In this document: positions 1-44,715 of the stretch, one piece after another
Numbering within the stretch: position 1 is the stretch's first letter
How the letters are laid out: each line of letters begins with the position of its first letter
Source: Shigella phage vB_SboD_StarDew
Direction: 5' to 3' (one strand)
Sequence record: NC_073082
DNA: 44,715 nucleotides
Notes under the pieces: model-generated
What the model was told of the DNA's origin: nothing
Database searches by the model: none
What the model saw: the letters and a program-made list of their open reading frames with translations, nothing else
Program-made: the position numbers and the translations under genes

Positions 1-13
1 ACAGCCTGCCGAT

Positions 14-42
14 TTGGTGGGCTTTTTTGTGCCTGTTATAAT
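14..42 (+). promoter_or_regulatory. candidate sigma70-type promoter with extended -10 (TGtTATAAT at 34-42, -35-like TTGGTG at 14-19) upstream of small terminase gene
   Basis: Read directly; 17-bp spacer. At window edge, so upstream context is missing. Confidence 0.35.
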
Positions 43-112
43 CCACCTTAGATGGCAGGGCCGTCTCCTATGTTGCCGATGGTCGGCGCATATGCACAAA
101 AGGGCTTATATC

Positions 113-664
113 ATGGCAGAAATCAAAGTTAAGGGCCGACGCGCCAAACTGGACGGACGAGTGGCAGTAACCCCGCGCCGTAAACCAGGCGAGCAAACCG
201 AGCATACCAATCTCGGACCTGAAATCGAGTACGGAAAGCGCCGCAAAGGCGGCAAATGTGGACGCCCTACTGACTACCGATCTGTTTACTGCGACCAGCT
301 TCGTCGCTATTTTGCCGACGCCGACGCCTGGCAGGTCAATTACTCCGATAAAGGCGCTGCGCAGGTAATCCCTCGCAACAAAATGCCAACCTTCGGCAGA
401 TTTGCCGCGGAAATCGGTGTGGGCGTTGCCTGCCTGTACCGCTGGGCGCGCGCACATGAGGAGTTCGCCGAGGCGATGGCTGACGCAATGGAGTTGCAGA
501 AAACTTTCCTGATGGAAGCTGGTGGCGTGACCATCGCGGCGGGCTTCGCGACCTTCCTGCTCAAAGCCAACCACGGCGTACGCGACGATATCCCACTGGA
601 TGACGACGAAGATGATAACGGCGACGTCGTTGTCGAACCTACCGGCAAAGGCCAGGGCGAATAA
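113..664 (+). CDS. terS: terminase small subunit (ORF track 14..664; ATG at 113 preferred)
   Basis: Immediately upstream of and overlapping (TAATG) the large terminase; basic N-terminus and acidic C-terminal tail (DDDEDDNGD) typical of TerS; position-based. Confidence 0.55.
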   Translation: MAEIKVKGRRAKLDGRVAVTPRRKPGEQTEHTNLGPEIEYGKRRKGGKCGRPTDYRSVYCDQLRRYFADADAWQVNYSDKGAAQVIPRNKMPTFGRFAAEIGVGVACLYRWARAHEEFAEAMADAMELQKTFLMEAGGVTIAAGFATFLLKANHGVRDDIPLDDDEDDNGDVVVEPTGKGQGE

Positions 665-2049
665 TGCGTAACTATGCTGCAGAACACCGCGCACTGGAAC
701 GCGCGATCGCGAAGCGCAACCGACCACCGCGCCCGACACGCGTTGCGCAGGCGGTGCGGCTTTACCAGCCTGATTGCCTACCGCACCAGGTCGAACTACT
801 GCGGGACACGAAGACTAAAATCCTCGGCCTGTGTTCCGGCTTCGGCGGCGGCAAGTCATGGGTCGCAGCACGTAAGGTAATCCAGCTTTTAACCCTGAAC
901 CCGGGTCATGATGGCATCGTTACCGAACCGACTATTCCACTCCTGGTTAAAATCATGTATCCGGAATTGGAAAAGGCTTTCGACGAGGCTGGCTTCCGGT
1001 GGAAGTTCAACAAGCAGGACAAGATCTATAGCGTTCTGGTGAAAGGCAAATGGACCCGCGTGATCTGTGAATCAATGGAGAACTATACCCGCCTGATCGG
1101 GGTCAACGCCGCGTGGATTGTTGCCGACGAGTTCGACACCACGAAACAAGACGTCGCGCTGGCTGCATATCACAAATTGCTAGGTCGTCTGCGTGCGGGC
1201 TTCGTCCGCCAGTTCGTCATCGTATCCACGCCTGAAGGCTACCGGGCGATGTATCAAATTTTCGAGGTGGAGAAGGATAGCCAAAAGCGCCTGATCCGGG
1301 CGAAGACCACCGACAACCACCATTTACCGGCAGACTTTATCGACACGCTGCGCAGTCAGTACCCGGCGAACCTTATTGACGCGTACCTGAACGGCCTGTT
1401 TGTTAACCTTACGTCGGGCGCGGTGTACAAGATGTTTAATCGCGAGGAGAACGCCAGCACCGAAGAAGTACAACCGGAAGACACGCTGATTATCGGCATG
1501 GACTTTAACGTCACGAAAATGGCGGCGGTCGTGTATGTAAGACGGCAGCGTACCACCGAGAACAAGGAGTTCCGCGACGAGATTCACGCCGTGGATGAAT
1601 TCGTGGACCTGTTTGATACCCCGGCTATGATTGAAGCGATCGAGGAGCGCTACCCCGATCATTGCGCTGCCGGTCGTGTTGTCGTGTACCCGGATAGCAG
1701 CGGCAAATCCCGCAAAACGGTTAACGCTTCGTCGTCCGATATCGCGCAACTGGAAGATGCGGGCTTCGAGGTGGAATACGACAGCGTTAACCCGCCTGTG
1801 AAAGACCGATTGATCGCGATGAATACGATGATGTGCAACTCGAAGGGCGTGCGCCAGTATTTTGTCAACCTGGATAAATGCCCTACACTAGCGAAATGTC
1901 TGGAACAGCAGGTTTACGACCTGAAGAAAGGCGAGCCGGATAAAACCGCCGGTGTGGACCACATGAACGATGCCGCGGGTTATCCAATTGCGCACCTGTT
2001 CCCTGTGATTCGTCCAATCGCCGTTGTTCCTACCGTAGATTTCTACTAA
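664..2049 (+). CDS. terL: terminase large subunit (ATPase + nuclease)
   Basis: Walker A-like GFGGGKS and Walker B-like WIVADEFD in N-terminal half; 461 aa; followed by portal gene. Confidence 0.85.
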   Translation: MRNYAAEHRALERAIAKRNRPPRPTRVAQAVRLYQPDCLPHQVELLRDTKTKILGLCSGFGGGKSWVAARKVIQLLTLNPGHDGIVTEPTIPLLVKIMYPELEKAFDEAGFRWKFNKQDKIYSVLVKGKWTRVICESMENYTRLIGVNAAWIVADEFDTTKQDVALAAYHKLLGRLRAGFVRQFVIVSTPEGYRAMYQIFEVEKDSQKRLIRAKTTDNHHLPADFIDTLRSQYPANLIDAYLNGLFVNLTSGAVYKMFNREENASTEEVQPEDTLIIGMDFNVTKMAAVVYVRRQRTTENKEFRDEIHAVDEFVDLFDTPAMIEAIEERYPDHCAAGRVVVYPDSSGKSRKTVNASSSDIAQLEDAGFEVEYDSVNPPVKDRLIAMNTMMCNSKGVRQYFVNLDKCPTLAKCLEQQVYDLKKGEPDKTAGVDHMNDAAGYPIAHLFPVIRPIAVVPTVDFY

Positions 2050-2060
2050 GGAAACCGACC

Positions 2061-3581
2061 ATGACCGTTAACGTTGACAACCAGCACCCGCTCTATGCGC
2101 GCATCGCGCCAGAGTGGAAAATGATCCGTGACTGCGTAGCAGGTGAGCGCGCCGTGAAGGCGTGCGGCCCCTTGTACCTGCCGCACCCCGCAAGCGGCGA
2201 CACCACCGACCCGAAATCACGGGCACGCTATAAGGCATATAAGCAACGTGCTGTCTTCCTGAACGCCACCGCCCGCACACTGAATGCGCTGTTAGGTGTC
2301 GCCTTCGCCAAACCGGTGAGTATGGACCTTTCCGGGGCAATGGCTGACCTGATTGATGACGTTGACGGCAGCGGTATGCCGCTGGCGCAACTCCTGCGCG
2401 GTGCTATGTCTGAAGTTCTGCAATCAGGTCGTGCCGGGTTTATGGTCGACTACGACCGCCAGGCGCATTTTGACGAACTGGGTAACGTAGTACCGCAGAC
2501 AGCCGCTGAAATGGCAGCACACCGCCCGCTTATCCGCCTGTATACGGCTGAACAGATCATTAACTGGCGGCAGACCCACGGGGTCGACACGCTAATCGTG
2601 CTGAAGGAAACGGACGAAATCAGCACCGAAGACCCGGACGACTTCGCAAACCACGAAGTAACGATCTGGACCGAGCTTCGCATGATTGCAGGTAAGGCCC
2701 ACGCCCGCCGCTGGTTTTACAACGCTGACACGTCCGAGGTGCAGATGGACTTGCCGCGAGGCTTCACCCGCACCGACCTTGTACCATTGGTGGATGCCTC
2801 CGGTAATGCGCTTACTCAACTGCCATTTTGCTGGTGTGGCGCGGTGGACAACAACGCGACACCGGACGCCGCACCGCTGGCGGATATTGCGTCCATCAAC
2901 ATTAAGCACTACAACGCCGAAGCGGACGTCGCCGAGATCGCGCACATCGTGGGCCAACCTACACTCATTGCGACTGGTCTGACCCAATCATGGGCGGACA
3001 AGAACCTGAAAGGAGGCATCGCGCTCGGGGCAACTAAGGGCGTTATCCTGGGCCAGAACATGGACGCTAAACTTCTTCAGGCGGAGGAGCGCAACCTGTC
3101 TGTTGCACTGTGTGAGCGCCGCGAATTGCAAATGGCTAAACTGGGCGCGGCCCTGGTCGAGAAGGGGACCGCACCTAAGACGGCAACCGAGGCGGCCTAT
3201 GATGCACAGACTGATAACAGTATCCTGTCACTGATTGCCGGTAACGTCGAGAAGGCTTTCAACCGTGCGCTGCAAATCGTCAAGCTGTTCACGGGCGACA
3301 CCGCAGATCAACGCGTAACGCTGAATAAGTTCTACACCGAAATCACGGTTGACGCACAGCTTATGACCGCGATGATGGCAGGTGTGCAGACCGGTACTGT
3401 CCGACTGGCTGACTTTATCAAGTGGATGATGGCCCAGGGCGTTATTGATGACTCGCAAACCGTCGAGCAGGTGGAAGACGAACTGCGAAATCAGAATCCA
3501 TTGCCTCAAATGTCCCCGGATGCGGTAGAATCGACCGAAGAAGCCCCGGACGAGGTAGCGGACAATGGCGAAGACAATTAA
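2061..3581 (+). CDS. portal protein
   Basis: 506 aa ORF directly after terL with AAGGAAA RBS; acidic C-terminus; canonical gene order. Confidence 0.75.
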   Translation: MTVNVDNQHPLYARIAPEWKMIRDCVAGERAVKACGPLYLPHPASGDTTDPKSRARYKAYKQRAVFLNATARTLNALLGVAFAKPVSMDLSGAMADLIDDVDGSGMPLAQLLRGAMSEVLQSGRAGFMVDYDRQAHFDELGNVVPQTAAEMAAHRPLIRLYTAEQIINWRQTHGVDTLIVLKETDEISTEDPDDFANHEVTIWTELRMIAGKAHARRWFYNADTSEVQMDLPRGFTRTDLVPLVDASGNALTQLPFCWCGAVDNNATPDAAPLADIASINIKHYNAEADVAEIAHIVGQPTLIATGLTQSWADKNLKGGIALGATKGVILGQNMDAKLLQAEERNLSVALCERRELQMAKLGAALVEKGTAPKTATEAAYDAQTDNSILSLIAGNVEKAFNRALQIVKLFTGDTADQRVTLNKFYTEITVDAQLMTAMMAGVQTGTVRLADFIKWMMAQGVIDDSQTVEQVEDELRNQNPLPQMSPDAVESTEEAPDEVADNGEDN

Positions 3582-4668
3582 TCAATATATGGCGGATCGA
3601 ATGATTCGCCGTCACATCTTCACCCAGCGCCTGAGTAATGACCAGGCGCGGAGGGTGTTGGCTATGTGGGAGAAGTTCCGGCCCACGTTACTGGGTAAGC
3701 TGACCGAGTTGCTTGATGGTAAAAAGTCCATGAGCAACAAGGCGCTTACCACCCTGTTAACGCAACTCGACAAGACCGTCAAAACGGAACTGCGCACCGA
3801 GTTTAAGGTGCTGGCTGAAAGCCTTCAGGAGTTCGCCGACACCGAGGCCGATTATCTCGCCGACACATTAACGGCAGCGATCCAGCCGGTGGTCGCCGTA
3901 CCGGCGGTCGAGGTGGTTGGCGTAGTGACCGGCGCGCAGATCGCAGCAACGGCAATGAAAAACCCGTTCCAGGGCAATACCATGATGCAATGGCCCGACT
4001 CACTTTCTGAGTGGGCCAGGACGCAGATCGGTAATCAGGTGCGGGCGGGATTCATCCAGGGCAAGCCAACGATGGAAATTATCGCGGACGTGAGGCGCGC
4101 GCTAGGCGGTCGTAGTGCGCAAGCCATCTCAAGCGTTGTTAAGTCCGCAGTCAACCACTATGCGGCGACCGCCCGCGAACTAATGGTAAAAGCAAATGAC
4201 GATATTCTCGAAGGTCGCCAATGGTTATCTACATTGGACACGCATACTTCTCCCATGTGCCAGCTACGCGATCGCCTGTTTTATCCGGTTGATGTTACTC
4301 CCGATACGAAAGGGAAGCGAGGCGGAAAAGTGGTGGCGGGATCACAATATGGCGCTGGTCCGGGCAAGCTACATTATTGCTGCCGCTCGACGGAGACGTG
4401 GAAAGTCAAAGGTATGGAAGATTGGCCCAGTGGTAAGCGTCCGGCACTGAAGGCCGACGCAGGCAGATTGCTGAGTGAGCAGGTCGACGCGCAGACGGAT
4501 TTCTTCTCATGGGTGCAGCGCCAGCCGCGCCATATCCTGGAGGAATTATATGGAGTGCAACGCGCCGACCAGATTATGCGCGGCGTGAAAGTGCCGAAGA
4601 TGTTCACCGATTCCGGCGAACTAATGACTATCGAGCAGCTTAAAAACCGGGGGTTATGGCGTGATTAA
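3565..4668 (+). CDS. head morphogenesis / minor head protein (Mu F / SPP1 gp7-like position)
   Basis: 367 aa ORF overlapping portal stop; gene order terL-portal-minor head protein; call is positional. Confidence 0.55.
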   Translation: MAKTINQYMADRMIRRHIFTQRLSNDQARRVLAMWEKFRPTLLGKLTELLDGKKSMSNKALTTLLTQLDKTVKTELRTEFKVLAESLQEFADTEADYLADTLTAAIQPVVAVPAVEVVGVVTGAQIAATAMKNPFQGNTMMQWPDSLSEWARTQIGNQVRAGFIQGKPTMEIIADVRRALGGRSAQAISSVVKSAVNHYAATARELMVKANDDILEGRQWLSTLDTHTSPMCQLRDRLFYPVDVTPDTKGKRGGKVVAGSQYGAGPGKLHYCCRSTETWKVKGMEDWPSGKRPALKADAGRLLSEQVDAQTDFFSWVQRQPRHILEELYGVQRADQIMRGVKVPKMFTDSGELMTIEQLKNRGLWRD

Positions 4669-4990
4669 ATATGCAGCTATTGGACTGGTTATCGGTCTGG
4701 CGGTAGGATTCTGGCTAGGTGACTCCTATCGTGCTGGCGTAGTGGCGGAGGCGGCGCAAGAAGCGCAAGCCCAAGCCCAACGGCAGCAAACTAAAGTTGT
4801 CGAGCGCTCCGTGCAGGCCGAACAAGCCCGCGACGTAGAATACCGGACTATCACGAAAGAGGTTGTTAAATATGTTACGCGCCCTAACCGCCCTGATTGT
4901 AGTTTTGATGCTGAGCGCGTGCGGATCAAGCAACGCGCCGTTGATGCCGCTAACGGAGTCGGCACTGCGACCGCCGTGCAAGTTCGATAG
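4661..4990 (+). CDS. i-spanin (Rz-like): N-terminal TM helix plus Ala/Gln-rich coiled region; GTG start
   Basis: N-terminus MIKYAAIGLVIGLAVGFWLG is a single TM segment, followed by AEAAQEAQAQAQRQQ; overlapped in another frame by a lipoprotein ORF. Confidence 0.5.
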   Translation: MIKYAAIGLVIGLAVGFWLGDSYRAGVVAEAAQEAQAQAQRQQTKVVERSVQAEQARDVEYRTITKEVVKYVTRPNRPDCSFDAERVRIKQRAVDAANGVGTATAVQVR

Positions 4991-5102
4991 CCCGTCCGCA
5001 GACCCCGACGAGGATTTGATGATTGACGTGAAAAATATGGAATGCGGGGCGAAGCTAAGGGCGCAGGTGCTGGAGTTGCAGCAAATAATTAAGGGGCCGT
5101 AA
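4863..5102 (+). CDS. o-spanin (Rz1-like outer-membrane lipoprotein), overlapping the i-spanin gene in a different frame
   Basis: Signal peptide with lipobox (VLMLSAC), Pro-rich mature part with Cys residues; classic overlapped Rz/Rz1 architecture. Confidence 0.55.
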   Translation: MLNMLRALTALIVVLMLSACGSSNAPLMPLTESALRPPCKFDSPSADPDEDLMIDVKNMECGAKLRAQVLELQQIIKGP

Positions 5103-5115
5103 TGGCCCCCTTTTC
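5092..5115. terminator. bidirectional rho-independent terminator (GGGGCC-gtaat-GGCCCC + TTTT) between convergent genes
   Basis: Perfect 6-bp GC stem read directly; T-run follows on plus strand; located between o-spanin stop and stop of the minus-strand gene. Confidence 0.6.
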
Positions 5116-5116
5116 G

Positions 5117-5881
5117 TTAGCGCGGAATACCGCAAATCTCGTTGAGAGTTTTCACATCCAGCGCCACCGCCGTGGATTTTGGCTTGTCCGGGTAAGGGAT
5201 GAATTGCTCAACTTCAGGCCATGCCTTAATCAGCTTCTTGTCAGTATTGTGCAGGTCCAGCACACCGGTAACGGTCAACTTGAACGCGTCATACTTAGCC
5301 CGCAATTCGCGGCGGGCCTTATCGTTACGGTCCAGGCGCTTGCAGAAATCGTGGTCCGCAGGGTAGTCTATGCGACCGCGTGGCTTATAGATCGGCAGCG
5401 ATTTTCCGTCCTCGTCCACTTCACACACCGAAGCCAGCATAACTTCCTCGAACCCCGGTACGATATCGCCGAGATCGGGAGATAGCTTATTCATGTATTT
5501 ATATTCCCAGTATCCTCGATGTACTCGGTATTGGTATCCGTCGCCGCTCAATGACAAGGTGCGAACGTTTCCGCCTGCGTTTATTTCGAAAGTGGCGTCG
5601 TAAACGCTGCCGATACCTTTTGGGCGGTCGGTGTTATAACTATACGTCGCCTTGTTGGTGTATACACAGACGCCGTACATCTGCGACGGGTCATCGCCGA
5701 TTGCTTCAATGCGCTCGAGTAGCTTGGCGAACGTGCGAATGCCTTCCGGCATACAGTCCAGCGTAATGGCATAAGCCAGGTCGCGCGAGTCCATCATGAT
5801 TTGTTTGGCTTCTGTCGCGATTTCGTGGTCGCGCAGGATGTTAGCCAGGATCTGATTTTTAATGTCTTTAGTAAGTCTCAT
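5117..5881 (-). CDS. hypothetical protein (254 aa), reverse-strand accessory gene (moron) inside head module
   Basis: Long ORF with GAGGA RBS 8 nt upstream of ATG at 5881; own promoter at 5911-5940; ORF track 5117..5926 trimmed to first ATG with RBS. No family recognised. Confidence 0.6.
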   Translation of the reverse strand: MRLTKDIKNQILANILRDHEIATEAKQIMMDSRDLAYAITLDCMPEGIRTFAKLLERIEAIGDDPSQMYGVCVYTNKATYSYNTDRPKGIGSVYDATFEINAGGNVRTLSLSGDGYQYRVHRGYWEYKYMNKLSPDLGDIVPGFEEVMLASVCEVDEDGKSLPIYKPRGRIDYPADHDFCKRLDRNDKARRELRAKYDAFKLTVTGVLDLHNTDKKLIKAWPEVEQFIPYPDKPKSTAVALDVKTLNEICGIPR

Positions 5882-5910
5882 TTTTGTGTCCTCGTTGTTG
5901 GTGTGCAACC

Positions 5911-5940
5911 AATATAATGCAACCAATACTCGGATTGCAA
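5911..5940 (-). promoter_or_regulatory. candidate promoter (minus strand): -35 TTGCAA, 18-bp spacer containing ATTGGTTGCA, -10 TATATT
   Basis: Read on reverse complement; same architecture recurs at 27247-27275 and 40008-40036. Confidence 0.45.
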
Positions 5941-6029
5941 GCGAATTTTGCGATTATTTTTATCGCTGATAATATTAAGGCGTGAAGTCAAGCGGGTGGC
6001 CCGCTTTGCCACAATCCCAGGGGGATAGC

Positions 6030-6731
6030 ATGAAACTTACTAAAGCAGAATATGACGCGTTGCCGGAAGGTATGAAGGCGCTTTTTGTTGCCGATGGTGA
6101 CGGGTATAAAGCAACGTTCATGACCGCCGAAGAAGTACAGGCGGAGATCAAGGGTCTGAAAGACAACAACGCGAAGCTGGTTAGCGAGAAGAAAGCAGAA
6201 GCCGAACGCCGCGCCGAAGCCGAGCGCCTTGCGAAAGAGAAAGAGGAAGCCGCCGCGCGCAAAAATGGCGACCTCGAAGCGATCGACAAGTCCTGGAAAG
6301 ATAAGTTTGCGAAACACGAAGCAGACACATCGGGAAAAATAGAAGCCTACCGCAAGCAGATCCACGACCTAACCATCGGCAGCGCTGCCAAAGATTTGGC
6401 CTCGAAGCTGTTCGGTAAGAATGCGGGCATCATGCAACGCCACGTTATGGACCGCCTGACGCTGGAAGACGGCGAAGACGGCAGCTTGAAGGTGCGTGTC
6501 TTGCAGGATGGCAAACCGTCCGCGCTGACTATGGAAGAGCTTGAAAAAGAGTTCCGTAATAACGCCGATTTTGCATCCGTCCTGGCGGGCACGCCAGCCG
6601 GTGGTGCGCCGAGCAAACCGACGCAGGTCGTCGAAGATGTGAAGTCTAAAATCACTATGGGCCACAGCTTTGGCATCACCGACCTGACGAAACAGGCGGG
6701 TGAAATCATCGCTAAAATGGGCGACGAGTAA
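6030..6731 (+). CDS. head scaffolding protein
   Basis: Lys/Glu/Ala-rich, coiled-coil-like sequence (KKAEAERRAEAERLAKEKEEAAARK); immediately upstream of the major capsid gene; GGGGGA RBS before ATG at 6030. Confidence 0.65.
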   Translation: MKLTKAEYDALPEGMKALFVADGDGYKATFMTAEEVQAEIKGLKDNNAKLVSEKKAEAERRAEAERLAKEKEEAAARKNGDLEAIDKSWKDKFAKHEADTSGKIEAYRKQIHDLTIGSAAKDLASKLFGKNAGIMQRHVMDRLTLEDGEDGSLKVRVLQDGKPSALTMEELEKEFRNNADFASVLAGTPAGGAPSKPTQVVEDVKSKITMGHSFGITDLTKQAGEIIAKMGDE

Positions 6732-6735
6732 GCAA

Positions 6736-6762
6736 ATTGCCCGCGAAAGCGGGCAATTTTGC
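6736..6762 (+). terminator. candidate rho-independent terminator after scaffold gene (TTGCCCGC-gaaa-GCGGGCAA + TTTT)
   Basis: 8-bp stem with GNRA-like loop read directly; short T-run. Confidence 0.4.
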
Positions 6763-6828
6763 GAGCGCGTAAATCTAGGGTAACATTAACGGTACTGGGC
6801 GAATGCTCACAACTCAAAGGATTCCGAT

Positions 6829-7929
6829 ATGTCTTTAACAGTGTTCCAGCGTAAACTCGTCACCGCGGTTACGCAAATGATTCCCGATAACCTGAACGTG
6901 TTCAACGCCGCCGCTAACGGCGCTGTTGTTCTCGGTACGGGTGAAGTGCTGAAGGACGTTGTAGAAAAAATGTCCGTAGGCTTGATCGCCAACCTCGTTA
7001 CCGACCGTAACGCCTATGCCCCTGTCGGTACTCCGGCGACCGCAAAAGTGCTGGCGCGTATGCTGACCAACTCCGTAAACCTGTCCGCGAAAGTGGGTCC
7101 GGTAGCAATCACTAAGGCTATGATGGCTAAAATCGAAACCAACGTTAACAGCGTTGCGGCTGAGATTGCGGCACAGGCTACTCAAGCGATTATGCTGCAT
7201 TACCTGAAGGCTGGCATCGGCGCAAGTAAAGCGGCGATCGAGAGCAACGCAGCGGCAAAATACACCCAACCGGCGCGCGTTGACGGCGTTGGCGGTCGTA
7301 CCTTCCCGACCCTGGCAGACTTCCCGCTGGCGGCTTCTAAGTTCGGCGATCAGGCGTCTTTGATTAAGTCCTGGTTTATGGACGGCGTTACTTGGGCAAA
7401 CTTCATTGCGTACCAGGCACTCCCTTCCGCTGAACAGGTATTCGCAATTGGCGATCTCCAGGTAATGGGCGATGGCCTGGGCCGTCGCTTCATTATCTCC
7501 GATGCCGCTGCAGATGCTATGGGCCCGGGTAACATGCTGGGTCTGGTCCCTGGCGCGGTTGCAGTTACCACCAACGGTCTTGATATGCTGGCGCAGGAGA
7601 AAGGCGGTAACGAGAACATCGAACGTTGGTGGCAGGGCGAGTTCGACTTCAACGTGGCGGTTAAAGGCTACCGTCTGAAGGCGTCCGCACGTACTCCGGT
7701 CGAAGGTGTTCGCTCGTTCAAACTGTCCGACATCACCACTTCCGCTAACTGGGAACTGGATCAGGGCCAGGTAGACAACGCACCGGCAACCGTTCAGGAT
7801 GTTGGCGCTGTTGGTGACGGCGATACTAAAGGCCGTCGTAAGACCCAGGCCGCACAGGAAGTGCCTACCCGTCACATCAAGGAAACGGCAGGCGTACTGG
7901 TTACGCTTACCCCGACCAAAGCGTCCTGA
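6829..7929 (+). CDS. major capsid protein
   Basis: 366 aa ORF after scaffold, strong terminator downstream, canonical position; AAGGA RBS. Confidence 0.75.
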   Translation: MSLTVFQRKLVTAVTQMIPDNLNVFNAAANGAVVLGTGEVLKDVVEKMSVGLIANLVTDRNAYAPVGTPATAKVLARMLTNSVNLSAKVGPVAITKAMMAKIETNVNSVAAEIAAQATQAIMLHYLKAGIGASKAAIESNAAAKYTQPARVDGVGGRTFPTLADFPLAASKFGDQASLIKSWFMDGVTWANFIAYQALPSAEQVFAIGDLQVMGDGLGRRFIISDAAADAMGPGNMLGLVPGAVAVTTNGLDMLAQEKGGNENIERWWQGEFDFNVAVKGYRLKASARTPVEGVRSFKLSDITTSANWELDQGQVDNAPATVQDVGAVGDGDTKGRRKTQAAQEVPTRHIKETAGVLVTLTPTKAS

Positions 7930-7946
7930 TCTACGCACATCCCAAA

Positions 7947-7973
7947 TGGGCGGGCATAAGCCCGCCTTTTTTA
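7947..7973 (+). terminator. rho-independent terminator after capsid gene (GGGCGGGC-ataa-GCCCGCC + TTTTTT)
   Basis: Read directly. Confidence 0.6.
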
Positions 7974-7987
7974 TAGGAGTGAATCTA

Positions 7988-8488
7988 ATGTATGGCGACC
8001 CGCAAACCTTTGTTGTTTATGCCGCGGCGCGAGGCGTTGAAATTACGCAGAGCGACGCAACGCGACACCTTACCATTGTTAATGACTTCCTTAACGGCAT
8101 CGACTGGATCGGCGAACAAGCGGACCCGACCGGAATTGACGCATGGCCCCGCGTCAACTACCCGTCAGACGGTAAGCCGGTGCAAAACACGCTTACTGAA
8201 GATTTGACAGTAGTTCCGGCGGGGCAGATTGTAGACTTCGCATCAATCCCTGTTGCCGTTGAGCAAGCCGTTTACCGGCTGGCAATGTTGGTGGCGGACG
8301 ATGTTGATATTTCTCCGGTCAGCGATGGGAAGGAGACTATCCGTGAAACGGTAGGCCCGATCACGATGGAGTATGACGCCGCGACGATTGGTAGCGGTGT
8401 GTCTTTTCCGTGGTGGGATGGCTTGCTGGGCTACTGGGTGAATGTAGACGGCAACGCAGCGGGTAATTTTGACGTATTCCGGGGGTGA
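7988..8488 (+). CDS. putative head-tail connector/adaptor protein
   Basis: 166 aa ORF with AGGAG RBS; position between capsid and neck/tail genes; assignment positional. Confidence 0.4.
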   Translation: MYGDPQTFVVYAAARGVEITQSDATRHLTIVNDFLNGIDWIGEQADPTGIDAWPRVNYPSDGKPVQNTLTEDLTVVPAGQIVDFASIPVAVEQAVYRLAMLVADDVDISPVSDGKETIRETVGPITMEYDAATIGSGVSFPWWDGLLGYWVNVDGNAAGNFDVFRG

Positions 8489-8489
8489 T

Positions 8490-8612
8490 ATGAATCCTGC
8501 ATTACTGGCGGCTATTATCGCCGCAAATACTAAACGCCAACCGGAACCAGAACCGGAACCAGAACCAGAACCGGAACCGCCGGTGCAGGAGGATGAAAAT
8601 GGCGGGCTTTAA
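8490..8612 (+). CDS. small ORF (40 aa) encoding (Pro-Glu)x6 repeat; possibly not a real gene
   Basis: ATG at 8490 with GGGGG 5 nt upstream; contains hexanucleotide tandem repeat; overlaps start of next gene. Confidence 0.25.
   Translation: MNPALLAAIIAANTKRQPEPEPEPEPEPEPPVQEDENGGL
8531..8569 (+). repeat. tandem hexanucleotide repeat (CCGGAA/CCAGAA) about 6.5 units
   Basis: Read directly from sequence. Confidence 0.9.
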
Positions 8613-8952
8613 TTACGCGGGCTTAAAGCGGAAAGTCAATCCGCTGATTAAAAAGTTTGGCATTACGGCTACTGTGACGCGTCCGGGCACCGTAGACCGC
8701 GTAGACGGCGACGAAGTGGTCATCCCTGCGACCTCGTTTGACGTCATCGGGCTTCGCGAGGAGTACAAGCCGCGCGAGATCGACGGTACGCGTATCGTTG
8801 CCGGGGATGTGAAGTTTTTATGCCAGGCCGTCAAGGAAGTAAAGGTCGGAGATTTGGTTAGCCTGAACAATACAGACTACCGGGTTATCAACCCCAACCC
8901 CCTGCAACCGGCGGGCATTACCATGCTGTTTCAACTACAGCTAAGGGGCTAA
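8599..8952 (+). CDS. putative head closure / head-tail joining protein
   Basis: 117 aa; AGGAGG RBS 7 nt upstream of ATG at 8599 (ORF track start 8593 is too close to the RBS); positional call. Confidence 0.4.
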   Translation: MAGFNYAGLKRKVNPLIKKFGITATVTRPGTVDRVDGDEVVIPATSFDVIGLREEYKPREIDGTRIVAGDVKFLCQAVKEVKVGDLVSLNNTDYRVINPNPLQPAGITMLFQLQLRG

Positions 8953-8953
8953 C

Positions 8954-9547
8954 GTGGCTGAAGTCTACTCATTTGCCGCCACTATTGCTACGTGGGTGGA
9001 TAAGACGAAGGAGAACAACGATAAGGCGGTGCGGGCGTACGGGATGCAAATACTCGGACGCCTTATTGAGATCTCCCCGGTGGGCGACCCTCGCCGGTGG
9101 AAAATTAACAGGGCTTACGCGCTGGCCCGCCAGCACGCGAACAAGGTGAACGCCGCGCAGCGTCGCAAGAATGGTGGCAAACTGAAGCGCGGGCAGAAAA
9201 AGCACGCCAGTGTGCTGGTATCATTCAAGACTAAAAACGGCAACGTCACGTTCCGCCAGCGTGGCTGGGCTGCGAAGAATTACACTGGCGGACGCTTCCG
9301 GGGAAACTGGCAGGTTACGTTCGACCGCCCGGCTGTTGGCGCTATTGACCGCGTGGATAAGGCCGGAACGGCAACATTAGCCGCTGGGCGTGAAGTGCTG
9401 GCGCATTACGATTCCAGTGAATACGGGTCGATCTGGTTTACTAACAACGTGCCATACGCGCAGCGACTTGAGTATGGCTGGAGTAAACAAGCGCCCGCGG
9501 GGATTGTTCGCGTCGTAGCGGCAGAAATTAATTCGAAGGTGAAATAA
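8954..9547 (+). CDS. tail completion / neck protein (HK97 gp10-like)
   Basis: 197 aa, GTG start with AAGGGG RBS; C-terminal NNVPYAQRLEYGWSKQAPAG resembles HK97 gp10-family signature; positional support. Confidence 0.45.
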   Translation: MAEVYSFAATIATWVDKTKENNDKAVRAYGMQILGRLIEISPVGDPRRWKINRAYALARQHANKVNAAQRRKNGGKLKRGQKKHASVLVSFKTKNGNVTFRQRGWAAKNYTGGRFRGNWQVTFDRPAVGAIDRVDKAGTATLAAGREVLAHYDSSEYGSIWFTNNVPYAQRLEYGWSKQAPAGIVRVVAAEINSKVK

Positions 9548-9969
9548 TGAGCAATACCGCAATCCGCAAAGCGCTTAACAGCGTGGTAGAAGAGTTATCG
9601 GCGAGCCTGAGCACAAGCCCGCGGCCGATCAAGGTTAACTGGGAGAACGTGCAAGGGGACCACGCAAACGGGAGTGGTGTCTACCTGGAGCCGTACCTGC
9701 TACCAGCCCCGACCCAGTTTGTGGGCCTCCAGCAAAAGGGGAGAATCTATGCAGGCGTATATCAGGTTGCCGTGGTGTTCCCTGCAGGCACGGGTACGCA
9801 GTACGCGAGCGAACTGGCGGACGCCATCGCTACGTCGGATAAGTGGCTGACGGTAAAGATTTCCGGCGCTGCATTCCAGCTTCAGGACGCGCCATACACC
9901 AGTTCAGTGGTTGAGGACGTTGATCGCGCCCGCATCGTGGTTACAGTCCCCTACACCTGTTGCGTCTGA
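9547..9969 (+). CDS. putative tail terminator protein
   Basis: 140 aa ORF between neck protein and major tail protein; stop/start overlap (ATAATG). Confidence 0.4.
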   Translation: MSNTAIRKALNSVVEELSASLSTSPRPIKVNWENVQGDHANGSGVYLEPYLLPAPTQFVGLQQKGRIYAGVYQVAVVFPAGTGTQYASELADAIATSDKWLTVKISGAAFQLQDAPYTSSVVEDVDRARIVVTVPYTCCV

Positions 9970-10030
9970 TTTGGCGCTATTCTGCGCGTGCTGTATCATT
10001 GAACCGTATATCTAAACAGGAGCGTTCATT

Positions 10031-10756
10031 ATGGGTTATCAACTTCCTAACGGGTCTAGCGTCCAGATTGGGTCCGTACTGGGCAACGGTATCGCTGTTA
10101 CGGCAGCTACCAACGCCGCCGCGTCGATCTCTGATCTTACGAAAGGGTGCGTTATCACCTGCGCGGCTTCTCATGGCTTGAAAGTTGGCGACGTGGTTAT
10201 GTTCACTAAAACCCCGTGGGTCCGTGCGCTGAACCGCGCGTTCATCGTGGGTAAAGTGGCGACTGACGACGTTACACTGGCGCGCTTCGATACTCAAGAC
10301 GTCACCAAATACCCTACCGGCGCTTTCAGCACAGGCACACCGGGTGAGGTGGTGAAGGTGTCGAGCTTTGTCGACTTCCCGTATATCACTAACGTTGCTG
10401 TGTCGGGTGGTGACCAGCAGACCACCACCTTCCAGCCGTTGCAGGTGAACACCGCGATCAGTCTGAATACCACGAAAAACCCGTTGGTCCAGACCTACAC
10501 TTTCACACACGACGAAGAAGACCCGATCCGCCCGATTCTGGAAGACCTGGACGACACACAGAAAACCACTGTGATTAAGTTCACTAACCCGGCAGCGGCA
10601 AGCGGCAAAGGTGAGATCCGCATTTACCCGGCTAAGGTGTCTTTCCAGAAGATTCCGTCGGCTGAAGTAAACAACGTGGAGACGGTGGAGTCCACTCTGA
10701 CCATGCAATCCGATATGGTTATTTACCGTAAGGACTTGGTTGAGGCGCTGTCGTAA
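10031..10756 (+). CDS. major tail protein
   Basis: 241 aa ORF with AGGAG RBS, followed by strong terminator and then chaperone G/GT and tape measure genes. Confidence 0.6.
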   Translation: MGYQLPNGSSVQIGSVLGNGIAVTAATNAAASISDLTKGCVITCAASHGLKVGDVVMFTKTPWVRALNRAFIVGKVATDDVTLARFDTQDVTKYPTGAFSTGTPGEVVKVSSFVDFPYITNVAVSGGDQQTTTFQPLQVNTAISLNTTKNPLVQTYTFTHDEEDPIRPILEDLDDTQKTTVIKFTNPAAASGKGEIRIYPAKVSFQKIPSAEVNNVETVESTLTMQSDMVIYRKDLVEALS

Positions 10757-10785
10757 TTTGGTCGCTTAAATAGCGGGTGATAATA

Positions 10786-10810
10786 TGGGGCCAGTACGGC
10801 CCCTTTTTTA
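10786..10810 (+). terminator. rho-independent terminator after major tail gene (GGGGCC-agtac-GGCCCC + TTTTTT)
   Basis: Read directly. Confidence 0.6.
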
Positions 10811-10825
10811 TTGGAGAATACTACA

Positions 10826-11188
10826 ATGGCTAAAGCACCACTCTTTACACTTGACCCTAAGCCGACTTTTAAGCTGCCGATTGAAATCCCGCGCCCCGGC
10901 GAAAACGAACCAGGAAAAATGACGTTTACCGTGCGACACCGCCCTATAGATGAATTTTCGCAGACCATGCAGGATACTGAGCGCAAGTTGTCGGAATATG
11001 ACGACAATGATCCTGACGGCTTTAACGTTATGGTCGAGGCCATCATGCACGTCGCAGAAGGCTGGAATCTGCCGGACGAATTTAACGCGGAGAACGTCCG
11101 CCGCCTGGTGGTCAACTATCCGCGCGCGTTCGGCGTGTTCCACACTTCGTACTATCTCGAACTGATGGGATTGCGTGAAAAAAACTAA
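10826..11188 (+). CDS. tail assembly chaperone (lambda gpG-like)
   Basis: Small acidic protein directly upstream of tape measure; GGAG RBS before ATG at 10826 (track start 10811 is TTG); ends at slippery site. Confidence 0.7.
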   Translation: MAKAPLFTLDPKPTFKLPIEIPRPGENEPGKMTFTVRHRPIDEFSQTMQDTERKLSEYDDNDPDGFNVMVEAIMHVAEGWNLPDEFNAENVRRLVVNYPRAFGVFHTSYYLELMGLREKN

Positions 11189-11502
11189 TTGAGGCGGCGC
11201 GACGCTTTTATGGCCCGCCGCCACCCTCCGAAGATTTAGCCGCAAGTTTATGGGGTGCGACCCCCGAAGATGTTTGCCCGCCGGTTGCACTATGGCCCGA
11301 CAACGCGAAGGTAGTCGCAGTCTTCACAGATTGCTCCACGCAATGGCGCACCGGATTCGGTGGCGCATACGGCATCGACTACGGCGTACTGGAATGGCTA
11401 TTTAAGATGCACGGCATCGAAAACGCGCAACGTGCGTTTAAAGATATCAAGCTAATGGAACGCGTTGCGCTGGATGAAATGGCGCGGCAGAACCACGCAT
11501 AA
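10826..11502 (+). CDS. tail assembly chaperone GT-like fusion made by -1 programmed frameshift at A_AAA_AAC (11179-11185)
   Basis: -1 frame is open from 11179 to stop at 11500-11502 with no in-frame start codon until 11407; slippery heptamer sits just before the G stop codon. Confidence 0.6.
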
Positions 11503-11504
11503 CG

Positions 11505-11817
11505 GAGCGGGACAGGCGGGACGTCCCGTTTTGTCCCGCACCTCTAAAACTGCATATTTACTCACCACAATTGCATAAATTAAAAGCGGGACAGGGGTGC
11601 TGTCCCGCTTTGTCCCTCCCTTAAAAGTGAATAGCTATGCGGTTTTTCTGCATAAAACAAACGGGACAAAAAGCGGGACTGAATGGGGCGGGACAAAGCG
11701 GGACAGCACCCCTGTCCCCGCCAGTGCTGCCGCGGTTTTTAGCCGATCGGGACAGGCGGGACAAAGCCCAGTCTTTCAGACTAGACGGGGGGTCTGGCAC
11801 CCCCTCGTCTGAGACTG
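11505..11817. repeat. iteron/hairpin array A: multiple GCGGGACA repeats, palindromes, ACTGCATAA motifs and a 49-nt imperfect hairpin
   Basis: Read directly; about 90 bp plus the 49-nt hairpin nearly identical to 39660-39848. Confidence 0.85.
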
Positions 11818-11885
11818 AATAAGGTTTGTTTTAAATTCGCTGATACAATGACCGACGGCAACTGCATAAAAAGGGGGACTGCATA

Positions 11886-14528
11886 ATGGCAGATCAGGCA
11901 GCGGGCATCACGCTCAAGGCGGACGTCGCGCAAATTAAAACGGCTAATACTGTGCTGGACACATTTGCGCAGAAATCCGAGAACACAGAACAGAAAGTAA
12001 AGAAATTAAACGACACCCTCGGCAAGTCGAAAAAGGTTACTGGAGACGCCGCGGGCGGAATGGAAAAGTTAGCGACTGAATCGCAGCGTGCCGCCGATGG
12101 CATGACGAAACAGGAGCGACTCGCCAGCCGATTAGGCATGTCGACCAAAAACCTGGGATTCGCATCGCGGAACGCCGCATTCCAGTTACAGGATATTGCG
12201 GTGACGCTTGAAATGGGTATGCCGGTGCACCGCGTTATGCTTCAGCAGTTACCGCAGCTTACTGGGGCGTTTGGCGGACTGGGTAACACGCTGCGATATG
12301 TTGCGGGCTTTCTCGGCCCAGTAGGGATCGGCCTTTCAGCATTAACGGCGACGTTAGGCGTAGGGGTGGCAATTACGACCCGCGCAGAGAACCAGGTGGC
12401 GGCGCTTAATAAGACGCTGGCGCTGTCCGGTAATATTTCAGGCCTCACAGCTAACCAGATCCTTGTGCTGTCCGAGAACGCCGAGCGCATGGGCGGGTCA
12501 TTTCGCAAGACGCGTGACACAATCCAGGCGCTGGCGGCGGCGGGTGTGAAAGCTGGTGGTGACTTCGGAGCATTGGCTAAGGTAGTTAATGACTTTGCGA
12601 AGGTGTCCAGCCAGCCGATCGAGGATGTGGTAGCGGCGGTGGCGAAGCTGTCAACCGACCCCGTTGGCGGACTGCGTGCGCTGGCGGATAAGTATCACGT
12701 CGTAAACGAAGCGCAGATCCAGCAGGTACAGTCGCTCGTTGATGCGGGTCGTGAGACAGACGCAGTTGCGTTGGCTAACAAAACAGCCGCTGCGTCGTTC
12801 ACCAGCATGACCAATGAGATCAAGGCGAACATGGGTACGCTTGAGCGATCTATGAACGTCGTCACATCGGCAGCCAAATCAATGTGGGATGCCATCCTGG
12901 ATGTGGGCCGCGCGCAGTCCTCGAATGAGTCAGAGATGAAAGCGCGTGAGTCATTGCAGCGCATGACCACGGCTTATTATGCCGAGATGAAAGCGGTAAA
13001 CGCTGCCGGTGGGGTAATGACTGAAGCGCAGAAAGCACGTATTAACATGCTTTACAGCGAACTGGTCGCCCAGGAAAAAGTGGTGGCGTCGCTCACCCTG
13101 CGTAACCGTGCTGAACGAGACAACTCCCGCGCCGCAGACGAATCCGCAAAGGCGAACGAGGAGGCCAACCGCACCGCCCGCGACCGCGCCGCGTTTGAAA
13201 AGGAGTACGCAACTAACGCGAAGAAGCGCGCCGACGAGATCGCCCGCCTCAATTTGCTGAATAAGCGCGGCGTTATTGACGAGAAAGAGCTTGCTGAGGC
13301 GGTGAAGCAGGTAAACGAGCGGTACAAAGACCCAGCCCCGAAAAAGGCCGCGGCTGTTCGTGTGGATGCCGGTATGAAAATGCTGGAAGTCGCACGGAGC
13401 GAACTGGCCCAGCTTCGAGAATCCGGCAAGCAGATCGAAGCCAACGCGACTACGCAGACCCGCACGCAACGCGCTCAAGCGGCCTTAAACAAGCTGATCG
13501 CCGACAATGAGCAGTTAATCGCTGCGAGCAAAGAAAGAGCGCTAACGGCAGCAGAAAAGCAGCAATTAGTCGAGTTCGGGCGCGTGAAGGAAGTCCGCGA
13601 GCAGATCGTCGAAGAAGCCAAATTGCTGGATGCGAAAGAGCAGCAGGTTAAGGCGCACGCGCAGATCGATGCCTTCGTTAAGAACCAGAACGCCGAACTA
13701 AAAGCCACCGCCGCGGGGTATGCGCTTTCCACTCGCGAAGCGGCAAACCTGCGCGAAGAATTGCAGCTAATCGATCGCCTGAAGCGGGTTGGCGCTAACG
13801 ATACCGATATTGACAAGGCGGTGTCTAAGCTGCGAGAAGTGCAGGAAGCACAGACCGGCGCTAACGCCTCGTTATGGGATGGATTCAGTCGCGGGCTTAA
13901 GGATAGCGTGTATGAAATGGGTAACGGATATACGCAGATGGCGTCGCTCACGAAATTTACATTCAGCGCTATGCAGGACACGATGAACGAGTTTTTCGAG
14001 ACTGGCAAGCTGAACGCAAAGGATATGGTTAAGTCCATCCTGAGCGAATTAATCAAGCTGGCTACCTCGCAGGCGTTCAAGTCCATCGTTAGCGCTTTCG
14101 GTGGCGACGGCGGCAAAAACGGATTGTTCGGCGCTATATTCTCCGGCCTCACTAAGAATGCGGACGGCGGAGCGTACTCAGGGGGCAATCTCGCGGCCTA
14201 TTCAGGGAAAGTGGTAAGCCAGCCTACCTTTTTCAGTTATGGCGTCCAGGCGTTCGCTAAGGGCGCAGGATTGATGGGCGAGGCTGGTCCTGAGGCCATC
14301 ATGCCACTGAAGCGCGGGCCGGACGGGAAACTGGGCGTTGCCGCGTCTGGCGCAGGCGGTGGTATGGTCGTGACGACTAACGTTTACACGGGGACCGGTA
14401 AAACGGATACCAGTGTCAGCGGGCCGGACCCCCGTACTGCGCAGGCGTTCGGCAAGCAAATCACCGAGGCGGTGAAGGCCGAGATCGTGAAGGCGACGAA
14501 ACCGGGTGGTGTACTTTACAAACGATGA
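11886..14528 (+). CDS. tail tape measure protein
   Basis: 880 aa, coiled-coil-rich middle, Gly-rich C-terminal part; follows G/GT chaperone. Confidence 0.9.
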   Translation: MADQAAGITLKADVAQIKTANTVLDTFAQKSENTEQKVKKLNDTLGKSKKVTGDAAGGMEKLATESQRAADGMTKQERLASRLGMSTKNLGFASRNAAFQLQDIAVTLEMGMPVHRVMLQQLPQLTGAFGGLGNTLRYVAGFLGPVGIGLSALTATLGVGVAITTRAENQVAALNKTLALSGNISGLTANQILVLSENAERMGGSFRKTRDTIQALAAAGVKAGGDFGALAKVVNDFAKVSSQPIEDVVAAVAKLSTDPVGGLRALADKYHVVNEAQIQQVQSLVDAGRETDAVALANKTAAASFTSMTNEIKANMGTLERSMNVVTSAAKSMWDAILDVGRAQSSNESEMKARESLQRMTTAYYAEMKAVNAAGGVMTEAQKARINMLYSELVAQEKVVASLTLRNRAERDNSRAADESAKANEEANRTARDRAAFEKEYATNAKKRADEIARLNLLNKRGVIDEKELAEAVKQVNERYKDPAPKKAAAVRVDAGMKMLEVARSELAQLRESGKQIEANATTQTRTQRAQAALNKLIADNEQLIAASKERALTAAEKQQLVEFGRVKEVREQIVEEAKLLDAKEQQVKAHAQIDAFVKNQNAELKATAAGYALSTREAANLREELQLIDRLKRVGANDTDIDKAVSKLREVQEAQTGANASLWDGFSRGLKDSVYEMGNGYTQMASLTKFTFSAMQDTMNEFFETGKLNAKDMVKSILSELIKLATSQAFKSIVSAFGGDGGKNGLFGAIFSGLTKNADGGAYSGGNLAAYSGKVVSQPTFFSYGVQAFAKGAGLMGEAGPEAIMPLKRGPDGKLGVAASGAGGGMVVTTNVYTGTGKTDTSVSGPDPRTAQAFGKQITEAVKAEIVKATKPGGVLYKR

Positions 14529-14533
14529 TAAAA

Positions 14534-14564
14534 TGGCCCTCACATCCATCGTGGGGGCTTTTTT
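14534..14564 (+). terminator. candidate terminator/attenuator after tape measure gene (GCCCTCAC-atccatc-GTGGGGGC + TTTTTT), abutting next start codon
   Basis: 8-bp stem with one G-U pair; T-run ends 1 nt before ATG at 14565. Confidence 0.45.
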
Positions 14565-15164
14565 ATGTCACAAGGTACAATCACTTTAACGAAAGGAAGT
14601 AAGACCGTCACGGGCGCGGGAACGGCGTTCCTTAGCGAGATCGGTAAGGTACTCGTATTCGCCCGCATCGACGGCAACGACTACACCGGCAAAATTGCGG
14701 CATTCAACTCGAACACGGTCATTACTCTGAAAGATAACTGGGCCGGACCGACGAAATCCGGTGCGGCATATGAGCTAATCGAAGCACACGACCCGCGATC
14801 AAACGAATGGCCCTATTACTGGCACATGCAATTGCAGGGCGGCGGCGACGTGCAGTTGGCTTTCCGGTCGGAGGAATTGCAATTTGGTAATGGCTACGGG
14901 CAGAACATCGCGGACGGCCCGAACGCCGAAACGAAACAGTTCCCCGTGCAATTCATAGGCCTGACTACCGACAAGTGGTGCAACCCTAAACTGGTTTACA
15001 ACTTCCTTCGCGGGCACTTCGTAAAACCGTTTGTCGTCACATCACCGGATGGCGAAACAGGTTTATTCGTGGTCGAGCGTTCGAGCTTGTCGTACACGGA
15101 CAACGGGCACTACACGGCAACGGTATCCGCCACCCTTAAGACTGCTATTGGATTCGTAAGATGA
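14565..15164 (+). CDS. minor tail protein (lambda gpM-like position) with N-terminal domain shared with the tail fiber
   Basis: First gene after tape measure; N-terminal 70 aa similar to N-terminus of the 22040 tail fiber (GT-I/L-x-x-T-x-x-SK-x-V-x-G-x-GT-x-F). Confidence 0.6.
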   Translation: MSQGTITLTKGSKTVTGAGTAFLSEIGKVLVFARIDGNDYTGKIAAFNSNTVITLKDNWAGPTKSGAAYELIEAHDPRSNEWPYYWHMQLQGGGDVQLAFRSEELQFGNGYGQNIADGPNAETKQFPVQFIGLTTDKWCNPKLVYNFLRGHFVKPFVVTSPDGETGLFVVERSSLSYTDNGHYTATVSATLKTAIGFVR

Positions 15165-15949
15165 ATAAACTATATCGCGAGGCGACACGCTTCGACCCAT
15201 CGGGCCGCGTTCGCCTGATTCACATTGACGCTCAGGACGTGGAACCAGGAGACGGCGCGATCGGAGCGGGGCATCACTATTTTCACTACTGCTTTATTCC
15301 GCACACTGCGGAGGATATTGCTGCCGCTGGGGGTGACGAGGATAAGCTGAAGCCAAAATCCATCTTCTTCGGCGGGCAGGAGTTCGAATTCTGGCCCTTC
15401 GATCTGTCTGGCCTTAACTTCTCCACATCGACGGCAGCAGAACCGCAACTAACAATCGTCGATATTGGCGGCATAATAACCCGGCTGTCGCTGAACCACG
15501 ACCAGCTACTTGGCGCGAAGGTTGAGATCATTGATACGTTCGCGAAGTTCCTGGACAACGGGACAGATCCAGACCCGACGCAGAAACGAGTTCAGGAGTA
15601 TTACATCGACTCGCAGGTCGGGCGCAATCCGGGCAAGCAAATTACCTTCGCACTATCCTCGCCTGCGGATATGGAAGGGCAGGTCGTTCCCCGTCGCCAA
15701 ATCATGAATATGTGCGAATGGGCGCTCAACGGGAAGTACGCCAGCGGGGACGGGTGCACCTGGAACCTTGCGAAGCCCGGTATAAAGTATTACGACGAGC
15801 GAGGTAATGAAGTCATTGCGATGAATATGGACCGATGCGGCGGCTGTTTGTCCGACTGTTATCTTCGATTTGGGCAAGGGCTTGCGGACCCGAAAGCGGC
15901 GGTGCTGGACTTCGGCGGCTTTCCTGGGTCCAGATTAATTAAGGGGTAG
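15161..15949 (+). CDS. minor tail protein L-like
   Basis: C-terminal Cys cluster (CEWALNGKYASGDGC...DRCGGCLSDC) as in lambda gpL Fe-S motif; ATGA overlap with upstream gene. Confidence 0.75.
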   Translation: MNKLYREATRFDPSGRVRLIHIDAQDVEPGDGAIGAGHHYFHYCFIPHTAEDIAAAGGDEDKLKPKSIFFGGQEFEFWPFDLSGLNFSTSTAAEPQLTIVDIGGIITRLSLNHDQLLGAKVEIIDTFAKFLDNGTDPDPTQKRVQEYYIDSQVGRNPGKQITFALSSPADMEGQVVPRRQIMNMCEWALNGKYASGDGCTWNLAKPGIKYYDERGNEVIAMNMDRCGGCLSDCYLRFGQGLADPKAAVLDFGGFPGSRLIKG

Positions 15950-15951
15950 CC

Positions 15952-16692
15952 ATGTTAACGAAAAAGGTTAAAAGCGATATCGCCGCGCACGTTGCGGCAT
16001 GTCTGCCGGAAGAAGCCTGTGGGTTGGTAGTCATGGCGGGTCGCAAGCAAGTATTCGTACCATGTCAGAACGTATTCGAAGACCCGACCGGCGTGCGCTC
16101 ACGCAAAGACGCGTTTACTATTAGTGATATGGCCTGGATGGATGCCGAGGATATGGGCGACGTCGTGCGCGTAGTCCACTCGCATCCGGGCCAGCGCGAG
16201 CTTACCCCATCACTGGGAGACGTTAACGGATGCAACGGCAGTGGCGTCGTCTGGACCATCACTAACGAATATGGCGACTTTATCGAGATCGACCCGGAAG
16301 ACCCGCCGCTGGTAGGCCGCCGATTTGTTCTCGGGGTTACTGACTGTTACGGCCTCGTCATGGCATGGCACAAAAAGCAGGGCGTAAACCTGCCAGACTT
16401 CCGCGTGCCGTATAACTGGTGGGAGACAGGCGAAAATCTGTATATGGATAACTGGTACGGCGCGGGCTTCAGGGAATGCGAGGAGAATACGCCGGGGGCG
16501 ATGGTTATCATGCAGATCAGCGCGCCAGTGCCTAACCATGCTGGGATATTCCTTCCGGGCAACCAACTACTACACCATATCTACGGCAGCCTGTCGAGCG
16601 TGATACCCTTCCGATCAGGATTTTTCCGGGACAATGTGGTTAAATGGGTACGTCATAAAGACCTACCGGGGAATATAACAGAATGGCAATGA
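15952..16692 (+). CDS. tail assembly protein K-like (JAB/MPN metalloprotease + NlpC/P60-like domains)
   Basis: JAMM-like motif VVHSHPGQRELTPSLGD; position between L and I. Confidence 0.8.
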   Translation: MLTKKVKSDIAAHVAACLPEEACGLVVMAGRKQVFVPCQNVFEDPTGVRSRKDAFTISDMAWMDAEDMGDVVRVVHSHPGQRELTPSLGDVNGCNGSGVVWTITNEYGDFIEIDPEDPPLVGRRFVLGVTDCYGLVMAWHKKQGVNLPDFRVPYNWWETGENLYMDNWYGAGFRECEENTPGAMVIMQISAPVPNHAGIFLPGNQLLHHIYGSLSSVIPFRSGFFRDNVVKWVRHKDLPGNITEWQ

Positions 16693-17300
16693 CCACATTT
16701 AAATTATACGGCGTTTTAGGACGTCGATTCGGTAAAGTGCATAAGCTGGACTGCTTCACTCCAGGCGAGGGTATCACCGGCCTGTGCGTGAAGTTACCCG
16801 GCTTACAGGACTTTCTAATGTCGGCCCACCTGGACAATATGATGTTCAAGGTGCGCAAAGGCGACCACACGATGACCGGCTATGATGAGCTGGGCGAGTT
16901 CCACGGCAACCGCGTAGTTACCATCGCGCCGGTTATGACGGGCGCAAAAAGAGGGTTGGGACAATTGCTGGCGGGTGTCGCGATCGTTGTGGCGTCGTTC
17001 TATACGGGCGGACTTGCTACTGCCGCTTTCGGGGCTTCGGCTGCAACAGCTGCCGCTATCGGAACGGCGACGTTTTCGTTCGGGATGTCGATGGCGCTGG
17101 GTGGCGTTATGCAATTGCTGTCGCCACAACCGAAAGGATTGCAGACAAGGCAGGACGTGGATAACAAAGCGTCGTACGCGTTCGGCGGGCCAGTGAATAC
17201 AACAGCGCAAGGCACGGCGCTTGGTGTATTATGGGGCGAGCGTGAGATCGGCGGCGCTATTATTTCAGCCGGAATCGTAACCGAGGACTTGAACGAATGA
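16683..17300 (+). CDS. tail assembly protein I-like
   Basis: 205 aa with Gly/Ala-rich hydrophobic C-terminal half; between K and J; ATGA overlap with J. Confidence 0.7.
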   Translation: MAMTTFKLYGVLGRRFGKVHKLDCFTPGEGITGLCVKLPGLQDFLMSAHLDNMMFKVRKGDHTMTGYDELGEFHGNRVVTIAPVMTGAKRGLGQLLAGVAIVVASFYTGGLATAAFGASAATAAAIGTATFSFGMSMALGGVMQLLSPQPKGLQTRQDVDNKASYAFGGPVNTTAQGTALGVLWGEREIGGAIISAGIVTEDLNE

Positions 17301-20300
17301 CGATTATCTACGACGTCACAGGGCATAAAGGCGGCGGCGGCAAACAGCACACCCCGCAGGAGACGCCCGATAGCCTGCATTCGCTGGCTAAAATCCGCAT
17401 CTTGCTCGCGCTTGGGGAAGGGGAATTCGAAAGTATTACCAGCGCCAGCGAATTGCGGCAGCGTGTTTACTTGGATGGAACGCCGATCCAGAACGCTGAC
17501 CTGTCCGAAAACTTCCCTGGCGCGCGTGTGGAGTTCCGCCCCGGCACACAGCACCAGGATGTGATCCACGGATTTTCAGCGGTGGAAAGTGAGCAATCTG
17601 TCGGCGTAAAACTGGAAAACGGCACGCCGTGGGTACGCCAGATTAACGATACCAGTCTGGACGCCGTGCGCATTCGTATCGGCATTCCGGCCCTGTACAC
17701 TAACGAAGATAATGGCGACCTGGTGGGCGGGCGCATCGACTATAAGATCGTTGTGTATACGGATAACGCCGACCCGCGTGAGTTCAGATTCGCCGCCGTT
17801 GGTAAAACAATGTCGCTGTATGAGCGCGACCACCGCATCGAATTACCGCCGAACGTGAATACCGGCTGGCGAGTGGAGGTGCACCGCATAACGGCGGACT
17901 CCACATCGGCGAAAGTGGTTAATGATATCCGGGTGCAGTCCATCACTGAGATTATTGACGCCCGCCTGCGTTACCCGCTAACCGCGCTGTTGTTTGTGGA
18001 GTTCGACGCCAAAGCGTTCCAGAACATCCCGCGCGTGTCCATTAAGTGCAAAGGTCGCAAAGTTCTAATACCGAACAACTACGACCCGATCAATCATACC
18101 TATTCCGGGGACTGGGACGGCACGTTTAAACGCGCATGGACGGATAACCCTGCGTGGCACTGGTACGATATTTGTATTACTGAGCGCTTCGGCCTCGGTC
18201 GGCGTATCAAACCGCAAATGCTAAACCGATACGCGCTCTACCAGATTGCGCAGCGCTGCGATCAGTTGGTCAGCGACGGCAACGGTGGTCGAGAAATCCG
18301 CTTTAAGAATGATATGTACATTCAGTCACAGACGGATGCCTGGACAGTGCTTAAGGATTTAGCCGCCATCTTCGCCGGAATGACCTGGTGGGGTAACCAG
18401 ATGTTGAATATTGTCAGTGACCAACCGGTCGCAGCAGTGTCGCACACTATCACCAACGCCTCGGTAATTGATGGTCGATTCGACTACGCATCTGGCAGCC
18501 AGAAAACGCGCTATTCCACATTCGCGGTAGCATACGGCAATCCGAAAAACCACTATGAAGATGCTATCGCAACGGGGCAACGTGTCGAACTGGTACGCCG
18601 CCATAAGATTAACCGTCTTGATATTACGGCGATCGGCTGTACGCGTGAATCTGAAGCGCAACGCCGCGGGCACTGGGCGCTAATTTCCAACCAGCTTGAC
18701 CAGCAAGTTAGCTTTAAAGTTGGCATGGAAGGGTTATTCTTTATTCCAGGTAGCGTAGTCGCGATCGCGGATACAAACATTTCTGGCGGTTTTGAGACGC
18801 GCGGCGGTCGACTGTTGTCGGACCCCGGAACGCGTACCGTGCTGAACACGGACAGCGAAATCACATTCCGCCCTGGCGATAAGTTCCTGGTGCGCACCGA
18901 TAGCGGTAATGTGGAGACTCGCGAGATCGCCAGCGTCAACGGCAACAAGGTAACGCTAAAAACCGCACTGGACGCCAACCCTATTCCTGACCAGCCGTTT
19001 TGCGTTGACGGGGATGATATCCAGTTGCAAAAATTCCGCATCACCGATCTGGAATATGACGACTCTACGAGCACTTTCTCGGTGCGCGGGATTGAATATA
19101 ACGATAGCAAATATGATGCCGTTGATAATGGCGCGCGCCTAGACCCGGGCATCTTTACACAAGTGCCGGACGGTGTAATGAAGGGGCCGGAATCCGTGAC
19201 TATAACTCCGTCGCAGATTTCATCGCAAGGCCAGCTAATCACCAACGTGGATATTGTTTTCCCGCCGGTGAAAGATGCCGTGGTGTATGAAATCCAGTGG
19301 AGGCGCACCAGCTTACAGAATATGGAAATCCAGTGGGGTAACGACTGGGTGAATATCCCGCGCACGGCGTCGAATGGCGCGCACATCCCCAACGTGTTCT
19401 CCGGTAACTATCAGGCACGCGTCCGCGCAATCGGTATGGGTGAAATCTCGTCCCCGTGGGTGTCGTCCCCCATCACGCCGATCGAAGGTCGCCTCGGTGG
19501 GCTTAACGCACCAATCATCACCAACGCGATTTCAGGTTTGCACCAGATCCTATGGAAGTGGAACCACAACAACGCCGCGACGGATATCTCTTACACAGAG
19601 CTTGAAGTGCGCAAGACGGGCGAAACGGAATGGAAATTCCTGTCCAACGTCCCATACCCTGGGGCAGAGTATGCGCAAACGTCGCTGGAGTTCGGGATTT
19701 ACCAGCAGTTGCGCGCCCGTGTGGTGGATAAAATCGGCAACCGGTCGGACTGGTCGGCCCCGTTTGAAGGGCAGGTGAGTGACAAAGTTGACGAGTACAT
19801 GAAGGGGCTTGATGACGAGTTCTTGACTTCCGAGGATGGTAAACGCTTCCAGGAAGCTATTAACACGATCCCGCAAGGCATATATGAAGCGATGCTCACC
19901 GACGCGCAGCAATTGTTCAACGCCCGCGCCGAGTACAAGGGGATTTATGCGGAAATCTCGGTCGCGTATAACGTGGCGGCGGACGCCCACAAGGCGGTCG
20001 CTCAACTGGAGACGTTGATCGGCACGCGACTTGATGACGCGGAAGCTGCGATCCACACGTTGCAGACCGCGCAGAGCACACAGGAACAAGCATTCGCCCA
20101 GTACCAGCAAACTGTTGCCGCTAAGTTCGGGGAACAGGAAGCCGCCATCCAGCAGGTACAAACGGCAACCGCAGACGTGGCGGGAGCGCTGGCGGAATAT
20201 AAGACCCAGGTCGCGACACAGTTCGGTCAGCAGTCCGCCGCTATCGAGCAGAAGATGACGTCCTCGTTTAACCACTCTGGTGGTAGTGCCACGTATAGCC

Positions 20301-20743
20301 TTAAGGCTGGCGTGACGTATAACGGGACTTACTATGATGCGGGTATGCAGCTTTCCGTTGTGACGTCTGGCAACGCGGTTAAATCGCGTATTGCGTTCAA
20401 GGCGGACCAGTTCTACATCATGCACCCATCTAATGGGTCGCTTTCGTCCGCGTTTATTGTTGACGGTGGTCAGGTGTACATCGACACCGCCCGCATCAAG
20501 AATGCGTCGATCAACTTTGCGCAGATCACGGACACGCTGCAATCAAATAACTTCGCTTCAGGGTCACGCGGCTGGCGAATCCAGAAAGGCGGCGCTGCAG
20601 AGTTTAACGAAGTAACCGTCCGCGGAAACCTGTACGCCACATCGGGTAACTTCGGGTTTTCTGGTGGGACCGTGACGATCGACAAGACAGGCGTCAACGT
20701 GCCGTTGCCCGGCGGTGGAAGGGTGAAAGTAGGGACGTGGTAA
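17297..20743 (+). CDS. host specificity / central tail fiber protein J-like
   Basis: 1148 aa; position after M-L-K-I block; followed by terminator. Confidence 0.85.
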   Translation: MTIIYDVTGHKGGGGKQHTPQETPDSLHSLAKIRILLALGEGEFESITSASELRQRVYLDGTPIQNADLSENFPGARVEFRPGTQHQDVIHGFSAVESEQSVGVKLENGTPWVRQINDTSLDAVRIRIGIPALYTNEDNGDLVGGRIDYKIVVYTDNADPREFRFAAVGKTMSLYERDHRIELPPNVNTGWRVEVHRITADSTSAKVVNDIRVQSITEIIDARLRYPLTALLFVEFDAKAFQNIPRVSIKCKGRKVLIPNNYDPINHTYSGDWDGTFKRAWTDNPAWHWYDICITERFGLGRRIKPQMLNRYALYQIAQRCDQLVSDGNGGREIRFKNDMYIQSQTDAWTVLKDLAAIFAGMTWWGNQMLNIVSDQPVAAVSHTITNASVIDGRFDYASGSQKTRYSTFAVAYGNPKNHYEDAIATGQRVELVRRHKINRLDITAIGCTRESEAQRRGHWALISNQLDQQVSFKVGMEGLFFIPGSVVAIADTNISGGFETRGGRLLSDPGTRTVLNTDSEITFRPGDKFLVRTDSGNVETREIASVNGNKVTLKTALDANPIPDQPFCVDGDDIQLQKFRITDLEYDDSTSTFSVRGIEYNDSKYDAVDNGARLDPGIFTQVPDGVMKGPESVTITPSQISSQGQLITNVDIVFPPVKDAVVYEIQWRRTSLQNMEIQWGNDWVNIPRTASNGAHIPNVFSGNYQARVRAIGMGEISSPWVSSPITPIEGRLGGLNAPIITNAISGLHQILWKWNHNNAATDISYTELEVRKTGETEWKFLSNVPYPGAEYAQTSLEFGIYQQLRARVVDKIGNRSDWSAPFEGQVSDKVDEYMKGLDDEFLTSEDGKRFQEAINTIPQGIYEAMLTDAQQLFNARAEYKGIYAEISVAYNVAADAHKAVAQLETLIGTRLDDAEAAIHTLQTAQSTQEQAFAQYQQTVAAKFGEQEAAIQQVQTATADVAGALAEYKTQVATQFGQQSAAIEQKMTSSFNHSGGSATYSLKAGVTYNGTYYDAGMQLSVVTSGNAVKSRIAFKADQFYIMHPSNGSLSSAFIVDGGQVYIDTARIKNASINFAQITDTLQSNNFASGSRGWRIQKGGAAEFNEVTVRGNLYATSGNFGFSGGTVTIDKTGVNVPLPGGGRVKVGTW

Positions 20744-20746
20744 ATG

Positions 20747-20771
20747 CGAAGGGGCCATCCGGCCCCTTTTC
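20747..20771. terminator. bidirectional terminator (GGGGCC-atcc-GGCCCC + TTTT) between J and convergent minus-strand gene
   Basis: Read directly. Confidence 0.6.
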
Positions 20772-21735
20772 AATACATATTCGGGATGACGAGTAGCGGG
20801 GTAGGTACGGCAATATTTTTACCCGGCATCTGAAATTGCTGCCGTGAGTAGTTGCCGATGACGCGGTTTTTAGCGACGCGCACATTATTACCCGCCATGC
20901 GGATTCCGTTCATGCGGACGTGGTTATAGCCCCCGTTGTTCTGAATCAGCGCTCCGGTGTATGAAAGCTGGATCAGGCTGTTTCCAATATTCTGGTCGCT
21001 CGTTCCGATGTTAATAGTGCGGTCATATACGAACGGCTTGTTCACCGTCGAGAACGTTACCTGATTCTGGTTATTCGTCATGGTAATCCCAGCCCCTGGC
21101 GTGGGTGGTGTATTGTTGAATATTACCAAATCCATGTCCACCGAAGCCGCCACATCGTCGATGCCACCGTAGGACGCGTTGCGGACGATAATACTGCCGC
21201 CATCGAAGCCAACTGATACGTTGCCGTCATCCCAGCGGGCGAACGGGACACCGCTAACAGGCAACGCCATACTCCCGTTGACGCGCACGCGCTTTGCGTA
21301 TCTGCAGGTCATCAGCTTCGCCACGTTGGATATTGCGGTGAAGTCCGTCGAGTTCGCCACCAGTAAACCCGCGTTACGCGACCCAACCGGCAGCACTTCC
21401 ATTATGACGCCCGCCCATTGTGGTAAACCGGAGTATGCGCCATACGCATCCTCCCCGCGCAGGGTGATTCCGCTATTACCGTTGCGAGTAACCGACGTAA
21501 CGTAAAACGGATCTGGTATTACCAGGGTCTGGTCGAATACCTCAATCACTTCTACAGGGCGAGTGAGCGCGACGACGACCTGCGACCCAGCCGTAAGAGG
21601 GGTGTTAATGGTTAGCGTCTTGTTGGACTGTGCCCGCTGGTTAAAGCTGGTGCAGTATGCCGGCGCGCGAAGCCCTGCGGTGATCTCCATGCGCGGTCTT
21701 CCGTCGTTGTAGTCGATAAGTATTCCAGCGCCCAT
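20770..21735 (-). CDS. putative receptor-binding / tail fiber-like protein (321 aa), reverse strand
   Basis: Asn/Gly/Ser/Thr-rich beta-rich sequence; GGGAGTGG RBS before ATG at 21735; co-oriented with upstream lipoprotein gene. Confidence 0.45.
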   Translation of the reverse strand: MGAGILIDYNDGRPRMEITAGLRAPAYCTSFNQRAQSNKTLTINTPLTAGSQVVVALTRPVEVIEVFDQTLVIPDPFYVTSVTRNGNSGITLRGEDAYGAYSGLPQWAGVIMEVLPVGSRNAGLLVANSTDFTAISNVAKLMTCRYAKRVRVNGSMALPVSGVPFARWDDGNVSVGFDGGSIIVRNASYGGIDDVAASVDMDLVIFNNTPPTPGAGITMTNNQNQVTFSTVNKPFVYDRTINIGTSDQNIGNSLIQLSYTGALIQNNGGYNHVRMNGIRMAGNNVRVAKNRVIGNYSRQQFQMPGKNIAVPTPLLVIPNMY

Positions 21736-21737
21736 TA

Positions 21738-21959
21738 TTACCACTCCCGTGATTTAACTGATACTGTGCCTGAGAAATTGCCGTCGCTATCTGAAGACAG
21801 CCCAGTGAATCGCATGTCCACATCTCCTGCCGGTACTTTTTGCCCATCAACGTAGCGCAACATGCAGCTACCGTACGCAACCGTAATGCAATCGCCGTTG
21901 TTGCGTTCTACGGCGCAACCGGATAAAAGAACCGCACAAATCATAATTAAAGTTTTCAT
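21738..21959 (-). CDS. small lipoprotein (73 aa), candidate superinfection-exclusion protein (Llp/Cor-like role)
   Basis: Signal peptide plus lipobox (MKTLIMICAVLLSGCA); RBS GGGGATGA; track ORF 21738..22022 trimmed to ATG at 21959. Confidence 0.5.
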   Translation of the reverse strand: MKTLIMICAVLLSGCAVERNNGDCITVAYGSCMLRYVDGQKVPAGDVDMRFTGLSSDSDGNFSGTVSVKSREW

Positions 21960-22039
21960 GGTATCATCCCCTATATTTGGTTGAGTTTTAGTATTACACC
22001 GCTCAACCGGGATTGCAACCAATTTAAGAGGATTCAGCT

Positions 22040-24112
22040 ATGGCAGCGGGTACACTATCCGTAACGAATAACAGCAAGGCGGTTGTCGGGGTCGGCACAA
22101 CGTTTACGGCGTTTAAAGCGGGCGACTTCTTAACGCTGGTGGTGGGTCAAGTCCCATACACCGTAGCGATCGCGTCCGTTGAAAGTGCAACCGCGCTAAC
22201 GCTGGTGCTGCCGTTCGACGGCCCTACGGCAACCGGCCTAGCATGGGATGGCGTTAAGCGCGACACCATGTCGCTGGCGACGATGGGCGTAACCGTCCAG
22301 GCACAGAAAGCGTTGCGCTTGATGATCGCAGATGAAAACAACTGGCGTGCAATCTTCGGCGACGCTGAAGAAATCACAGTGACGTTACCTAACGGGCAAG
22401 TTATGCAGGGCATGTCGTGGGGCTATTTGTCCTCCTTGCTGAAGGAAGTAGACCCCGTTGAGATGCGCAACCTTCAACAACAGGCCGAGACGGCTAAAAA
22501 CCAAGCTGTTACCGCTAAGGGGCAGGCAGAATCGGCGCGCGACGCAGCTAATACGGCGAAGACTGGGGCGGAGACGGCACGCGACCAGGCTAACAATGCG
22601 AAGACCGACGCGCAGACCGCAAAAGGCCAGGCCGAATCCGCGCGCGACGCCGCTAACACTGCGAAGACCGGGGCGGAGAATGCCCGCAACCAGGCACAAG
22701 GCTATCGTGACGAGGCTGAAGGCTTTAAAAACCAGATTAACCCTTCGCAGTTTATGCAGAAGTCGCAAAACCTGAATGACGTTGCCGATAAAGCGAAGGC
22801 CCGCACTAACCTGGCGTTAAATCGTTTCAACCAGCCGCGCGCCGATTTAACCGAGGTGTACTCTAACGACGACCGTACGGGGTACAAGCTGATTGTAAAA
22901 GATAACGGCGACTGGGGTGCGATGAAACACGATGGTAGCGCGAATATGGCGCTAAGCATCGGTTTTGGTGGTACTGGTGGCAAGACCGGGGCTGAAGCAC
23001 GTGCGTCGCTGAACGTATTTAAACGTGACCGAACATCACTAGGAGAGAGAGATCTGGATACTATCGACGGCAGCGGCGACGGTCCAGGGGTGTATTTCCA
23101 GGCGTCGTCAGCCGCGGCAACGTCAGCGCGCCACTACCCGGAAGCGACAGCGGGGATGCTGGAGGTATTCCAGCACGGGGCAAATGGTGAGTCGGGGGCT
23201 ATCCAGCGCTACACGCCGTTTACGATCTTAGCTATTGCGCCGGAAGGCAGCCAGGAATATGCGCGCGCGGGAAAAGGCACATTCTATGTGCGGTCGAAAA
23301 ACGGTAACGCCCCTAAATGGTCGCCGTGGTTGCCGTTTCAGACGGGTCTTTATGGTGGCGTTGTCAGTTATCCGGGTACGCAGGAGCGCTCAAGTTGGAC
23401 GGATTATGTCAACGTACTCGCACAACAACCAAGCAGCATGGGGACGTATAACATTCGTTCAGTAGGTTGGGTGAATGCCATCTCATCCCGACACCTTAAC
23501 GGCACCGGCGATGGCAGCAATTACGGTGTTGTTTTTGAGGATGGGCAAATGGCGGCTACCCACTACAAAAACGTAACAGTAAGAAAACAGGTAGCTGGTA
23601 ACTGGATTAACCCCGTCACGTTATGGCATACAGGAAACACCACGGTTGACAGCAACGGCTTTGTGAAGCGCGCATCACCAATCGTGAAGGTGTTCGGGAC
23701 CGGTGATTTCGAGACTAACGACGAAAGCGAAGGATGCAAGGTCGAGAAAGTAGGCGTAGGAGAGTATCTCATCACCGGATGTATGGCGCTTAACGCTGAT
23801 CTGGCCTGGGGTGGCGTGCGTGGCGGTATTGAGGTGCCGAGGGATATTAACGGTCAGCCTATTTTGTGGGTTGATTATGAAGTCAACGCAGACGGTAGTC
23901 TTCTGCTTAAGACGTTCCATCGTGAACATCACGACGCGCCGGTGTTCGCACGTAATACGGTGCCGGGTTACTCAAACGGCGACCCTATTGATATTCCTAA
24001 CGATGTTTTTGTGTCAGTGCGTGTGGACATGCCAGAAGATTCGATTTACAACGTACGGGAGCGTGAGATGCGAGCGATTGCTGAGGTTGAGTTAGCAACG
24101 GGGGTAAGGTGA
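22040..24112 (+). CDS. tail fiber protein with internal tandem repeats
   Basis: 690 aa; AAGAGGA RBS; N-terminal domain shared with 14565 gene; Ala/Lys/Gln-rich repeat (GQAESARDAANTAKTGAE twice). Confidence 0.75.
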   Translation: MAAGTLSVTNNSKAVVGVGTTFTAFKAGDFLTLVVGQVPYTVAIASVESATALTLVLPFDGPTATGLAWDGVKRDTMSLATMGVTVQAQKALRLMIADENNWRAIFGDAEEITVTLPNGQVMQGMSWGYLSSLLKEVDPVEMRNLQQQAETAKNQAVTAKGQAESARDAANTAKTGAETARDQANNAKTDAQTAKGQAESARDAANTAKTGAENARNQAQGYRDEAEGFKNQINPSQFMQKSQNLNDVADKAKARTNLALNRFNQPRADLTEVYSNDDRTGYKLIVKDNGDWGAMKHDGSANMALSIGFGGTGGKTGAEARASLNVFKRDRTSLGERDLDTIDGSGDGPGVYFQASSAAATSARHYPEATAGMLEVFQHGANGESGAIQRYTPFTILAIAPEGSQEYARAGKGTFYVRSKNGNAPKWSPWLPFQTGLYGGVVSYPGTQERSSWTDYVNVLAQQPSSMGTYNIRSVGWVNAISSRHLNGTGDGSNYGVVFEDGQMAATHYKNVTVRKQVAGNWINPVTLWHTGNTTVDSNGFVKRASPIVKVFGTGDFETNDESEGCKVEKVGVGEYLITGCMALNADLAWGGVRGGIEVPRDINGQPILWVDYEVNADGSLLLKTFHREHHDAPVFARNTVPGYSNGDPIDIPNDVFVSVRVDMPEDSIYNVREREMRAIAEVELATGVR
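22490..22700 (+). repeat. in-frame tandem DNA repeat (about 102-bp unit, about 2 copies) inside tail fiber gene
   Basis: Repeated GGCCAGGC(A/C)GAATC(G/C)GCGCGCGACGC(A/C)GCTAA(T/C)AC(G/T)GCGAAGAC(T/C)GGGGCGGAGA read directly. Confidence 0.8.
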
Positions 24113-24125
24113 CCGAAGAGTGAAA

Positions 24126-24152
24126 GAAAGGGGCCGTGCGGCCCCTTTTTTT
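24126..24152. terminator. bidirectional terminator (GGGGCCG-tgc-GGCCCC flanked by T-runs on both strands)
   Basis: Read directly; ends the tail fiber gene and the leftward operon. Confidence 0.65.
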
Positions 24153-24727
24153 TAGTTTGAGTTTTCCCAGTCCATTTTTCGCCGCACCAGCGGGCTTTCG
24201 TAATATTCCTTCCCATCCACTTCCACTAAGGGCCAGTCATTAACAATGACGTAAGGTTCTGCGATATCCTCGATCACGCCGTGCGCACTATGTTGTCCGA
24301 AATCTACGCCTACCAGGATAACCCCGGCAACTCGACGAGCAAGATATTCGCGGGCGCAACGCGCCTCTACCAGTCCGCGACGGATGCCGCTGGTGGCCTT
24401 AACCTCGTAGGTCCAGACGGCATCGATCACATGTTCGCGGAAGTCGGGACCGGATTTTACCTTGCGCTTGCCGACCATGATAATATCGCCGCGGTCGATA
24501 GTGTTAGCGCTAAACAGGCCGGTACGCATTAGCAAACCTTGCGGGATACAGCTACGCCCGCCCGCCTGCCCTTCGAGGTACATGCCCGCAAACATCTCAC
24601 CCAGCACACCGACCAGACGGCTTTGCCTGCAAGCGTCGGACTTGTATCGCCACTGGTCAAACTCGATGCTTGCGATCATTGCCGCCAGGTGGAATTGTTT
24701 ACCAGATATTTCATATTCGCCGTACAT
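24152..24727 (-). CDS. hypothetical protein, possible PD-(D/E)xK-type nuclease
   Basis: 191 aa; GAGGA RBS; candidate motif GPDF...TYEVK; weak assignment. Confidence 0.45.
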   Translation of the reverse strand: MYGEYEISGKQFHLAAMIASIEFDQWRYKSDACRQSRLVGVLGEMFAGMYLEGQAGGRSCIPQGLLMRTGLFSANTIDRGDIIMVGKRKVKSGPDFREHVIDAVWTYEVKATSGIRRGLVEARCAREYLARRVAGVILVGVDFGQHSAHGVIEDIAEPYVIVNDWPLVEVDGKEYYESPLVRRKMDWENSN

Positions 24728-24769
24728 CGTGTGGTCCTCGTTGATGCGGGCTTCGGCCCGCGATTAGAA

Positions 24770-25291
24770 TTATTTAAGTGCGCCAGTCACCAGTGTTTTT
24801 TCCATGTTGCGGAAATCTTCCGGCGTCATGAGGATTTTCGATCCGTCTTCGCCCGTGAGCACGACCATAGGCTGGACGTCATGATCTGCGATGCCAAAAT
24901 TAGCGGCTTTAACCGTCTTGCCCACAGATGAAGAAGGATGCCACGTCCCGGCGGAGGCGATGGGCCAACCTTTGAGGCTGTCGTATTGAGCTGCCGTTGT
25001 ATCGACCTGAATCTCGTCATGCGCGGTCATGTAAGACTCGCCCAGCAAGGCGGCATACGCTACCAGGTCCACGATATTATCTTCCTGGTGCTTACGGCAC
25101 TGGCGCACCAGCTTCAGGCAGATCAGGAAGGTCCAGGCTTCTTGCTCGGACAGGTCGCGCCCGGTAAGCGCGTTAAACACGGCGGCGATCTGTTTAGCGC
25201 TGCGTTCTTCTTTCGCGTTGTCATAGCCGTTTTCTTTCCCGCGCTGTTCCATAGTGGTGGCGGCGTTTTTGCAGTATTCGTATGCTTTCAT
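24770..25291 (-). CDS. hypothetical protein (173 aa)
   Basis: AAGGAAA RBS before ATG at 25291; track ORF 24770..25417 trimmed. Confidence 0.5.
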   Translation of the reverse strand: MKAYEYCKNAATTMEQRGKENGYDNAKEERSAKQIAAVFNALTGRDLSEQEAWTFLICLKLVRQCRKHQEDNIVDLVAYAALLGESYMTAHDEIQVDTTAAQYDSLKGWPIASAGTWHPSSSVGKTVKAANFGIADHDVQPMVVLTGEDGSKILMTPEDFRNMEKTLVTGALK

Positions 25292-25353
25292 TATGTTTTC
25301 CTTTTTAGTGGGGGCGGTATTGCCCCCGACGTGATTAAGATACTGCAACCAAC

Positions 25354-25824
25354 CTATTGGTTGCAAGTGAATTTTGCAACGTTTATCGCATAAATTTTCG
25401 GGACCAGATCGCCGCACGCCCGACGAATTGCCGCGATGTTCTTCGGACAGTCTTCAATGATGACCAGTTCCGACACGTCCGCGTAGCAGACCATTTTGAA
25501 CACGGCGCACGCCTTAAACTCTGGCGGCGGGGTGTCGTCCAGCATGTGGCGCATAAACAACCGGCCTACCGGGAATACCTCCAATTGCTCGGCGGTGGTG
25601 TCCCAACATTCACGCTGCCGGTTGGTCAGATACGCGATCTCGAAGCCTTGCTCTTTGTACATGGTCAGCAGCGGCAGCATATCCATGTTCAGATCTTCGC
25701 GTACGTGCGCTCTGTGCCACTTCGCCCAAAAGGTGGATTTAGTTTTTATGCCAGGCACCAGGTCGGCACGCGCATCGCTTGAACCGTTAATAACGCCATC
25801 CAGATCGCAAATCAGTAATTTCAT
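25354..25824 (-). CDS. HAD-superfamily phosphatase-like protein (possible nucleotidase / polynucleotide 3-prime phosphatase)
   Basis: N-terminal HAD motif I (LLICDLDGVI); GAGGAG RBS. Confidence 0.55.
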   Translation of the reverse strand: MKLLICDLDGVINGSSDARADLVPGIKTKSTFWAKWHRAHVREDLNMDMLPLLTMYKEQGFEIAYLTNRQRECWDTTAEQLEVFPVGRLFMRHMLDDTPPPEFKACAVFKMVCYADVSELVIIEDCPKNIAAIRRACGDLVPKIYAINVAKFTCNQ

Positions 25825-26054
25825 TTCAACTCCTCGATCAGATTCGTACGAACAACACGGGCAGAAAAAGCGTCACACACAAGATGACAACGGGCGGTCA
25901 TTACAAGCCAGCCGGTAAGGTCAATGCCGAGCAATTGCTCCGGGCGACTGACCCGCCGCACTTTGTTCTCCCTCGGGTTAATTTGGTAGCGTTTAACAAT
26001 TTCGTCCACGACGCGCATACTGCGGTCAACGACTAAGATATTCATGTAGCTCAC
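25821..26054 (-). CDS. small hypothetical protein (GTG start; alternative ATG at 26045)
   Basis: ORF overlapping the 3-prime end of the methyltransferase gene; weak RBS. Confidence 0.3.
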   Translation of the reverse strand: MSYMNILVVDRSMRVVDEIVKRYQINPRENKVRRVSRPEQLLGIDLTGWLVMTARCHLVCDAFSARVVRTNLIEELK

Positions 26055-26511
26055 TCTCGCTCATTATTTCAATTTGTGCGCTGCCGATGGGTGGCGCTTC
26101 GTCAAATATTATTAATTGCTGGCACTTGTTATTGCTCGGACCGACTTCGCCGGTGACGGCGTGAATGAATCTAATCCGCCAGTCCAGAAGAATTATCATA
26201 TTGGCGGTCCTCCGGGCCAGCTTCGCCCACTTCGTCGACGTGTCCTGATTCAGTAGCATGACGGTCCGACGTCCATGCGCTGCGCACTCGACCCACGGCA
26301 GCGGATCGGAATACGGCGGATTGCACCACTTCCACCCTTTCAACTCCGACCAGTCCGCATCGAGCGCGCTGTGCTCTGCCGTGAAGTAACGCGGCAGCAG
26401 GTGGTTGGCGTCGCTCGCCGCCATATCGTAACGGAATCGGTACTTCCGGCGCAGTGGTTTAAATAAAGCTGGCGGTGTGCGCCAGCTATCTTTTTGCTCA
26501 TTCTCCGTCAT
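26026..26511 (-). CDS. dam: DNA N6-adenine (or N4-cytosine) methyltransferase, phage Dam-like
   Basis: Motifs WRTPPALF and WKWCNPPYSDPLPW (amino-MTase catalytic NPPY); about 160 aa as in phage orphan Dam enzymes. Confidence 0.7.
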   Translation of the reverse strand: MTENEQKDSWRTPPALFKPLRRKYRFRYDMAASDANHLLPRYFTAEHSALDADWSELKGWKWCNPPYSDPLPWVECAAHGRRTVMLLNQDTSTKWAKLARRTANMIILLDWRIRFIHAVTGEVGPSNNKCQQLIIFDEAPPIGSAQIEIMSESELHEYLSR

Positions 26512-26956
26512 AGTCTGGATCTATCGCATACAGGGCGGTTTTCTTGCTGCTAGACAGCACACGTTGGACTCGGGATATCTCCGCCCTACTGAGCGGTCTG
26601 CTATCGGAATAGTAGCTGCCGTTTGCACGCCACGCTATACGCACCAGTCCTTCCCGCGGGATCGAAGACTGGCGGCCTTTGGGGCGCACGTACTCCTCCG
26701 CGCGTTTACAATGTTCACGCAACGCATCCGCCGTGACGCGGTTTAGCGCAACGCTGGTTGTGTATCCGGTGCGCTGCATAATCCCCATCAGTTCGAAAAG
26801 CAGTTCAAAGCGCTCCTCTAACTCCATGCGACGCTTTTCTTCCGTTTCATAGCTTGACAGGTAGGTATCCGCCAGCGCGTTGACGCGTTCGGCATGTTCG
26901 CGGGCTTCGAGGCATTGCGCGGCCCAGTAATCTTTCTCTTCTTGTAAAATTTTCAT
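26498..26956 (-). CDS. hypothetical protein (152 aa)
   Basis: ORF with GGAG RBS; stop abuts stop of upstream gene. Confidence 0.45.
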   Translation of the reverse strand: MKILQEEKDYWAAQCLEAREHAERVNALADTYLSSYETEEKRRMELEERFELLFELMGIMQRTGYTTSVALNRVTADALREHCKRAEEYVRPKGRQSSIPREGLVRIAWRANGSYYSDSRPLSRAEISRVQRVLSSSKKTALYAIDPDYDGE

Positions 26957-27199
26957 TTATTTAAGCTCCGTTGTGCGAATCTCATCGCGCGGGATAAATT
27001 TACCATCCATCTCAACCCAGCAGACACCATAGCGCCATTGGGTATTGCGTCCGGTTTGCTCGGGGTACACGGTATTGCATTCGTAGCGTTCCGTGTAGTA
27101 AATAGCCGCTGTAGGTACGCAAACACAAACGGCAATCATGAGGGTGAGGAGCACCCAAAATCGAAGGTCGCCGTCGTAGTCGAAAAATAATGATTTCAT
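26957..27199 (-). CDS. small membrane protein (one TM helix)
   Basis: Hydrophobic segment WVLLTLMIAVCVCVPTAAIYY; GGAGAC RBS before ATG at 27199; own promoter at 27247-27275. Confidence 0.45.
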   Translation of the reverse strand: MKSLFFDYDGDLRFWVLLTLMIAVCVCVPTAAIYYTERYECNTVYPEQTGRNTQWRYGVCWVEMDGKFIPRDEIRTTELK

Positions 27200-27246
27200 A
27201 TCACTGTCTCCGGGTATCAAAAAGGGCGTCCAAACCGGACACCCTC

Positions 27247-27275
27247 AATATAATGCAACCAATACGGTTATGCAA
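27247..27275 (-). promoter_or_regulatory. candidate promoter (minus strand): -35 TTGCAT, 17-bp spacer containing ATTGGTTGCA, -10 TATATT
   Basis: Read on reverse complement; 19-mer AATATAATGCAACCAATAC identical to 5911-5929. Confidence 0.45.
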
Positions 27276-27280
27276 CCAAT

Positions 27281-27604
27281 TTACGAATAAAAATTTGGGT
27301 CGCGCGCAACGTCTACCAGATACAGGTTACTAATGCGGTTGCCGTAATGGCCTGGTGTGCGTTGACGGCACACTACGGCATAGCCTGGAGGGATTGTATT
27401 GCCAGTCTCAATAATCCACGCCACGCGTGCGCCAGACAGCGTCTTGCCGTTGCATTCGATACGTGTTCCGCCATCGGCGGTGTTAAGGTTGCCGATCTTG
27501 CAGCCTGTGGATTTCAGGCGAATGACGCCGGTCTTGCTGTCGTAGGAAAAAAGCTGATTGGTCATTGCCACGGAAAAGTCGATGGCTTCGAATGTAGTAT
27601 TCAT
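27281..27604 (-). CDS. hypothetical protein with degenerate HNH/AP2-like endonuclease signature
   Basis: Pattern SYDSKTGVIRLK...ARVAWIIETG...NRISNLYLV resembles HNH homing-endonuclease layout but lacks canonical catalytic His; GAGGAA RBS. Confidence 0.35.
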   Translation of the reverse strand: MNTTFEAIDFSVAMTNQLFSYDSKTGVIRLKSTGCKIGNLNTADGGTRIECNGKTLSGARVAWIIETGNTIPPGYAVVCRQRTPGHYGNRISNLYLVDVARDPNFYS

Positions 27605-28296
27605 TTTAAATTTTCCTCATTGACCGCTATCGCGAAGCCGCGCGGGGTGAGCGACCTGATTAATTTGGTGCGGGCTGATTTGCCTCCGAGGCGACTATAC
27701 TGCTTCGAGTACCATTTTTCAACGAAAACAGGTTTCTTCTCTGGCATACGGAAGCCGTTGCCGGTCCATAAGCAGGTCAGCTTCGGATATGAATCGCGGG
27801 CGTTGATGTATTCCGGGAAGAGCGGGTGTACGTCATCCTCCGGCAGATAGCCCCCATACTCCCACGGATCAAACGAGTGGTCCGGCTTACGCCATTGAGT
27901 TGATAGCACGCTGCGCGGATTCTCAATCATATATGGCACTTCGAAGAAGTCACCCAGGTAAGCGGCGATCTTCGCGGTGCGCACCGCCTTAATCTGAAAG
28001 GCTGGGTCTTTTGCACGCTTACGCGGGAAAGCTGGCGCACCGCTCACCGCCAGATCAGTACACGGCGGGAATGCGTAGATGATATCCGGCGTACCGAAAT
28101 CGCCATTCATCGCGCGGTCTACGAAGTCCAGATCGATAAACTCATTACGATATCGGATACCGCGACCATAGATCCGGTAGTCCAGGTAAGACCCGTGATC
28201 GGCTTCGGAGTAGTTGAAGCAATAACACTTATGCCCCATCTCGGCAGCACGCTCGATCATCAAGCCGCTGCCGTCAAATAATGACCAGATAATCAT
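27601..28296 (-). CDS. compact DNA (cytosine-5)-methyltransferase-like protein with non-canonical motifs
   Basis: Motif I-like LFDGSG, motif IV-like FPPCTDLAVSG (catalytic Cys), motif VI-like MIENPRSV; only 231 aa. Confidence 0.5.
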   Translation of the reverse strand: MIIWSLFDGSGLMIERAAEMGHKCYCFNYSEADHGSYLDYRIYGRGIRYRNEFIDLDFVDRAMNGDFGTPDIIYAFPPCTDLAVSGAPAFPRKRAKDPAFQIKAVRTAKIAAYLGDFFEVPYMIENPRSVLSTQWRKPDHSFDPWEYGGYLPEDDVHPLFPEYINARDSYPKLTCLWTGNGFRMPEKKPVFVEKWYSKQYSRLGGKSARTKLIRSLTPRGFAIAVNEENLK

Positions 28297-29717
28297 TTGC
28301 GCGCCTTTTTAGCTTTCATGTATTCCATCAAGTCGTCCTGAATATCCCGCTTACTGTCGCGACGCTCGGCGACAAGTTCATCCAGTGTGCCACGCGCCTG
28401 GATAATGTAGACGAATACCGGACGAGGGTGTCCGGCTTGCATCTGGCGAACCGGCCCGATACGCTCCACAATCTGCGAAAAATGTTCATAGTTCCAGGTG
28501 TCGGAGAAGATGGCAAGGTGGTGTCCGCCATCCTGCAAGTTAAGGCCGTGACCCGCCGATGCCGGGTGTGCGAACATGATGGGGATCTCGCCCCTGTTCC
28601 ACGCTTCCATGTCCTTATTGCCTTGCTTACCCTTACCCATCGCTACGCCGTGCGGGAATTTCTTCTTGAGACGCGCCAGGTCATGCTTATACTGGTACGC
28701 GACGAGCAACGGTGCGCCGTTCAACTCCTCCACGATACTTTCCAGCGCGTCCAGTTTAGCGTCGTGGATTTTCACCCATTCGTCGGTGCGCTCGCCGTCT
28801 TCGTCGACTTTATACACGGCCCCGGAAGCAAGCTGAAGGCACTTAATAGTCTTCGAAGCAGCGTTCGCCGCCTCCACCGTTCCGCTTTCCAGTTCGGCAA
28901 ATAGCTCCGCTTCGAACTGGTCATAAATCTTGCGGGCTTTCTTCGGCAGGTCCACAACAACCGGAGTATAGATTGGCTTGTCACATCCGAAGTATTCAGC
29001 CGCGTCAACGGTAAGGGATACGTCAGACAGGCGTTGTTGGATCTCCTTCTCGGAGTTCTTGAGCGGGGCGTGCTGCATAGTGAAGCTGCCAGGCTTAACA
29101 GGCTTGCTAATAAACCAGCGATCCGTGAATGCCTTATAGCTACTGCCGAGGCGTTCGCCACCGTCGACAAACCACGTCTGACCCCATAGGTCTTTCAGTC
29201 CGTTTGGTGCGGGTGTGCCGGTAAGGTTAATCCAGCGCTTGACGCGCTTATGTGCGATCGCCGCCAGGGCGCGGGCGCGCTTACTTCCCTGCTTGCTGCG
29301 GTAGCCTTTCAGCTTAGTGGATTCATCGGCAACAACGACCGTAAAGGGCCACTCGTCGCCACAATACTCGACAAGCCACTCAACCACATCATAGTTAACA
29401 CAAACCACGTTAGCGTCGCTCTCAAGCGCAGCGATGCGGTCCTTCTCTGACCCAGTGCCATCTACTACCAGCAGGGCTGGGAAGCGCCATTTCTCCTGTT
29501 CCGGGGGCCATGTGCCAGATGCAACGCGCAGCGGGGCCAGCACCAGTACGCGGTCATCCTGGTTGGACAGGATGCCGGTCTGGAACATTTTATTCAGCGC
29601 CCACATAGTCGCGCCGGTTTTACCGGACCCCATTGTCGCCCATATATTGCATCGCTTATGCTTGAGGATGAACGCGGTTATCAACTTCTGATATTCGCGA
29701 CGTCGGAAACGTGCCAT
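28293..29717 (-). CDS. SNF2/DEAD-like superfamily 2 DNA helicase
   Basis: Walker A TMGSGKTG, DEXx box VVADESTKLK, C-terminal helicase domain; ATG at 29717 with RBS (track ORF extends to 29807). Confidence 0.8.
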   Translation of the reverse strand: MARFRRREYQKLITAFILKHKRCNIWATMGSGKTGATMWALNKMFQTGILSNQDDRVLVLAPLRVASGTWPPEQEKWRFPALLVVDGTGSEKDRIAALESDANVVCVNYDVVEWLVEYCGDEWPFTVVVADESTKLKGYRSKQGSKRARALAAIAHKRVKRWINLTGTPAPNGLKDLWGQTWFVDGGERLGSSYKAFTDRWFISKPVKPGSFTMQHAPLKNSEKEIQQRLSDVSLTVDAAEYFGCDKPIYTPVVVDLPKKARKIYDQFEAELFAELESGTVEAANAASKTIKCLQLASGAVYKVDEDGERTDEWVKIHDAKLDALESIVEELNGAPLLVAYQYKHDLARLKKKFPHGVAMGKGKQGNKDMEAWNRGEIPIMFAHPASAGHGLNLQDGGHHLAIFSDTWNYEHFSQIVERIGPVRQMQAGHPRPVFVYIIQARGTLDELVAERRDSKRDIQDDLMEYMKAKKARK

Positions 29718-29721
29718 ATCT

Positions 29722-29940
29722 TTATTCCGCCTTTTTCCAGACTTCGGTTTCACTGTTCCAATTCCTTTTTGTGGCGTCGTAGTTGGTGCGGTGCCCGATG
29801 TGCACACCCGTCGCCCGGAAGCTCTTAAATTTTTGCCAGCATACCGTCAACGGCAGCGGGTCATTCATGCCCGCGATAAACCATACGCGATCGCCCGGTT
29901 TACATTCGCCCAGCTTGGTGAGTCGGTAATGCTCTTTCAT
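29722..29940 (-). CDS. small hypothetical protein (72 aa)
   Basis: GGGAGAC RBS 8 nt before ATG at 29940. Confidence 0.4.
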   Translation of the reverse strand: MKEHYRLTKLGECKPGDRVWFIAGMNDPLPLTVCWQKFKSFRATGVHIGHRTNYDATKRNWNSETEVWKKAE

Positions 29941-29983
29941 CGTCATGTCTCCCAAAAATGGCGGGACAAGCCCGCCGTATTAA

Positions 29984-30157
29984 TTATTTTTGCTCTGCGC
30001 GGTAGCGGCGTTGTCGTTCGCGCTCTTTTTTATTGCGGCACGATTTGCACTCGGCCCGATACCCGTCCGGGCTGCGTGCAGTCTTACCGGTGTATTTGTG
30101 GAACTGGGATAGCGGTTTAACGCAGCCGCAATTACTGCAACGTTTTTCTTCAATCAT
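29984..30157 (-). CDS. small zinc-ribbon protein (CxxC...CxxC) with basic C-terminal tail
   Basis: MIEEKRCSNCGCV...YRAECKSCRNKKERERQRRYRAEQK; GAGGG RBS before ATG at 30157. Confidence 0.45.
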   Translation of the reverse strand: MIEEKRCSNCGCVKPLSQFHKYTGKTARSPDGYRAECKSCRNKKERERQRRYRAEQK

Positions 30158-30197
30158 CTCTAAAACCCTCGATATGGCTAACCGGCACACTATACCG

Positions 30198-30476
30198 CTA
30201 TGCGACCAATTCAGCAACCAATAAATCACAGTCGGCGATGTTGTCGATAACGCGAACGTCCGCACCGCGGCGGGCCATTCGCTCATGTTCACGTACCTGG
30301 TGCGGCTTCGGTTTTCCTCCTGGGCGCTTCACTTCGACGAACACTATTTTGCCGTTGATGATGATAATCAGGTCTGGCGCACCTGCGCGCCCCTCCCAGG
30401 CCATTTTGCGGCAGAATCCGCCTACCTCTTTCACCCGTCGCATCAGGTGACTTTGAATCTTTCCTTCTGGTGTCAT
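30198..30476 (-). CDS. VRR-NUC domain nuclease
   Basis: PD-(D/E)xK core APDLIIIINGKIVFVEVKRPGGK; ATGA overlap with polymerase stop. Confidence 0.65.
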   Translation of the reverse strand: MTPEGKIQSHLMRRVKEVGGFCRKMAWEGRAGAPDLIIIINGKIVFVEVKRPGGKPKPHQVREHERMARRGADVRVIDNIADCDLLVAELVA

Positions 30477-32767
30477 TACTTCCTGTACCTGTACATGATG
30501 TCGCCTTCGGCGGCAAGCGGGAAGCCTTTCGCCCAAACAGGCAGGTCGCACATCAGCGCGCATAGCTCCTCGGTCGTGTAGTCGTCAGTATCCGGCACTT
30601 CGGTTATCAATTCATCGTGCACTGACAGTACGATCTCATAGCCAGCGGCTTCAACTCCAGGCATGGACCACGCGAGGATATCGCGACACAGCGCCTGTAC
30701 GATGTTTTCCGTCAGTTTGCCACCGTAGGTATATTGGAAGCCCCACTGGCGCGTAGTCTGATTCTCGCCTTGATATTTAATGCGGGTGCTGGTGCGTTTC
30801 TTGCCGGTATCTTCGTCGATCTCGGTAGTGACAGACAGCGCAATGCCCGGATAGCTCATGATGCGCCCTGACGGCAACTCAATTTTCAACCACCACCCTG
30901 CGGCGTTCGGGTCGTCGCGCTCCTCGTCGAAGGTTGGGTCATGCTTCGCCTTCGTGCGGACTATCTTGAGCGCTTTCTTACCATCCGGGCGAACGTTCGC
31001 GCCAGCCCAGTATGCTTTGCCCGGATTGCGGATTGCGCACAACACCGCGTCCTCAAGCTCTGCCCAAAAGGCTACCGTCTTCGGGTGGGCCTCACGCCAC
31101 ATACGTTTGATCGCGTCACACGTCAACCACACGTTTTTCGGCAGTATGTAAGTTGGGCGCTCGTCTTTCTTGCCAGGCTTCGGCGGGCGCTTAGCTTCGT
31201 TAATGCGGGCGTATTCATAGCCACGTTTCGCCGCTGCCCAAATATGATCGGGGAATGTGCCCTTCATGACGTCCGCCATTGCATACAGGTCGAGGCCCAG
31301 GTTTTTAGCAAACTGCAGGAACGCGGCAACGCCGCCACCATAACCCAGCCCCAATTCGCACGCCTTACCAATCTGGCGTAAGTCTTTGCGGTTGGCTTTG
31401 ATGTATTCCGGGTCGAGGCCAAACATCTTACCGGCAGTTTCACAATAGATATCGCGACCCGCCCTAAACACCATTAGCGCGGTTTTCTCGCCAGCGATCC
31501 AGGCGAGGCCACGCCCTTCCACGTTGGAATAGTCCGCTACGACAAACTTCTTACCCTTCGCCGGAATAATGCACCCGCGAACAGTCGAGGCCGTTAACTT
31601 CGATATGTCATACGCCCAGTGTGCGGTCCCGCGTAACAGGGAGTTGATGCCGTTGGTAAGCATGTGCGACCGCACCCAAAACGCGACGTCGCTCTCGCCT
31701 TCACGGCGCTTAATCTTCCCTTCGTGGTCGTCGCTATACTCGCCGCGTGCCAGGTTTTGCGGCTGGAAGCCTTTGCCCGCCCAGCGTAGCGTGCGTTTCG
31801 CCCCGCCATACTGGAGACACCCACGACGGCGACCATCTGCGGATAAGCCATTAACGAGCGGATTGTACTTAGTCGAGGCCGTTGATGACGCACCGAGGCG
31901 CATCTCGATAAGCACTTTGCCCTCGTCGGGGAAGTCCGGGTCTTCCAGCAGGTCGTTAAGCGTGGATTTCTGCGCGTTGTGGATTGTGAACGCAGGCGCG
32001 AGGTCGCGCAGCGCTGGCAGGAAGTCATTGCCGGTCAGCTTACCGCCGAAGCGCTCCCATGCTTCTTCCTTCAATTCTTCCTTATGCGCCTGCACCGCTT
32101 TGATCGCGGCGTTCGCCAGGTCAACGTCCACATAGAAGCCGCGGTCATTGATCAACTGGTCAATAAGCAGGATTTCGTCTTCCTTCGGCGTGTTACCCCA
32201 GTCCGGTATGCGCCAGTAGACTTCCCTCATCGCTATAATATCCAGCGCGGCATAGCGCAGGAATTTAGCCCATTCGTCAGGGTGAGTCTCGCGCGTGTAG
32301 CGGCGTATTTTGTAAGTCTTAGGGGTGGGCTTACAGAATCGTTTGATCAGCGCCTTGCCAGCCTTATCCTTCGCGTGCTCTGCGTCAACGCCCAACACCT
32401 GGCACTGCATATCGAGGCTACCCGGCAGCGCGTGTCGAAAGGCCATAATCATGGTGTCTTCGATCTGGCCTACCGGCAGGTCAATGCCCCACTTCTCGCG
32501 AATAACCAGGCGGTCAAACAGGAGGCCGTTAGCCATCACGATTTTTGCTTTCTTGCGGGATACCCGGCGGAGCGCCTTGCGCAGTTCACGCGGCATTGTG
32601 GGGGATTCGGTGCAATCCCATGTCTGCACGCGGCCCTCGTCGATGGCGTATGTGCAAATCATAATCTCGGTAGTTGGGTGTTCCGCGTAGGCGTATGCGC
32701 CCACTTTCTTCAGATCCACCCCGCTAAATGTCTCGGTATCGAGAAAAAGGCGTTCGAAGTCTTTCAT
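30476..32767 (-). CDS. family A DNA polymerase with N-terminal 3-prime to 5-prime exonuclease domain
   Basis: Exo I motif LFLDTETFSGVDL; pol motif A-like VVADYSNVEGR, motif B-like RQIGKACELGLGYGGG, motif C-like LSVHDEL. Confidence 0.9.
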   Translation of the reverse strand: MKDFERLFLDTETFSGVDLKKVGAYAYAEHPTTEIMICTYAIDEGRVQTWDCTESPTMPRELRKALRRVSRKKAKIVMANGLLFDRLVIREKWGIDLPVGQIEDTMIMAFRHALPGSLDMQCQVLGVDAEHAKDKAGKALIKRFCKPTPKTYKIRRYTRETHPDEWAKFLRYAALDIIAMREVYWRIPDWGNTPKEDEILLIDQLINDRGFYVDVDLANAAIKAVQAHKEELKEEAWERFGGKLTGNDFLPALRDLAPAFTIHNAQKSTLNDLLEDPDFPDEGKVLIEMRLGASSTASTKYNPLVNGLSADGRRRGCLQYGGAKRTLRWAGKGFQPQNLARGEYSDDHEGKIKRREGESDVAFWVRSHMLTNGINSLLRGTAHWAYDISKLTASTVRGCIIPAKGKKFVVADYSNVEGRGLAWIAGEKTALMVFRAGRDIYCETAGKMFGLDPEYIKANRKDLRQIGKACELGLGYGGGVAAFLQFAKNLGLDLYAMADVMKGTFPDHIWAAAKRGYEYARINEAKRPPKPGKKDERPTYILPKNVWLTCDAIKRMWREAHPKTVAFWAELEDAVLCAIRNPGKAYWAGANVRPDGKKALKIVRTKAKHDPTFDEERDDPNAAGWWLKIELPSGRIMSYPGIALSVTTEIDEDTGKKRTSTRIKYQGENQTTRQWGFQYTYGGKLTENIVQALCRDILAWSMPGVEAAGYEIVLSVHDELITEVPDTDDYTTEELCALMCDLPVWAKGFPLAAEGDIMYRYRK

Positions 32768-32934
32768 TACTTAATCCTCACTACGGCGTCAGCGCTGCCG
32801 ATCATAGAGAAGATGCCGTCGGAAAGGGTTATCTCCTCGCCGTTGTTGCGAATCTCGGCAACGGTGAAATATTCCCCCAGCAATTTGGACCATACCTGCA
32901 TTCCGACTTTTACTTCGCTGGCTTTAATGCGCAT
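32767..32934 (-). CDS. small ORF (55 aa) translationally coupled to DNA polymerase (stop overlaps pol ATG by 1 nt)
   Basis: Translated by hand: MRIKASEVKVGMQVWSKLLGEYFTVAEIRNNGEEITLSDGIFSMIGSADAVVRIK; below the ORF-track size cutoff. Confidence 0.3.
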   Translation of the reverse strand: MRIKASEVKVGMQVWSKLLGEYFTVAEIRNNGEEITLSDGIFSMIGSADAVVRIK

Positions 32935-32992
32935 TTTTCATTGTCCTATTAAAAAGCCCGCATTAAGCGGGCTTGAATAGTGGGCCTTGCCC

Positions 32993-33775
32993 TTAACGGC
33001 GGCGACGTTTGCGTGGCGCTTCGTCTTCGTCGTCGTCCTCATCTTCGTCATCGCGTGGCTTACGACGTTTGCGAGGTTTTTCATCTTCCTCATCGTCGTC
33101 GTCATCGCGGCGCTTGGACTTTTTGGACTTACGCGGCTTATCATCTTCATCATCGTCATCACGACGTTTTGACTTCTTAGCCTTGCGCGGTGCTTCGTCT
33201 TCGTCGTCGTTGTCCAGGTCTTCATCGGAGCAAGAAGATCCGCCACCGCCGAAGGCTTCGCCGTCATCCCGGAAGCGCAGACCCAAAAGACCAGCACCGA
33301 GTCCCTTGCCGTTGGTATTGTTCCACGCCCAAATATCCAGTGACACGTTGCAATAACAACCGGAGTAGATCTCCTGGCCTTCGATCTCGTCGCCTTCTAC
33401 GGTCAGACCTTGTTCAGTCTGCTTCTCGCCGAGTGACGTTTGAATGTTTGGTTGTTTGAACGATTTGGCGTTGATGTACAACATGCCTTCGAATTCTTCG
33501 GTTTCTTCGTCGCGCTCGTCACCGTCGCGAACTGCACATTCCTTAGAATCCTGGGCGTAGTGGCGGTCCATCCACTTATCGGCATTCTTCTCGGACTTCA
33601 GCTTGTCGGTGAGCACTGCGCGCGCTGCCGCTTCCACTTTGTCCACCTGCGGATCTTCTTTATCCAGAAGAATCACGGCGCGGTATGCTGGTTTTTGTCC
33701 ATCCTGTTTAGGGGTATCGCGTTCCCAAATTTTCAGGAAACATACGCGCACATTTTTCAGGTTGACTTTAGCCAT
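32993..33775 (-). CDS. putative ssDNA-binding protein (T7 gp2.5-like / DUF2815-like) with repetitive charged C-terminal tail
   Basis: N-terminal MAKVNLKNVRVCFLKIWE and central GKGLGAGLLGLRF resemble gp2.5-type SSB; GAGGAA RBS; C-terminus is D/E and K/R block repeats. Confidence 0.5.
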   Translation of the reverse strand: MAKVNLKNVRVCFLKIWERDTPKQDGQKPAYRAVILLDKEDPQVDKVEAAARAVLTDKLKSEKNADKWMDRHYAQDSKECAVRDGDERDEETEEFEGMLYINAKSFKQPNIQTSLGEKQTEQGLTVEGDEIEGQEIYSGCYCNVSLDIWAWNNTNGKGLGAGLLGLRFRDDGEAFGGGGSSCSDEDLDNDDEDEAPRKAKKSKRRDDDDEDDKPRKSKKSKRRDDDDDEEDEKPRKRRKPRDDEDEDDDEDEAPRKRRRR

Positions 33776-33865
33776 TTTCCAATTCCTCATTTTCACATGT
33801 ATCGGGGTTATTGGAAGCCACCCCGTTCGGCTTGGTTGCAGATTTACTCGGTTGCGCCTAAGCGG

Positions 33866-34108
33866 TCAAGCATTTTCATCAAAAAGATTTCGGGTCACGT
33901 AATTGGTTGCGTTCTCGATCCAGCTTAACGGCGGGCGGTCGATGTTCTTTTCCACCCAATCGACGGCAACTTCGCTATAGCCGTCATCCAGCCAGCGGGT
34001 CGGATGGCGAATCATCCACGCCACCATTAACACGCCTTGCACGCAATGCAGGATAAATCCCAGCGCGCCGAGCAAAAACATCAATAAGATTGCGAATACT
34101 TTATTCAT
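33866..34108 (-). CDS. small membrane protein (80 aa)
   Basis: Two hydrophobic segments (VFAILLMFLLGALGFILHCVQGVLMVAWMI); GAGGA RBS. Confidence 0.45.
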   Translation of the reverse strand: MNKVFAILLMFLLGALGFILHCVQGVLMVAWMIRHPTRWLDDGYSEVAVDWVEKNIDRPPLSWIENATNYVTRNLFDENA

Positions 34109-35531
34109 TGCTTAAGTCCTCGTCAGTAGCTTCTGACCACGCAGGGCGCGGGTCGTCGATTGGCGCTAATACCGGTTTGGCGGGTGCGCGCGTGATTTTA
34201 GCACACAGCTTCGCCCACACTTTCGGTTTTTCGTCCTTCAATACCTTCTCGGCATCCGTAGGGCTGAGCAATGTTTCTTTGTACATCACATCGCGCTTGA
34301 TCCGGGCCTTCGTGAAGATTTCAATCACTTCGCTCTCGTCCGCCCACTTGCGGATTCCTTCCTTACCGGCAACCATCTTTAAGCCCAGCGATTCGCCATC
34401 ACCCGCCATTACCGCTTTGAATACCGCGGACTCGATAGCTTTGATGTGCTGTCGCATTGCGTCCAGGCCTTCATACGCCTTGCGCAGTTCCGCAGCGCTC
34501 ATAGCACCGGGGGCCGCTTCTTTCTTACCACGCTTCGCACGTCGGGCCGCCTTCCGGGCTTCGCGGGCCATATTGCCGTCATGGTTGGCGCATTCTTCCT
34601 CTGTCGCAATACTCACGTCGTCGCCCAGGTCTTCGTCGGTTGCCGTTGGGGGTGTCATCGTGTCGATTGCGGCCTTAGCGCGGGCACTACACTGATCCGC
34701 AAATCGGCACCACTGGCACGCATCAACGCTGGGACGGAAGTCGGCACGGGTAAGTCCCTTCTTGCCTCGGGAATACGCCTCCAGTGCGGCAATCGCGCGC
34801 TTGGATGCAAACTTCGCGAATATCTCCAGCGCTTCTACCGAAATATCCCACTCCGACGCCCCGCCGCAATACGGCTGGAAGATAACCAGGCGAACGGTCG
34901 TAATGTCGTACATAGTTTGCAGCTTGCGCAGCAGTCCGAGCGCGTACAACATAAGCTGTTTGTTCTCTTTCGCCTCGACCTTATGCCGCCCGGTCTTCAG
35001 GTCGCCAACAATCAGCATGTACGTCCCATCGGTCTTTTTCATGACCATGACCATATCGGCAGTACCGAACGTTTTAATCCTGTTGCCGTCGATCTCGTAG
35101 CCTGAGTGAAGGACGCGGGTCAGATCGGCGCGCATCTCAAGCTGGACAAACTCCGCCACTTCGAGGAGCGGTCGCCAGTGGTCGATGTACGCGTCGCACT
35201 GTTTCACCATGTCGTCGTTGACCAGTACGCCGCCTTTCGGTGCTTTCGGGTGTGCCTTTACCGGCCCCTTGCCTTCGTTCTCGACGTAGCACCCTTTATA
35301 CGTCTTTGCGGTTATCAGCTTTTCGCCGGCGATAATGCGGTTTAGCACCACTTCAGATACGGTGTGCATACTCGTACCGTTAATCGCGGCTTGCCCGGAT
35401 TCGTTCGGGATATCTTTTTCCACCACCAGGGCAGCAGGGCAACCCATCCACTTTTTAGCACCGGATGGCCCAAGTAATGAGTGTTCTGTATTGCTACCGG
35501 ATTGCGTTTTACGTTTTGGTTTAATCGCCAT
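34101..35531 (-). CDS. PD-(D/E)xK / Cas4-like nuclease (DUF2800-like) of replication-recombination module
   Basis: N-terminal LLGPSGAKKWMGCPA, core GDLKTGRHKVEAKENKQLMLYAL, C-terminal Cys cluster CQWCRFADQC; usual neighbour of gp2.5-like SSB and PolA. Confidence 0.55.
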   Translation of the reverse strand: MAIKPKRKTQSGSNTEHSLLGPSGAKKWMGCPAALVVEKDIPNESGQAAINGTSMHTVSEVVLNRIIAGEKLITAKTYKGCYVENEGKGPVKAHPKAPKGGVLVNDDMVKQCDAYIDHWRPLLEVAEFVQLEMRADLTRVLHSGYEIDGNRIKTFGTADMVMVMKKTDGTYMLIVGDLKTGRHKVEAKENKQLMLYALGLLRKLQTMYDITTVRLVIFQPYCGGASEWDISVEALEIFAKFASKRAIAALEAYSRGKKGLTRADFRPSVDACQWCRFADQCSARAKAAIDTMTPPTATDEDLGDDVSIATEEECANHDGNMAREARKAARRAKRGKKEAAPGAMSAAELRKAYEGLDAMRQHIKAIESAVFKAVMAGDGESLGLKMVAGKEGIRKWADESEVIEIFTKARIKRDVMYKETLLSPTDAEKVLKDEKPKVWAKLCAKITRAPAKPVLAPIDDPRPAWSEATDEDLSNE

Positions 35532-35710
35532 TATTCCACCCGTGTAAACTGGACAATTACATATTTCACATTTGCCAGGCCCGCTTTTTCGACTCGGCGC
35601 TTAACTTCATTTTGCGCGTCCACAAAGCAATTGCTTGCGTTGGTGTTTTCAACAATAAAAGAAGTGTGGTCGTTTAATTCGTGGCATGTTGCCAGCACGA
35701 AGAATTTCAT
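35531..35710 (-). CDS. small ORF (59 aa), stop overlaps start of downstream nuclease gene
   Basis: Translated by hand: MKFFVLATCHELNDHTSFIVENTNASNCFVDAQNEVKRRVEKAGLANVKYVIVQFTRVE; ATG overlaps upstream stop; below ORF-track cutoff. Confidence 0.3.
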   Translation of the reverse strand: MKFFVLATCHELNDHTSFIVENTNASNCFVDAQNEVKRRVEKAGLANVKYVIVQFTRVE

Positions 35711-35961
35711 TATTTCGTCTCCCAGCGGTCAATCGTTCTTGCTTCGGATGCAACCGCGAAGCGAACATATTCCAGATTGGAGTCTGCCCAAATATAAAAG
35801 TCGGGGTTAGTAAAGGTGGTGCGCTTAATTTGCGCGGGGGTGTTTCGGCGTTTATCTATTACGGCAACTCGTGACTGAAAGCTGCCGATGCGTTCGAATA
35901 GCCAATAGTACGGGCGCTGGTCGCGGGAGTCCACCGCCTCAATTAGCGTGAAGCGTGCCAT
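35710..35961 (-). CDS. hypothetical protein (83 aa)
   Basis: GAGGACGAG RBS before ATG at 35961. Confidence 0.45.
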   Translation of the reverse strand: MARFTLIEAVDSRDQRPYYWLFERIGSFQSRVAVIDKRRNTPAQIKRTTFTNPDFYIWADSNLEYVRFAVASEARTIDRWETK

Positions 35962-35975
35962 TGTCTCGTCCTCTA

Positions 35976-36005
35976 AAAATAGGCCCGCAGATTAGCGGGC
36001 CGGAT
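35976..36005 (-). terminator. candidate attenuator hairpin (GGCCCGC-agatta-GCGGGCC) after first early gene
   Basis: 7-bp GC stem; on minus strand followed by TATTTTT. Confidence 0.35.
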
Positions 36006-36009
36006 AATA

Positions 36010-36525
36010 TTAATCTTCCAGTTCGAAATAAGTTTCGACGATTTCTTTAAGATCTTTGTGGAAGTCTTCGACGTCTTCATCTTCCAGCTTGGCGATTGAT
36101 TTGATCTCGAACGATTCCAGCAGGTCGTCAAATTCGTCGTTCGCGTCGTCGTCGTCACCACCGGCAATAATAGCGGCATATTGTTTGATTTCGTCGCGCA
36201 TCTCCGCCAGCGGATCGGCATCTTTCTTGCCTTTGACTTTCGCCGGGGCTTTTTTAGATTTAGCCGGTTTTTCGTCTTCGGCATCATCGTCGTCATCTTC
36301 TACGACTTCTTTTTTGGCCTTACCTTTCGCCGGGGCTTTTTTAGATTTAGCCGGTTTTTCGTCTTCGGCGTCATCGTCGTCATCTTCGACAACTTCTTTT
36401 TTCACCTTAGACGGCTTCTTGTCTTCCTGCTTACCAACGGCAGCGCCAACGGTTTCATAATGCTTAGCGATGGTTTCCAGTGCTACTACGCCGCGAGTAA
36501 TCAGGTTTACGATTTGTTCAAACAT
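36010..36525 (-). CDS. first gene of leftward early operon: protein with tandem Lys/Asp/Glu-rich repeats and acidic C-terminus
   Basis: GGAGA RBS before ATG at 36525; 26-aa unit KKEVVEDDDDDAEDEKPAKSKKAPAK repeated twice; track ORF 36010..36753 trimmed. Confidence 0.55.
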   Translation of the reverse strand: MFEQIVNLITRGVVALETIAKHYETVGAAVGKQEDKKPSKVKKEVVEDDDDDAEDEKPAKSKKAPAKGKAKKEVVEDDDDDAEDEKPAKSKKAPAKVKGKKDADPLAEMRDEIKQYAAIIAGGDDDDANDEFDDLLESFEIKSIAKLEDEDVEDFHKDLKEIVETYFELED

Positions 36526-36721
36526 GGTGTATCTCCGATTGGTTAAGTTTAGGTGTCGGCAGTTAACTTCGTCGGTGGCCTTAACATATTGCCAGGTTAC
36601 GCGTTCTCCCGTTCGGGTAGTGGACCTGGTTATATAATCACGGTTGGGAATCCTGACACTTCGATCCGGCCCCTGCGTTGCCCCTCTCCAGTTTGCGTCC
36701 TGCATCCTGTCGACGGAGTGA

Positions 36722-36750
36722 ATATTAGATTGGTTGCAGAAGGGAGTCAA
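36722..36750 (-). promoter_or_regulatory. candidate leftward early promoter: -35 TTGACT, 17-bp spacer containing TGCAACCAAT, -10 TAATAT
   Basis: Read on reverse complement directly downstream of the minus-strand terminator. Confidence 0.35.
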
Positions 36751-36759
36751 CAACTAATT

Positions 36760-36795
36760 AAAAAAAAAAAGCGCCGAGGCAAAATGCACCGGCGC
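36760..36795 (-). terminator. strong minus-strand rho-independent terminator (GCGCCG-13 nt loop-CGGCGC followed by 11 U)
   Basis: Read directly: plus strand has A11 then the hairpin, so the U-tract follows the stem only on the minus-strand transcript. Confidence 0.65.
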
Positions 36796-36824
36796 TAACC
36801 AATAAGAGACAATGAGACGGGAGT

Positions 36825-36853
36825 ATTATTACACGCGTGCGCGCCCGTTTCAA
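36825..36853 (-). promoter_or_regulatory. candidate minus-strand promoter: -35 TTGAAA, 17-bp spacer, extended -10 TGtAATAAT; about 60 nt upstream of the terminator
   Basis: Read on reverse complement; back-to-back with the rightward promoter. Confidence 0.4.
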
Positions 36854-36865
36854 TATCCAAAGGAT

Positions 36866-36894
36866 TTGACACCTTACGGTTTTAGGTGTAGTTT
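36866..36894 (+). promoter_or_regulatory. candidate rightward promoter: perfect -35 TTGACA, 17-bp spacer, weak -10 TAGTTT
   Basis: Read directly; 32 nt upstream of ATG at 36926. Confidence 0.4.
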
Positions 36895-36925
36895 CGTTGG
36901 TCATTAACCAACTGAGGGCAGTGCG

Positions 36926-37255
36926 ATGAATGTAAATGACGCAATCGAAATGTTAACGAAGACTGTTAGCAGTGAAACACGCCGGTCATGGGCTTATACC
37001 GATGCCGTGGGGGCGGTGTTATTTGAAATCGAACGACTGCGCAGTGTCGAAAAAGAATTACGCGCCAGGCTGGAATTGCTCAACGGCACGGCAGCAAGCA
37101 AGCTGCAAAAGCACAATGAAGAAATGGAAGAATACAAAAAACAGGTTATCCGTTTGCGCGCCGAGGGCAAATCCTGGGCGATGATTGCCGAGTTGACCGG
37201 AATTAATCAGAGCACAGTGCGCTCCTGGGTACGCAATAATAAAACTTCTAAGTAA
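36926..37255 (+). CDS. HTH DNA-binding protein (candidate transcriptional regulator)
   Basis: C-terminal helix-turn-helix-like segment GKSWAMIAELTGINQSTVRSWV; GAGGG RBS; first rightward gene. Confidence 0.55.
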   Translation: MNVNDAIEMLTKTVSSETRRSWAYTDAVGAVLFEIERLRSVEKELRARLELLNGTAASKLQKHNEEMEEYKKQVIRLRAEGKSWAMIAELTGINQSTVRSWVRNNKTSK

Positions 37256-37265
37256 GGCCGCGGCA

Positions 37266-39530
37266 ATGAGCTTAATTAAATTCGCTGTAACACGACCCGC
37301 TAAAAAAGGCGAAAAAGCCAGGGCGGAAAACTTCCAGATGACTACCGAAGAGTTTTTCGAATTTATCAATGATGCGAAAGAAATCTCCTCGGTGCATATC
37401 AACAAAACGGAAGATAAAGCGGAGTATGCACGCCGCAAGCGTAAGGCCGATGGCATTGTGGCTTATACCAGTGACGGCTTACGTCGCAAGACCAGTGCGG
37501 TGGACCGCTCGATCCTGTTCTTCGATATTGACCGTACTGACACCCGCACCCTACGCCGCTGCCGTAAGGCGTTCATCGACGCGGGACTGGAACACGTATT
37601 TCACACCACAACCGGCGACCGCCACCCGCTGAAAGGCGGCACGCGTTGCGCTCGATTCCTGGTACTCACGGACAAGCCTGTACCAGCTGAAGACCTGGGC
37701 CGTGTCCAGTATGCGCTATTACACCAACTGGGCCTGTCAGATGTGGACTTCGACGACTGCACGAAAGACACAAACCGCCTTATGTACCTGCCACACCAGC
37801 AGTCTGTTATTAAGTGCCACTATGGCAAGCGCGCCCGCGTCCGTCGTCTGCTCCGCCTGGCTGACAAGCTGGGAGTGGAAAAAGAGGAAGTTCGCCGCGA
37901 ACTGACCCAGGGCGACGACGCAGTGGCAGACGGCATTCTGGACTGGTGCTTCCAGGCAGGATTCGAGGAGTTATCTTCCGGTCGGGGTTATGAAGTGCCG
38001 TGCCCGAACGAACATCTGCACAGCGGCGAAGGGTCGACGGCTATCATGGTCAAGGATGGCGAGATCCGTTTCAAGTGTATGCACACCGGCAACGAGTGTT
38101 GCTCGGAGCTGAACAGACACCAACACCTGGCGCTGCGTCTTATCGGCATACCGGACCACCTCAACGTCGAGCCACACAATATGTCCCGTAAGCAAATCGC
38201 CGCCATCCTTCCGGGGCTGGACGACGAGGAAGTGGAATCCTTATACGAACATATTGTTGATGCAGTTGGCGACGGCGAAGAATACGGCGTGTGCACCGAT
38301 GCGGACCTGGATAACGAGCTGGTTGCGCTGTTCAGTAAGCACGACCCGATCATCGAGGGGTTGATTAACTTTAAATCGACCTGGTACATGGCTGGCGAGT
38401 CGAATATCGGTAAGTCTTTCTACGTGCTGGGCCAGATGGGAGCGGTTGCCGCCGGTATTCCGTTTGGTGGCGCGAAGGTCGTCCAGTCTCATTGCTTCTA
38501 TTTCGACGCGGAAGGTGGCGAAGCCTCCAACCAGCGTAAAGAAGCATTGCAGATTAAATACGAGCACGACCTGGACAAGCTGCACATTATAGACCTGCAG
38601 TCACGCGGCTGGGATATCACCAGCAAATCAGGCTTGCGCGAAGTTATCAGCTTTATCAACCGCACCGCTAACGGCGAACCGGTTGGCCTGGTGGCGTTCG
38701 ACTCACTCAACCAGACGGTTGCGTTGCGGTCCGCTGATGCTAAACCGTTCGACGAGAACAACGCCAGCGATATGGGTGAAGTGGTCAAAGCGCTGAAGGC
38801 CATCGCGGAAAATACAGGTGGCAGTGCGGGCGTCATCCACCACCCGGCTAAAGGTGCAAACGGCAGCAGAACGCCACGCGGGTCCGGTGCGCTGCATGGT
38901 GCTGTCGATTCTGCGTTCTTCCTGGAACAGCCGGACGACAACCAGCCCGGACAATTGAACCTGTATCACGAAAAGTCACGTAACGGCATCAAGCAAGCGC
39001 CGCGCGGCTTCGTCCTGCTCAAGTGCAAGGTGAAGGTGGATCTCCGCAAGTCAGAAGCGTTCGAGGCGCACCAGTCCACCAGCACCGGGCCAGACTTCGG
39101 CGACGTGGTTGCCGGATGGGACGTCAAGCCGATTGCCTCCACGCCACGCGACGAGACTCTCTACCTCGTACCGGTTGCCCTGGCACCGTTCGCTATTGAA
39201 CAGGCGAAGGCCGCGGGCAAAGCAGCAGTTAAAGAAGAGAACACCGCCGGACCGCGCAACGAAAAAGAGAAAGTGCTCTATGCGGCACTGGAAAAACTGA
39301 TGGAAGATAACCCGGACCATACTGGATTCAGTAAATCGGCAATTGTCCGCCAGGCTGGGCTGGCAAAAGGTGGCACTTCGACGAAGGCAATCGACGATAT
39401 GGTGGAGCGCGGGGTGATAGGTTTTTACACCGATCCGCACACCGGGGCCATCTATGGGTCGTCTAATTTGGTCATCAAATCGGATATACCCATCACGCTT
39501 TCAGCGACCGATGACGATTTAAAAGATTAA
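37266..39530 (+). CDS. DNA primase/helicase-like replication protein (prim-pol-like N-terminus, Cys/His cluster, RecA-like ATPase domain)
   Basis: ILFFDIDR acidic motif, Cys/His cluster CPNEHLHSGEGS...FKCMHTGNECC, Walker A MAGESNIGKS and Walker B-like LVAFDSLN. Confidence 0.65.
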   Translation: MSLIKFAVTRPAKKGEKARAENFQMTTEEFFEFINDAKEISSVHINKTEDKAEYARRKRKADGIVAYTSDGLRRKTSAVDRSILFFDIDRTDTRTLRRCRKAFIDAGLEHVFHTTTGDRHPLKGGTRCARFLVLTDKPVPAEDLGRVQYALLHQLGLSDVDFDDCTKDTNRLMYLPHQQSVIKCHYGKRARVRRLLRLADKLGVEKEEVRRELTQGDDAVADGILDWCFQAGFEELSSGRGYEVPCPNEHLHSGEGSTAIMVKDGEIRFKCMHTGNECCSELNRHQHLALRLIGIPDHLNVEPHNMSRKQIAAILPGLDDEEVESLYEHIVDAVGDGEEYGVCTDADLDNELVALFSKHDPIIEGLINFKSTWYMAGESNIGKSFYVLGQMGAVAAGIPFGGAKVVQSHCFYFDAEGGEASNQRKEALQIKYEHDLDKLHIIDLQSRGWDITSKSGLREVISFINRTANGEPVGLVAFDSLNQTVALRSADAKPFDENNASDMGEVVKALKAIAENTGGSAGVIHHPAKGANGSRTPRGSGALHGAVDSAFFLEQPDDNQPGQLNLYHEKSRNGIKQAPRGFVLLKCKVKVDLRKSEAFEAHQSTSTGPDFGDVVAGWDVKPIASTPRDETLYLVPVALAPFAIEQAKAAGKAAVKEENTAGPRNEKEKVLYAALEKLMEDNPDHTGFSKSAIVRQAGLAKGGTSTKAIDDMVERGVIGFYTDPHTGAIYGSSNLVIKSDIPITLSATDDDLKD

Positions 39531-39607
39531 ATTTTGCGCGCATTGGTCGCCGTTATGGGAATCCCCATATCGGTAAAAGATTAAATTTTGCGCGCATTGG
39601 TTGCCAT
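39521..39607 (+). repeat. pair of 31-nt direct repeats (AAAAGATTAAATTTTGCGCGCATTGGT(C/T)GCC) separated by 25 bp
   Basis: Read directly; first copy overlaps primase stop codon; each copy contains an ATTGGT(C/T)GCC element. Confidence 0.85.
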
Positions 39608-39659
39608 TTTGCGTGCTTTTAGCCGGTCGTATTGGTTGCCGTGTAGTGTAAATATAATG

Positions 39660-39848
39660 AATAGTTATGCAGTTTTATTGCATAAAGTAAGCGGGACAAA
39701 AAGCGGGACAGACCAGGGGCGGGACAAAGCGGGACAGCACCCCTGTCCCGCCCCGGATGACGCGGCCTGGCGAGGAGCGGGACAGCGGGACAGCACCCCA
39801 GTCTTTCAGACTAGACGGGGGGTCTGGCACCCCCCTCGTCTGAGACTG
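39660..39848. repeat. iteron/hairpin array B, near-duplicate of array A
   Basis: Shares GGGACAAAAAGCGGGAC, GGGGCGGGACAAAGCGGGACAGCACCCCTGTCCC and the 49-50 nt hairpin with array A. Confidence 0.85.
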
Positions 39849-40007
39849 CATAAAATCCAGGATTGCATAACGCACGGCAACATGATGCAAATTGCGGTCG
39901 TCGATGATCTAGGCAACCAATGCGAGTTGCAGAATGGTGGGTGAGAAATGCAGTTTGCAGTCACAGCAGATAGCGATCAACTTTTTCATACGCGTGATTA
40001 ATATTGG

Positions 40008-40036
40008 TTGCACCCACCCTGGCACCCTGCTATATT
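40008..40036 (+). promoter_or_regulatory. candidate promoter: -35 TTGCAC within ATTGGTTGCA, 17-bp spacer, -10 TATATT, conserved leader
   Basis: Leader TATATTGGTTGCACACCAACA...GAGGAC nearly identical to the reverse complement of 5890-5916. Confidence 0.45.
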
Positions 40037-40064
40037 GGTTGCACACCAACATGAGGACTGAACA

Positions 40065-40370
40065 ATGAAAGCATTAATCTGGAATTACACAATGGCGGTG
40101 GCGAAGCTGTATGAAGCGAAGCACACAGACGGCAACGCAGACGACGCTCGCCAGGTTGTCATCCTGGCCCGGCAGGGAATCATGGACGCGTTCGACGATA
40201 TGTTTGCCAGCCTGGACGAACTGGAACCGCTGCGCGTGGCAATCTGCGAATATGCGAGGGCATTTGCCCGTGAGCGCCTGGCGTATCGCTTCGGGATCGG
40301 AGAGACGGCAGCGACAAACGTCGCCCGGATTAAAGCCCAGCGCGAGCTATTCGCCCAGCTTGCGAAATAA
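40065..40370 (+). CDS. hypothetical protein (101 aa)
   Basis: GAGGA RBS; first gene downstream of promoter at 40008-40036. Confidence 0.5.
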   Translation: MKALIWNYTMAVAKLYEAKHTDGNADDARQVVILARQGIMDAFDDMFASLDELEPLRVAICEYARAFARERLAYRFGIGETAATNVARIKAQRELFAQLAK

Positions 40371-40379
40371 GGGGCCAAA

Positions 40380-40649
40380 ATGGACCGCAGACGCGCAAAA
40401 CGCCTTTCATGGCGTATTCCACTGCATTGCATACGAATATGGGCTAAGAATGCGAATGAGGGCGATTCTGTGTTCTGGTGCTATCGCGACGATGTGAAGC
40501 CATTAACGCAGACTCGCTATCTGCACCAGTTCGCCAGGGGGCATGGGCTTGCCATAAAAACGTCCTTGCAACCAATTGGCATCCGTATTACATTACGCCG
40601 GAAGCCCGCAGTCGAGCGGGTAGGCAAACACTGGAGACTGAGCAAATGA
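40380..40649 (+). CDS. hypothetical basic protein (89 aa)
   Basis: AAGGGG RBS 6 nt upstream of ATG; alternative-frame ORFs overlap, so coding frame uncertain. Confidence 0.35.
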   Translation: MDRRRAKRLSWRIPLHCIRIWAKNANEGDSVFWCYRDDVKPLTQTRYLHQFARGHGLAIKTSLQPIGIRITLRRKPAVERVGKHWRLSK

Positions 40650-40789
40650 CACCAGCACTAATGGCGGGATTCTCGCAGAAGTTTATTTCTGTTGATGCCT
40701 GCATAGCAGATTATGAGATGGACGGCATCGCTACGGTGTGCGATGGCGACACGAAAACGGCCGATGAGACTGAGGAGACAGAACAATGA
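40646..40789 (+). CDS. small acidic ORF (47 aa), ATGA-coupled to neighbours
   Basis: GGAG RBS 9 nt upstream; start overlaps upstream stop, stop overlaps downstream start. Confidence 0.35.
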   Translation: MTPALMAGFSQKFISVDACIADYEMDGIATVCDGDTKTADETEETEQ

Positions 40790-41343
40790 AATTACTATTC
40801 CGCCGCAAATCGGACGGGCGCATACTGCAGCCGATACAGACCCTGGACGCATACGTTCGCCTACACCACGCCGCAAGCGATCGGGTCTGGTGGGCAAAGA
40901 AGGACAAGCTGCCAGAAAACTTCGATATTGTCACGCATGATATAGCGCGCGGAGATATGCTGCGTGATATTCGCGACGGTAGTATGTGGATCGTTGAATA
41001 TGTCGGTCTTCATGGCCTGCGTATGCAATCCCGCAAGGATGGCGTAGCAGGTATGACTTACTTCGGGCTGGTCAACTACGAGCGAGTGGGCCGCAAATAC
41101 AGCCTGCGCGACCGCCAACCGCATGAGCGCGTTGAGTTACGCAAGACCCAACACGCCTACGCAACCTACGACGCCCACCAGGTGCAAGCGAAGATGGGAC
41201 GCGCCGTACACCAAATCGTCAATCGCTTTGATGCCGTGACGAATGCGCAACGCCATGCGCAGGAATACGGCGTTGGATTCATCCGGGTCGAACGTGACGG
41301 CAGCATGAAAGCCATCGACCCGCGCTCGGTGATTCTGAAATGA
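40786..41343 (+). CDS. hypothetical protein (185 aa)
   Basis: ORF with ATGA overlaps on both sides. Confidence 0.5.
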   Translation: MKLLFRRKSDGRILQPIQTLDAYVRLHHAASDRVWWAKKDKLPENFDIVTHDIARGDMLRDIRDGSMWIVEYVGLHGLRMQSRKDGVAGMTYFGLVNYERVGRKYSLRDRQPHERVELRKTQHAYATYDAHQVQAKMGRAVHQIVNRFDAVTNAQRHAQEYGVGFIRVERDGSMKAIDPRSVILK

Positions 41344-41480
41344 GTGCAACGATCCGTGATATGCTTCAGCATAACCGCTTTGAGATAGGCGGTCGGGTAT
41401 TTCGCAATTACTTCGTGGCGCGTGCATGGGCGCGCCATATTGGCAAACCGGAAGGGGCAATTCGATGCTACACGATGTGA
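41340..41480 (+). CDS. small ORF (46 aa), possibly not a real gene
   Basis: Translated by hand: MSATIRDMLQHNRFEIGGRVFRNYFVARAWARHIGKPEGAIRCYTM; ATGA overlap with upstream gene. Confidence 0.3.
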   Translation: MSATIRDMLQHNRFEIGGRVFRNYFVARAWARHIGKPEGAIRCYTM

Positions 41481-41752
41481 TTTATTGGTTTGGTTTGATC
41501 TGCGGGCTGTGCCTGCTTACCGCGGTGTTGTTGGGCGTCCTGATGTTCGTAGTATGGCCCGCGGTGGAAGCCGCCAGCATCACCCGCATGACGTTCGAGG
41601 TATACAAGCGCCGTGGAATCACGGAGCACCCGACCAGGTTGCGCATGTGGTGGCTGTGGTATCGGGATATGATAGGCGGGCGAACATTCGAAGCCGTCCG
41701 ATCATCCGGGTGGGAGTGGAAAGGCGTCGGCAAGTGGTCCATTTTCGATTAA
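41465..41752 (+). CDS. small membrane protein (one TM helix)
   Basis: Hydrophobic IYWFGLICGLCLLTAVLLGVLMFVVW; GGAAGGGG RBS; followed by terminator. Confidence 0.45.
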   Translation: MLHDVIYWFGLICGLCLLTAVLLGVLMFVVWPAVEAASITRMTFEVYKRRGITEHPTRLRMWWLWYRDMIGGRTFEAVRSSGWEWKGVGKWSIFD

Positions 41753-41769
41753 TTATGCAAGCGTGATAT

Positions 41770-41805
41770 AGTCCCAGTGAGCTAAAACTTACTGGGACTT
41801 TTTTT
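41770..41805 (+). terminator. rho-independent terminator (GTCCCAGT-12 nt loop-ACTGGGAC + T7) ending 1 nt before the holin start codon
   Basis: Read directly. Confidence 0.6.
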
Positions 41806-42096
41806 ATGGATAAGCTAAACGAGTGGCTATTCGCCCTGGCATGTCTGGCTGGTGGATTCGTAGGCGCACGCATTCATGGTGAGGCTACGAAAGGACCGCT
41901 AAACTTCGTTTTATATATCGTGGTGGGCTTCTTGTGCGCCGTTTTTGGTGCGCCAGCTATTGCCGAGTGGGCTGGCTTATCGGGGGAGCGCACTGTCGCT
42001 GGTTTGGGCTTCGTAACCGCAATCTTCTGGATGCCAATAGCCGCCCGGATCAGGGAGACTATTGAGTCGTTCCGACTTCCGGGGGGCGCAAAATGA
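41806..42096 (+). CDS. holin (three predicted TM segments)
   Basis: 96 aa with three hydrophobic segments and charged C-terminus; upstream of a second small membrane protein and the endolysin. Confidence 0.6.
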   Translation: MDKLNEWLFALACLAGGFVGARIHGEATKGPLNFVLYIVVGFLCAVFGAPAIAEWAGLSGERTVAGLGFVTAIFWMPIAARIRETIESFRLPGGAK

Positions 42097-42338
42097 TTAT
42101 CTCCGTCCTGTTGTTTGTTATCATAGGGGCTTCGTCCCTGTTTAACGTGTATGCGCCGTCTGTCCAGGATGGCATTTTCGGTCGGGTGCTGTATCTGTTA
42201 ACGGCAATGGTCTGTATTATCGGATTGTTGCAAACAGGAGACGTATCTGATACCACCTGGACCGCGTTAATCTGGCTGTTTGCATTGCGCACACTGCGTA
42301 ATGCTGTTTTGAATGGGGTAAAACATGCGATTCAGTGA
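42093..42338 (+). CDS. second holin-like membrane protein (holin/antiholin candidate)
   Basis: 81 aa, hydrophobic segments; GGGGGG RBS; ATGA overlap with previous gene; overlaps endolysin start. Confidence 0.5.
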   Translation: MIISVLLFVIIGASSLFNVYAPSVQDGIFGRVLYLLTAMVCIIGLLQTGDVSDTTWTALIWLFALRTLRNAVLNGVKHAIQ

Positions 42339-42816
42339 CAACGGTCTGAGATTCACGGCAGCCTGGGAGGCTTTCAGCCCAGTGCCGTATTTCGCGACCA
42401 AGAAAGAGCAGGCCCGCGGCCTGTACACCTGGGGCTATGGTCACACCGGCACTAATCCGCCACGAAGCATTACCCGTGCGGAAGCGCTGGAACTGCTCAA
42501 GCGAGATGTGGCGTATGCCGAGGACTGGGTGAACAAATACGCACATCCGAGCATTAACCAGGCGCAATTCGACGCGCTGGTTGACCTGGTAATCAACGCC
42601 GGTCCGGGTCCGATCGTACCTGATGACGTCGCGAATGATTTCGATGATGCGGTGCGACTGGGAGACTGGGCGAAGGTCCGTGCTACGCTGCCGCTGTTCC
42701 GCAAGCAAGGTGGGGAAGTGCTTAAGGGTCTGGTACGCCGTGCAATCGGCAGACAGGCGTTGTTTGATGGTAAGCAGTGGGACGTTGCCGAGAAAATCGG
42801 GCGTAACGCTGCATAA
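42325..42816 (+). CDS. endolysin, phage lysozyme (GH24-like)
   Basis: 163 aa; N-terminal region (RFTAAWEAFSPVPYF...GLYTWGYGHTG) matches T4/P22-type lysozyme active-site layout; follows holins. Confidence 0.7.
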   Translation: MRFSDNGLRFTAAWEAFSPVPYFATKKEQARGLYTWGYGHTGTNPPRSITRAEALELLKRDVAYAEDWVNKYAHPSINQAQFDALVDLVINAGPGPIVPDDVANDFDDAVRLGDWAKVRATLPLFRKQGGEVLKGLVRRAIGRQALFDGKQWDVAEKIGRNAA

Positions 42817-42832
42817 TACGAGGTAACACAGT

Positions 42833-43240
42833 ATGTTAAAAAGCATTCTTGATCATAACGCCGACGCGCTCGCCGCGCTGGCTAAAACCGAAGACCCCGG
42901 CGCACGCGCTATTGTAGCGGATACGATCAGCCATGCGGGGGTGTTTGGCGCAAGCCTTCCGGGTCCGAAACCAGAGGTAAAAGTGACAAGCGCCACGGTA
43001 ACTGTAGCTCCCGAGGCGGTTACAATCGGCACCCCGGCGAAGGCTACTGCGGCGGTACAACCGGCAGGGGCGACCAATAAATCCGGCGTGTGGGTCAGCG
43101 GGTCGCCGACCATTGCCACCGTGGATGCTTCCGGCAATATCACGGGTAAAGCACCTGGATCTGTCGATATTATTTGGGTGGCTAAGGATGGAAGCGGGGT
43201 GTCGGGCCGCAAAACGGTAACTGTGGCAAACGCAAAGTAA
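42833..43240 (+). CDS. Ig-like (Big_2-type) domain protein
   Basis: C-terminal alternating pattern (VTVAP...VTIGTPAKATAAVQPAGATNKSGVWVSGSPTIATVDASGNITGKAPGSVDIIWVAKDG...TVTVAN) typical of bacterial Ig-like group 2 domains. Confidence 0.5.
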   Translation: MLKSILDHNADALAALAKTEDPGARAIVADTISHAGVFGASLPGPKPEVKVTSATVTVAPEAVTIGTPAKATAAVQPAGATNKSGVWVSGSPTIATVDASGNITGKAPGSVDIIWVAKDGSGVSGRKTVTVANAK

Positions 43241-43245
43241 TGAGC

Positions 43246-43272
43246 AAGCCCGCCGTATTGGCGGGCTTTTTA
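43246..43272 (+). terminator. rho-independent terminator (AGCCCGCC-gtatt-GGCGGGCT + TTTTT)
   Basis: Read directly. Confidence 0.65.
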
Positions 43273-43289
43273 TTGTTCGACCTGCGACC

Positions 43290-43325
43290 AATTAATAGCC
43301 CATACTGCGGTCGCCGTGGTATATT
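43290..43325 (+). promoter_or_regulatory. candidate promoter with extended -10 (TGgTATATT at 43317-43325) and upstream TGCGACCAAT element
   Basis: Read directly; 34 nt upstream of ATG at 43359. Confidence 0.35.
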
Positions 43326-43358
43326 GACCGCGGACAATCTGAATCAGGAAGATATGCA

Positions 43359-44501
43359 ATGCACCCGCAAACTAAAATCACCGACGAGCAATTGATCGCC
43401 GAGTTGCAATCCGGCACTACCGCGAAAGAGATTGCGAAGAAGTACGGCCTTTCCCTACGAAACGTCTATATGCGCAAAGCCCGCCTGTCGAAGAAAGGTA
43501 TTGGTCACGGTAATGATGCCGTAATCCGTAAGCGCGTTGCCGATGGCTTCGGCGTGAAGCGTGTCTCCGCCCTGGTGCGTGGCAATGGCGAAGAGGTCAT
43601 GTCGTGGGTTATCACAGAGCAGGACAAGGAGCGCCAACTCGAAGCTATGCGCGCTGTTGTCGAGGGCATGAACAGCGAAATCACACCGGCAGCGCCAGTA
43701 AAAGCCCCGCCAGTCCCGATCCAGGCGCTCGACTTGCTAAACCTGTACACCGTGTCAGACTTCCACCTGGGCATGTTGGCGTGGGGCGAGGAGACTGGAG
43801 AAGACTGGGATATGGCAATCGCCGAAGATCTGTTTTACCGCTGGTTTGTCGAAGCCTTCGCACGCGCACCAGACGCAGGCACTGCCGTAATTAATATCCT
43901 CGGTGATATGGCGCACTTTGATAGCCTCGATGCGGTCACCCCGGCAAGTGGTCACGTACTTGACGCCGACACCCGATACCAGAAGTTGGTCCGCTACATG
44001 ATTCGCATGGTGCGCAACGTCGTCGAACTGGCGCTGCAAAAACACCACAAAGTCAAACTGCTAATCGTCCAGGGGAATCATGATGAGTCGGGCATGATTT
44101 GGCTTGCTGAGATGTTCAACACGCTGTACGAGAACGAGCCGCGCGTCGATGTGGATACGTCCCCGGACGTCTACAAAATGGTGCAGCACGGTAAGACCAC
44201 GCTATTCTTCCACCACGGGCACAAAGCGCGATTCGATGCTATCGAGACGGTTATGATTGCTAAGTTCAGGAAAGCATTTGGCGAAAGCGAGTACAGCTAC
44301 GCGCACGTAGGCCACTTGCACCACCAGAAGATTGTAGAATCCCGCAACATGATTGTTGAACAGCACCGGACGCTCGCAGCGAAAGACGCCTACGCCAGTC
44401 GTGGCGGTTGGATGTCCGGTCGCAGCGCAAACGTCATCACCTATAGCGCCAACTACGGCGAAGTAGCACGCTTAACCATTAGCCCGGAAATGTTGAAATG
44501 A
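43359..44501 (+). CDS. fusion protein: N-terminal HTH domain + calcineurin-like metallophosphoesterase
   Basis: HTH-like TAKEIAKKYGLSLRNVYMRKARL; phosphoesterase motifs VSDFHLG, ILGDMAHFD, VQGNHDE, FFHHGH, HVGHLHH in canonical order. Confidence 0.65.
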   Translation: MHPQTKITDEQLIAELQSGTTAKEIAKKYGLSLRNVYMRKARLSKKGIGHGNDAVIRKRVADGFGVKRVSALVRGNGEEVMSWVITEQDKERQLEAMRAVVEGMNSEITPAAPVKAPPVPIQALDLLNLYTVSDFHLGMLAWGEETGEDWDMAIAEDLFYRWFVEAFARAPDAGTAVINILGDMAHFDSLDAVTPASGHVLDADTRYQKLVRYMIRMVRNVVELALQKHHKVKLLIVQGNHDESGMIWLAEMFNTLYENEPRVDVDTSPDVYKMVQHGKTTLFFHHGHKARFDAIETVMIAKFRKAFGESEYSYAHVGHLHHQKIVESRNMIVEQHRTLAAKDAYASRGGWMSGRSANVITYSANYGEVARLTISPEMLK

Positions 44502-44710
44502 TTAGACAAATATTCATGAGCACGCAGGCCGATCGCCTGAAAGAACTACGCAAACAACTCGAAGGCTTGCGCCGATTCGAACGAACGGCAGCGGCGGTAG
44601 GCATGTCTATCAGCGAACGGATCGAGATACTATCGCAAATACGCTACACAGAGGGTGCGATAAGAGAAGTACAAAGCATGTTAACCCGATACTACGGGCG
44701 CGACGTTTAA
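44498..44710 (+). CDS. small hypothetical protein (70 aa), ATGA-coupled to the phosphoesterase gene
   Basis: Start overlaps upstream stop; charged helical-looking sequence. Confidence 0.4.
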   Translation: MIRQIFMSTQADRLKELRKQLEGLRRFERTAAAVGMSISERIEILSQIRYTEGAIREVQSMLTRYYGRDV

Positions 44711-44715
44711 ACCGC

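Follow-up and report, generated by a model that had tools for sequence, protein, structure and literature searches.

The locus considered here raises the question of what is made from a small gene whose product carries an exact tandem repeat of mixed basic and acidic blocks, and whether this repeat or some other part of the protein is likely to matter for its function. The gene, for which we use the working name X, lies in the window, that is, the whole stretch of 44,715 nucleotides from Shigella phage vB_SboD_StarDew (NC_073082) that was analysed. The window is a Dhillonvirus genome with the gene order of a complete one. Positions 35500–37300 match 174 phage records with 80–99% identity; almost all of these are Escherichia and Shigella phages of the genus Dhillonvirus, including EP23, SECphi18, KarlBarth, and bob. 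Coordinates of the features discussed below are collected in Table 1.

Table 1. Features of gene X, its flanks, and the SSB tail, in positions of the window.
Feature	Position	Strand	Description	Source
Gene X	36010..36525	(-)	171 aa, stop codon included; ATG 36525-36523, TAA 36012-36010	ORF list and sequence
Candidate sigma-70 promoter of X	36722..36750	(-)	TTGACT-17 nt-TAATAT; leader ~190 nt	Consensus scan only
Shine-Dalgarno of X	36533..36536	(-)	GGAG, 7 nt 5' of ATG	Read from sequence
N-terminal amphipathic helix of X	36454..36522	(-)	aa 2-24; pLDDT ~83; most conserved part of the family	AlphaFold2
Disordered charge-blocked polyampholyte linker of X	36214..36453	(-)	aa 25-104	pLDDT <50 over most
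Repeat unit 1 of X	36325..36402	(-)	aa 42-67: KKEVVEDDDDDAEDEKPAKSKKAPAK	Tandem Repeats Finder and sequence
Repeat unit 2 of X	36238..36315	(-)	aa 71-96; peptide identical to unit 1	Tandem Repeats Finder and sequence
C-terminal acidic three-helix bundle of X	36013..36213	(-)	aa 105-171; net charge -21	AlphaFold2
Intrinsic terminator of X	35972..36001	(-)	GGCCCGC-loop-GCGGGCC and TATTTTT; directly 3' of the stop codon	Terminator scan
C-terminal tail of SSB	32996..33238	(-)	Four [acidic]-xP-[basic] modules, ending RKRRRR	Pfam, PHROG, sequence, kappa

X belongs to phrog_3127, a family of unknown function, which it matches over its entire length (residues 1–171 against profile positions 1–178 of 178 of the PHROG HMM, E = 9.3e-54). 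The family includes SEP1_gp41 of Jerseyvirus, Gp46 of Edwardsiella phage eiAU, and a protein of Salmonella phage MB78 that is labelled “13.88 kDa late protein” in UniProt; the distant relatives P0115, P0139, and P0141, as well as gp41 of Jerseyvirus, also match its profile. A word-indexed search returned 105 clusters of X homologues, and a profile search of about 1.84 billion representative proteins yielded only 45 representatives. Homologues occur in Jerseyvirus, Kagunavirus, Cornellvirus, Enterobacter phage phiEap-2, and Edwardsiella phage eiAU. All retrieved representatives have the same tripartite plan, namely, a conserved N-terminal helix (consensus MLEKFLALLERFVVAHELIAANS), a charged linker rich in Pro, Lys, and Glu, and a C-terminal domain (consensus LR.EI..A..I..GD.D...D.FDDLLE.Y.V..V.KL.DEDV..FH), the last of which is present twice in three members of the family. 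X shares with the other phrog_3127 members both this helix–linker–bundle plan and the position before the genes for the exonuclease, SSB, and polymerase; no defining difference sets it apart from them, and it stands out only by the identical units of its linker.

The AlphaFold2 model of X, built on an alignment of 95 sequences, divides the protein in the same way. Residues L8, R11, V13, A15, E17, and A20 of the N-terminal helix are nearly invariant in relatives down to ~25% identity and are placed symmetrically about V14, an arrangement that might fit an antiparallel homodimer. The C-terminal bundle consists of helices 105–122, 126–138, and 149–167, modelled with pLDDT of ~90. The strongly acidic C-terminus, pointed out in the first-pass annotation, is indeed present: the last 70 residues contain 27 Asp and Glu against six Lys and Arg, which gives a net charge of −21. 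The C-terminal domain is acidic family-wide, with the median charge of −11, and is 68 aa long in 100 out of 103 homologue clusters; the family combines conserved ends with a hypervariable middle. When the shortest homologue found in nature, of 115 aa, was modelled with AlphaFold2, the same elements were obtained with pTM of 0.53 and a low-confidence N-terminal helix, and no docking of this helix onto the bundle of the same molecule was seen.

The middle segment, for which the model predicts disorder, contains 62% of charged residues with the net charge of −1. In order to characterize the distribution of charges, we calculated kappa, a measure of charge segregation, and compared it with 1000 shuffles of each segment. 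The observed value was 0.43 for the X linker (shuffles, 0.12 ± 0.05, maximum 0.34) and 0.55 for the tail of SSB (shuffles, 0.10 ± 0.04, maximum 0.29), in both cases above all 1000 shuffles. Being without predicted structure, highly charged, and with segregated charges, the X linker qualifies as a blocky polyampholyte.

The repeat sits entirely within this disordered segment. The unit of 26 aa occurs exactly twice in X with a period of 29 aa (87 nt), and its 78-nt copies differ at three nucleotides, all in the third codon position and synonymous. Tandem Repeats Finder places the repeat at 36237–36409 (period 87, 2.0 copies, 94% matches) with the score of 311, which makes it by far the strongest tandem repeat of the window, the runner-up scoring 73. 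Thus the exact peptide unit with near-identical DNA copies is as initially described. Among relatives with two units, the unit-to-unit identity is 50–96% (median 75%), and hence the duplication is old; identity of at least 89% is seen only in the phage of the window, P0017, and P0014. The exact identity in the phage of the window goes back to a recent event involving the 78-nt copies, either gene conversion or re-duplication.

The expectation that the repeat is a site of length variation held as well. Measured between the conserved ends in 103 homologue clusters, the linker is 17 to 81 aa long, zero, one, and two acidic blocks being found in 4, 41, and 58 clusters, respectively, and the gene is 429–543 nt long among isolates. 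A one-unit gene of 429–444 nt is present in cultured phages SO-1, B2, CEC_Kaz_2018, TheodorHerzl, jat, and SM_S22, and most other cultured phages have a gene of 504–543 nt; in KarlBarth, which also has one repeat unit, the X region falls short of that in the window by 86 nt. X proteins with almost no linker and no unit are encoded on two genome-length metagenomic contigs, P0086 (122 aa, contig of 44.8 kb) and P0094 (124 aa, contig of 44.3 kb). Hence, absence of the repeats from close relatives, named at the outset as an outcome that would speak against their importance, is largely what is observed for the repeat itself, given viable relatives with one unit and the zero-unit P0086 and P0094. 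Because some cultured phages make do with one unit, the repeat is a spacer that can be dispensed with, and together with the zero-unit contigs these phages demonstrate that it is not the functional core of X. As a length polymorphism of a disordered linker, prone to recombination, the exact repeat is nothing out of the ordinary; in engineering of such phages, it can be treated as natural variation and ignored.

A more informative feature is the genomic context. We located the replication proteins of the window in 72 IMG/VR loci, in annotated records, and in two metagenomic contigs. The order of genes does not vary: the helicase-primase gene lies upstream of X, and X is followed, as a rule, by a gene for a homologue of the 83-aa protein and then by those for the DUF2800 exonuclease of the PD-(D/E)XK type, the DUF2815 SSB, and the family-A DNA polymerase, with all genes from X onward on the X strand. 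X heads the X–exonuclease–SSB–polymerase array in the window and in more than 70 loci. Counted over loci whose contig extends that far, the exonuclease is encoded downstream of X on the same strand in 71 out of 77 loci, SSB in 68 out of 77, and the polymerase in 70 out of 77. The synteny reaches Jerseyvirus, Cornellvirus, and distant metagenomic members. Given this constant order, X is a core syntenic member of the replication–recombination module and not a floating accessory gene.

The first-pass annotation called X the first early gene. It is the first one by position, directly leftward of a highly conserved divergent control region; early timing would fit this position and the promoter-like site, whereas the homologue in MB78 bears the name of a late protein, and the orthologue in a relative was detected at 25 min of infection (see below). 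The candidate promoter is retained in relatives, some of which have TTGACA and an 18-nt spacer. In the 190-nt leader, neither the folding energy (z-score +0.79) nor an Rfam search, which gave no match near the gathering score, pointed to a structured RNA. The terminator hairpin of X has the energy of −17.2 kcal/mol, and its stem is invariant and its loop variable across four Dhillonviruses. A terminator directly after X was found in seven out of 77 loci, and thus marks Dhillonviruses and a small number of other phages rather than the whole family; a terminator follows the SSB gene in all 68 loci out of 68. The terminators after X and SSB fit stoichiometric proteins made in excess over the downstream enzymes.

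Proteomic data on a related phage bear directly on expression. In cells infected with EE09, only four phage proteins were detected by mass spectrometry at 25 min (PMC10673088). Two of these are the orthologues of X (CDS56, assigned by position and translation, and annotated with a spurious 60-aa extension) and of SSB (CDS61, with the same tail). Therefore, the possibility that the ORF is untranslated, which had been named as fatal to the initial reading, does not hold, and the X product, whose orthologue is one of the four proteins detected (PMC10673088), is abundant.

The SSB gene (32993–33775) encodes a protein of the Enc34/gp2.5 type (Pfam Enc34_ssDNA-bd, PF10991, E = 9e-33; phrog_112). X itself is not an OB-fold single-stranded DNA-binding protein, as it is predicted to be all-helical with disorder, and the true SSB is this neighbour. 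The SSB tail, about 80 residues long, consists of four alternating acidic and basic blocks, DDEDEAPRKAKKSKRR DDDDEDDKPRKSKKSKRR DDDDDEEDEKPRKRRKPR DDEDEDDDEDEAPRKRRRR. SSB tails in X-containing loci have one to four [acidic]-x-Pro-[basic] modules, e.g., DEEDEAPRRERRRR in Jerseyvirus-like phages, and a strongly basic end (net charge of at least +4 over the last eight residues) is present in 60 out of 68 tails. Linkers of X carry an acidic–Pro–basic junction as well, e.g., AEEEKPKRKPRKAK; in the window, almost one and the same decapeptide forms the junction of the two proteins, EDEKPAKSKK for X and EDDKPRKSKK for SSB. In 57 out of 69 loci compared, the X linker and the SSB tail each have at least one junction. 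Thus the likeness between the two segments, noted initially for the window, extends clade-wide to X-containing loci, with acidic blocks followed by basic ones. When the DNA of the X repeat is compared with that of the SSB tail, the best match is 28 out of 32 nt, the level of runs of Asp and Glu codons; hence we rejected a recent exchange of DNA between them, and the shared motif may be due to convergent composition rather than to a common binding motif.

Tails of T7 gp2.5 and Enc34 ORF6 are known to mediate contacts with partners and DNA discrimination, and the T7-type SSB tail makes contact with the polymerase as well as the helicase, while tail and DNA compete for the binding cleft (PMC5686142). 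Like the X linker, SSB tails of this type are disordered, highly charged segments of replication proteins from the same operon, and the Dhillonvirus SSB tail also has the [D/E]n-x-P-[K/R]n junction of X. Unlike T7 gp2.5 and Enc34 ORF6, X lacks an OB fold, and its charged segment lies inside the protein, where it links two folded elements. The tails themselves differ too: in T7 SSB and in Enc34 ORF6, the founding member of the SSB family, which ends with WDEDEV, they are purely acidic, whereas tails of the X-clade SSBs alternate acidic and basic blocks.

Taking the architecture, the pattern of conservation, the synteny, the dosage signals, the abundance, and the shared junction together, we infer that X is a non-enzymatic electrostatic adaptor of the replication–recombination module, a reading that we put forward tentatively, as plausible rather than probable. 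X would be an abundant non-enzymatic accessory of the module formed by the helicase-primase, X, the small gene, the DUF2800 exonuclease, the DUF2815 (gp2.5-type) SSB, and the family-A polymerase. Its N-terminal helix may serve for self-association or docking, the linker would be a flexible tether of [acidic block]-K/A-P-[basic block] modules, the same ones as in the SSB tail, and the acidic bundle may bind the basic nucleic-acid-binding surface of a partner. The protein would then act as an adaptor or a competitor, tuning DNA engagement of SSB, the exonuclease, or the polymerase; given the same junction module and the contacts made by T7-type tails, it most likely would plug into the electrostatic contacts of the SSB tail. 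The 26-aa repeat would be a duplicated linker module that tunes the length and valency of the linker and not the core activity, and that may expand, contract, and be homogenised via recombination between the near-identical 78-nt copies. The rarity of a terminator directly after X in the loci studied and the possibly convergent composition of the shared motif speak against this reading.

Known tether architectures offer an analogy, and an analogy only: the (Glu-Pro)n/(Lys-Pro)n spacer of TonB and the hinge of ribosomal L7/L12. As in X, a helix that serves as an anchor is joined through a flexible spacer to a globular head, and in distant X homologues the spacer, EPEDDEPEEKPKRKPR, is acidic and Pro-rich, then basic and Pro-rich. 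In contrast to these proteins, the helix of X, which is amphipathic and contains charged residues, is not a membrane anchor, the fold of the head is unrelated, and there is no homology in sequence.

Searches of Pfam, NCBIfam, PHROG, and PDB, by sequence or fold, gave no credible match of known function for X. The weak Pfam match to DUF6669 (E = 0.02) was found in one out of 35 family members and was attributed to chance. ORF3 of Enc34, which has the same position and a similar plan, was rejected as a homologue, as the profile comparison was not significant; X and Enc34 ORF3 share only a weak match to phrog_18562. X is not Ksap1, a 74-aa protein whose gene lies between the methyltransferase and phosphatase genes, nor anti-Tmn, which is ORF35 with a beta-sheet C-terminal domain, and it is not identical to the RAZR trigger or the Retron-Eco8 trigger. 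Phage PTXU04, for which CRISPRi-ART gene-fitness data are available, is unrelated.

As the strongest alternative to the adaptor, and in keeping with the DNA mimicry raised in the first-pass annotation, X would be a DNA-mimic decoy comparable to lambda Gam, T7 gp5.9, or Ocr, and its target would be a nuclease or a DNA-binding protein of the host. Its acidic bundle, possibly along with the acidic blocks, would fill the DNA site of a host protein such as RecBCD, a restriction enzyme, or a protein of the nucleoid, and linear phage DNA and recombination intermediates would be protected. Lambda Gam, T7 gp5.9, and T7 Ocr are, like X, small and strongly acidic phage proteins, and they are encoded early or beside the exonuclease and annealing genes of the phage itself, as in the gam-bet-exo order of lambda, while gene 5.9 adjoins gene 6 in T7. 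The charge of the C-terminal domain (−21 in 70 aa; family median −11), the location of X at the head of the operon, directly upstream of the exonuclease and the annealing SSB, and the abundance of the protein are all consistent with such a decoy. Moreover, the other non-structural genes that were scanned revealed neither a recognisable Gam nor another inhibitor of RecBCD. Beside an exonuclease and an annealing protein, a Gam-like protein inhibiting a nuclease of the host is to be expected just as much as an adaptor, which counts against the latter. On the other hand, X has no similarity in sequence or fold to Gam, Ocr, ArdA, gp5.9, or solved DNA mimics (Pfam, PDB sequence, and structure searches), and belongs neither to the Lambda Gam family (Pfam Gam) nor to the Ocr/ArdA type. 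Its most conserved element is the hydrophobic N-terminal helix and not an acidic surface, the basic blocks of the polyampholyte linker do not suit a pure DNA mimic, and X is a universal, syntenic core gene, unlike the typically variable accessory genes of counter-defence. We therefore regard the decoy as unlikely, yet deserving serious attention; the anti-restriction or host-takeover role proposed initially gained no positive support from Pfam, PHROG functions, or PDB and fold matches to Gam, Ocr, or ArdA. The neighbour of X that is labelled “nuclease inhibitor gamma” in GenBank is a plain helix-turn-helix protein, and several GenBank records thus name its gene for a function its sequence does not support.

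Two further possibilities start from the charge blocks. It is conceivable, while doubtful, that X and the SSB tail share an undescribed short module, [acidic run]-x-Pro-[basic run], that would join the two abundant early proteins to each other or to a common replisome surface and would assemble phage DNA into an electrostatic replication–recombination compartment in Dhillonvirus- and Guernseyvirinae-type phages, with the copy number (0–2 in X, 1–4 in SSB) serving as an evolvable valency dial. Somewhat harder to sustain is a condensate scaffold, in which the charge blocks of X and SSB would drive electrostatic phase separation with phage DNA into a replication compartment, the number of repeats tuning valency. 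The high charge segregation in both proteins, the variable number of modules in each, and the joint detection of their orthologues as abundant species agree with a scaffold. This argument is one of composition, and P0086 and P0094, with almost no linker, indicate that multivalent blocks are not required.

We also considered that X might regulate early in infection or help to take over the host, with transcription or some other host machinery as its target, e.g., as an acidic protein that binds RNA polymerase and switches gene expression. X is the first gene downstream of the conserved divergent control region, with a promoter-like site and its own terminator, and no phage RNA polymerase was found among the genes examined. 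Nevertheless, this role is improbable, as X has no DNA- or RNA-binding domain, does not resemble known phage proteins that bind RNA polymerase, and is tightly linked to replication genes and not to regulatory ones, while a separate helix-turn-helix regulator adjoins it.

Finally, it is hardly credible that the X ORF is not a real gene or that its true product is the TTG-initiated form of 247 aa: despite the 60-aa N-terminal extension annotated in several GenBank records, most of the 105 homologue clusters start at MFEQ, the sequence upstream of MFEQ is unrelated in the relative P0059, distant members of the family open with the same helix, the orthologue was found by proteomics, and GGAG 7 nt upstream favours the ATG at 36525. 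Hence the start of X is wrongly annotated in these records.

Replication proteins with charged, disordered tethers and tails are already known, as are acidic accessory proteins of phages. What is more interesting than the repeat is that X is an abundant, conserved, uncharacterised protein in a widespread phage replication module and shares a charge junction with an atypical SSB tail. If X is a DNA-mimic decoy, it represents a new structural class of anti-nuclease protein. If, as we tentatively prefer, it is an adaptor, X is the missing non-enzymatic component of the module of DUF2800, DUF2815, family-A polymerase, and helicase-primase, and this would explain the departure of the X-clade SSBs from the canonical purely acidic tail. 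The module is common to hundreds of enterobacterial siphophages (Dhillonvirus, Jerseyvirus, Kagunavirus, Cornellvirus) that are used in therapy and in research on defence systems.

An N-terminal extension of about 60 amino acids (MQDANWRG...) is assigned to X, the phrog_3127 protein, in several records, and corresponds to read-through of the conserved leader. The ATG preceded by GGAG, together with the beginning MFEQ or MLEK found throughout the family, argues against this extension. Some distant members of the family (P0114, P0116, and P0119, 208–212 aa) contain two C-terminal three-helix domains, and therefore the bundle behaves as a modular unit. The plan of X is resembled by that of ORF3 from the comparison phage Enc34, which has an N-terminal helix with LETIAAN, a Lys/Thr-rich linker, a helical C-terminal domain, and an acidic terminus. 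Comparison of the X and ORF3 profiles gave no significant result, and both proteins match phrog_18562 only weakly. ORF3 may be a very distant homologue of X or an analogue.

While the canonical tail of the gp2.5/Enc34-type SSBs is purely acidic, the tails in the X-containing clade (loci L004–L079) depart from this pattern, carrying one to four [acidic]-xP-[basic] modules each. A strongly basic C-terminal stretch, e.g., RRERRRR, is present in 60 of the 68 SSBs of the clade, in contrast to the acidic WDEDEV at the C-terminus of Enc34 ORF6, the founding member of the SSB family. A terminator-like hairpin lies 3' of the SSB gene in all 68 loci.

The gene for the 83-aa protein, situated between X and the exonuclease, is likewise syntenic throughout the clade, with homologues in 63 loci; in EP23, slur05, and some other phages, about 130 bp of inserted sequence, including a 41-aa ORF, separates it from X. 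The records named "Campylobacter phage A144" (nucleotide match H35, MG065648.1) and "Acinetobacter phage NJ01" (H106, OQ221563.1) match this coliphage region at 92–94% identity, which suggests contamination or a mis-assigned host.

The 109-aa helix-turn-helix protein is named "DNA recombination nuclease inhibitor gamma," "transposase," or "resolvase" in GenBank, and Pfam finds only helix-turn-helix domains in it (HTH_23, HTH_28, Sigma70_r4_2). The protein probably regulates the divergent promoters, and the Gam name seems to be a mistaken annotation that has passed from record to record.

Coordinates of the features considered
Feature	Location	Strand	Remarks
Records with extended X	L002 1511-2137; L006 34845-35543; P0001, P0062, P0069, P0071, P0073
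Enc34 ORF3	L081 3681-4055		124 aa, phrog_7721; occupies the X position in Enc34
SSB tail	window 32996-33238	minus	compared with SSB genes in loci L004-L079
83-aa protein	window 35710-35961	minus	phrog_4965 (function unknown); directly downstream of X
Insertion between X and the 83-aa gene	L003 1511-1636		EP23
Divergent control region	window 36526-36925		400 bp
TTAACCAAY copy 1	window 36538-36546	minus	5' of X start codon
Short unit	window 36758-36904	minus	bounded by promoter-like site and hairpin
TTAACCAAY copy 2	window 36904-36912	plus	5' of helix-turn-helix gene start codon
Helix-turn-helix gene	window 36926-37255	plus	109 aa; Pfam

The divergent control region is 96% identical across five Dhillonviruses, with about 100 nt close to invariant, whereas the flanking genes are only about 92–94% identical. 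The Rfam search of this region yielded no match near the gathering score, and the X leader has no unusual degree of structure. The short unit within the region extends from a promoter-like site (36853-36825) to a strong hairpin with T11 (36798-36762). It encloses a 48-aa ORF, which is annotated in some records and matches no PHROG family, and could represent a small RNA or a micro-protein.

The motif TTAACCAAY occurs only twice in the entire 44.7-kb window, both times in the mRNA sense, with one copy 12–14 nt 5' of the start codon of X and the other at this distance from that of the helix-turn-helix gene, these being the first genes on either side of the control region; similar copies, ATTGGTT and TAACCAAT, are at 36728-36735 and 36796-36803. 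The count by itself is not significant (at least two matches in 11 of 100 shuffles). The motif might serve as an operator or in the control of translation, and the control region as a whole could contain operators, a replication origin, or another cis element.

Follow-up and report, generated by a model that had tools for sequence, protein, structure and literature searches.

A conserved promoter–terminator cassette between the divergent early operons of Dhillonvirus phages is a candidate small-RNA gene

The window (the whole stretch of DNA that was analysed, 44,715 nucleotides) is, around the locus described here, 95–97% identical to many Dhillonvirus genomes (191 matching records), including Sodalis phage SO-1, vB_EcoS-UDS3lw, JL1, and BASEL phages, and judged by its sequence it belongs to Dhillonvirus, as an HK578/SO-1-like virulent coliphage. 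Dhillonviruses are virulent siphophages of E. coli. The locus is a divergent control region of about 400 bp separating two early operons, and its features are listed in Table 1. The leftwards operon begins with the gene for an acidic repeat protein, followed by genes coding for a PD-(D/E)XK nuclease and a DNA polymerase, and by other genes; the rightwards operon begins with the gene for a helix-turn-helix (HTH) protein, followed by that for a 754-aa primase/helicase. Between these two first genes lie one rightwards promoter (PR), two leftwards promoters (P1 and P2), and an intrinsic terminator between P1 and P2, and a second terminator is located 3' of the first leftwards gene (36001–35982). 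A palindrome at the PR start site is likely an operator, and its TTGGT-N5-ACCAAC arrangement recurs at 40034–40050 (plus strand) and 5897–5913 (minus strand). All three promoters are annotated in the GenBank record of HK578, and the terminator is annotated in the records of WF5505 and CS16; none of these three records calls an RNA gene at this position.

Table 1. Features of the divergent early control region and its flanking genes, with window coordinates
Feature	Coordinates	Strand	Remarks
171-aa acidic repeat protein gene, first of the leftwards operon	36010–36525	-	ATG at 36525; no Pfam family
Candidate target 2, leader of the 171-aa protein gene	36530–36546	-	UUAACCAAUCGGAGAUA; includes the Shine-Dalgarno sequence; found by pattern search
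P2, promoter of the leftwards operon	36722–36750	-	TTGACT-17-TAATAT; invariant GCAACCAAT motif (36737–36729) in the spacer
Intrinsic terminator	36760–36796	-	7+3-bp hairpin, 36796–36770; 11-U tract, 36770–36760
Predicted small RNA, about 57 nt	36762–36818	-	5' end G36818; 3' end in the U run, about 36760–36765
Single-stranded 5' arm, proposed seed	36795–36818	-	GUCUCAUUGUCUCUUAUUGGUUAG; unpaired in MFE and centroid structures
Discriminator, -10 to predicted start	36819–36824	-	Variable; 1–4-nt indels
P1, putative small-RNA promoter	36825–36853	-	-35 TTGAAA, 36853–36848; -10 AATAAT, 36830–36825
PR, rightwards early promoter	36866–36894	+	TTGACA-17-TAGTTT; back-to-back with P1
Palindrome at the PR start site	36896–36912		GTTGGT-cattA-ACCAAC; right half overlaps candidate target 1
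Candidate target 1, leader of the 109-aa HTH protein gene	36904–36927	+	20/24 ungapped pairs with the arm, 14 of them Watson-Crick
109-aa HTH protein gene, first of the rightwards operon	36926–37255	+	Pfam HTH_23, HTH_28, Sigma70_r4_2

A first-pass annotation of this DNA had described P1, with its TTGAAA hexamer, 17-bp spacer, and extended -10, at 36825–36853 on the minus strand, followed by an intrinsic terminator with 11 U at 36760–36795, a second leftwards promoter past the terminator, and no open reading frame in between. Each of these elements is present at the coordinates given, and P1, the discriminator, the predicted arm, and the terminator together are referred to below as the cassette. 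The P1 spacer is GC-rich and carries the extended -10 TG at 36833–36832, and the hexamers agree with the consensus at 10 of 12 positions. The promoter-likeness of P1 alone is no more than chance: three sites with at least 10/12 matches are found in the whole window, compared with 3.4 in shuffled sequences, and P1 is the one among the three with the extended -10 TG. The terminator stands out for having by far the longest T run among the 10 hairpin-plus-T sites of the window, and a U-rich stretch, UCUCUUAUU, lies upstream of its hairpin; relatives have 8 to 14 U in this tract. A bidirectional terminator was considered and rejected, as the hairpin on the plus strand is followed by TAACCAATAAG and no T run.

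Folding of the predicted RNA gives an unpaired 24-nt arm followed by the terminator hairpin. In the 66-nt stretch that was folded, the first 24 nt are unpaired and a single hairpin of -16.9 kcal/mol forms (z = -3.3), with equally good folds in none of 200 shuffles. The predicted ends of the RNA follow from the position of the -10 hexamer, the conservation boundary described below, and the fold. A search of the window against Rfam 15 at gathering thresholds gave no match; the best sub-threshold matches (RsaE, L20 leader, and others) have E values of at least 0.46 and are driven by the terminator. A tRNA search found none.

Four open reading frames cross the cassette, of 48 and 25 aa on the minus strand and of 31 and 81 aa on the plus strand. 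Both minus-strand frames were rejected, as they start 5' of the predicted +1 and cross the discriminator with its indels, and both plus-strand frames were rejected because they are broken by indels; no open reading frame starts downstream of +1. The discriminator indels thus rule out coding. No promoter on the plus strand was seen that would read through the RNA gene.

The cassette was compared across 52 Dhillonvirus loci drawn from GenBank phages, IMG/VR, and metagenomes, which reduce to 31 distinct cassettes, and it is present in all 52. The variation among them is sharply partitioned. In P1, one of the six -35 columns and none of the six -10 columns is variable, and the spacer is unusually conserved (mean difference 0.023 per site). 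All eight columns of the discriminator are variable, with the indels noted in Table 1, and from +1 to +22 of the RNA arm a single column of 22 varies. The eight variable discriminator columns place a conservation boundary at G36818, so the onset of conservation coincides with the predicted start of the RNA. The surroundings are far more variable, at 15 of 17 columns in the PR spacer, 31 of 34 in the PR leader, and 16 of 22 in the region downstream of P2; the PR hexamers have 0–1 variable columns in the alignment of the 31 unique cassettes. The second leftwards promoter is also conserved, with a -35 of TTGACT or TTGACA and a -10 of TAATAT, TATCAT, or TATTAT, all of which retain the key A2 and T6.

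None of the 10 predicted pairs of the terminator hairpin is lost, and two have undergone compensatory double changes. These changes, G-C to U-A and G-C to C-G, affect basal pairs in the lineage that diverges most, where the flanking genes are about 78% identical; a further pair of the hairpin has become a wobble there. The cassette is near-identical even in a metagenomic phage with a replaced PR region and a primase N-terminus of only 56% identity. Only five distinct RNA variants are found among the loci. By sequence comparison, variation is confined to positions neutral for the promoter, the RNA arm, and the terminator, a pattern that fits an RNA gene, and we regard this comparative evidence as decisive for the cassette exceeding chance.

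Outside the genus the cassette was not encountered. A 16-mer scan of IMG/VR placed it on Dhillonvirus contigs only; the other 14 matches have no promoter or terminator context and are taken as unrelated chance matches. Neither 5,426 complete E. coli genomes, searched on both strands, nor plasmids contain an extended match (about 20 nt or more) to the RNA. More informative are the Guernseyvirinae phages phiEap-2, 37P2, and SE1, the primase/helicase proteins of which are 43–48% identical and whose gene order is the same. Their divergent regions span about 145–220 bp and contain no promoter–terminator unit, and they have a single leftwards promoter (clear in phiEap-2 and SE1) that is P2-like (e.g. 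TATTAT then ...TCAC). P2 appears to be the positional counterpart of this sole leftwards promoter, and because these syntenic relatives lack the cassette and have a single P2-like promoter, we read the cassette as an insertion between PR and the ancestral leftwards promoter.

In the literature we found no Dhillonvirus transcriptome or transcript map, and no discussion of a small RNA, promoter, or terminator; the RNA-seq in the SECphi18 paper is of T7 infection and a plasmid-expressed phage protein (Gp77), with no SECphi18 infection. The RNA gene is unannotated, and we found no prior description of it.

The first-pass annotation had also noted a ATTGGTTGC echo in the predicted RNA. The echo is real, in that ATTGGTT is shared, although complementarity to UAACCAAU in two mRNA leaders describes it better. 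Target prediction within the phage, a check which that annotation had proposed, finds the leaders of both flanking first genes complementary to the arm. The first site covers nearly all of the predicted 26-nt 5' UTR of the HTH gene, together with its Shine-Dalgarno sequence and the AU of its AUG, and ranks third of about 89,000 positions in an ungapped scan of both strands. The predicted duplex has an energy of -22.7 kcal/mol, equalled in none of 300 composition shuffles, and in a structure-aware cofold of the PR leader the ddG is -14.8 kcal/mol, a value reached by one of 100 arm shuffles. The duplex predicted for phages WF5505 and Bas85 (L017/L022) runs uninterrupted for 17 bp (18 by hand count), with an energy of -24.1 kcal/mol; other PR leader variants pair with the arm at -14 to -19 kcal/mol.

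The second site was found through a pattern search for the shared sequence, and is an mRNA-sense copy directly 5' of the gene for the 171-aa protein. It pairs with the arm in all of 23 other loci, and strongly, with 9+7 bp at about -18.2 kcal/mol, in 21 of them, including HK578; pairing is weaker, about -13 kcal/mol, in the divergent L013/L021 lineage. The cofold of the P2 leader gives a ddG of -12.5 kcal/mol, with 10 of 100 arm shuffles as good, which is of modest significance. This site lies at a fixed distance from the AUG in loci both with and without a 148-nt leader segment. An AACCAA block and a GGAGA-type Shine-Dalgarno block, at the same 2-nt spacing, are common to the two targets and the arm. 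A structured 5' UTR after P2 was considered and rejected, the 190-nt leader being no more stable than shuffles (z = +0.94).

Complementarity of the arm extends to initiation regions in general. Pairing at -18 kcal/mol or better is predicted for 13 of 58 annotated leaders, compared with 12 of 250 internal windows; at this threshold shuffled arms give 3.7 leaders and none of 300 reaches 13, and the reversed arm gives 1 of 58, figures to be read with the sequences being related and the match being partly generic to Shine-Dalgarno sequences. In a genome-wide duplex scan the top non-self matches are a site in the tape-measure gene and clusters of GCGGGACA iterons, with many G-U wobbles; these were dropped as targets, since large loops inflate the energies and GAGACA shows no enrichment. 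The complementarity of the arm to the flanking ribosome-binding regions had been missed by the first-pass annotation.

The PR leader is replaced in HK578, CHD5UKE2, and L070 with the arm unchanged, and in the first two of these the new leader retains only a 6–7-nt GAGACA/GGGACAA match to the arm; the PR leader is therefore not the sole constraint on the arm. In the one lineage with a changed arm, the divergent L013, L021, and L067, a 1-nt deletion is not compensated for by the targets, and predicted pairing weakens to about -13 to -16 kcal/mol. Substitutions in the AACCAA blocks of the targets, A to G in L012 and C to U in L013/L021, are both compatible with wobble pairing. Covariation between RNA and targets is uninformative because the RNA is almost invariant.

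We propose that the cassette is a free-standing, Dhillonvirus-specific small-RNA gene whose product base-pairs with translation-initiation regions, and put the probability of this reading at roughly 50%. Host sigma-70 RNA polymerase would initiate at P1 and stop at the intrinsic terminator, giving an RNA composed of the 24-nt arm, the GC-rich hairpin, and a long U tail. The arm would pair in trans with initiation regions, the likeliest being the two flanking leaders, and as the RNA builds up, pairing would lower the translation of both first genes. The parts of this proposal are not equally secure. That a short transcript is made from the cassette is very probable; for its acting as a base-pairing regulator of initiation regions the odds seem about even; and the assignment of the two flanking leaders as the true targets is tentative and somewhat doubtful. 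The sequence elements, the pattern of their conservation, the covariation in the hairpin, the restriction to the genus, and the complementarity are observations; from them we infer the production of the RNA and its exact ends, as well as any role of Hfq, which genes are targeted, and in which direction they are regulated. Of the two readings offered by the first-pass annotation, a small non-coding RNA or a terminator through which leftwards early transcription must read, the small RNA is favored by conservation that begins at +1, an invariant arm, compensatory changes in the stem, and the finding that syntenic relatives do not have the cassette, and the gate is unsupported, for reasons given below.

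The predicted RNA has the architecture of an enterobacterial Hfq-type small RNA. With the Hfq-type trans-acting small RNAs, including the 53-nt DicF of the Qin prophage, it has in common its own sigma-70 promoter, a length of 50–100 nt, a conserved single-stranded seed, a U-rich stretch, a Rho-independent terminator with a long U tail, and predicted pairing at the ribosome-binding sites of non-overlapping genes. Several features by which such RNAs are recognized can be seen in the sequence: the cassette has its own predicted promoter, a U tail of at least seven together with the U-rich stretch, and an unstructured conserved seed, and the complementarity to ribosome-binding sites, though in part that of a generic Shine-Dalgarno sequence and found among related sequences, is beyond chance. 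It differs from these RNAs in coming from a virulent siphophage rather than a host or prophage, in being predicted to target the two divergent early operons of the phage itself, and in having no sequence or Rfam relationship to them.

In regulatory logic the cassette appears closest to P22 sar, P1 c4, and P4 CI. P22 sar and lambda OOP are likewise phage RNAs of about 57–77 nt bounded by a promoter and an intrinsic terminator, and sar blocks the ribosome-binding site of the regulatory gene ant; both are cis-antisense RNAs that overlap their target gene on the opposite strand, whereas the RNA predicted here is wholly intergenic, overlaps no gene or predicted transcript, and would pair imperfectly in trans. 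With no target gene overlapped by the RNA gene, assignment to the cis-antisense class was rejected. The c4 RNA of P1 and P7 and the CI RNA of P4 are short RNAs whose sequence is complementary to a repeat copy close by in an mRNA leader, and a comparable direct repeat of the target sequence is present here in the DNA (36795–36818 and 36904–36927). Those RNAs are processed from the transcript that they regulate and serve lysogenic immunity; in contrast, the cassette RNA would be made from a promoter of its own in a virulent phage, and its proposed effect is on the translation of two divergent operons.

A real RNA could instead have its main targets in the host, by acting on host mRNAs, sponging a host small RNA, or decoying a defence system, with the complementarity to phage leaders incidental to an anti-Shine-Dalgarno-like arm. 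The invariance of the arm even where the PR leader is replaced would fit such a role, as would its pairing with many initiation regions rather than one, and the strong constitutive-type promoter suggests very early expression; phage and prophage small RNAs acting on host targets are documented (e.g. bioRxiv 10.1101/2024.10.31.621285; PMC12803456). We nonetheless consider host targets unlikely, given that the two best phage sites belong to the flanking first genes and have a common block spacing, which is hard to call incidental, and given the absence of extended matches in the E. coli genomes and plasmids searched.

Alternatively, positions +1 to +24 could be a cluster of DNA sites, consisting of a half-site related to TTGGT-N5-ACCAAC or GCAACCAAT together with GAGAC repeats, to which a phage regulator would bind, either to control P1 or to exploit it as a sink or insulator separating PR from P2, the transcript being a by-product that the terminator keeps out of P2. 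There are reasons to take this seriously. ATTGGTT is common to the arm and the GCAACCAAT motif, which is overrepresented, with 15 exact copies in the window compared with about 0.3 expected (4^9, both strands), mostly at promoter-like intergenic sites that include the P2 spacer; the palindrome at the PR start bears the same half-site, an HTH protein is encoded next door, and the P1 spacer is itself conserved. Moreover, the AACCAA of both targets resembles the palindrome half-site and GCAACCAAT, and ACCAAC…GGAGAC occurs in the leftwards leader of relatives without the RNA, so the complementarity may partly be a by-product of DNA sites and ordinary Shine-Dalgarno sequences. As an account of the whole cassette, however, DNA binding is quite unlikely. 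The three UAACCAA(U/C) copies do not match the genome-wide motif at the GC that is invariant in it, the entire 24-nt arm is invariant, well beyond the half-site, and GAGACA is not enriched in the genome; the spacing that the P2-leader site maintains across the 148-nt indel is the one to the start codon and not that to the promoter; and the target substitutions in L012 and L013/L021, which keep wobble pairing, would break a DNA half-site.

The gate suggested by the first-pass annotation would make P1 and the terminator a promoter-proximal attenuator, with read-through into the leftwards operon requiring a phage factor that modifies RNA polymerase, in the manner of lambda Q at pR'-tR' or N at nut, and with the arm serving as a recognition or pause element. 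The geometry is reminiscent of lambda pR'-6S RNA-tR', in which a strong promoter is followed closely by a strong terminator and a short constitutive transcript is made; a direct repeat, GUCUC-N3-GUCUC, is present at the start of the transcribed region; a boxA-like heptamer, GUCUCUUA, 7 nt before the hairpin, matches at 6/8 positions CGCUCUUA, which we take as the lambda boxA reference; and some control of read-through is conceivable at the second terminator after the first leftwards gene. We regard these resemblances as superficial: the hairpin is that of a canonical terminator and not a boxB-like stem-loop, and no boxB was found. The phage also has no Q or N homologue that we could find, and the initial transcribed sequence, on reading, contains no clear -10-like pause element. 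Among nine small early proteins (of 10 scanned) no Pfam family of an antiterminator, Q/N-type or other, was detected, many of the small open reading frames being without a family, and the annotation of the 97%-identical genome vB_EcoS-UDS3lw lists none. In processive antitermination the genes past the terminator have no promoter of their own and boxA is accompanied by boxB, or a Q element by a pause; here P2 is conserved 10 nt past the U tract and the boxA-like match stands by itself, and the cassette was not placed in this class. Since P2 is conserved, the Guernseyvirinae relatives manage without the cassette, and no antiterminator family was found, we argue that the leftwards operon is probably independent of read-through at the cassette terminator and that an attenuator is very unlikely. 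The conserved P2 after the terminator and the relatives without the cassette thus point to an independent small-RNA gene rather than a gate.

Dhillonviruses are common coliphages, represented by 153 matching records of the phage collection. Members of the BASEL collection belong to the genus, as do SECphi4 and SECphi18, which have been used in studies of anti-phage defence. Should the predicted RNA exist, no genome of the genus carries an annotation for a regulator located in the middle of its early control region, and the RNA would have to be taken into account in engineering these phages or in using them as probes of defence systems. To our knowledge, functional small RNAs from virulent phages are still few, and one that acts on a phage's own bidirectional early operons would, if confirmed, be a simple and genetically tractable model of RNA timing in lytic growth. 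In its boldest form, which is speculative and on balance somewhat unlikely, the small-RNA reading would have a single 57-nt 'anti-RBS' RNA, transcribed antisense from a duplicate of the PR leader, repress, from its place between the two early promoters, the translation of the first gene in each of the divergent operons, and perhaps that of other genes with GAGAC-type initiation regions, and so act as an RNA timer of the early-to-late switch where a protein repressor would otherwise serve. The origin by duplication is suggested by the plus strand of the RNA gene itself, which resembles a leader (…AACCAAUAAGAGACAAUGAGAC), so that the gene may have arisen as a copy of the PR leader that later came to be transcribed in antisense.

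The 9-mer ATTGGTTGC/GCAACCAAT is over-represented in the window, with 15 exact copies against the approximately 0.3 expected by our own calculation. Most copies lie in intergenic, promoter-like contexts, one of them inside the spacer of P2, the leftward-operon promoter; direct-repeat pairs spaced 12–35 bp apart are frequent, and there is an inverted pair at 25345/25356. The motif is probably a binding site for a phage transcription regulator, which could be the 109-aa helix-turn-helix (HTH) protein encoded downstream of the rightward early promoter PR. Three leaders in the window begin with the palindromic arrangement TTGGT-N5-ACCAAC, which looks like a common operator. The leaders of the gene at 40065 and of the gene coding for the Nmad5 (nucleotide modification associated domain 5) protein also have in common a longer sequence, ATATTGGTTGCACACCAAC...GAGGAC...ATG, and two GCAACCAAT motifs are present in the divergent promoter region of the Nmad5 gene. 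This gene is transcribed leftwards within the otherwise plus-strand structural module.

Coordinates of repeated motifs and associated features in the vB_SboD_StarDew genome
Feature	Position	Strand	Remark
ATTGGTTGC/GCAACCAAT, exact sites	5905, 5919, 22015, 25356, 27255, 27272, 30214, 33902, 36729, 39596, 39631, 39913, 40003, 40034, 40568		
TTGGT-N5-ACCAAC	5897-5913	-	leader of Nmad5 gene
TTGGT-N5-ACCAAC	36896-36912		leader of HTH gene
TTGGT-N5-ACCAAC	40034-40050	+	leader of gene at 40065
Nmad5 gene	5120-5881	-	Pfam E = 7e-59
Optional 148-nt segment	36558-36705	-	P2 5' UTR
Terminator-like hairpin	36001-35982	-	GGCCCGC...GCGGGCC, then TATTTTT
Iteron segments	11500-11830, 39680-39850	+	GCGGGACA clusters

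The 109-aa HTH protein is variously named in GenBank as a transposase, a resolvase or a 'DNA recombination nuclease inhibitor gamma', and the 171-aa acidic product of the first leftward gene as a 'prohead core protein'. Because Pfam supports only a helix-turn-helix domain in the former and no family in the latter, these names look like propagated mis-annotations. In HK578, CHD5UKE2 and one metagenomic locus (L019, L020 and L070), unrelated sequence takes the place of the PR leader and of the N-terminal portion of the HTH protein, with the mosaic junction between the PR -35 and the PR -10/leader; despite this replacement, the block containing promoter P1, the predicted RNA, its terminator and P2 is near-identical.

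The P2 5' UTR includes a 148-nt segment that is present in about two-thirds of the compared Dhillonvirus loci and cleanly absent from the others (L002, L008, L010, L013, L017 and L020–L022). It contains no strand-consistent ORF, and its structure does not exceed that of shuffled sequences (z = +0.94). A second intrinsic-terminator-like hairpin is located immediately 3' of the first leftward gene, and, judging from this arrangement, expression of the remaining leftward operon may involve partial termination or further promoters.

Two related segments of approximately 170–330 bp, one of which directly follows the primase/helicase gene, contain GCGGGACA iteron clusters and are candidates for replication origins; they recall the ori/crr pair of iteron regions in P4. 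TGCATAA repeats occur in them too, as does a long inverted repeat, cagtctttcagactagacgggggg...cccccctcgtctgagactg, and CGGGACA is found 18 times on the plus strand (2.7 expected). Among the wobble-rich duplexes computed for the 5' end of the predicted RNA, some of the best involve these iteron segments.

Follow-up and report, generated by a model that had tools for sequence, protein, structure and literature searches.

Two CGGGACA repeat arrays in Shigella phage vB_SboD_StarDew: a candidate replication origin 3′ of the primase-helicase gene and its counterpart before the tape-measure gene

The genome of Shigella phage vB_SboD_StarDew contains two related noncoding repeat arrays, one downstream of its primase-helicase gene (array B) and one in front of its tape-measure gene (array A). 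Sequence comparisons with relatives and with unrelated phages make it probable that array B is an iteron-type origin, or a cis-acting replication site, and that array A is an ancient second copy. What is new here is the occurrence of primase-helicase-linked CGGGACA arrays outside the genus. The window analyzed, 44,715 nt in length (NC_073082), is a whole Dhillonvirus (HK578-like) genome. Literature searches on Dhillonvirus/HK578, Sodalis phage SO-1, the origin of phage 16-3, and the motif itself found no paper describing these arrays, and no Dhillonvirus replication origin is defined in the literature searched.

The two arrays of the StarDew genome

The segment from 39658 to 39853 is a same-orientation copy of 11628 to 11822 at an offset of 28,030 to 28,031 nt, and the wider intervals 39610 to 39900 and 11580 to 11870 align on the same strand with 1-nt indels. 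This pairwise alignment confirms the second, same-orientation copy at 39660 to 39848 that a preliminary description had proposed, as well as its placing of the direct repeats about 28 kb apart. The same description called the copies nearly identical, which holds for the iteron and hairpin blocks but not for the shared module as a whole, which is approximately 74% identical. The co-linear blocks recovered by a repeat finder measure 55 nt (85% identity), 34 nt (100%), 88 nt (76%), and 23 nt (96%). The genome contains 16 copies of GCGGGACA against 2.0 expected by chance, a number reached in 0 of 100 shuffles, and 14 of the 16 fall within two intergenic regions, 11507 to 11763 or 39691 to 39792. 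Counted as CGGGAC/GTCCCG, there are 12 copies in the first of these regions (array A), part of them inverted, and 7 in the second (array B). The heptamer TGCATAA is also in excess (16 versus 5.8 expected) and clusters at both arrays. Short repeats clustered within about 100 to 300 bp, as found in iteron-type origins linked to an initiator gene (lambda ori/O, P4 crr/alpha, SaPI ori/rep, and SPP1 oriL/gene 38), are a feature that both arrays possess.

Array B lies downstream of the primase-helicase gene, as had been described: the open reading frame ends at 39530, the array module begins 128 nt later, and the first iteron follows at +162 nt. The repeat in the stretch between gene end and module (39531 to 39657) is of another kind, ATTGGTYGC. 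A motif system separate from the array B iterons occupies 39520 to 39639 on the plus strand; it is made of two direct repeats of 38 nt (TAAAAGATTAAATTTTGCGCGCATTGGTYGCC; repeat family D5) plus one further ATTGGTTGC box, with ATTGGTTGC at 39542, 39596, and 39631. An AT-rich patch at 39645 to 39690, with 77 to 83% AT in 30-nt windows versus 45% for the genome, contains GTGAATAGTTATGCAG and the palindrome TTATGCA-N7-TGCATAA (39665 to 39685), and is a candidate DNA-unwinding element. It is followed on the plus strand (39691 to 39751) by four direct GCGGGACA iterons, at 39691, 39703, 39719, and 39729, and one inverted copy that forms the dyad GCGGGACAGCACCCCTGTCCCGC; start-to-start spacings are 12, 16, 10, and 15 nt, and these iterons are kept in every relative aligned. 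A spacer (39752 to 39776) that differs between A and B but is kept within each type, across the 16 genome pairs aligned, separates them from two more direct plus-strand GCGGGACA iterons placed 8 nt apart (39777 to 39792). Two plus-strand TGCATAA boxes 17 nt apart (39847 to 39870) mark the downstream limit of A/B homology. Outside the repeat module, as a neighbor of array B, lies a plus-strand sigma-70-like promoter (40003 to 40042; TTGCAC-17 nt-TATATT) with a ATTGGTTGC box on either side, upstream of the first small gene (40065) and kept in all aligned array-B loci. Several GenBank records end about 105 bp past array B.

Array A is present as originally noted but is larger. It fills the entire noncoding gap from 11503 to 11885 on the plus strand, between the stop of the tail-chaperone frameshift open reading frame (11500 to 11502) and the start codon of the tape-measure gene. 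Within it, a large inverted repeat (11586 to 11718) has arms of 33 to 35 nt (11586 to 11620 and 11686 to 11718) that are 97% complementary and flank an AT-rich core at 11621 to 11661; AT content peaks at 67 to 77% over 11545 to 11585 and at 67% over 11620 to 11660. Compared with Rfam, this inverted repeat gave only generic long-hairpin (miRNA precursor) matches far below threshold. An extended −10-like element, TGATACAAT, adjoins array A on the plus strand at 11841 to 11849, some 35 nt ahead of the start of the tape-measure gene. This element was read directly from the sequence and is kept in the array-A alignment; the consensus promoter scan, for which a −35 hexamer is obligatory, did not call it. 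No replication gene adjoins array A, which lacks the linkage to a helicase gene. A promoter of the tail genes, or a region regulating them, would also suit its position.

Each array contains a GC-rich imperfect hairpin, 50 nt long in array B (39799 to 39848; −28.4 kcal/mol, z −3.05) and 49 nt in array A (11769 to 11817; −26.8 kcal/mol, z −2.93). The difference is one extra C in the C-run of B, exactly as the preliminary description had it. The lower stem is constant and the apical loop variable, with 19 distinct variants carrying different loops. The array B hairpin is followed by GCATAAAATCC and has no T-run, and a terminator scan of both strands from 39400 to 40200 was blank, so an intrinsic (Rho-independent) terminator was rejected; the scan of array A called only a minus-strand iteron dyad. 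Promoter and terminator scans gave no more sites in either array than expected by chance. A sigma-54 promoter, suggested by TGGCAC in the hairpin loop, was rejected by inspection, on its wrong spacing to the GC element and on the variation of the loop among relatives.

Conservation in the genus and linkage to primase-helicase genes outside it

The repeats are conserved in close relatives, with matches to the array in 157 of 157 related GenBank phage records, at 347 places in total and at two or more places in most records. The record of Sodalis phage SO-1 (NC_013600.1), which belongs to the same genus, annotates both elements at the same positions as "region A" (384 bp) and "region B," with a note that describes them as mutually similar 'direct, inverted and palindromic repeat sequences'; because of this annotation, the A/B pairing itself is not new. 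Identity is 88% in both A-A and B-B comparisons, while A and B are 77.2% identical in the same genome versus 76.0% between genomes, a same-genome excess with a permutation p of 0.015. A lineage with 59% tape-measure identity carries CGGGACA arrays at both positions, and on these alignments the separation of A and B is judged to predate it. Noncoding repeat regions also occupy both positions in a lineage at 46% helicase identity, where the repeats are GGGAT(A/C)/GATCCC instead. In the nearest outgroup, SaI_NFG_5579, a structured region follows the helicase gene, and the GTGAATAGTTATG box recurs directly 3′ of the helicase stop codon; CGGGACA and a region A are both absent.

Exact-motif scans of non-Dhillonvirus viral and metagenome contigs identified 33 distinct, unrelated contigs in which a primase-helicase gene of the same helicase family has a dense CGGGACA array at its 3′ end, and primase plus AAA_25 fusions were confirmed by Pfam in unrelated contigs. 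Array starts fall between −200 and +150 nt of the last helicase codon in 30 of the 33 (median, +5 nt), and the first copy is on the sense strand in 28 of the 33. The layout is common to array B and the unrelated arrays: direct repeats, a small palindrome, direct repeats again, and a GC-rich hairpin. Wider-family hairpins take the form of perfect DNA palindromes, located at gene 3′ ends and bordered by inverted repeats. An AAA_25-type helicase was encoded at 7 of 27 metagenome loci with at least 4 copies and at 0 of 93 with fewer (Fisher p = 1.5e-5), and a helicase was found in 31 of 43 viral contigs with dense arrays versus 4 of 31 others (p = 4e-7; for about 12 of the 43, the contig DNA examined encoded no helicase); since the contigs were retrieved through the motif itself, these counts speak for association and not for the generality of the element.

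The four helicase-bearing loci without dense CGGGACA arrays have CCAGACA or GGGTACA in the same place and layout, and p101 of Rhizobium phage 16-3 is followed by GCGTGACA repeats and a hairpin; an IHF-like AATCAATGACTTA lies inside the arrays of the 16-3 clade. Among six proteins that are 68 to 88% identical, an invariant helix, TARKQFQRAP, is common to the four associated with CGGGACA, the CGTGACA homologue has the helix AKRQRFNRAK, and the CCAGACA homologue has TLRARFKRAH. Judged from these sequences, a small sample in which relatedness is partly controlled, the repeat changes together with the C-terminal helix. The same 7- to 8-mer accompanies at least four initiator designs: AAA_25 proteins with a KRKAFNR-type domain; the Dhillonvirus AAA_25 protein with an unrelated, predicted winged helix; a Toprim primase-helicase, with the repeat at the 3′ end of its gene (locus L263); and a separate lambda-O-like protein with a DnaB-type helicase. 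In the last case (loci L270 and L271) the repeats lie inside a winged-helix-like open reading frame adjoining the DnaB-type helicase, just as the lambda origin lies inside gene O.

A proposed origin and its competing explanations

The 754-aa primase-helicase (37266 to 39530, plus strand), which we propose as the initiator, has a RepA-type AAA_25 core (Pfam AAA_25, E = 9e-20; PHROG 3228, 'replicative helicase-primase'), and its homologues in GenBank relatives are annotated as helicase-primase. It gave no Toprim or superfamily-3 match, and its match to the RepA structure PDB 1g8y was negligible (E = 0.54). A tblastn comparison of a metagenomic helicase with plasmids returned only distant, uncharacterized RepA-family matches. 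Over its C-terminal 70 residues the protein contains a predicted winged-helix domain (39261 to 39476, plus strand), a candidate reader of the iterons: the AlphaFold2 model of 39120 to 39527 places H-H-H-beta-beta over residues 48 to 119 with a block pLDDT of 72 to 88, and the PDB structures that Foldseek ranks highest against it are winged-helix DNA binders without exception, each of them a weak match (E of at least 0.012, none reaching 0.001). A profile search gave weak matches to the winged-helix protein eS25, and a homologue search with the C-terminal fragment alone found one protein. Between the Dhillonvirus domain and the KRKAFNR-type domain that other CGGGACA-linked helicases carry, no homology was detectable (hhalign probability, 2.5%). 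A separate iteron-binding protein was also considered and rejected, as no protein of the StarDew genome has a KRKAFNR-type domain.

We propose that array B (39645 to 39870), in what would be the ancestral position directly 3′ of the primase-helicase gene, serves as an iteron-type origin or at least as a cis site for primase-helicase assembly. A sequence-specific reader, most likely the predicted C-terminal winged helix of this RepA-type protein, would bind the six direct and one inverted GCGGGACA repeats; binding would destabilize the 77 to 83% AT patch and/or drive extrusion of the 50-nt GC-rich hairpin, and the helicase ring would load onto the exposed single strand. The N-terminal primase would then prime, and the phage Pol I-type polymerase and gp2.5-like single-strand binding protein would extend. 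Array A (11503 to 11885) would be an ancient duplicate with the same reader, whose role would be that of a second origin or of an auxiliary site (compare SPP1 oriL/oriR and P4 ori/crr). An origin role for array B had been favored from its proximity to the primase gene, and it gains comparative support from the repeat layout 3′ of primase-helicase genes, from the repeat/helix covariation, and from the AT patch. Further points in its favor are the other replication contexts of the repeat (L263, L270, and L271), the parallel change of A and B between lineages, the predicted C-terminal winged helix, the noncoding nature of the arrays with their 1-nt indels, and their presence in all 157 related records. 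GC skew has no turning point at either array and tracks gene orientation; its minimum, at about 36 to 37 kb, falls at the early promoters, which diverge there, and GC content reaches its own minimum at the same place. The arrays fit none of the host-factor sites considered, which were DnaA boxes, IHF sites, CsrA GGA motifs, Chi, and those of several Escherichia coli regulators, and a scan with the IHF consensus was blank near either array. A packaging site was likewise considered and set aside: the small terminase matches the P22 gp3/Sf6 type, with both Pfam matches below the curated cutoffs, and a terminase of this type would be expected to package headfuls starting close to its own gene.

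Explanations of the arrays as regulatory sites, RNA elements, or recombination substrates are weaker than the origin reading. Transcription control is the best surviving of these, although we consider it rather unlikely. Both arrays would be control regions whose GCGGGACA and TGCATAA boxes are bound by a phage regulator, such as the 109-aa helix-turn-helix protein (36926 to 37255), which would switch on or insulate two plus-strand late units, one following B (the small genes and those for lysis, packaging, and the head) and one following A (the tape-measure gene and the distal tail genes). The two arrays are indeed co-oriented with, and directly upstream of, plus-strand gene blocks, and each is followed by a promoter-like sequence, TGATACAAT after A and the sigma-70-like promoter after B. 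A terminator-like hairpin upstream of array A (10788 to 10809) makes renewed initiation before the tape-measure gene plausible, the helix-turn-helix protein is genus-specific and has a sigma-70 region 4-like motif, and GTGAATAGT boxes lie within promoter spacers of phage Hrm2. However, the constant neighbor of the 33 unrelated elements is the upstream helicase gene and no particular downstream gene, the repeats of L270 and L271 sit within an open reading frame, and the repeat covaries with a helix of the helicase-primase. Moreover, the promoter scan stayed at chance level in both arrays, and the clear promoter motif of this genome, ATTGGTTGC, is a different one and is absent from array A.

A more novel reading, which we consider unlikely, is that the CGGGACA array and its hairpin form a portable origin cassette that moves among replication modules, or that they are read by a part of the protein other than the C terminus (the conserved helicase/primase part) or by a host factor. 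If so, the second, tail-operon copy of Dhillonviruses would have a role beyond that of a spare origin, and it might couple replication to the dosage or timing of late genes or loop to array B.

It is very unlikely, in our estimate, that the hairpin and repeats act as RNA in late transcripts, as an antitermination element of the put/nut kind or as a signal for RNA processing or stability. Put/nut antitermination elements likewise occur in two copies per genome. Both hairpin copies lie on the transcribed strand, their constant lower stem and variable apical loop include one compensatory pair change (AGACG/CGTCT to GGACGG/CCGTCC, at locus L273), and the fold, which is not that of a canonical terminator, exceeds shuffled sequence in stability (z about −3). 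Against this, the minus strand of the array B hairpin folds as well or better (−31.0 versus −28.4 kcal/mol), as expected of a DNA palindrome and not of a strand-specific RNA, and the repeats occur in both orientations. The perfect palindromes with flanking inverted repeats in the wider family point the same way, and array A lies downstream, not upstream, of the terminator at 10788 to 10809. An Rfam search of the whole genome at gathering score gave no match, and searching both arrays under permissive settings yielded nothing beyond matches to generic hairpins (miRNA precursors) that scored far below threshold. With no Rfam match and with both strands folding equally well, a processive antitermination RNA (HK022 put, lambda nut) or other curated RNA family was rejected.

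Least probable of all, and to be given little weight, is that the direct repeats are recombination substrates or mobile-element remnants lacking a sequence-specific function of their own: the small same-genome excess in A-B identity, and loop and short-segment variants common to the A and B positions across genomes, suggest occasional patch exchange, but within-type identity far exceeds A-B identity and each type keeps its own segments, both positions persist at 59% tape-measure identity and, with a different repeat, at 46% helicase identity, iterons are far better conserved than spacers, and a direct-repeat deletion would take out essential genes over 28 kb or 16.7 kb. A recombination function, one of the options in the preliminary description, is not supported, the arrays having evolved as separate, position-specific loci.

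Comparison with known replication systems and implications

The organization proposed under the origin reading has partial counterparts in several systems. The origin of staphylococcal pathogenicity islands (SaPI), in work attributed to Ubeda and co-workers, is said to be a single origin directly 3′ of the pri-rep genes, where sets of short repeats adjoin or flank AT-rich DNA; specificity reportedly resides in the C-terminal part of the initiator, and the repeat differs among related elements. Array B resembles it in its place 3′ of a helicase/initiator gene and in its repeats and AT stretch, but the SaPI Rep helicase belongs to another family, and hosts and sequences are different. The alpha protein of satellite phage P4, in work attributed to Ziegelin et al. 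in 1993 and to Flensburg and Calendar in 1987, is reportedly a primase-helicase with a C-terminal winged-helix origin-binding domain that binds TGTTCACC octamer repeats in two separate arrays, ori and crr, the latter just downstream of the alpha gene. A primase-helicase, two arrays, and the place of one array just 3′ of the primase-helicase gene are shared with StarDew. However, alpha has a superfamily-3 helicase core in place of AAA_25, the repeat is TGTTCACC instead of GCGGGACA, the P4 sites are 4.5 kb apart versus 28 or 16.7 kb here, and P4 has no counterpart of the long GC-rich hairpin. Membership in the P4-type ori/crr system was rejected on the AAA_25 core, the missing Toprim and superfamily-3 matches, and the repeat itself; by analogy, the element may nonetheless be P4 ori/crr-like in its working.

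The Bacillus phage SPP1, in work attributed to Pedre et al. in 1994 and to Missich et al. in 1997, is said to have two distant repeat-containing origin regions, oriL and oriR, served by one phage initiator, with one origin at the replication genes, the other far off among late genes, and oriL inside the initiator's own gene. StarDew likewise has two distant repeat regions, one at replication genes and the other among late genes, but the SPP1 initiator G38P is a separate replisome organizer that is not fused to a helicase, and the repeats are unrelated. The oriV of the IncQ plasmid RSF1010 combines iterons with the ssiA and ssiB hairpins and is served by the RepA helicase, the RepB′ primase, and the RepC initiator. 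It shares with StarDew the RepA (AAA_25) helicase family as well as iterons, GC- and AT-rich segments, and hairpins, which are priming signals in IncQ; it differs in its three separate proteins, its 20- to 22-bp iterons, and its two opposite-strand hairpins. An IncQ oriV-type element was rejected, since each StarDew array has one long hairpin, both facing the same way, and repeats of 7 to 8 bp.

Dhillonviruses are common E. coli phages that are much used in studies of defense systems and in the BASEL collection. The present analysis provides a specific origin prediction for them and extends it to Rhizobium phage 16-3 and to uncultivated phages and satellite-like elements numbering in the dozens, together with a prediction rule: NNNNACA repeats and a GC-rich hairpin directly 3′ of a RepA-type primase-helicase gene. 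The natural repeat/helix variants (CGGGACA, CGTGACA, CCAGACA, and GGGTACA) are a ready set for the study of DNA recognition, and origin fragments would be useful for phage engineering, for plasmids amplified by infection, and for reading how defense systems sense phage replication. The tail-operon copy is a candidate second example, in a phage of a Gram-negative host, of the SPP1-type two-origin layout, and it raises the question of what purpose an origin in the late region may serve.

The array pair and its genomic setting

The StarDew sequence is the complete genome (44,715 bp) of a Dhillonvirus (HK578-like) Escherichia coli siphophage. Both of its array regions are matched by 157 GenBank phage records, and the closest records (phiEco273, vB_EcoS_SD276, and EP23) are 95 to 96% identical. 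The gene map, taken from the collinear BASEL phage PaulFeyerabend, places small genes, holins, endolysin, terminase, head, and tail genes on the plus strand, in a stretch that starts at ∼40.0 kb and continues across the window ends to 24.1 kb. The minus strand (24.15 to 36.75 kb) holds genes for replication, recombination, and methylases, and a short plus-strand unit (36.9 to 39.5 kb) encodes a 109-amino-acid (aa) helix-turn-helix protein and the 754-aa primase-helicase. GC skew is uninformative, with its minimum at the low-GC divergent promoter region near 36.8 kb. Similar GC hairpins with T-runs at 10788 to 10809 (GGGCCAGTACGGCCCCTTTTTT), 3′ of the major tail protein gene, and at 24130 to 24151 (GGGGCCGTGCGGCCCCTTTTTT), where plus and minus genes converge, are likely intrinsic terminators. 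GTC/GAT-rich coding repeats in minus-strand genes (33009 to 33227 and 36133 to 36394) encode acidic Asp/Glu runs, and an 87-nt tandem duplication (36216 to 36302 and 36303 to 36389; 90% identical) lies within a 247-aa function-unassigned open reading frame (ORF; 36010 to 36753).

Array B, the repeat-and-hairpin block 3′ of the primase-helicase gene, copies array A, located before the tape-measure gene. Positions 39658 to 39853 match 11628 to 11822 on the same strand in co-linear blocks with 1-nt indels, and the block offset of 28,030 to 28,031 nt agrees with the ∼28-kb spacing in the preliminary description. The palindrome TTATGCA-N7-TGCATAA reported there is present at 39665 to 39685, as is the extra C of the array B hairpin (39799 to 39848, 50 nt), its counterpart at 11769 to 11817 having one C fewer. 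Shuffled sequences fold less well than either hairpin (z about −3). Because 1-nt indels separate copies and genomes, the arrays are not coding. The motif GCGGGACA occurs 16 times in the window against 2.0 expected, with 14 of the 16 copies inside the two arrays; the isolated coding pair, at 801 to 808 (large terminase gene) and 29961 to 29968 (near the helicase-gene region), is within that chance expectation.

Calling array B a second copy was accurate, but array A is larger, taking up all of 11503 to 11885 between the tail-chaperone frameshift ORF, at its stop codon, and the start codon of the tape-measure gene. Array A holds 12 repeat copies, including a 33- to 35-nt inverted repeat round an AT-rich core. 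In array B, the AT-rich patch adjoining the repeats is 77 to 83% AT. A conserved extended −10-like element (TGATACAAT, 11841 to 11849) 3′ of array A, ∼35 nt 5′ of the tape-measure start codon, may drive the distal tail genes as an internal promoter. Array B follows the primase gene as first described, and the intervening 39531 to 39657 holds a different motif system (ATTGGTYGC). This motif, ATTGGTTGC(A), has ∼16 exact copies; with one mismatch allowed, there are 25 matches against 12.5 expected. Sites lie on the minus strand at 5905 to 5927, 22015 to 22023, 27255 to 27280, 30202 to 30222, 39913 to 39921, and 40568, on the plus strand at 39542 to 39639 and 40003 to 40042, and further at 25345 to 25364, 33902, and 36729. 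They are usually paired at sigma-70-like promoters (TTGCAx, 17 to 18 nt, TATATT, GGTTGCACACCAACA) before genes on both strands, flank array B on both sides, and are absent from array A. This looks like the promoter-operator system of a phage regulator.

The record of Sodalis phage SO-1 (NC_013600.1), of the same genus, annotates a repeat_region at 11214 to 11597 as "region A" and gives region B as 40178 to 40657. The part of the region A note available to us lists direct, inverted, and palindromic repeats and similarity to region B, and continues "possible ...". The literature searched contained no paper describing these SO-1 regions. Since the record lists both, the pairing is already on record, at least as annotation; the array observation is real and conserved, yet already annotated in one relative.

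Conservation of the module among Dhillonvirus-like phages

We aligned 17 A-type and 18 B-type loci and analyzed 16 genome pairs. The shared module begins with AT-rich GTGAATAGYTATGC...TGCATAAA, followed by four direct CGGGACA repeats with A-rich spacers and a terminal dyad, a ∼25-nt segment that differs between A and B and is kept within each type, two further repeats, a hairpin whose lower stem is constant and whose apical loop varies (19 distinct variants), and G(C/A)ATAA. The lower-stem invariance is partly circular because many loci were fetched with that 21-mer, which is also found in loci fetched otherwise (L001, L002, L043, and L069). Identity is 88% for both A-A and B-B comparisons, while A-B identity is 77.2% within the same genome versus 76.0% between different genomes (permutation p 0.015). 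Loop variants, and variants of the two-repeat block preceding the hairpin, are common to both positions, and this sharing suggests occasional exchange of A/B patches, not wholesale homogenization.

One lineage, at 59% identity in the tape measure and ∼70% in the nucleotide sequence of the helicase gene, retains CGGGACA arrays at both positions, 3′ of the helicase (L006, initially grouped as A-type) and 5′ of the tape-measure gene (L273). Its hairpin differs from that of the window by one compensatory change, A to G in the left arm and T to C in the right (AGACG/CGTCT to GGACGG/CCGTCC). In another lineage (46% helicase identity), both positions are again noncoding repeat regions, each with (A/G)GGGAT(A/C)/GATCCC repeats. 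The outgroup, Salmonella phage SaI_NFG_5579 (43% helicase identity), has two copies of GTGAATAGTTATG 3′ of the helicase gene, then G-rich repeats and hairpins, and no gap before the tape-measure gene. These comparisons indicate that the A/B pair is old, that the repeat changes in both together, and that region A is not universal. Elsewhere in the family, members show one array each in the 6 to 14 kb of sequence examined.

The box opening the Dhillonvirus module, GTGAATAGT(TATG), also occurs twice directly 3′ of the SaI_NFG_5579 helicase stop (L033, 1 to 90 and 41400 to 41650) and twice in sigma-70-like promoter spacers of Escherichia phage Hrm2, ∼260 bp past the helicase (L228, 5420 to 5490). 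Both ends of the SaI_NFG_5579 record contain ∼370 bp from the 3′ end of the helicase gene, a repetition that may reflect terminal redundancy or an overlap in the assembly. In L273 (ENA contig k141_89000, 2170 to 2700), a minus-strand gene (126 aa, no Pfam match) and a ATTGGTTGC box pair lie between the tail-chaperone ORF and array A, so the region before array A tolerates insertions.

The repeat and the primase-helicase outside the genus

When metagenome and viral contigs were searched for exact copies of CGGGACAAAGCGGGAC, dense CGGGACA/TGTCCCG clusters turned up in many contigs from outside Dhillonvirus. In the first three contigs examined, the array starts at the stop codon of a gene for a primase-AAA_25 RepA-type helicase fusion, whose helicase belongs to the same family as that of the window protein. 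Every locus was then searched with a helicase-core profile. The helicase was found in 7 of 27 metagenome contigs with at least four repeat copies and 0 of 93 with fewer (Fisher p 1.5e-5), and in 31 of 43 and 4 of 31 viral contigs, respectively (Fisher p 4e-7). Across 33 distinct helicase-linked arrays, the first repeat starts a median of +5 nt from the last helicase codon (−200 to +150 nt in 30), and it lies on the coding strand in 28. The shared layout runs from the stop codon through two to three direct repeats, a small palindrome (e.g., CGGGACATGTCCCG), two to three further direct repeats, and a long GC-rich palindromic hairpin to inverted repeats. In L263, the gene that carries the array at its 3′ end encodes a Toprim/zinc-ribbon primase-helicase. 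Two IMG/VR contigs (L270, 2855 to 2967; L271, 12925 to 13069) carry six CGGGACA copies inside a 216- or 291-aa ORF with a winged-helix-like N terminus by inspection, directly 3′ of a DnaB-type helicase gene in L270. This resembles the lambda origin inside gene O, and the repeats occupy different reading frames, placing the repetition at the DNA level.

Four helicase-positive loci without dense CGGGACA have another repeat in exactly the same place, CCAGACA in three (L201, L213, and L214) and GGGTACA in L203. The sole well-known named relative found was Rhizobium phage 16-3, whose primase-helicase p101 is 68% identical to one such protein; GCGTGACA repeats and a hairpin come directly after the p101 gene (L231, 4660 to 5040; NC_011103, about 56240 to 56620). 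This region is a candidate origin of phage 16-3, for which the literature searched defines none. The 16-3 array also has IHF-consensus-like elements (AATCAATGACTTG and AACAATAACTTA). Within the 16-3 clade (six proteins, 68 to 88% identical), the four CGGGACA-linked proteins share the invariant helix TARKQFQRAP, which reads AKRQRFNRAK in the CGTGACA homologue and TLRARFKRAH in the CCAGACA homologue. Such co-variation is what an origin and its specificity determinant would be expected to show; the sample is small, and relatedness is controlled only in part.

The last ∼70 ordered residues of the StarDew primase-helicase are modeled as a winged helix (block pLDDT, 72 to 88). The best Foldseek matches were MarR-family, ORC, and histone H1 winged helices, none reaching an E value of 0.001. 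Homology is not detectable between this domain and the KRKAFNR-type C terminus of the other CGGGACA-linked helicases, a domain type absent from the whole window, and the 109-aa helix-turn-helix protein (36926 to 37255) is an alternative candidate for recognizing the repeat. The C-terminal helix-turn-helix part (GFSKSAIVRQAGLAKGGTSTKAIDDMVERG; 39285 to 39380, residues about 674 to 705) also gave short repeated matches to BurrH TALE-like repeats (PDB 4cj9, RGFSQxDIVKIAGNxGG), insignificant per repeat (i-Evalue of at least 0.8) with a summed E-value of 1.5e-23; these could reflect chance or a common helix-loop-helix motif.

A putative iteron origin

The best-supported reading of the arrays is an iteron-type origin or cis-replication site, to which the repeat architecture, the AT patch, the primase-helicase linkage, the repeat-helix co-variation, and the way A and B change together between lineages all point. 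The preliminary description leaned the same way, and the regulatory and recombination options it offered are weaker. A regulatory region would fit the position of the arrays upstream of late operons and the promoters that neighbor them, and we consider it unlikely. That the arrays act as an RNA element is very doubtful, as the two strands fold equally well and Rfam gives no matching family. Least probable of all is a recombination substrate.

At an iteron origin, the winged helix of the primase-helicase would bind the repeats, the AT patch would melt or the hairpin extrude, the helicase would load and priming follow, and the phage Pol I-type polymerase would extend. SPP1 oriL/oriR and P4 ori/crr offer analogies for array A, which would be a second origin or else an auxiliary site. 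The element would be of a kind already known, an iteron origin adjoining an initiator gene; this analysis adds a widespread layout, not described before, of repeats plus a hairpin 3′ of RepA-type primase-helicase genes.

Follow-up and report, generated by a model that had tools for sequence, protein, structure and literature searches.

The window analyzed here is the complete 44,715-nucleotide stretch of Shigella phage vB_SboD_StarDew (NC_073082), the genome of a Dhillonvirus (an E. coli siphovirus). A sequence-only reading of this DNA had picked out a cluster of six small genes between the replication and lysis modules. We found all six ORFs with the sizes it gave, on the + strand, in a block at 40065–41752: g1 (40065–40370, 101 amino acids), g2 (40380–40649, 89 amino acids), g3 (40646–40789, 47 amino acids), g4 (40786–41343, 185 amino acids), g5 (41340–41480, 46 amino acids), and g6 (41465–41752, 95 amino acids). 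A primase/helicase gene upstream and a holin gene downstream bear out the placement. Between the primase/helicase gene and the block lies a 534-nt repeat-rich non-coding region. An ORF of 118 amino acids at 39588–39944 was rejected because of the anti-coding pattern in its frame and the abundance of repeats there. A candidate origin, with six conserved CGGGACA repeats, also lies just upstream of the block.

The genes had also been described as linked by ATGA-type stop-start overlaps throughout. This holds for g2/g3, g3/g4, and g4/g5, but not for g1/g2, which are separated by a 9-nt gap (TAA-GGGGCCAAA-ATG), or for g5/g6, which overlap by 16 nt. Given this packing, with a 9-nt spacer, three ATGA overlaps, and a 16-nt overlap, translation of g3 to g6 is probably coupled.

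Comparison with 12–15 related genomes indicated that all six ORFs evolve as coding sequence. Each shows an excess of third-position substitutions across 12 related genomes; for g2 the count is 228 against 91 and 90, and for g5 the substitutions by codon position are 10/13/72. Related genomes have no in-frame stops in the six ORFs, except for one in the g3 slot where cassettes differ, whereas the other two frames contain 9–122 stops in 12 related genomes. Across the six ORFs, dN/dS ranges from 0.08 to 0.50, with strong purifying selection on g5 (0.08) and g2 (0.17), a value of 0.18 for g3, and the highest value for g1 (0.50, with a dN of 0.60 within residues 15–62). GenBank records disagree on the annotation of this region.

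We identified a conserved sigma-70-type promoter upstream of g1, at 40003–40043 on the + strand, in which two ATTGGTTGCA motifs (40003–40012 and 40034–40043) frame the -35 and -10 elements. The -35 hexamer TTGCAC (40008–40013) is followed, across a 17-nt spacer, by a TG-n-TATATT extended -10 (hexamer 40031–40036). Across 13 genomes both motifs are invariant and the -10 keeps its T-A---T positions, whereas the spacer varies. The 17-nt spacing, within the 16–18 nt of sigma-70 promoters, and the conserved hexamers around a variable spacer are as expected of this promoter class. A generic promoter scan passed over this site because its -35 matches the consensus at only three of six positions. The motif recurs elsewhere at promoter-like sites (13 matches versus 3.7 expected), and the Nmad5 gene (DNA modification) is preceded by the same promoter along with the 5'UTR cassette TATATTGGTTGCACACCAACA, in agreement with the earlier description of a promoter of a recurrent family. 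The Shine-Dalgarno sequence of g1, GAGGA (40053–40057, + strand), lies 7 nt 5' of the ATG and is found in 12 of 13 genomes, the remaining one (L006) having GAGGG. An additional gene annotated in some relatives, g0 (39934–40068), would be ATGA-coupled to g1, but we treated it as non-coding: the counts by codon position (43/46/53) show no periodicity, two relatives no longer have its ATG, and part of it coincides with the promoter.

The block had also been said to end in a terminator just before the holin gene. An intrinsic terminator indeed lies at 41770–41805 (+ strand), consisting of a 12-bp stem (41770–41799), a 6-nt loop, and a T-run (T7), and the holin ATG at 41806 directly abuts it. This terminator is strong (-23.4 kcal/mol, z = -5.6) and near-invariant, with the stem unchanged in 13 genomes and the sole differences falling in the loop; the hairpin at 41770–41799 is the only strong + strand terminator within 40065–41805. 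As delimited by these signals, the six genes form a single predicted transcription unit of ~1.75 kb from promoter to terminator. A second terminator at 43246–43268 brackets the lysis cassette together with the first, and no sigma-70-like promoter was found on the + strand between the two. A conserved extended -10-like sequence, TGATATAGT, overlaps the terminator hairpin; as a candidate promoter within the terminator it was set aside, one occurrence not being significant alone. An Rfam search across the whole window returned no match.

The g2/g3 junction carries a repeat, GGAGACTGAGCAAATG (40633–40648, + strand), that encodes the end of g2 (WRLSK), the Shine-Dalgarno sequence of the next gene, and the ATGA overlap, and this 16-nt sequence serves at once as stop, ribosome-binding site, and start. 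A relative of it that is one base shorter, GGAGACAGAACAATG, lies at the g3/g4 junction (40774–40788, + strand). Among related phages, a second copy of the 16-nt repeat brackets inserted or alternative cassettes, and the g3 slot is empty, replaced, or extended; in L006, g3 is missing through a deletion that runs exactly from junction to junction. Small cassettes are gained and lost among relatives at the gene junctions of the block, and g3 was detected in only 87 records. Judging from these alignments, the g3 position is a slot that exchanges small cassettes between copies of the 16-nt junction sequence, and it would offer a natural insertion site for engineered payloads.

Each of the six ORFs matches one PHROG family over its full length, and all of these families are labeled as unknown function. 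The claim that none of the proteins shows a recognizable motif held up in Pfam, NCBIfam, PADLOC, and PDB sequence searches, which gave no significant match. No enzyme family was matched by any of the six in PHROG, Pfam, NCBIfam, or PADLOC. There was no match at E ≤ 1 to Pfam, Nin families included, or to the PADLOC anti-phage defense profiles, and PDB sequence searches with g1 to g6 returned either nothing or compositional transmembrane matches only. The homology searches that the sequence-only reading had proposed as a check assigned no gene to known structural or lysis proteins (PHROG, Pfam), and no virion structural family in PHROG or Pfam matched any of the six. Homologues of the six are also not among the 24 proteins found in lysates of Dhillonvirus EE09, the subject of the sole proteomic study in the genus, in which infected cells yielded just four phage proteins. 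We infer that the six proteins are not structural. The literature on SECphi18, the BASEL phages, and Dhillonvirus, consulted partly as titles and abstracts, assigns no function to any of the six, and the optional cassettes of relatives are likewise without assignable function.

The predicted products differ in character: g2, g4, and g5 are strongly basic and g3 is acidic (pI 4.05, with an acidic C-terminal tail; phrog_15977). g1 (phrog_9839) is predicted to be a four-helix bundle (AF2 pLDDT 95.9) in which the N-terminus of helix 1, the C-terminus of helix 3, and helix 4 are conserved and the helix 2 region (residues 15–62) is hypervariable. Fold searches with this model returned generic bundle matches only. 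g1 was considered as a helix-turn-helix DNA-binding protein because it gave a weak signal in Pfam and has a pattern of the Dodd-Egan type; the AF2 bundle and the fold searches reject this reading. g2 (pI 11.5; phrog_12533) has an arginine-rich, invariant N-terminus (MxRRRAK.LSW) and is highly conserved, with a mean column identity of 93% in our alignment (A3). The most conserved gene of the block is g5 (pI 10.8; phrog_13628), which has no Shine-Dalgarno sequence of its own and is coupled to g4 by the ATGA overlap.

The largest protein, g4 (pI 10.0), has two modules: an N-terminal beta region with an SH3/Tudor-like barrel (residues about 46–103) in a low-confidence model (pLDDT 56), and a conserved C-terminal module of a helix plus a beta-hairpin (about 129–185), joined by a variable linker with or without a 20-amino-acid insert. 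Because the model is of low confidence, this fold assignment is a lead only. The barrel resembles Tudor/KOW/SH3-like RNA-polymerase-binding modules (CarD, the C-terminal domain of UvrD/PcrA, Mfd RID, and NusG/Spt5 KOW), but at a sequence identity of 0–12% and with no Pfam match. The SH3-like fold class is very common, and RNA polymerase binding is a predicted candidate property of g4. A profile search of 1.84 billion representatives with g4 recovered, besides family members and fragments, nothing but a single plant B3 protein, which is a spurious match. A distant relative of the C-terminal domain (P0179) sits on a short contig whose genomic context is uninformative.

The last gene, g6 (phrog_2531), encodes an N-terminal transmembrane helix (hydropathy maximum 2.85 at residues 12–30) followed by a Trp/Arg-rich C-terminal domain, and its charge distribution predicts an N-out/C-in topology. 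Its start at 41465 is backed by the alignment and by the upstream sequence GGAAGGGG. Homologues ~40% identical to g6 occur in 318 records of Jerseyvirus, Kagunavirus, Peatvirus, and Erwinia phages. The likeness to PHROG 2531 and Jerseyvirus Ent1 gp57 is true homology, at about 40% identity over residues 27–95, with a shared N-terminal transmembrane helix and the motifs WP.VEA.S..R and GR.F.A...W.GVG.W. The homologue's position differs, following the lysis cassette in Jersey-like phages and lying beside a Cas4-like nuclease gene in PEAT2. In Ent1 it belongs to a small-gene block with NinH-like and DUF2737 proteins, and the same terminator-then-holin layout is present and annotated so.

The block is core to its genus, with five of the six genes present in 150–155 of ~156 Dhillonvirus records (g1 and g2 in 155 each; g5 in 150, with every g5 copy at least 87% identical), g3 being the exception. 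It is found almost only in Dhillonvirus: g4 is restricted to the genus and g6 occurs also in Jerseyvirus and Peatvirus. Divergence is uneven. Compared with the flanking primase, holin, and lysin genes, dN is about ten-fold higher for g1 and about five-fold higher for g4, which falls to 41% identity among relatives. In a single comparison, with phage SM_S22, the stretch 39900–41400 (which leaves out g5 and g6) ranks third in divergence, behind the receptor-binding/tail-fiber locus and the surroundings of the anti-Tmn gene.

On balance, with confidence a little beyond even, we read the block as a counterpart of the phage lambda nin region: an operon, expressed early or in the middle phase, that encodes non-enzymatic binding proteins. 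The early or middle timing is suggested by the host-type promoter, common to Nmad5, and by the terminator that parts the block from the lysis genes. A single early or middle mRNA would then deliver small binding proteins in fixed proportions: a four-helix bundle (g1), an acidic peptide (g3), a membrane-anchored protein (g6), and the very basic g2, g4, and g5, which may bind nucleic acid or RNA polymerase. These products would most likely bind host or phage macromolecules and thereby re-program the infected cell, with g1 and g4 acting at an interface that evolves fast and g2 and g5 directed at a conserved target that may be phage-internal. Against this reading, core conservation of five genes would fit essential phage-internal roles equally well, and the promoter on which the timing depends is the one that the generic scan missed.

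The lambda nin region (ninA–ninI) lies between the replication genes O and P and the late regulator Q with the lysis genes, and consists of small, packed ORFs with ATGA-type overlaps, mostly of unknown non-enzymatic function and bordered by terminators. The block is its positional analogue, having small overlapping ORFs between replication and late/lysis genes. The likeness is one of position and packing only, as none of the Nin Pfam families (NinB, NinE, NinF, NinG, NinH, DUF2737) is matched, and in contrast to the nin region the block belongs to a virulent phage, has no Q-like gene, and possesses a promoter of its own as well as a slot in which cassettes are swapped between junction repeats. 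Hyperplastic or accessory early regions of virulent coliphages, such as T4-type early small-gene regions and T7 class I genes, resemble it in their host-type promoters, their small, fast-diverging ORFans, and their gain and loss of cassettes between short repeated boundaries, but here five of six genes are core to the genus, and the exchange repeat is the SD-spacer-ATGA junction itself rather than a promoter or stem-loop element. Overall, the block is an ordinary kind of phage feature and comes as no surprise: a clearly bounded collection of 'known unknowns' that virtually all genomes of the genus carry. Members of this genus are common E. coli phages, serve as models for bacterial immunity (SECphi18; BASEL Bas14–18), and are considered for therapy.

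The earlier suggestion that such a cassette encodes host-takeover or anti-defense factors stands in part. Small non-enzymatic ORFans, a sigma-70-driven unit following the primase/helicase gene, fast-evolving g1 and g4, and cassette turnover speak for it; the core status of five genes, purifying selection on g2 and g5, and the mapping of known immunity-interacting proteins elsewhere speak against it. With the evidence mixed in this way, we regard 'host takeover or anti-defense' as a reasonable prior and not a result, and host takeover or regulation by the block as plausible.

A stricter form of this idea, in which the block is a dedicated anti-defense cassette whose six proteins, or at least g1, g3, and g4, inhibit bacterial immune systems, seems to us unlikely, if worth serious consideration. 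The proteins are small ORFans, the g1 and g4 sequences diverge fast, the level of divergence resembles that of the region where the anti-Tmn homologue lies, the junctions gain and lose cassettes, and many protein inhibitors are, like g1, compact helical bundles in which one helix varies. However, near-universal presence of five genes and strong conservation of g2 and g5 form the pattern of a core function and not that of patchy accessory anti-defense. Two small Dhillonvirus proteins have been shown to interact with host immunity, anti-Tmn (SM_S22 ORF35) and Ksap1 of SECphi18, the gene for the latter lying between methyltransferase and phosphatase genes (PMC11846954, PMC11564622). Like the block proteins they are small and genus-restricted, but they map to the leftward replication arm, and where escapes and triggers have been mapped in published work on SECphi18 and the SM phages, the loci implicated lie outside the block. 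The window's own anti-Tmn homologue is at 26498–26956 (77% identical), and anti-Tmn shares no sequence similarity with g1. Among the known anti-defense proteins available for comparison, none resembles any of the six. We therefore rejected the notion that the block contains either gene, Ksap1 being set apart by its described location only. An activity of g1 and g4 at the host interface, if real, could account for differing host ranges or defense sensitivities.

We give a similarly low probability to the alternative that one or more of the basic core proteins (g2, g4, g5) are phage-internal regulators of the lysis/late switch, or accessory replication factors acting at the upstream repeats; as regulators they may, for example, let RNA polymerase read through the terminators at 41770–41805 and 43246–43268. 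The block directly precedes an invariant terminator and the holin gene, an arrangement that mirrors the lambda nin-Q-pR'-tR'-S order, and the + strand between the two terminators lacks a sigma-70-like promoter. The pI of g2 and its invariant arginine-rich N-terminus, the resemblance of the g4 barrel to RNA-polymerase-binding Tudor/KOW modules, core conservation of the basic proteins, and the nearby candidate origin are also consistent with such roles. Yet no homology links any of the proteins to antiterminators or late activators already described. The g4 model is of low confidence, and the SH3-like barrel is a generic type of fold; in Jerseyvirus the same terminator-holin layout follows different upstream genes; and TGATATAGT could provide an independent lysis promoter. 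Control of read-through to the lysis/late genes by g2, g4, or g5 would define the late-gene timing of the genus.

More tentative still, and in our judgment rather improbable, is a bolder proposal in which g2 or g4 is a new kind of transcription factor that lets host RNA polymerase pass both terminators and, separately, g1 and g4 are new host-interface inhibitors. The block would then hold the Dhillonvirus early-to-late switch, and the g1 and g4 inhibitors could be exchanged between phages via the 16-nt SD-ATGA junction repeat.

It is quite doubtful that g6, together with the optional 33-amino-acid membrane peptide that relatives carry, functions as part of the lysis cassette or in superinfection exclusion and not as part of the early block, although g6 alone remains a weak lysis candidate among the six. 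As a single-pass membrane protein it is encoded directly upstream of the holins, in Jersey-like phages no more than ~1.5 kb separates its homologues from the endolysin gene, its Trp/Arg-rich domain may resemble membrane-active peptides, and the extra 33-amino-acid gene at this spot in relatives is hydrophobic. On the other hand, the strong terminator separates g6 from the holin gene while g6 is coupled to g5, and in Peatvirus PEAT2 the homologue is far from any lysis gene. g6 has neither a lipobox nor a second transmembrane helix and does not have the features of a holin, antiholin, or spanin; its C-terminal domain is placed in the cytoplasm by the charge distribution, and PHROG labels the family unknown rather than lysis, whereas the neighboring genes match holin families.

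Finally, the possibility that some of the small ORFs (47 and 46 amino acids) arose by chance, or that the true genes within 40380–40790 lie in other frames, is exceedingly slight: overlapping ORFs of 128 amino acids (40111–40497) and 103 amino acids (40478–40789) exist, and the GenBank annotation varies, but the g2, g3, and g5 frames stand out by their codon-position pattern and their lack of stops, the alternatives are full of stops in relatives, the dN/dS and identity of g5 are not those of a chance ORF, and this evolutionary signature essentially refutes the idea. Stops in relatives ruled out both the 128- and 103-amino-acid frames over g1–g3, and those in the latter, a GTG-started version of g3, fall over the g2 region.

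The six small genes (g1 to g6, all on the plus strand) sit in a 2 kb segment (39900-41900) to which 156 phage records are 80-95% identical. Almost all of these are Escherichia phages of the genus Dhillonvirus, among them SECphi18, SSL-2009a and two BASEL phages, KarlBarth and GeorgBuechner. The ORF map of the window is consistent with a complete genome of ~44.7 kb, in which packaging, head and tail genes occupy the plus strand to ~24.1 kb and a leftward replication arm extends to ~36.3 kb. A rightward unit then takes in a 109-aa HTH protein and a 754-aa primase/helicase (37266-39530) as well as the six small genes, and it also carries two holins, an endolysin, a Big_2 protein and a calcineurin-like phosphoesterase. 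GenBank labels all six genes 'hypothetical protein', and precisely these six are annotated in the BASEL record of KarlBarth. The genes and their PHROG families (phage protein families) are already in databases as unknowns, and the early small-gene block is well known in phages; new here are the sequence-based proof of coding and frame, the limits of the putative operon, the distinction of core genes from a swap slot, along with the repeat at its junction, a confidently predicted fold for g1 and the exclusion of several identities.

We confirmed the coordinates and lengths claimed by the sequence-only reading: g1 at 40065-40370, g2 at 40380-40649, g3 at 40646-40789, g4 at 40786-41343, g5 at 41340-41480 and g6 at 41465-41752. 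That reading also had the genes linked by ATGA-type overlaps, which holds for three of the five junctions (g2/g3, g3/g4 and g4/g5) and fails for g1/g2, where a 9-nt spacer contains AAGGGG, and for g5/g6, which overlap by 16 nt. Purine-rich ribosome-binding sites precede g1, g2, g3, g4 and g6; none precedes g5, so this gene would rely on coupling to g4.

As a coding test, the cluster region was aligned from 12 relatives, and a coding signature appeared in all six genes. Substitutions at codon positions 1/2/3 numbered 91/90/228 in g2, 279/173/620 in g4 and 10/13/72 in g5, and, apart from one stop in the g3 slot where cassettes differ, no in-frame stop interrupts the six gene frames across relatives; other frames have many. 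Pairwise dN/dS, computed on 10-16 sequences, was 0.50 for g1, 0.17 for g2, 0.18 for g3, 0.23 for g4, 0.08 for g5 and 0.18 for g6, with values of 0.05-0.12 for the primase, holins and lysin. The alignment also settles the frames within 40380-40790: g2 runs to 40649 and g3 begins at the ATG at 40646. Overlapping readings of 128 and 103 aa were rejected, as neither is conserved in relatives. This comparative evidence establishes the six ORFs as real genes in the right frames. We treated a 44-aa ORF immediately upstream (39934-40068), which some records annotate, as non-coding: it lacks codon periodicity, two relatives have lost its ATG, and the promoter lies partly within it.

Searching 50,697 phage records by tblastn, we found g1 and g2 in 155 records each, g4 in 154 (at identities as low as 41%), g5 in 150 (every one at least 87% identical) and g3, more patchily, in 87. 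For g6, ~151 Dhillonvirus records matched, as did 318 from Jerseyvirus, Kagunavirus, Peatvirus and Erwinia phages at ~40%. A g4 profile run against 1.84 billion representative proteins returned 23 hits only, mostly same-family fragments. Because of these record counts and the g4 profile search, five of the six genes are core to Dhillonvirus and essentially confined to the genus.

The block is also divergent. Protein identity to relatives is 56-94% for g1, 66-85% for g4 and 57-98% for g3 where it is present, against mostly 94-100% for the primase, holins and lysin on either side (the primase is 89% in one relative, L011). In a single pairwise comparison with complete SM_S22, another Dhillonvirus, 39900-41400 ranked third in divergence, behind the receptor-binding/tail-fibre locus and a left-arm region holding an anti-Tmn homologue. 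Divergence in g1 is focused on residues 15-62 (dN 0.60, dS 0.88), a pattern closer to that of old alleles being exchanged than to point-wise positive selection.

Gene content varies at a defined junction. The end of g2 and the start of the next gene form the 16-mer GGAGACTGAGCAAATGA, which encodes ...WRLSK-stop, includes a GGAG ribosome-binding site and overlaps the following ATG. In relatives it occurs in two copies around alternative or extra small genes, and where g3 is absent (L006), g2 and g4 join exactly at the repeat. In relative L012 the slot (1268-1612) is filled by a 114-aa protein paralogous to the tentative SH3-like barrel of g4 (phrog_10243, E 6e-11), and the junction sequence that encodes the end of g2 also encodes the C-terminus of this paralogue, TWRLRK. 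Extra small genes also lie ahead of g1 in L011 and SM_S22 and between g3 and g4 in L007. A 98-nt insert with a gene for a 33-aa hydrophobic peptide (MLYVFAVVCGGSLAALVLLASVISLVKYLWGRL) separates g5 from g6 in five of the 12 aligned relatives, L001, L003, L006, L007 and L009 (L001, 4626-4745 region; window position ~41470). This insert is missing from the window, where g6 starts at the codon that starts the peptide in those five genomes. No known function was found for any of the relatives' cassettes. Taken together, the aligned genomes show a block that is core yet partly fast-evolving and has a cassette slot.

Full-length matches place all six proteins in PHROG families of unknown function, and searches of Pfam, NCBIfam, PADLOC and PDB sequences gave no significant match for any, in keeping with the earlier statement that none has a recognisable motif. 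A confident predicted fold was obtained for g1 alone. The g2 protein (pI 11.5; mean column identity 93% among relatives) has an invariant N-terminus, MxRRRAK.LSW; g3 (pI 4.05) has an acidic tail; and g5 (46 aa, pI 10.8) is the most conserved of the six. The g6 protein has a single N-terminal hydrophobic helix followed by a Trp- and Arg-rich C-terminal domain, predicted from charge distribution to be cytoplasmic. The motifs WP.VEA.S..R and GR.F.A...W.GVG.W recur among its homologues. These homologues lie after the lysis cassette in Jerseyvirus Ent1 (within a group of small genes, NinH-like and DUF2737 ones included), directly before the terminase gene in a Jersey-like contig and beside a Cas4-like nuclease in PEAT2, so adjacency of g6 to the holin is not a conserved linkage. 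The only genome-collection match for the g6 family was an 18,987-bp scaffold of a Taishania pollutisoli assembly (NZ_JACVEL010000022.1), in which a 10-kb stretch has the Jersey-like order HslV-like peptidase, holin, endolysin, small genes, g6 homologue, terminase, portal; it is probably phage DNA inside or contaminating that assembly.

By sequence conservation, a promoter and a terminator bound the six genes. The promoter (TTGCAC, 17 nt, TG-n-TATATT at 40008-40036) sits within two copies of ATTGGTTGCA. Across 13 aligned genomes the intervening spacer varies while the two copies and the crucial -10 positions are conserved, the pattern expected of a genuine promoter. A generic scan did not call it, because its -35 fits the consensus at only 3/6 positions. 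ATTGGTTGCA-like motifs match 13 times against 3.7 expected, often paired and at promoter-like intergenic sites: 5913-5927, 22023, 27263-27280 and 30210-30222 on the minus strand, 36729, 39596/39631 and 40003/40034 on the plus strand, and 25353/25356. At five sites the TTGCA portion lies 17-18 nt before a TAnnnT -10, and several precede other genes. The cluster's TATATTGGTTGCACACCAACA...GAGGAC...ATG cassette also occurs at Nmad5 (5117-5881, minus strand; Pfam E 7e-59). The motif excess, shared geometry and Nmad5 cassette bear out the proposed recurrent promoter family. ATTGGTTGCA may serve as an operator or as an extended -35 element, and one speculative candidate for binding it is the 109-aa protein (36926-37255), which has a sigma-70 region-4-like HTH (Pfam E 2e-6 to 2e-7). 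The terminator, placed by the sequence-only reading immediately before the holin, is borne out as a stable fold (41770-41799 plus T-run; -23.4 kcal/mol, z = -5.6), near-invariant among genomes and leading directly into the holin ATG.

We propose that the six genes form an early or middle operon, because they have a host-type promoter common to a DNA-modification gene and are cut off from the lysis genes by a strong terminator. No enzyme-family match was found for any of the six, and their products may work through binding, not catalysis. The nearest analogue in position and packing is the lambda nin region; in behaviour the block is more like the early regions of virulent phages that are called hyperplastic. 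Core conservation argues for conserved targets of g2 and g5, and the variability of g1, g3 and g4 for an interface under pressure. These targets may be proteins of the host (takeover or anti-defence) or processes of the phage itself (replication, late switch).

Two Dhillonvirus small proteins with host-immunity interactions map to the left arm: anti-Tmn, ORF35 of SM_S22 (PMC11846954), and the 74-aa Ksap1 of SECphi18, encoded between methyltransferase and phosphatase genes (PMC11564622). Other mapped SECphi18 escape mutations fall in portal, SSB and DNA polymerase genes. The window homologue of anti-Tmn (26498-26956, minus strand, 152 aa) is 77% identical to SM_S22 CDS0035, probably the published protein if the paper's ORF numbers equal GenBank CDS numbers, as they do for Nmad5; the surrounding 26400-27300 is among the genome parts most divergent from SM_S22. 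An EE09 proteome study, of low sensitivity, did not detect homologues of the six proteins, and we found no Dhillonvirus transcriptome in the literature.

The alternative that one or more of the basic core proteins (g2, g4 and g5) control a late switch or assist replication deserves attention. The lysis cassette (two holins, endolysin and Big_2-domain protein) is flanked by strong intrinsic terminators at 41770-41805 and 43246-43268, and no sigma-70-like plus-strand promoter was called between them, so something must bring RNA polymerase in. The block would gain in interest were one of the core basic proteins to act as the late switch, or were g1 or g4 to be new inhibitors.

Between the primase/helicase stop and g1, 534 nt (39531-40064) have the look of non-coding DNA with structure, perhaps serving as an origin of replication or a control region. 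A 38-nt direct repeat occurs at 39520-39557 and 39574-39611, with three ATTGGTYGCC copies plus one inverted, six direct and one inverted GCGGGACA (mostly kept in 13 genomes, with varying spacers), an AT-rich stretch and GC-rich hairpins showing compensating changes. ORFs annotated there in some records (e.g. SECphi18 gp06 and gp07) are probably spurious.

At the holin start, 41735-41815 varies hardly at all across 13 genomes. An extended -10-like TGATATAGT (41764-41772), occurring once in the window and by itself not significant, extends into the beginning of the terminator stem, and the sole SD-like GGGA for the holin lies within the 3' arm. One idea is that upstream transcripts terminate and hide the holin SD, and that starts inside the hairpin would escape both. 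Jerseyvirus Ent1 is similarly arranged (-10-like TATAAA, hairpin, T-run, holin start), with annotated terminators on either side of its holin-holin-endolysin genes.

What the first reader, a model, noticed from the sequence alone, without database searches (positions are those of the whole stretch)
43359..44501. HTH domain fused to a complete calcineurin-like metallophosphoesterase, encoded next to the packaging genes
All five metallophosphoesterase motifs are present in canonical order (D-x-H, GD-x-x-D, GNHD/E, H, GH-x-H) after an N-terminal helix-turn-helix. The gene has its own extended -10 promoter and terminator context and a coupled 70-aa partner ORF (44498-44710). Such enzymes in phages may act as protein phosphatases, nucleases or cyclic-nucleotide phosphodiesterases. 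An HTH fusion suggests DNA-targeted or autoregulated activity. A role in degrading host immune signalling nucleotides or in DNA end processing is plausible but not established.
Basis: partly seen in the sequence, partly recalled or inferred. Interest (0 to 1): 0.6.

Follow-up and report, generated by a model that had tools for sequence, protein, structure and literature searches.

The report
Phage HTH-tethered Mre11-like phosphoesterase gene
The gene is real and intact, but it is one more copy of a very common, already catalogued phage gene (usually labelled "DNA repair exonuclease") whose fold and neighbours point to DNA processing; no functional study of it was found in the paper library searched.

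Summary
ORF 43359-44501 encodes a 380-aa protein with a LuxR/resolvase-type HTH (residues 9-45), a β-hairpin plus helix with no solved match (64-107), and a complete metallophosphoesterase core (121-380). All metal-binding motifs are invariant across 89 relatives at 32-48% identity. Terminators flank it and an extended -10 precedes it.

It is not rare. The window is a Dhillonvirus genome and the protein matches phrog_704 ("DNA repair exonuclease", E=6e-162). Homologues occur in 2,073 phage records, including T1 ST16 and Tls gp66, and in proteobacterial prophages. A published pangenome finds the gene module in 508 of 522 Drexlerviridae.

Terminase adjacency is specific to Dhillonvirus. Elsewhere the gene lies among replication, recombination and lysis genes, and in the nin region of prophages. 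The 70-aa "partner" ORF is genus-specific.

Most likely it is a Rad50-independent, HTH-tethered DNA phosphodiesterase or nuclease (confidence 0.5). No functional study was found. Interest is low to moderate.

The parts
43246..43273 (+). Intrinsic terminator closing the lysis/Ig-ORF transcript, immediately upstream of the unit
   Evidence: The stem has 9-10 bp, is GC-rich and is followed by a T-run. The RNA fold is -20.7 kcal/mol with z -4.6, and 0 of 200 shuffles fold as well.
43317..43325 (+). Extended -10 promoter-like element TGGTATATT, with no recognisable -35
   Evidence: It is one of four TGNTATAWT sites in the genome, against 1.7 expected. The core CCGTGGTATATTG is invariant in four Dhillonviruses, including Sponge whose flanks have diverged. 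This is a consensus-level prediction only.
43346..43349 (+). Shine-Dalgarno AGGA, 9 nt before the ATG
   Evidence: Read directly from the sequence. AATCAGGAA is conserved in Dhillonvirus and is also present upstream of the Jerseyvirus SeF1 homologue.
43359..44501 (+). HTH-metallophosphoesterase gene (380 aa), a member of phrog_704
   Evidence: ORF. phrog_704 matches at E=6.2e-162 over the full length. The AF2 model has pLDDT 93.7 and pTM 0.82.
43383..43493 (+). N-terminal three-helix HTH (residues 9-45), of the LuxR/FixJ/resolvase/sigma-region-4 type
   Evidence: The linker at residues 46-63 has lower confidence (pLDDT 67-79), which suggests a flexible tether.
43548..43679 (+). Family-specific β-hairpin plus long helix (residues 64-107), with S70, G77 and W83 conserved
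   Evidence: Secondary structure. Detectable in 143 of 150 representatives. No solved structural equivalent was found.
43719..44498 (+). Metallophosphoesterase catalytic core (residues 121-380); the protein ends with the core and has no capping domain
43758..43766 (+). Motif I, D134-F-H136 (family consensus DxHLG)
   Evidence: Invariant in 89 of 89 sequences.
43902..43922 (+). Motif II, G182-D183-M-A-H186-F-D188 (GDxxHxD, Mre11-like His)
   Evidence: G and D are invariant. H186 is kept in 86 of 89 and D188 in 85 of 89.
43938..43976 (+). Family-specific conserved block T194-P-x-S-G-H-x-L-D-A-D-x-R206, directly after motif II
   Evidence: T194 is invariant. P195, L201, D202 and R206 are kept in at least 90% of sequences. 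That it forms substrate-binding residues is an inference.
44073..44084 (+). Motif III, G239-N240-H241-D242 (GNHD)
   Evidence: N240 and H241 are invariant.
44211..44222 (+). Motif IV, H285-H286-G287-H288
   Evidence: H286 is invariant, and H285, G287 and H288 are kept in at least 90%.
44310..44321 (+). Motif V, G318-H319-L320-H321 (GHxH)
   Evidence: G318 and H321 are invariant, and H319 is kept in 84 of 89.
44498..44710 (+). Small downstream ORF (70 aa; an alternative start at 44516 gives 64 aa), phrog_20931; it is in the same transcription unit and is genus-specific
   Evidence: phrog_20931 matches at 1.5e-47. It is conserved in Sponge and Ioannina, absent in ZCEC11 and SM_S22, and unrelated to the small ORFs that follow homologues in other genera.
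3..28 (+). Intrinsic terminator that closes the MPE/small-ORF unit on the circular map
   Evidence: The fold is -12.3 kcal/mol with z -2.85. The window end joins the window start. TGTTATAAT at 34-42 follows and precedes TerS.

Best explanation
The gene encodes a two-metal phosphodiesterase of the calcineurin-like superfamily whose catalytic core most resembles the Mre11/SbcD and PolD-DP1 nucleases. It carries none of the parts that couple Mre11 to Rad50. Instead it has a flexibly linked N-terminal LuxR/resolvase-type helix-turn-helix and a family-specific β-hairpin/helix module. The proposed mechanism is that the HTH holds the enzyme on double-stranded DNA and the dinuclear centre (ligands D134, H136, D183, N240, H286, H319, H321, with H241 and H186 assisting) hydrolyses DNA phosphodiester bonds. 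The proposed role is an accessory to phage DNA replication and recombination, end or branch processing, or host-DNA breakdown. In this Dhillonvirus it is transcribed as a short unit of its own (promoter, MPE, 70-aa ORF, terminator) at the boundary between the early/lysis genes and the packaging genes. Shown here: the ORF, the domain architecture, invariance of the catalytic residues, the fold ranking, the absence of Rad50/SbcC, the family's breadth and its gene neighbourhoods. Inferred: that DNA is the substrate, that the chemistry is nucleolytic, and the biological role.
Against: No biochemical or genetic data were found for any member. The margin of the fold ranking is small: LpxH scores 13.9, MJ0936 phosphodiesterase 13.8, YfcE 13.0 and Rv0805 12.4. 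Sequence-profile links to SbcD are not significant (hhalign probability 2.8%; hmmsearch E=0.27). There is no capping domain and no Rad50/SbcC partner, so the way Mre11 engages DNA cannot simply be transferred to this protein. The phage already encodes a 475-aa exonuclease and a Gp2.5-like annealing protein, so a recombination nuclease role could be redundant.
Confidence: 0.5

Rival explanations
1. It is a nucleic-acid end-healing phosphoesterase (a 3'-phosphatase or 2',3'-cyclic phosphodiesterase) that prepares damaged DNA or RNA ends for sealing. Where a polynucleotide kinase is present it would work alongside it, and the HTH would hold it on nucleic acid.
For: A polynucleotide kinase gene follows the homologue in Webervirus PKP126 and lies two genes downstream in Bonnellvirus glasur, together with a 'phosphodiesterase'. 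The KanT1 study reports PNK and dNMP kinase as the most frequent genes right after the 'DNA repair exonuclease' in Drexlerviridae that lack the SH3 gene. A DNA ligase sits directly upstream in Campylobacter phage F375. One prophage neighbour matches a PHROG annotated as 3'-phosphatase/5'-polynucleotide kinase.
Confidence: 0.15
2. It is a small-molecule nucleotide phosphodiesterase acting on cyclic mono-, di- or oligonucleotides, Ap4A or similar. It would either remove host immune or stress signals or control a phage-sensed signal.
For: Phosphodiesterases with small substrates lie within 1.5-3 Z units of the top hits: MJ0936 at 13.8, YfcE at 13.0, Rv0805 at 12.4 and Ap4A hydrolase/phosphodiesterase at 12.1. 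Rv0805 reaches 2e-7 in Foldseek.
Against: The gene is persistent and core, not accessory and variable as is typical of anti-defence genes (own knowledge for the generalisation). A dsDNA-binding HTH and the hairpin module are conserved. PADLOC gives no match. The neighbours are DNA enzymes. hhalign to CpdA gives a probability of 3.8%.
Confidence: 0.1
3. It is primarily a DNA-binding regulator, either a switch at the early/late boundary or an autoregulator. The phosphoesterase domain would act as a sensor or second activity, by analogy with HTH-enzyme regulators such as BirA and NadR (own knowledge).
For: The HTH is of the LuxR/sigma-region-4 type. The gene sits at the early/late junction, next to lysis genes, antiterminator Q or terminase. 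The nearby promoters have an extended -10 and no -35. One depositor annotated the gene as 'transcriptional regulator'.
Against: The inverted repeat across the -10 is not conserved and shows no compensatory change. The full-length protein with its HTH is kept in an Autographiviridae phage that encodes its own RNA polymerase, inside the DNA-metabolism block. Absolute conservation of the catalytic residues argues for an enzyme.
Confidence: 0.1
4. It is a protein Ser/Thr/Tyr phosphatase like lambda NinI.
For: In prophages the gene occupies the nin region beside NinG and antiterminator Q. This is where lambda carries NinH, NinI (Ser/Thr phosphatase) and Q. NinH being a small Fis-like HTH protein is my own knowledge, so HTH plus MPE is a positional analogue.
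Confidence: 0.05
5. It is a packaging accessory nuclease that works with terminase, as HNH endonucleases do in some cos phages.
For: In Dhillonvirus the unit lies directly upstream of TerS and TerL.
Against: Terminase adjacency is absent in the T1, Tls, Webervirus, Jersey/Kaguna, Bonnellvirus, Vibrio, Pam1, Campylobacter and Ruegeria homologues. A terminator and a separate promoter lie between the unit and TerS.
Confidence: 0.04

Closest known systems
Mre11 / SbcD nuclease subunit of Mre11-Rad50 (SbcCD)
   Different: The protein stops at the end of the catalytic core, so there is no C-terminal capping domain or Rad50-binding region. The genome has no Rad50/SbcC ATPase. The N-terminal HTH plus hairpin module is absent from Mre11. 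Sequence-profile similarity is not significant.
PolD small subunit DP1 (archaeal 3'-5' proofreading exonuclease)
   Different: DP1 works as part of PolD with DP2 and has an OB domain (own knowledge). This phage uses a family-A polymerase (phrog_17) and has no DP2, so the 'DNA polymerase II' label is an annotation artefact.
Lambda NinH-NinI (small HTH protein plus Ser/Thr phosphatase) in the nin region
   Same: The genomic position in temperate relatives is the same, between NinG/recombination genes and antiterminator Q/lysis. Both belong to the MPE superfamily, and an HTH is associated in both cases.
Bacterial stand-alone 'Nuclease MPE' (Pseudomonas putida, PDB 6nvo) / PdeM ligase-associated phosphoesterase
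   Same: It is a Rad50-independent MPE enzyme acting on DNA within a repair gene cluster. There are weak sequence hits (6nvo E=1.1; TIGR04123 PdeM E=0.093).

Membership tests
Calcineurin-like metallophosphoesterase superfamily | Five metal-binding motifs in canonical order | tested here: met
   D134/H136, G182/D183, N240/H241, H286 and G318/H321 are invariant in 89 sequences.
Calcineurin-like metallophosphoesterase superfamily | Four-layer alpha/beta sandwich fold | tested here: met
Calcineurin-like metallophosphoesterase superfamily | Pfam PF00149 or PF12850 gathering score | tested here: not met
   The scores are 20.1 against a cut-off of 21.5, and 22.8 against 27. Only 21 and 11 of 89 relatives match at E<=0.01. 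This reflects the family's divergence and is not evidence against the fold.
phrog_704 ('DNA repair exonuclease') | Full-length match to the family HMM | tested here: met
   E=6.2e-162, with residues 5-380 aligned to profile positions 2-390 of 390.
Mre11/SbcD nucleases | Catalytic core with Mre11-type motifs (DxHLG, GDxxH, GNHD) | tested here: met
   Family consensus. H186 is kept in 86 of 89 sequences. These are the top structural neighbours.
Mre11/SbcD nucleases | C-terminal capping domain and Rad50-binding region | tested here: not met
   The model ends with the core at residue 380, and the extra modules are N-terminal.
Mre11/SbcD nucleases | Partner Rad50/SbcC ATPase encoded alongside | tested here: not met
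   Of the large ORFs scanned against PHROGs, all but one short 106-aa ORF were assigned, and none to a Rad50/SbcC-type family. No such neighbour is seen in the relatives examined.
Mre11/SbcD nucleases | Significant sequence-profile similarity | tested here: not met
   hmmsearch of the family profile against PDB sequences gives SbcD/Mre11 at E 0.27-1.7. hhalign against E. coli SbcD gives a probability of 2.8%.
Mre11/SbcD nucleases | Mn2+-dependent exo- or endonuclease activity on DNA | not testable with these tools
   This needs purified protein.
PPP-type protein phosphatases (lambda NinI / lambda phosphatase) | Signature motifs GDxHG, GDxVDRG and GNHE | tested here: not met
Class III cNMP phosphodiesterases (CpdA / Rv0805) | Closest fold or sequence relationship to CpdA/Rv0805 | tested here: inconclusive
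LuxR/FixJ (GerE) / sigma region 4 / resolvase-type HTH | Three-helix DNA-binding HTH recognisable by profile and by fold | tested here: met
Known anti-phage defence or anti-defence protein families (PADLOC-DB) | Match to any PADLOC model | tested here: not met
   There are no hits at E<=0.1 for the MPE protein or for the 70-aa ORF.

The most novel reading that the evidence does not exclude
The family could be a new class of Rad50-independent, HTH-guided Mre11-like nuclease. Its sequence-reading HTH would direct cleavage or resection to particular DNA sites or structures, for example to start recombination-dependent replication or concatemer processing, or to distinguish host from phage DNA during host-chromosome breakdown. 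That would explain why it is a persistent gene across T1-like, Dhillon-, Jersey-like and some T7-like phages and many lambdoid prophages.
Probability: 0.15. Interest if true: 0.55.

Novelty: new member of a known kind. Interest (0 to 1): 0.27.

Why it matters
The gene belongs to one of the most widespread phage gene families for which no functional study was found. It is present in T1, the classic laboratory contaminant, and in Dhillon-, Jersey- and Weber-type phages used for therapy and biocontrol. Depositors label it inconsistently as DNA repair exonuclease, DNA polymerase II small subunit, oxidoreductase, phosphatase, transcriptional regulator or hypothetical protein. A defensible name is "HTH domain-containing Mre11-like metallophosphoesterase", which would clean up these annotations. 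One set of enzyme assays plus a T1 ST16 knockout would assign a function to thousands of genes. In itself the finding is ordinary: it shows no new architecture, no link to packaging and no evidence of a role in immune evasion.

Tried and rejected
1. Operator hypothesis. An inverted repeat GCGGTC-N13-GACCGC brackets the -10, but it is lost in Ioannina and Sponge without compensatory changes, so I rejected it.
2. Conserved partner ORF. Small ORFs overlap the MPE stop codon (ATGA/GTGA) in Dhillon-, Kaguna- and Bonnellvirus and in RCIP0093, but they share no similarity. The overlap comes from the conserved C-terminus ...PEML-x-stop.
3. Conserved partner in 23 prophage loci. The largest neighbour cluster covers only 5 loci, and it is endolysin.
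4. Single-sequence search of the PDB. The only 'significant' hits are designed armadillo-repeat proteins, produced by summing weak repeats, and these are spurious.
5. hhalign of the family profile against E. coli SbcD, lambda NinI and E. coli CpdA. All probabilities are below 4%, so this was uninformative; single-sequence templates limit sensitivity.
6. NCBIfam and PADLOC gave nothing.
7. Literature. The anti-Tmn Dhillonvirus paper concerns ORF35, an unrelated gene. The m6-dAMP defence paper concerns T2 denA. The phage Tn-seq preprint, the HIDEN-SEQ preprint and the Ioannina paper contain nothing on this family.
8. My attempt to fetch T4 gp47 used the wrong coordinates, and I did not pursue it.
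9. The search for related loci with the 89-sequence alignment failed because no stretch was conserved enough. I repeated it with a 10-sequence subset.
10. Model coordinates are not exposed to scripts, so I could not examine the active-site geometry, how the HTH docks on the core, or a possible DNA path.

Full report
**What is there**

The window is a complete Dhillonvirus genome of about 44.7 kb. Bases 42800-44715 match 158 phage records, the best at 94% identity (Salmonella phage Kenya-K19), and most are Escherichia Dhillonviruses. The window's end and start align as one contiguous 796-bp block (95.5% identity) in phage Sponge, so the map is circularly continuous.

The ORF at 43359-44501 (+) is real and encodes 380 aa. 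On the circular map the local order is holin, holin, endolysin, Ig-like ORF, terminator, this gene, a 70-aa ORF, terminator, TerS, TerL, portal.

**Transcription signals**

- The upstream terminator (43246-43268 plus a T-run) folds at -20.7 kcal/mol with z -4.6.
- The downstream terminator (window 3-23 plus T6) folds at -12.3 kcal/mol with z -2.9.
- An extended -10, TGGTATATT, lies 33 nt before the ATG. Its core is invariant in four Dhillonviruses, including Sponge whose flanks have diverged.
- A second extended -10, TGTTATAAT, follows the downstream terminator and precedes TerS.

**Architecture**

An AlphaFold2 model built on 89 diverse sequences is confident (pLDDT 93.7, pTM 0.82). It shows four parts:

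- a three-helix HTH at residues 9-45;
- a lower-confidence linker at 46-63;
- a β-hairpin plus long helix at 64-107;
- an α/β sandwich at 121-380 that ends the protein.

All five metallophosphoesterase (MPE) motifs are present, and D134, H136, G182, D183, N240, H241, H286, G318 and H321 are invariant across relatives at only 32-48% identity. Motif II reads GDxxH(xD) and not GD-x-x-D. The family consensus forms DxHLG, GDFLHxD and GNHD are of the Mre11/SbcD type and not the PPP-phosphatase type.

The family also has conserved blocks of its own: T194-P-x-S-G-H-x-L-D-A-D-x-R206 and E-Q-H336-x-T338...D343...G350...R355.

For this protein alone the HTH is below Pfam thresholds, but it is solid at family level:

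- Some relatives match Sigma70_r4_2 at 1.5e-9 and GerE at 2.4e-8.
- The N-terminal profile matches the RhlR DNA-binding domain at 7.9e-5 and NarL, GerE and FixJ at about 2e-3.
- The hairpin-helix module has no solved equivalent.

All three modules are detectable in 126 of 141 full-length representatives. The 11 exceptions lacking an HTH hit carry divergent HTH-like N-termini.

**How common it is**

- The protein matches phrog_704, "DNA repair exonuclease", over its full length at E=6e-162.
- The word-indexed search finds 3,720 proteins at E<=1e-3.
- The exhaustive search of 50%-identity representatives finds 4,684 at E<=1e-3 and 1,137 at E<=1e-30, nearly all 370-420 aa long.
- tblastn finds it in 2,073 phage records: Dhillonvirus (95-99% identity), Jersey-, Kaguna- and Bonnellvirus and Klebsiella relatives (50-77%), Drexlerviridae including Tls gp66 and Webervirus (44-48%), a cyanophage (42%), Vibrio phages (33-39%), and Ruegeria and Campylobacter phages (about 30%; core only in Campylobacter).
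- T1's copy is ST16.
- Twenty-six loci in proteobacterial genomes, several inside megabase contigs, show that the family also occurs in integrated prophages.

**Which MPE branch it resembles**

| Comparison | Result |
|---|---|
| hmmsearch, family profile vs PDB: SbcD/Mre11 | E 0.27-1.7 |
| hhalign vs E. coli SbcD / lambda NinI / E. coli CpdA | 2.8% / 0.6% / 3.8% |

The protein has no capping domain. The genome's large ORFs were scanned against PHROGs and none matches a Rad50/SbcC-type family. The protein therefore resembles Mre11/SbcD in fold and motifs but fails the tests for membership of that family.

**Genomic context**

Terminase adjacency is peculiar to Dhillonvirus. The neighbours elsewhere are:

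- Tls and T1: HNH, the gene, then (in T1) a terminator, and the lysis cassette.
- Webervirus: helicase, VRR-NUC, Dam, the gene, polynucleotide kinase, dNMP kinase, lysis.
- Bonnellvirus (Autographiviridae): DNA polymerase, exonuclease, endonuclease, the gene, a hypothetical ORF, PNK/phosphatase, phosphodiesterase, then RNA polymerase.
- Jersey- and Kagunavirus: an opposite-strand island inside the tail genes, with an immunity gene, an HNH and an antirepressor.
- Vibrio K121: SSB, endonuclease, the gene, endolysin.
- Pam1: the gene, HNH, lysozyme.
- Campylobacter phage F375: Holliday-junction resolvase, ligase, the gene.
- Ruegeria phage: the gene, Dam, dNMP phosphatase.
- Prophages: NinB, NinG/Rap, replication helicase, HNH, methyltransferase, antiterminator Q and endolysin.

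The prophage arrangement is the nin region, where lambda carries NinG, NinH, NinI (Ser/Thr phosphatase) and Q. The common theme is the end of the replication/recombination module, at the early/late boundary.

No partner gene is conserved. The small ORFs that follow the gene in different genera are unrelated to each other. The Dhillonvirus 70-aa ORF (phrog_20931) is missing from ZCEC11 and SM_S22.

**Mechanism**

The best-supported reading, at confidence 0.5, is an HTH-tethered, Rad50-independent two-metal DNA phosphodiesterase or nuclease that serves phage DNA replication, recombination, end processing or host-DNA breakdown.

- Shown: the architecture, the invariant catalytic residues, the fold ranking, the absence of Rad50, the family's breadth and its gene context.
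- Inferred: the substrate, the chemistry and the biological role.

The rivals, in order of confidence:

| Rival | Confidence | Main point |
|---|---|---|
| End-healing phosphoesterase working with PNK or ligase | 0.15 | PNK or ligase adjacency in some lineages, absent in most |
| Regulator | 0.10 | The HTH type and gene position fit, but no operator is conserved and the HTH is kept in a phage with its own RNA polymerase |
| Lambda-NinI-like protein phosphatase | 0.05 | A positional analogue only |
| Packaging accessory nuclease | 0.04 | Terminase adjacency is not conserved |

**Literature**

Nine full-text searches and seven papers examined turned up no experimental study of any family member. 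This covers only the library held here.

**Verdict**

The object is a new member of a well-populated, already catalogued family, not an unusual fusion tied to packaging. Its value lies in being a widespread, persistent phage gene for which no functional study was found, and whose annotation is inconsistent. Interest is 0.27.

Noticed in passing
window 42833-43240 (+): This 135-aa ORF lies at the end of the lysis cassette. Its first 49 residues match phrog_11068, called 'lysozyme downstream ORF' in phage Sponge, where the ORF is only 55 aa. The rest is a Big_2 Ig-like domain (Pfam 8e-12) otherwise typical of head and tail decoration proteins. Some depositors call it 'major tail protein'. It looks like a domain gained by a lysis-cassette ORF in a subset of Dhillonviruses.
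   Followed up: partly
window 1-115 (+): The mechanical ORF list starts TerS at TTG 14. However, a terminator (3-23) and a perfect extended -10, TGTTATAAT (34-42), lie inside that stretch, and phage Sponge annotates a 190-aa TerS. The real start is probably the ATG at 113.
   Followed up: partly
L003 4314-4985; L005 6225-6941; L008 5616-6086; L011 4035-4574; L014 14029-14511; prophage loci L024 and L017 (+1 gene): HNH (often HNH-AP2) endonuclease genes sit immediately beside the homologue in Tls, Pam1, SeF1, KMB36, T1 and several prophages. This suggests the conserved MPE gene is a recurrent landing site for homing endonucleases.
   Followed up: partly
window 34-42, 16672-16680 (-), 40028-40036, 43317-43325: The genome has four TGNTATAWT extended -10-like sites against 1.7 expected (9 of 100 shuffles reach 4). 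Two of them sit directly after intrinsic terminators at the borders of the MPE unit. This may be the phage's promoter style for these units, with no -35.
   Followed up: no
L008 4247-7114 and L011 2264-4574 (Jerseyvirus and Kagunavirus): In Guernseyvirinae the MPE gene lies in a small opposite-strand island (superinfection immunity, MPE, HNH, small ORFs, and in SeF1 an antirepressor) inserted between the tail tube/minor tail genes and the tape-measure chaperones. This is an unusual place for a DNA-metabolism gene.
   Followed up: no
window 44480-44501 and homologous 3' ends in L010-L013: The conserved C-terminus ...PEML-x-stop produces an ATGA or GTGA overlap at the stop codon in several genera. 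Unrelated downstream genes all use it as a coupled start.
   Followed up: yes
public records under hits H9, H15, H32, H33, H37 and H71: The same gene is deposited as 'DNA polymerase II small subunit', 'DNA polymerase II', 'oxidoreductase', 'phosphatase', 'transcriptional regulator' and 'DNA repair protein'. The Ioannina paper counts it among 'DNA polymerases'. This is annotation drift from remote DP1 similarity.
   Followed up: yes
window 26026-26511 (-) and 27601-28296 (-): Two separate DNA methyltransferase genes (phrog_111 and phrog_757) lie in the early region. The literature reports that Dhillonvirus DNA modification (Nmad5) triggers the Tmn defence system (PMC11846954). I did not look for Nmad5 in this window.
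   Followed up: no
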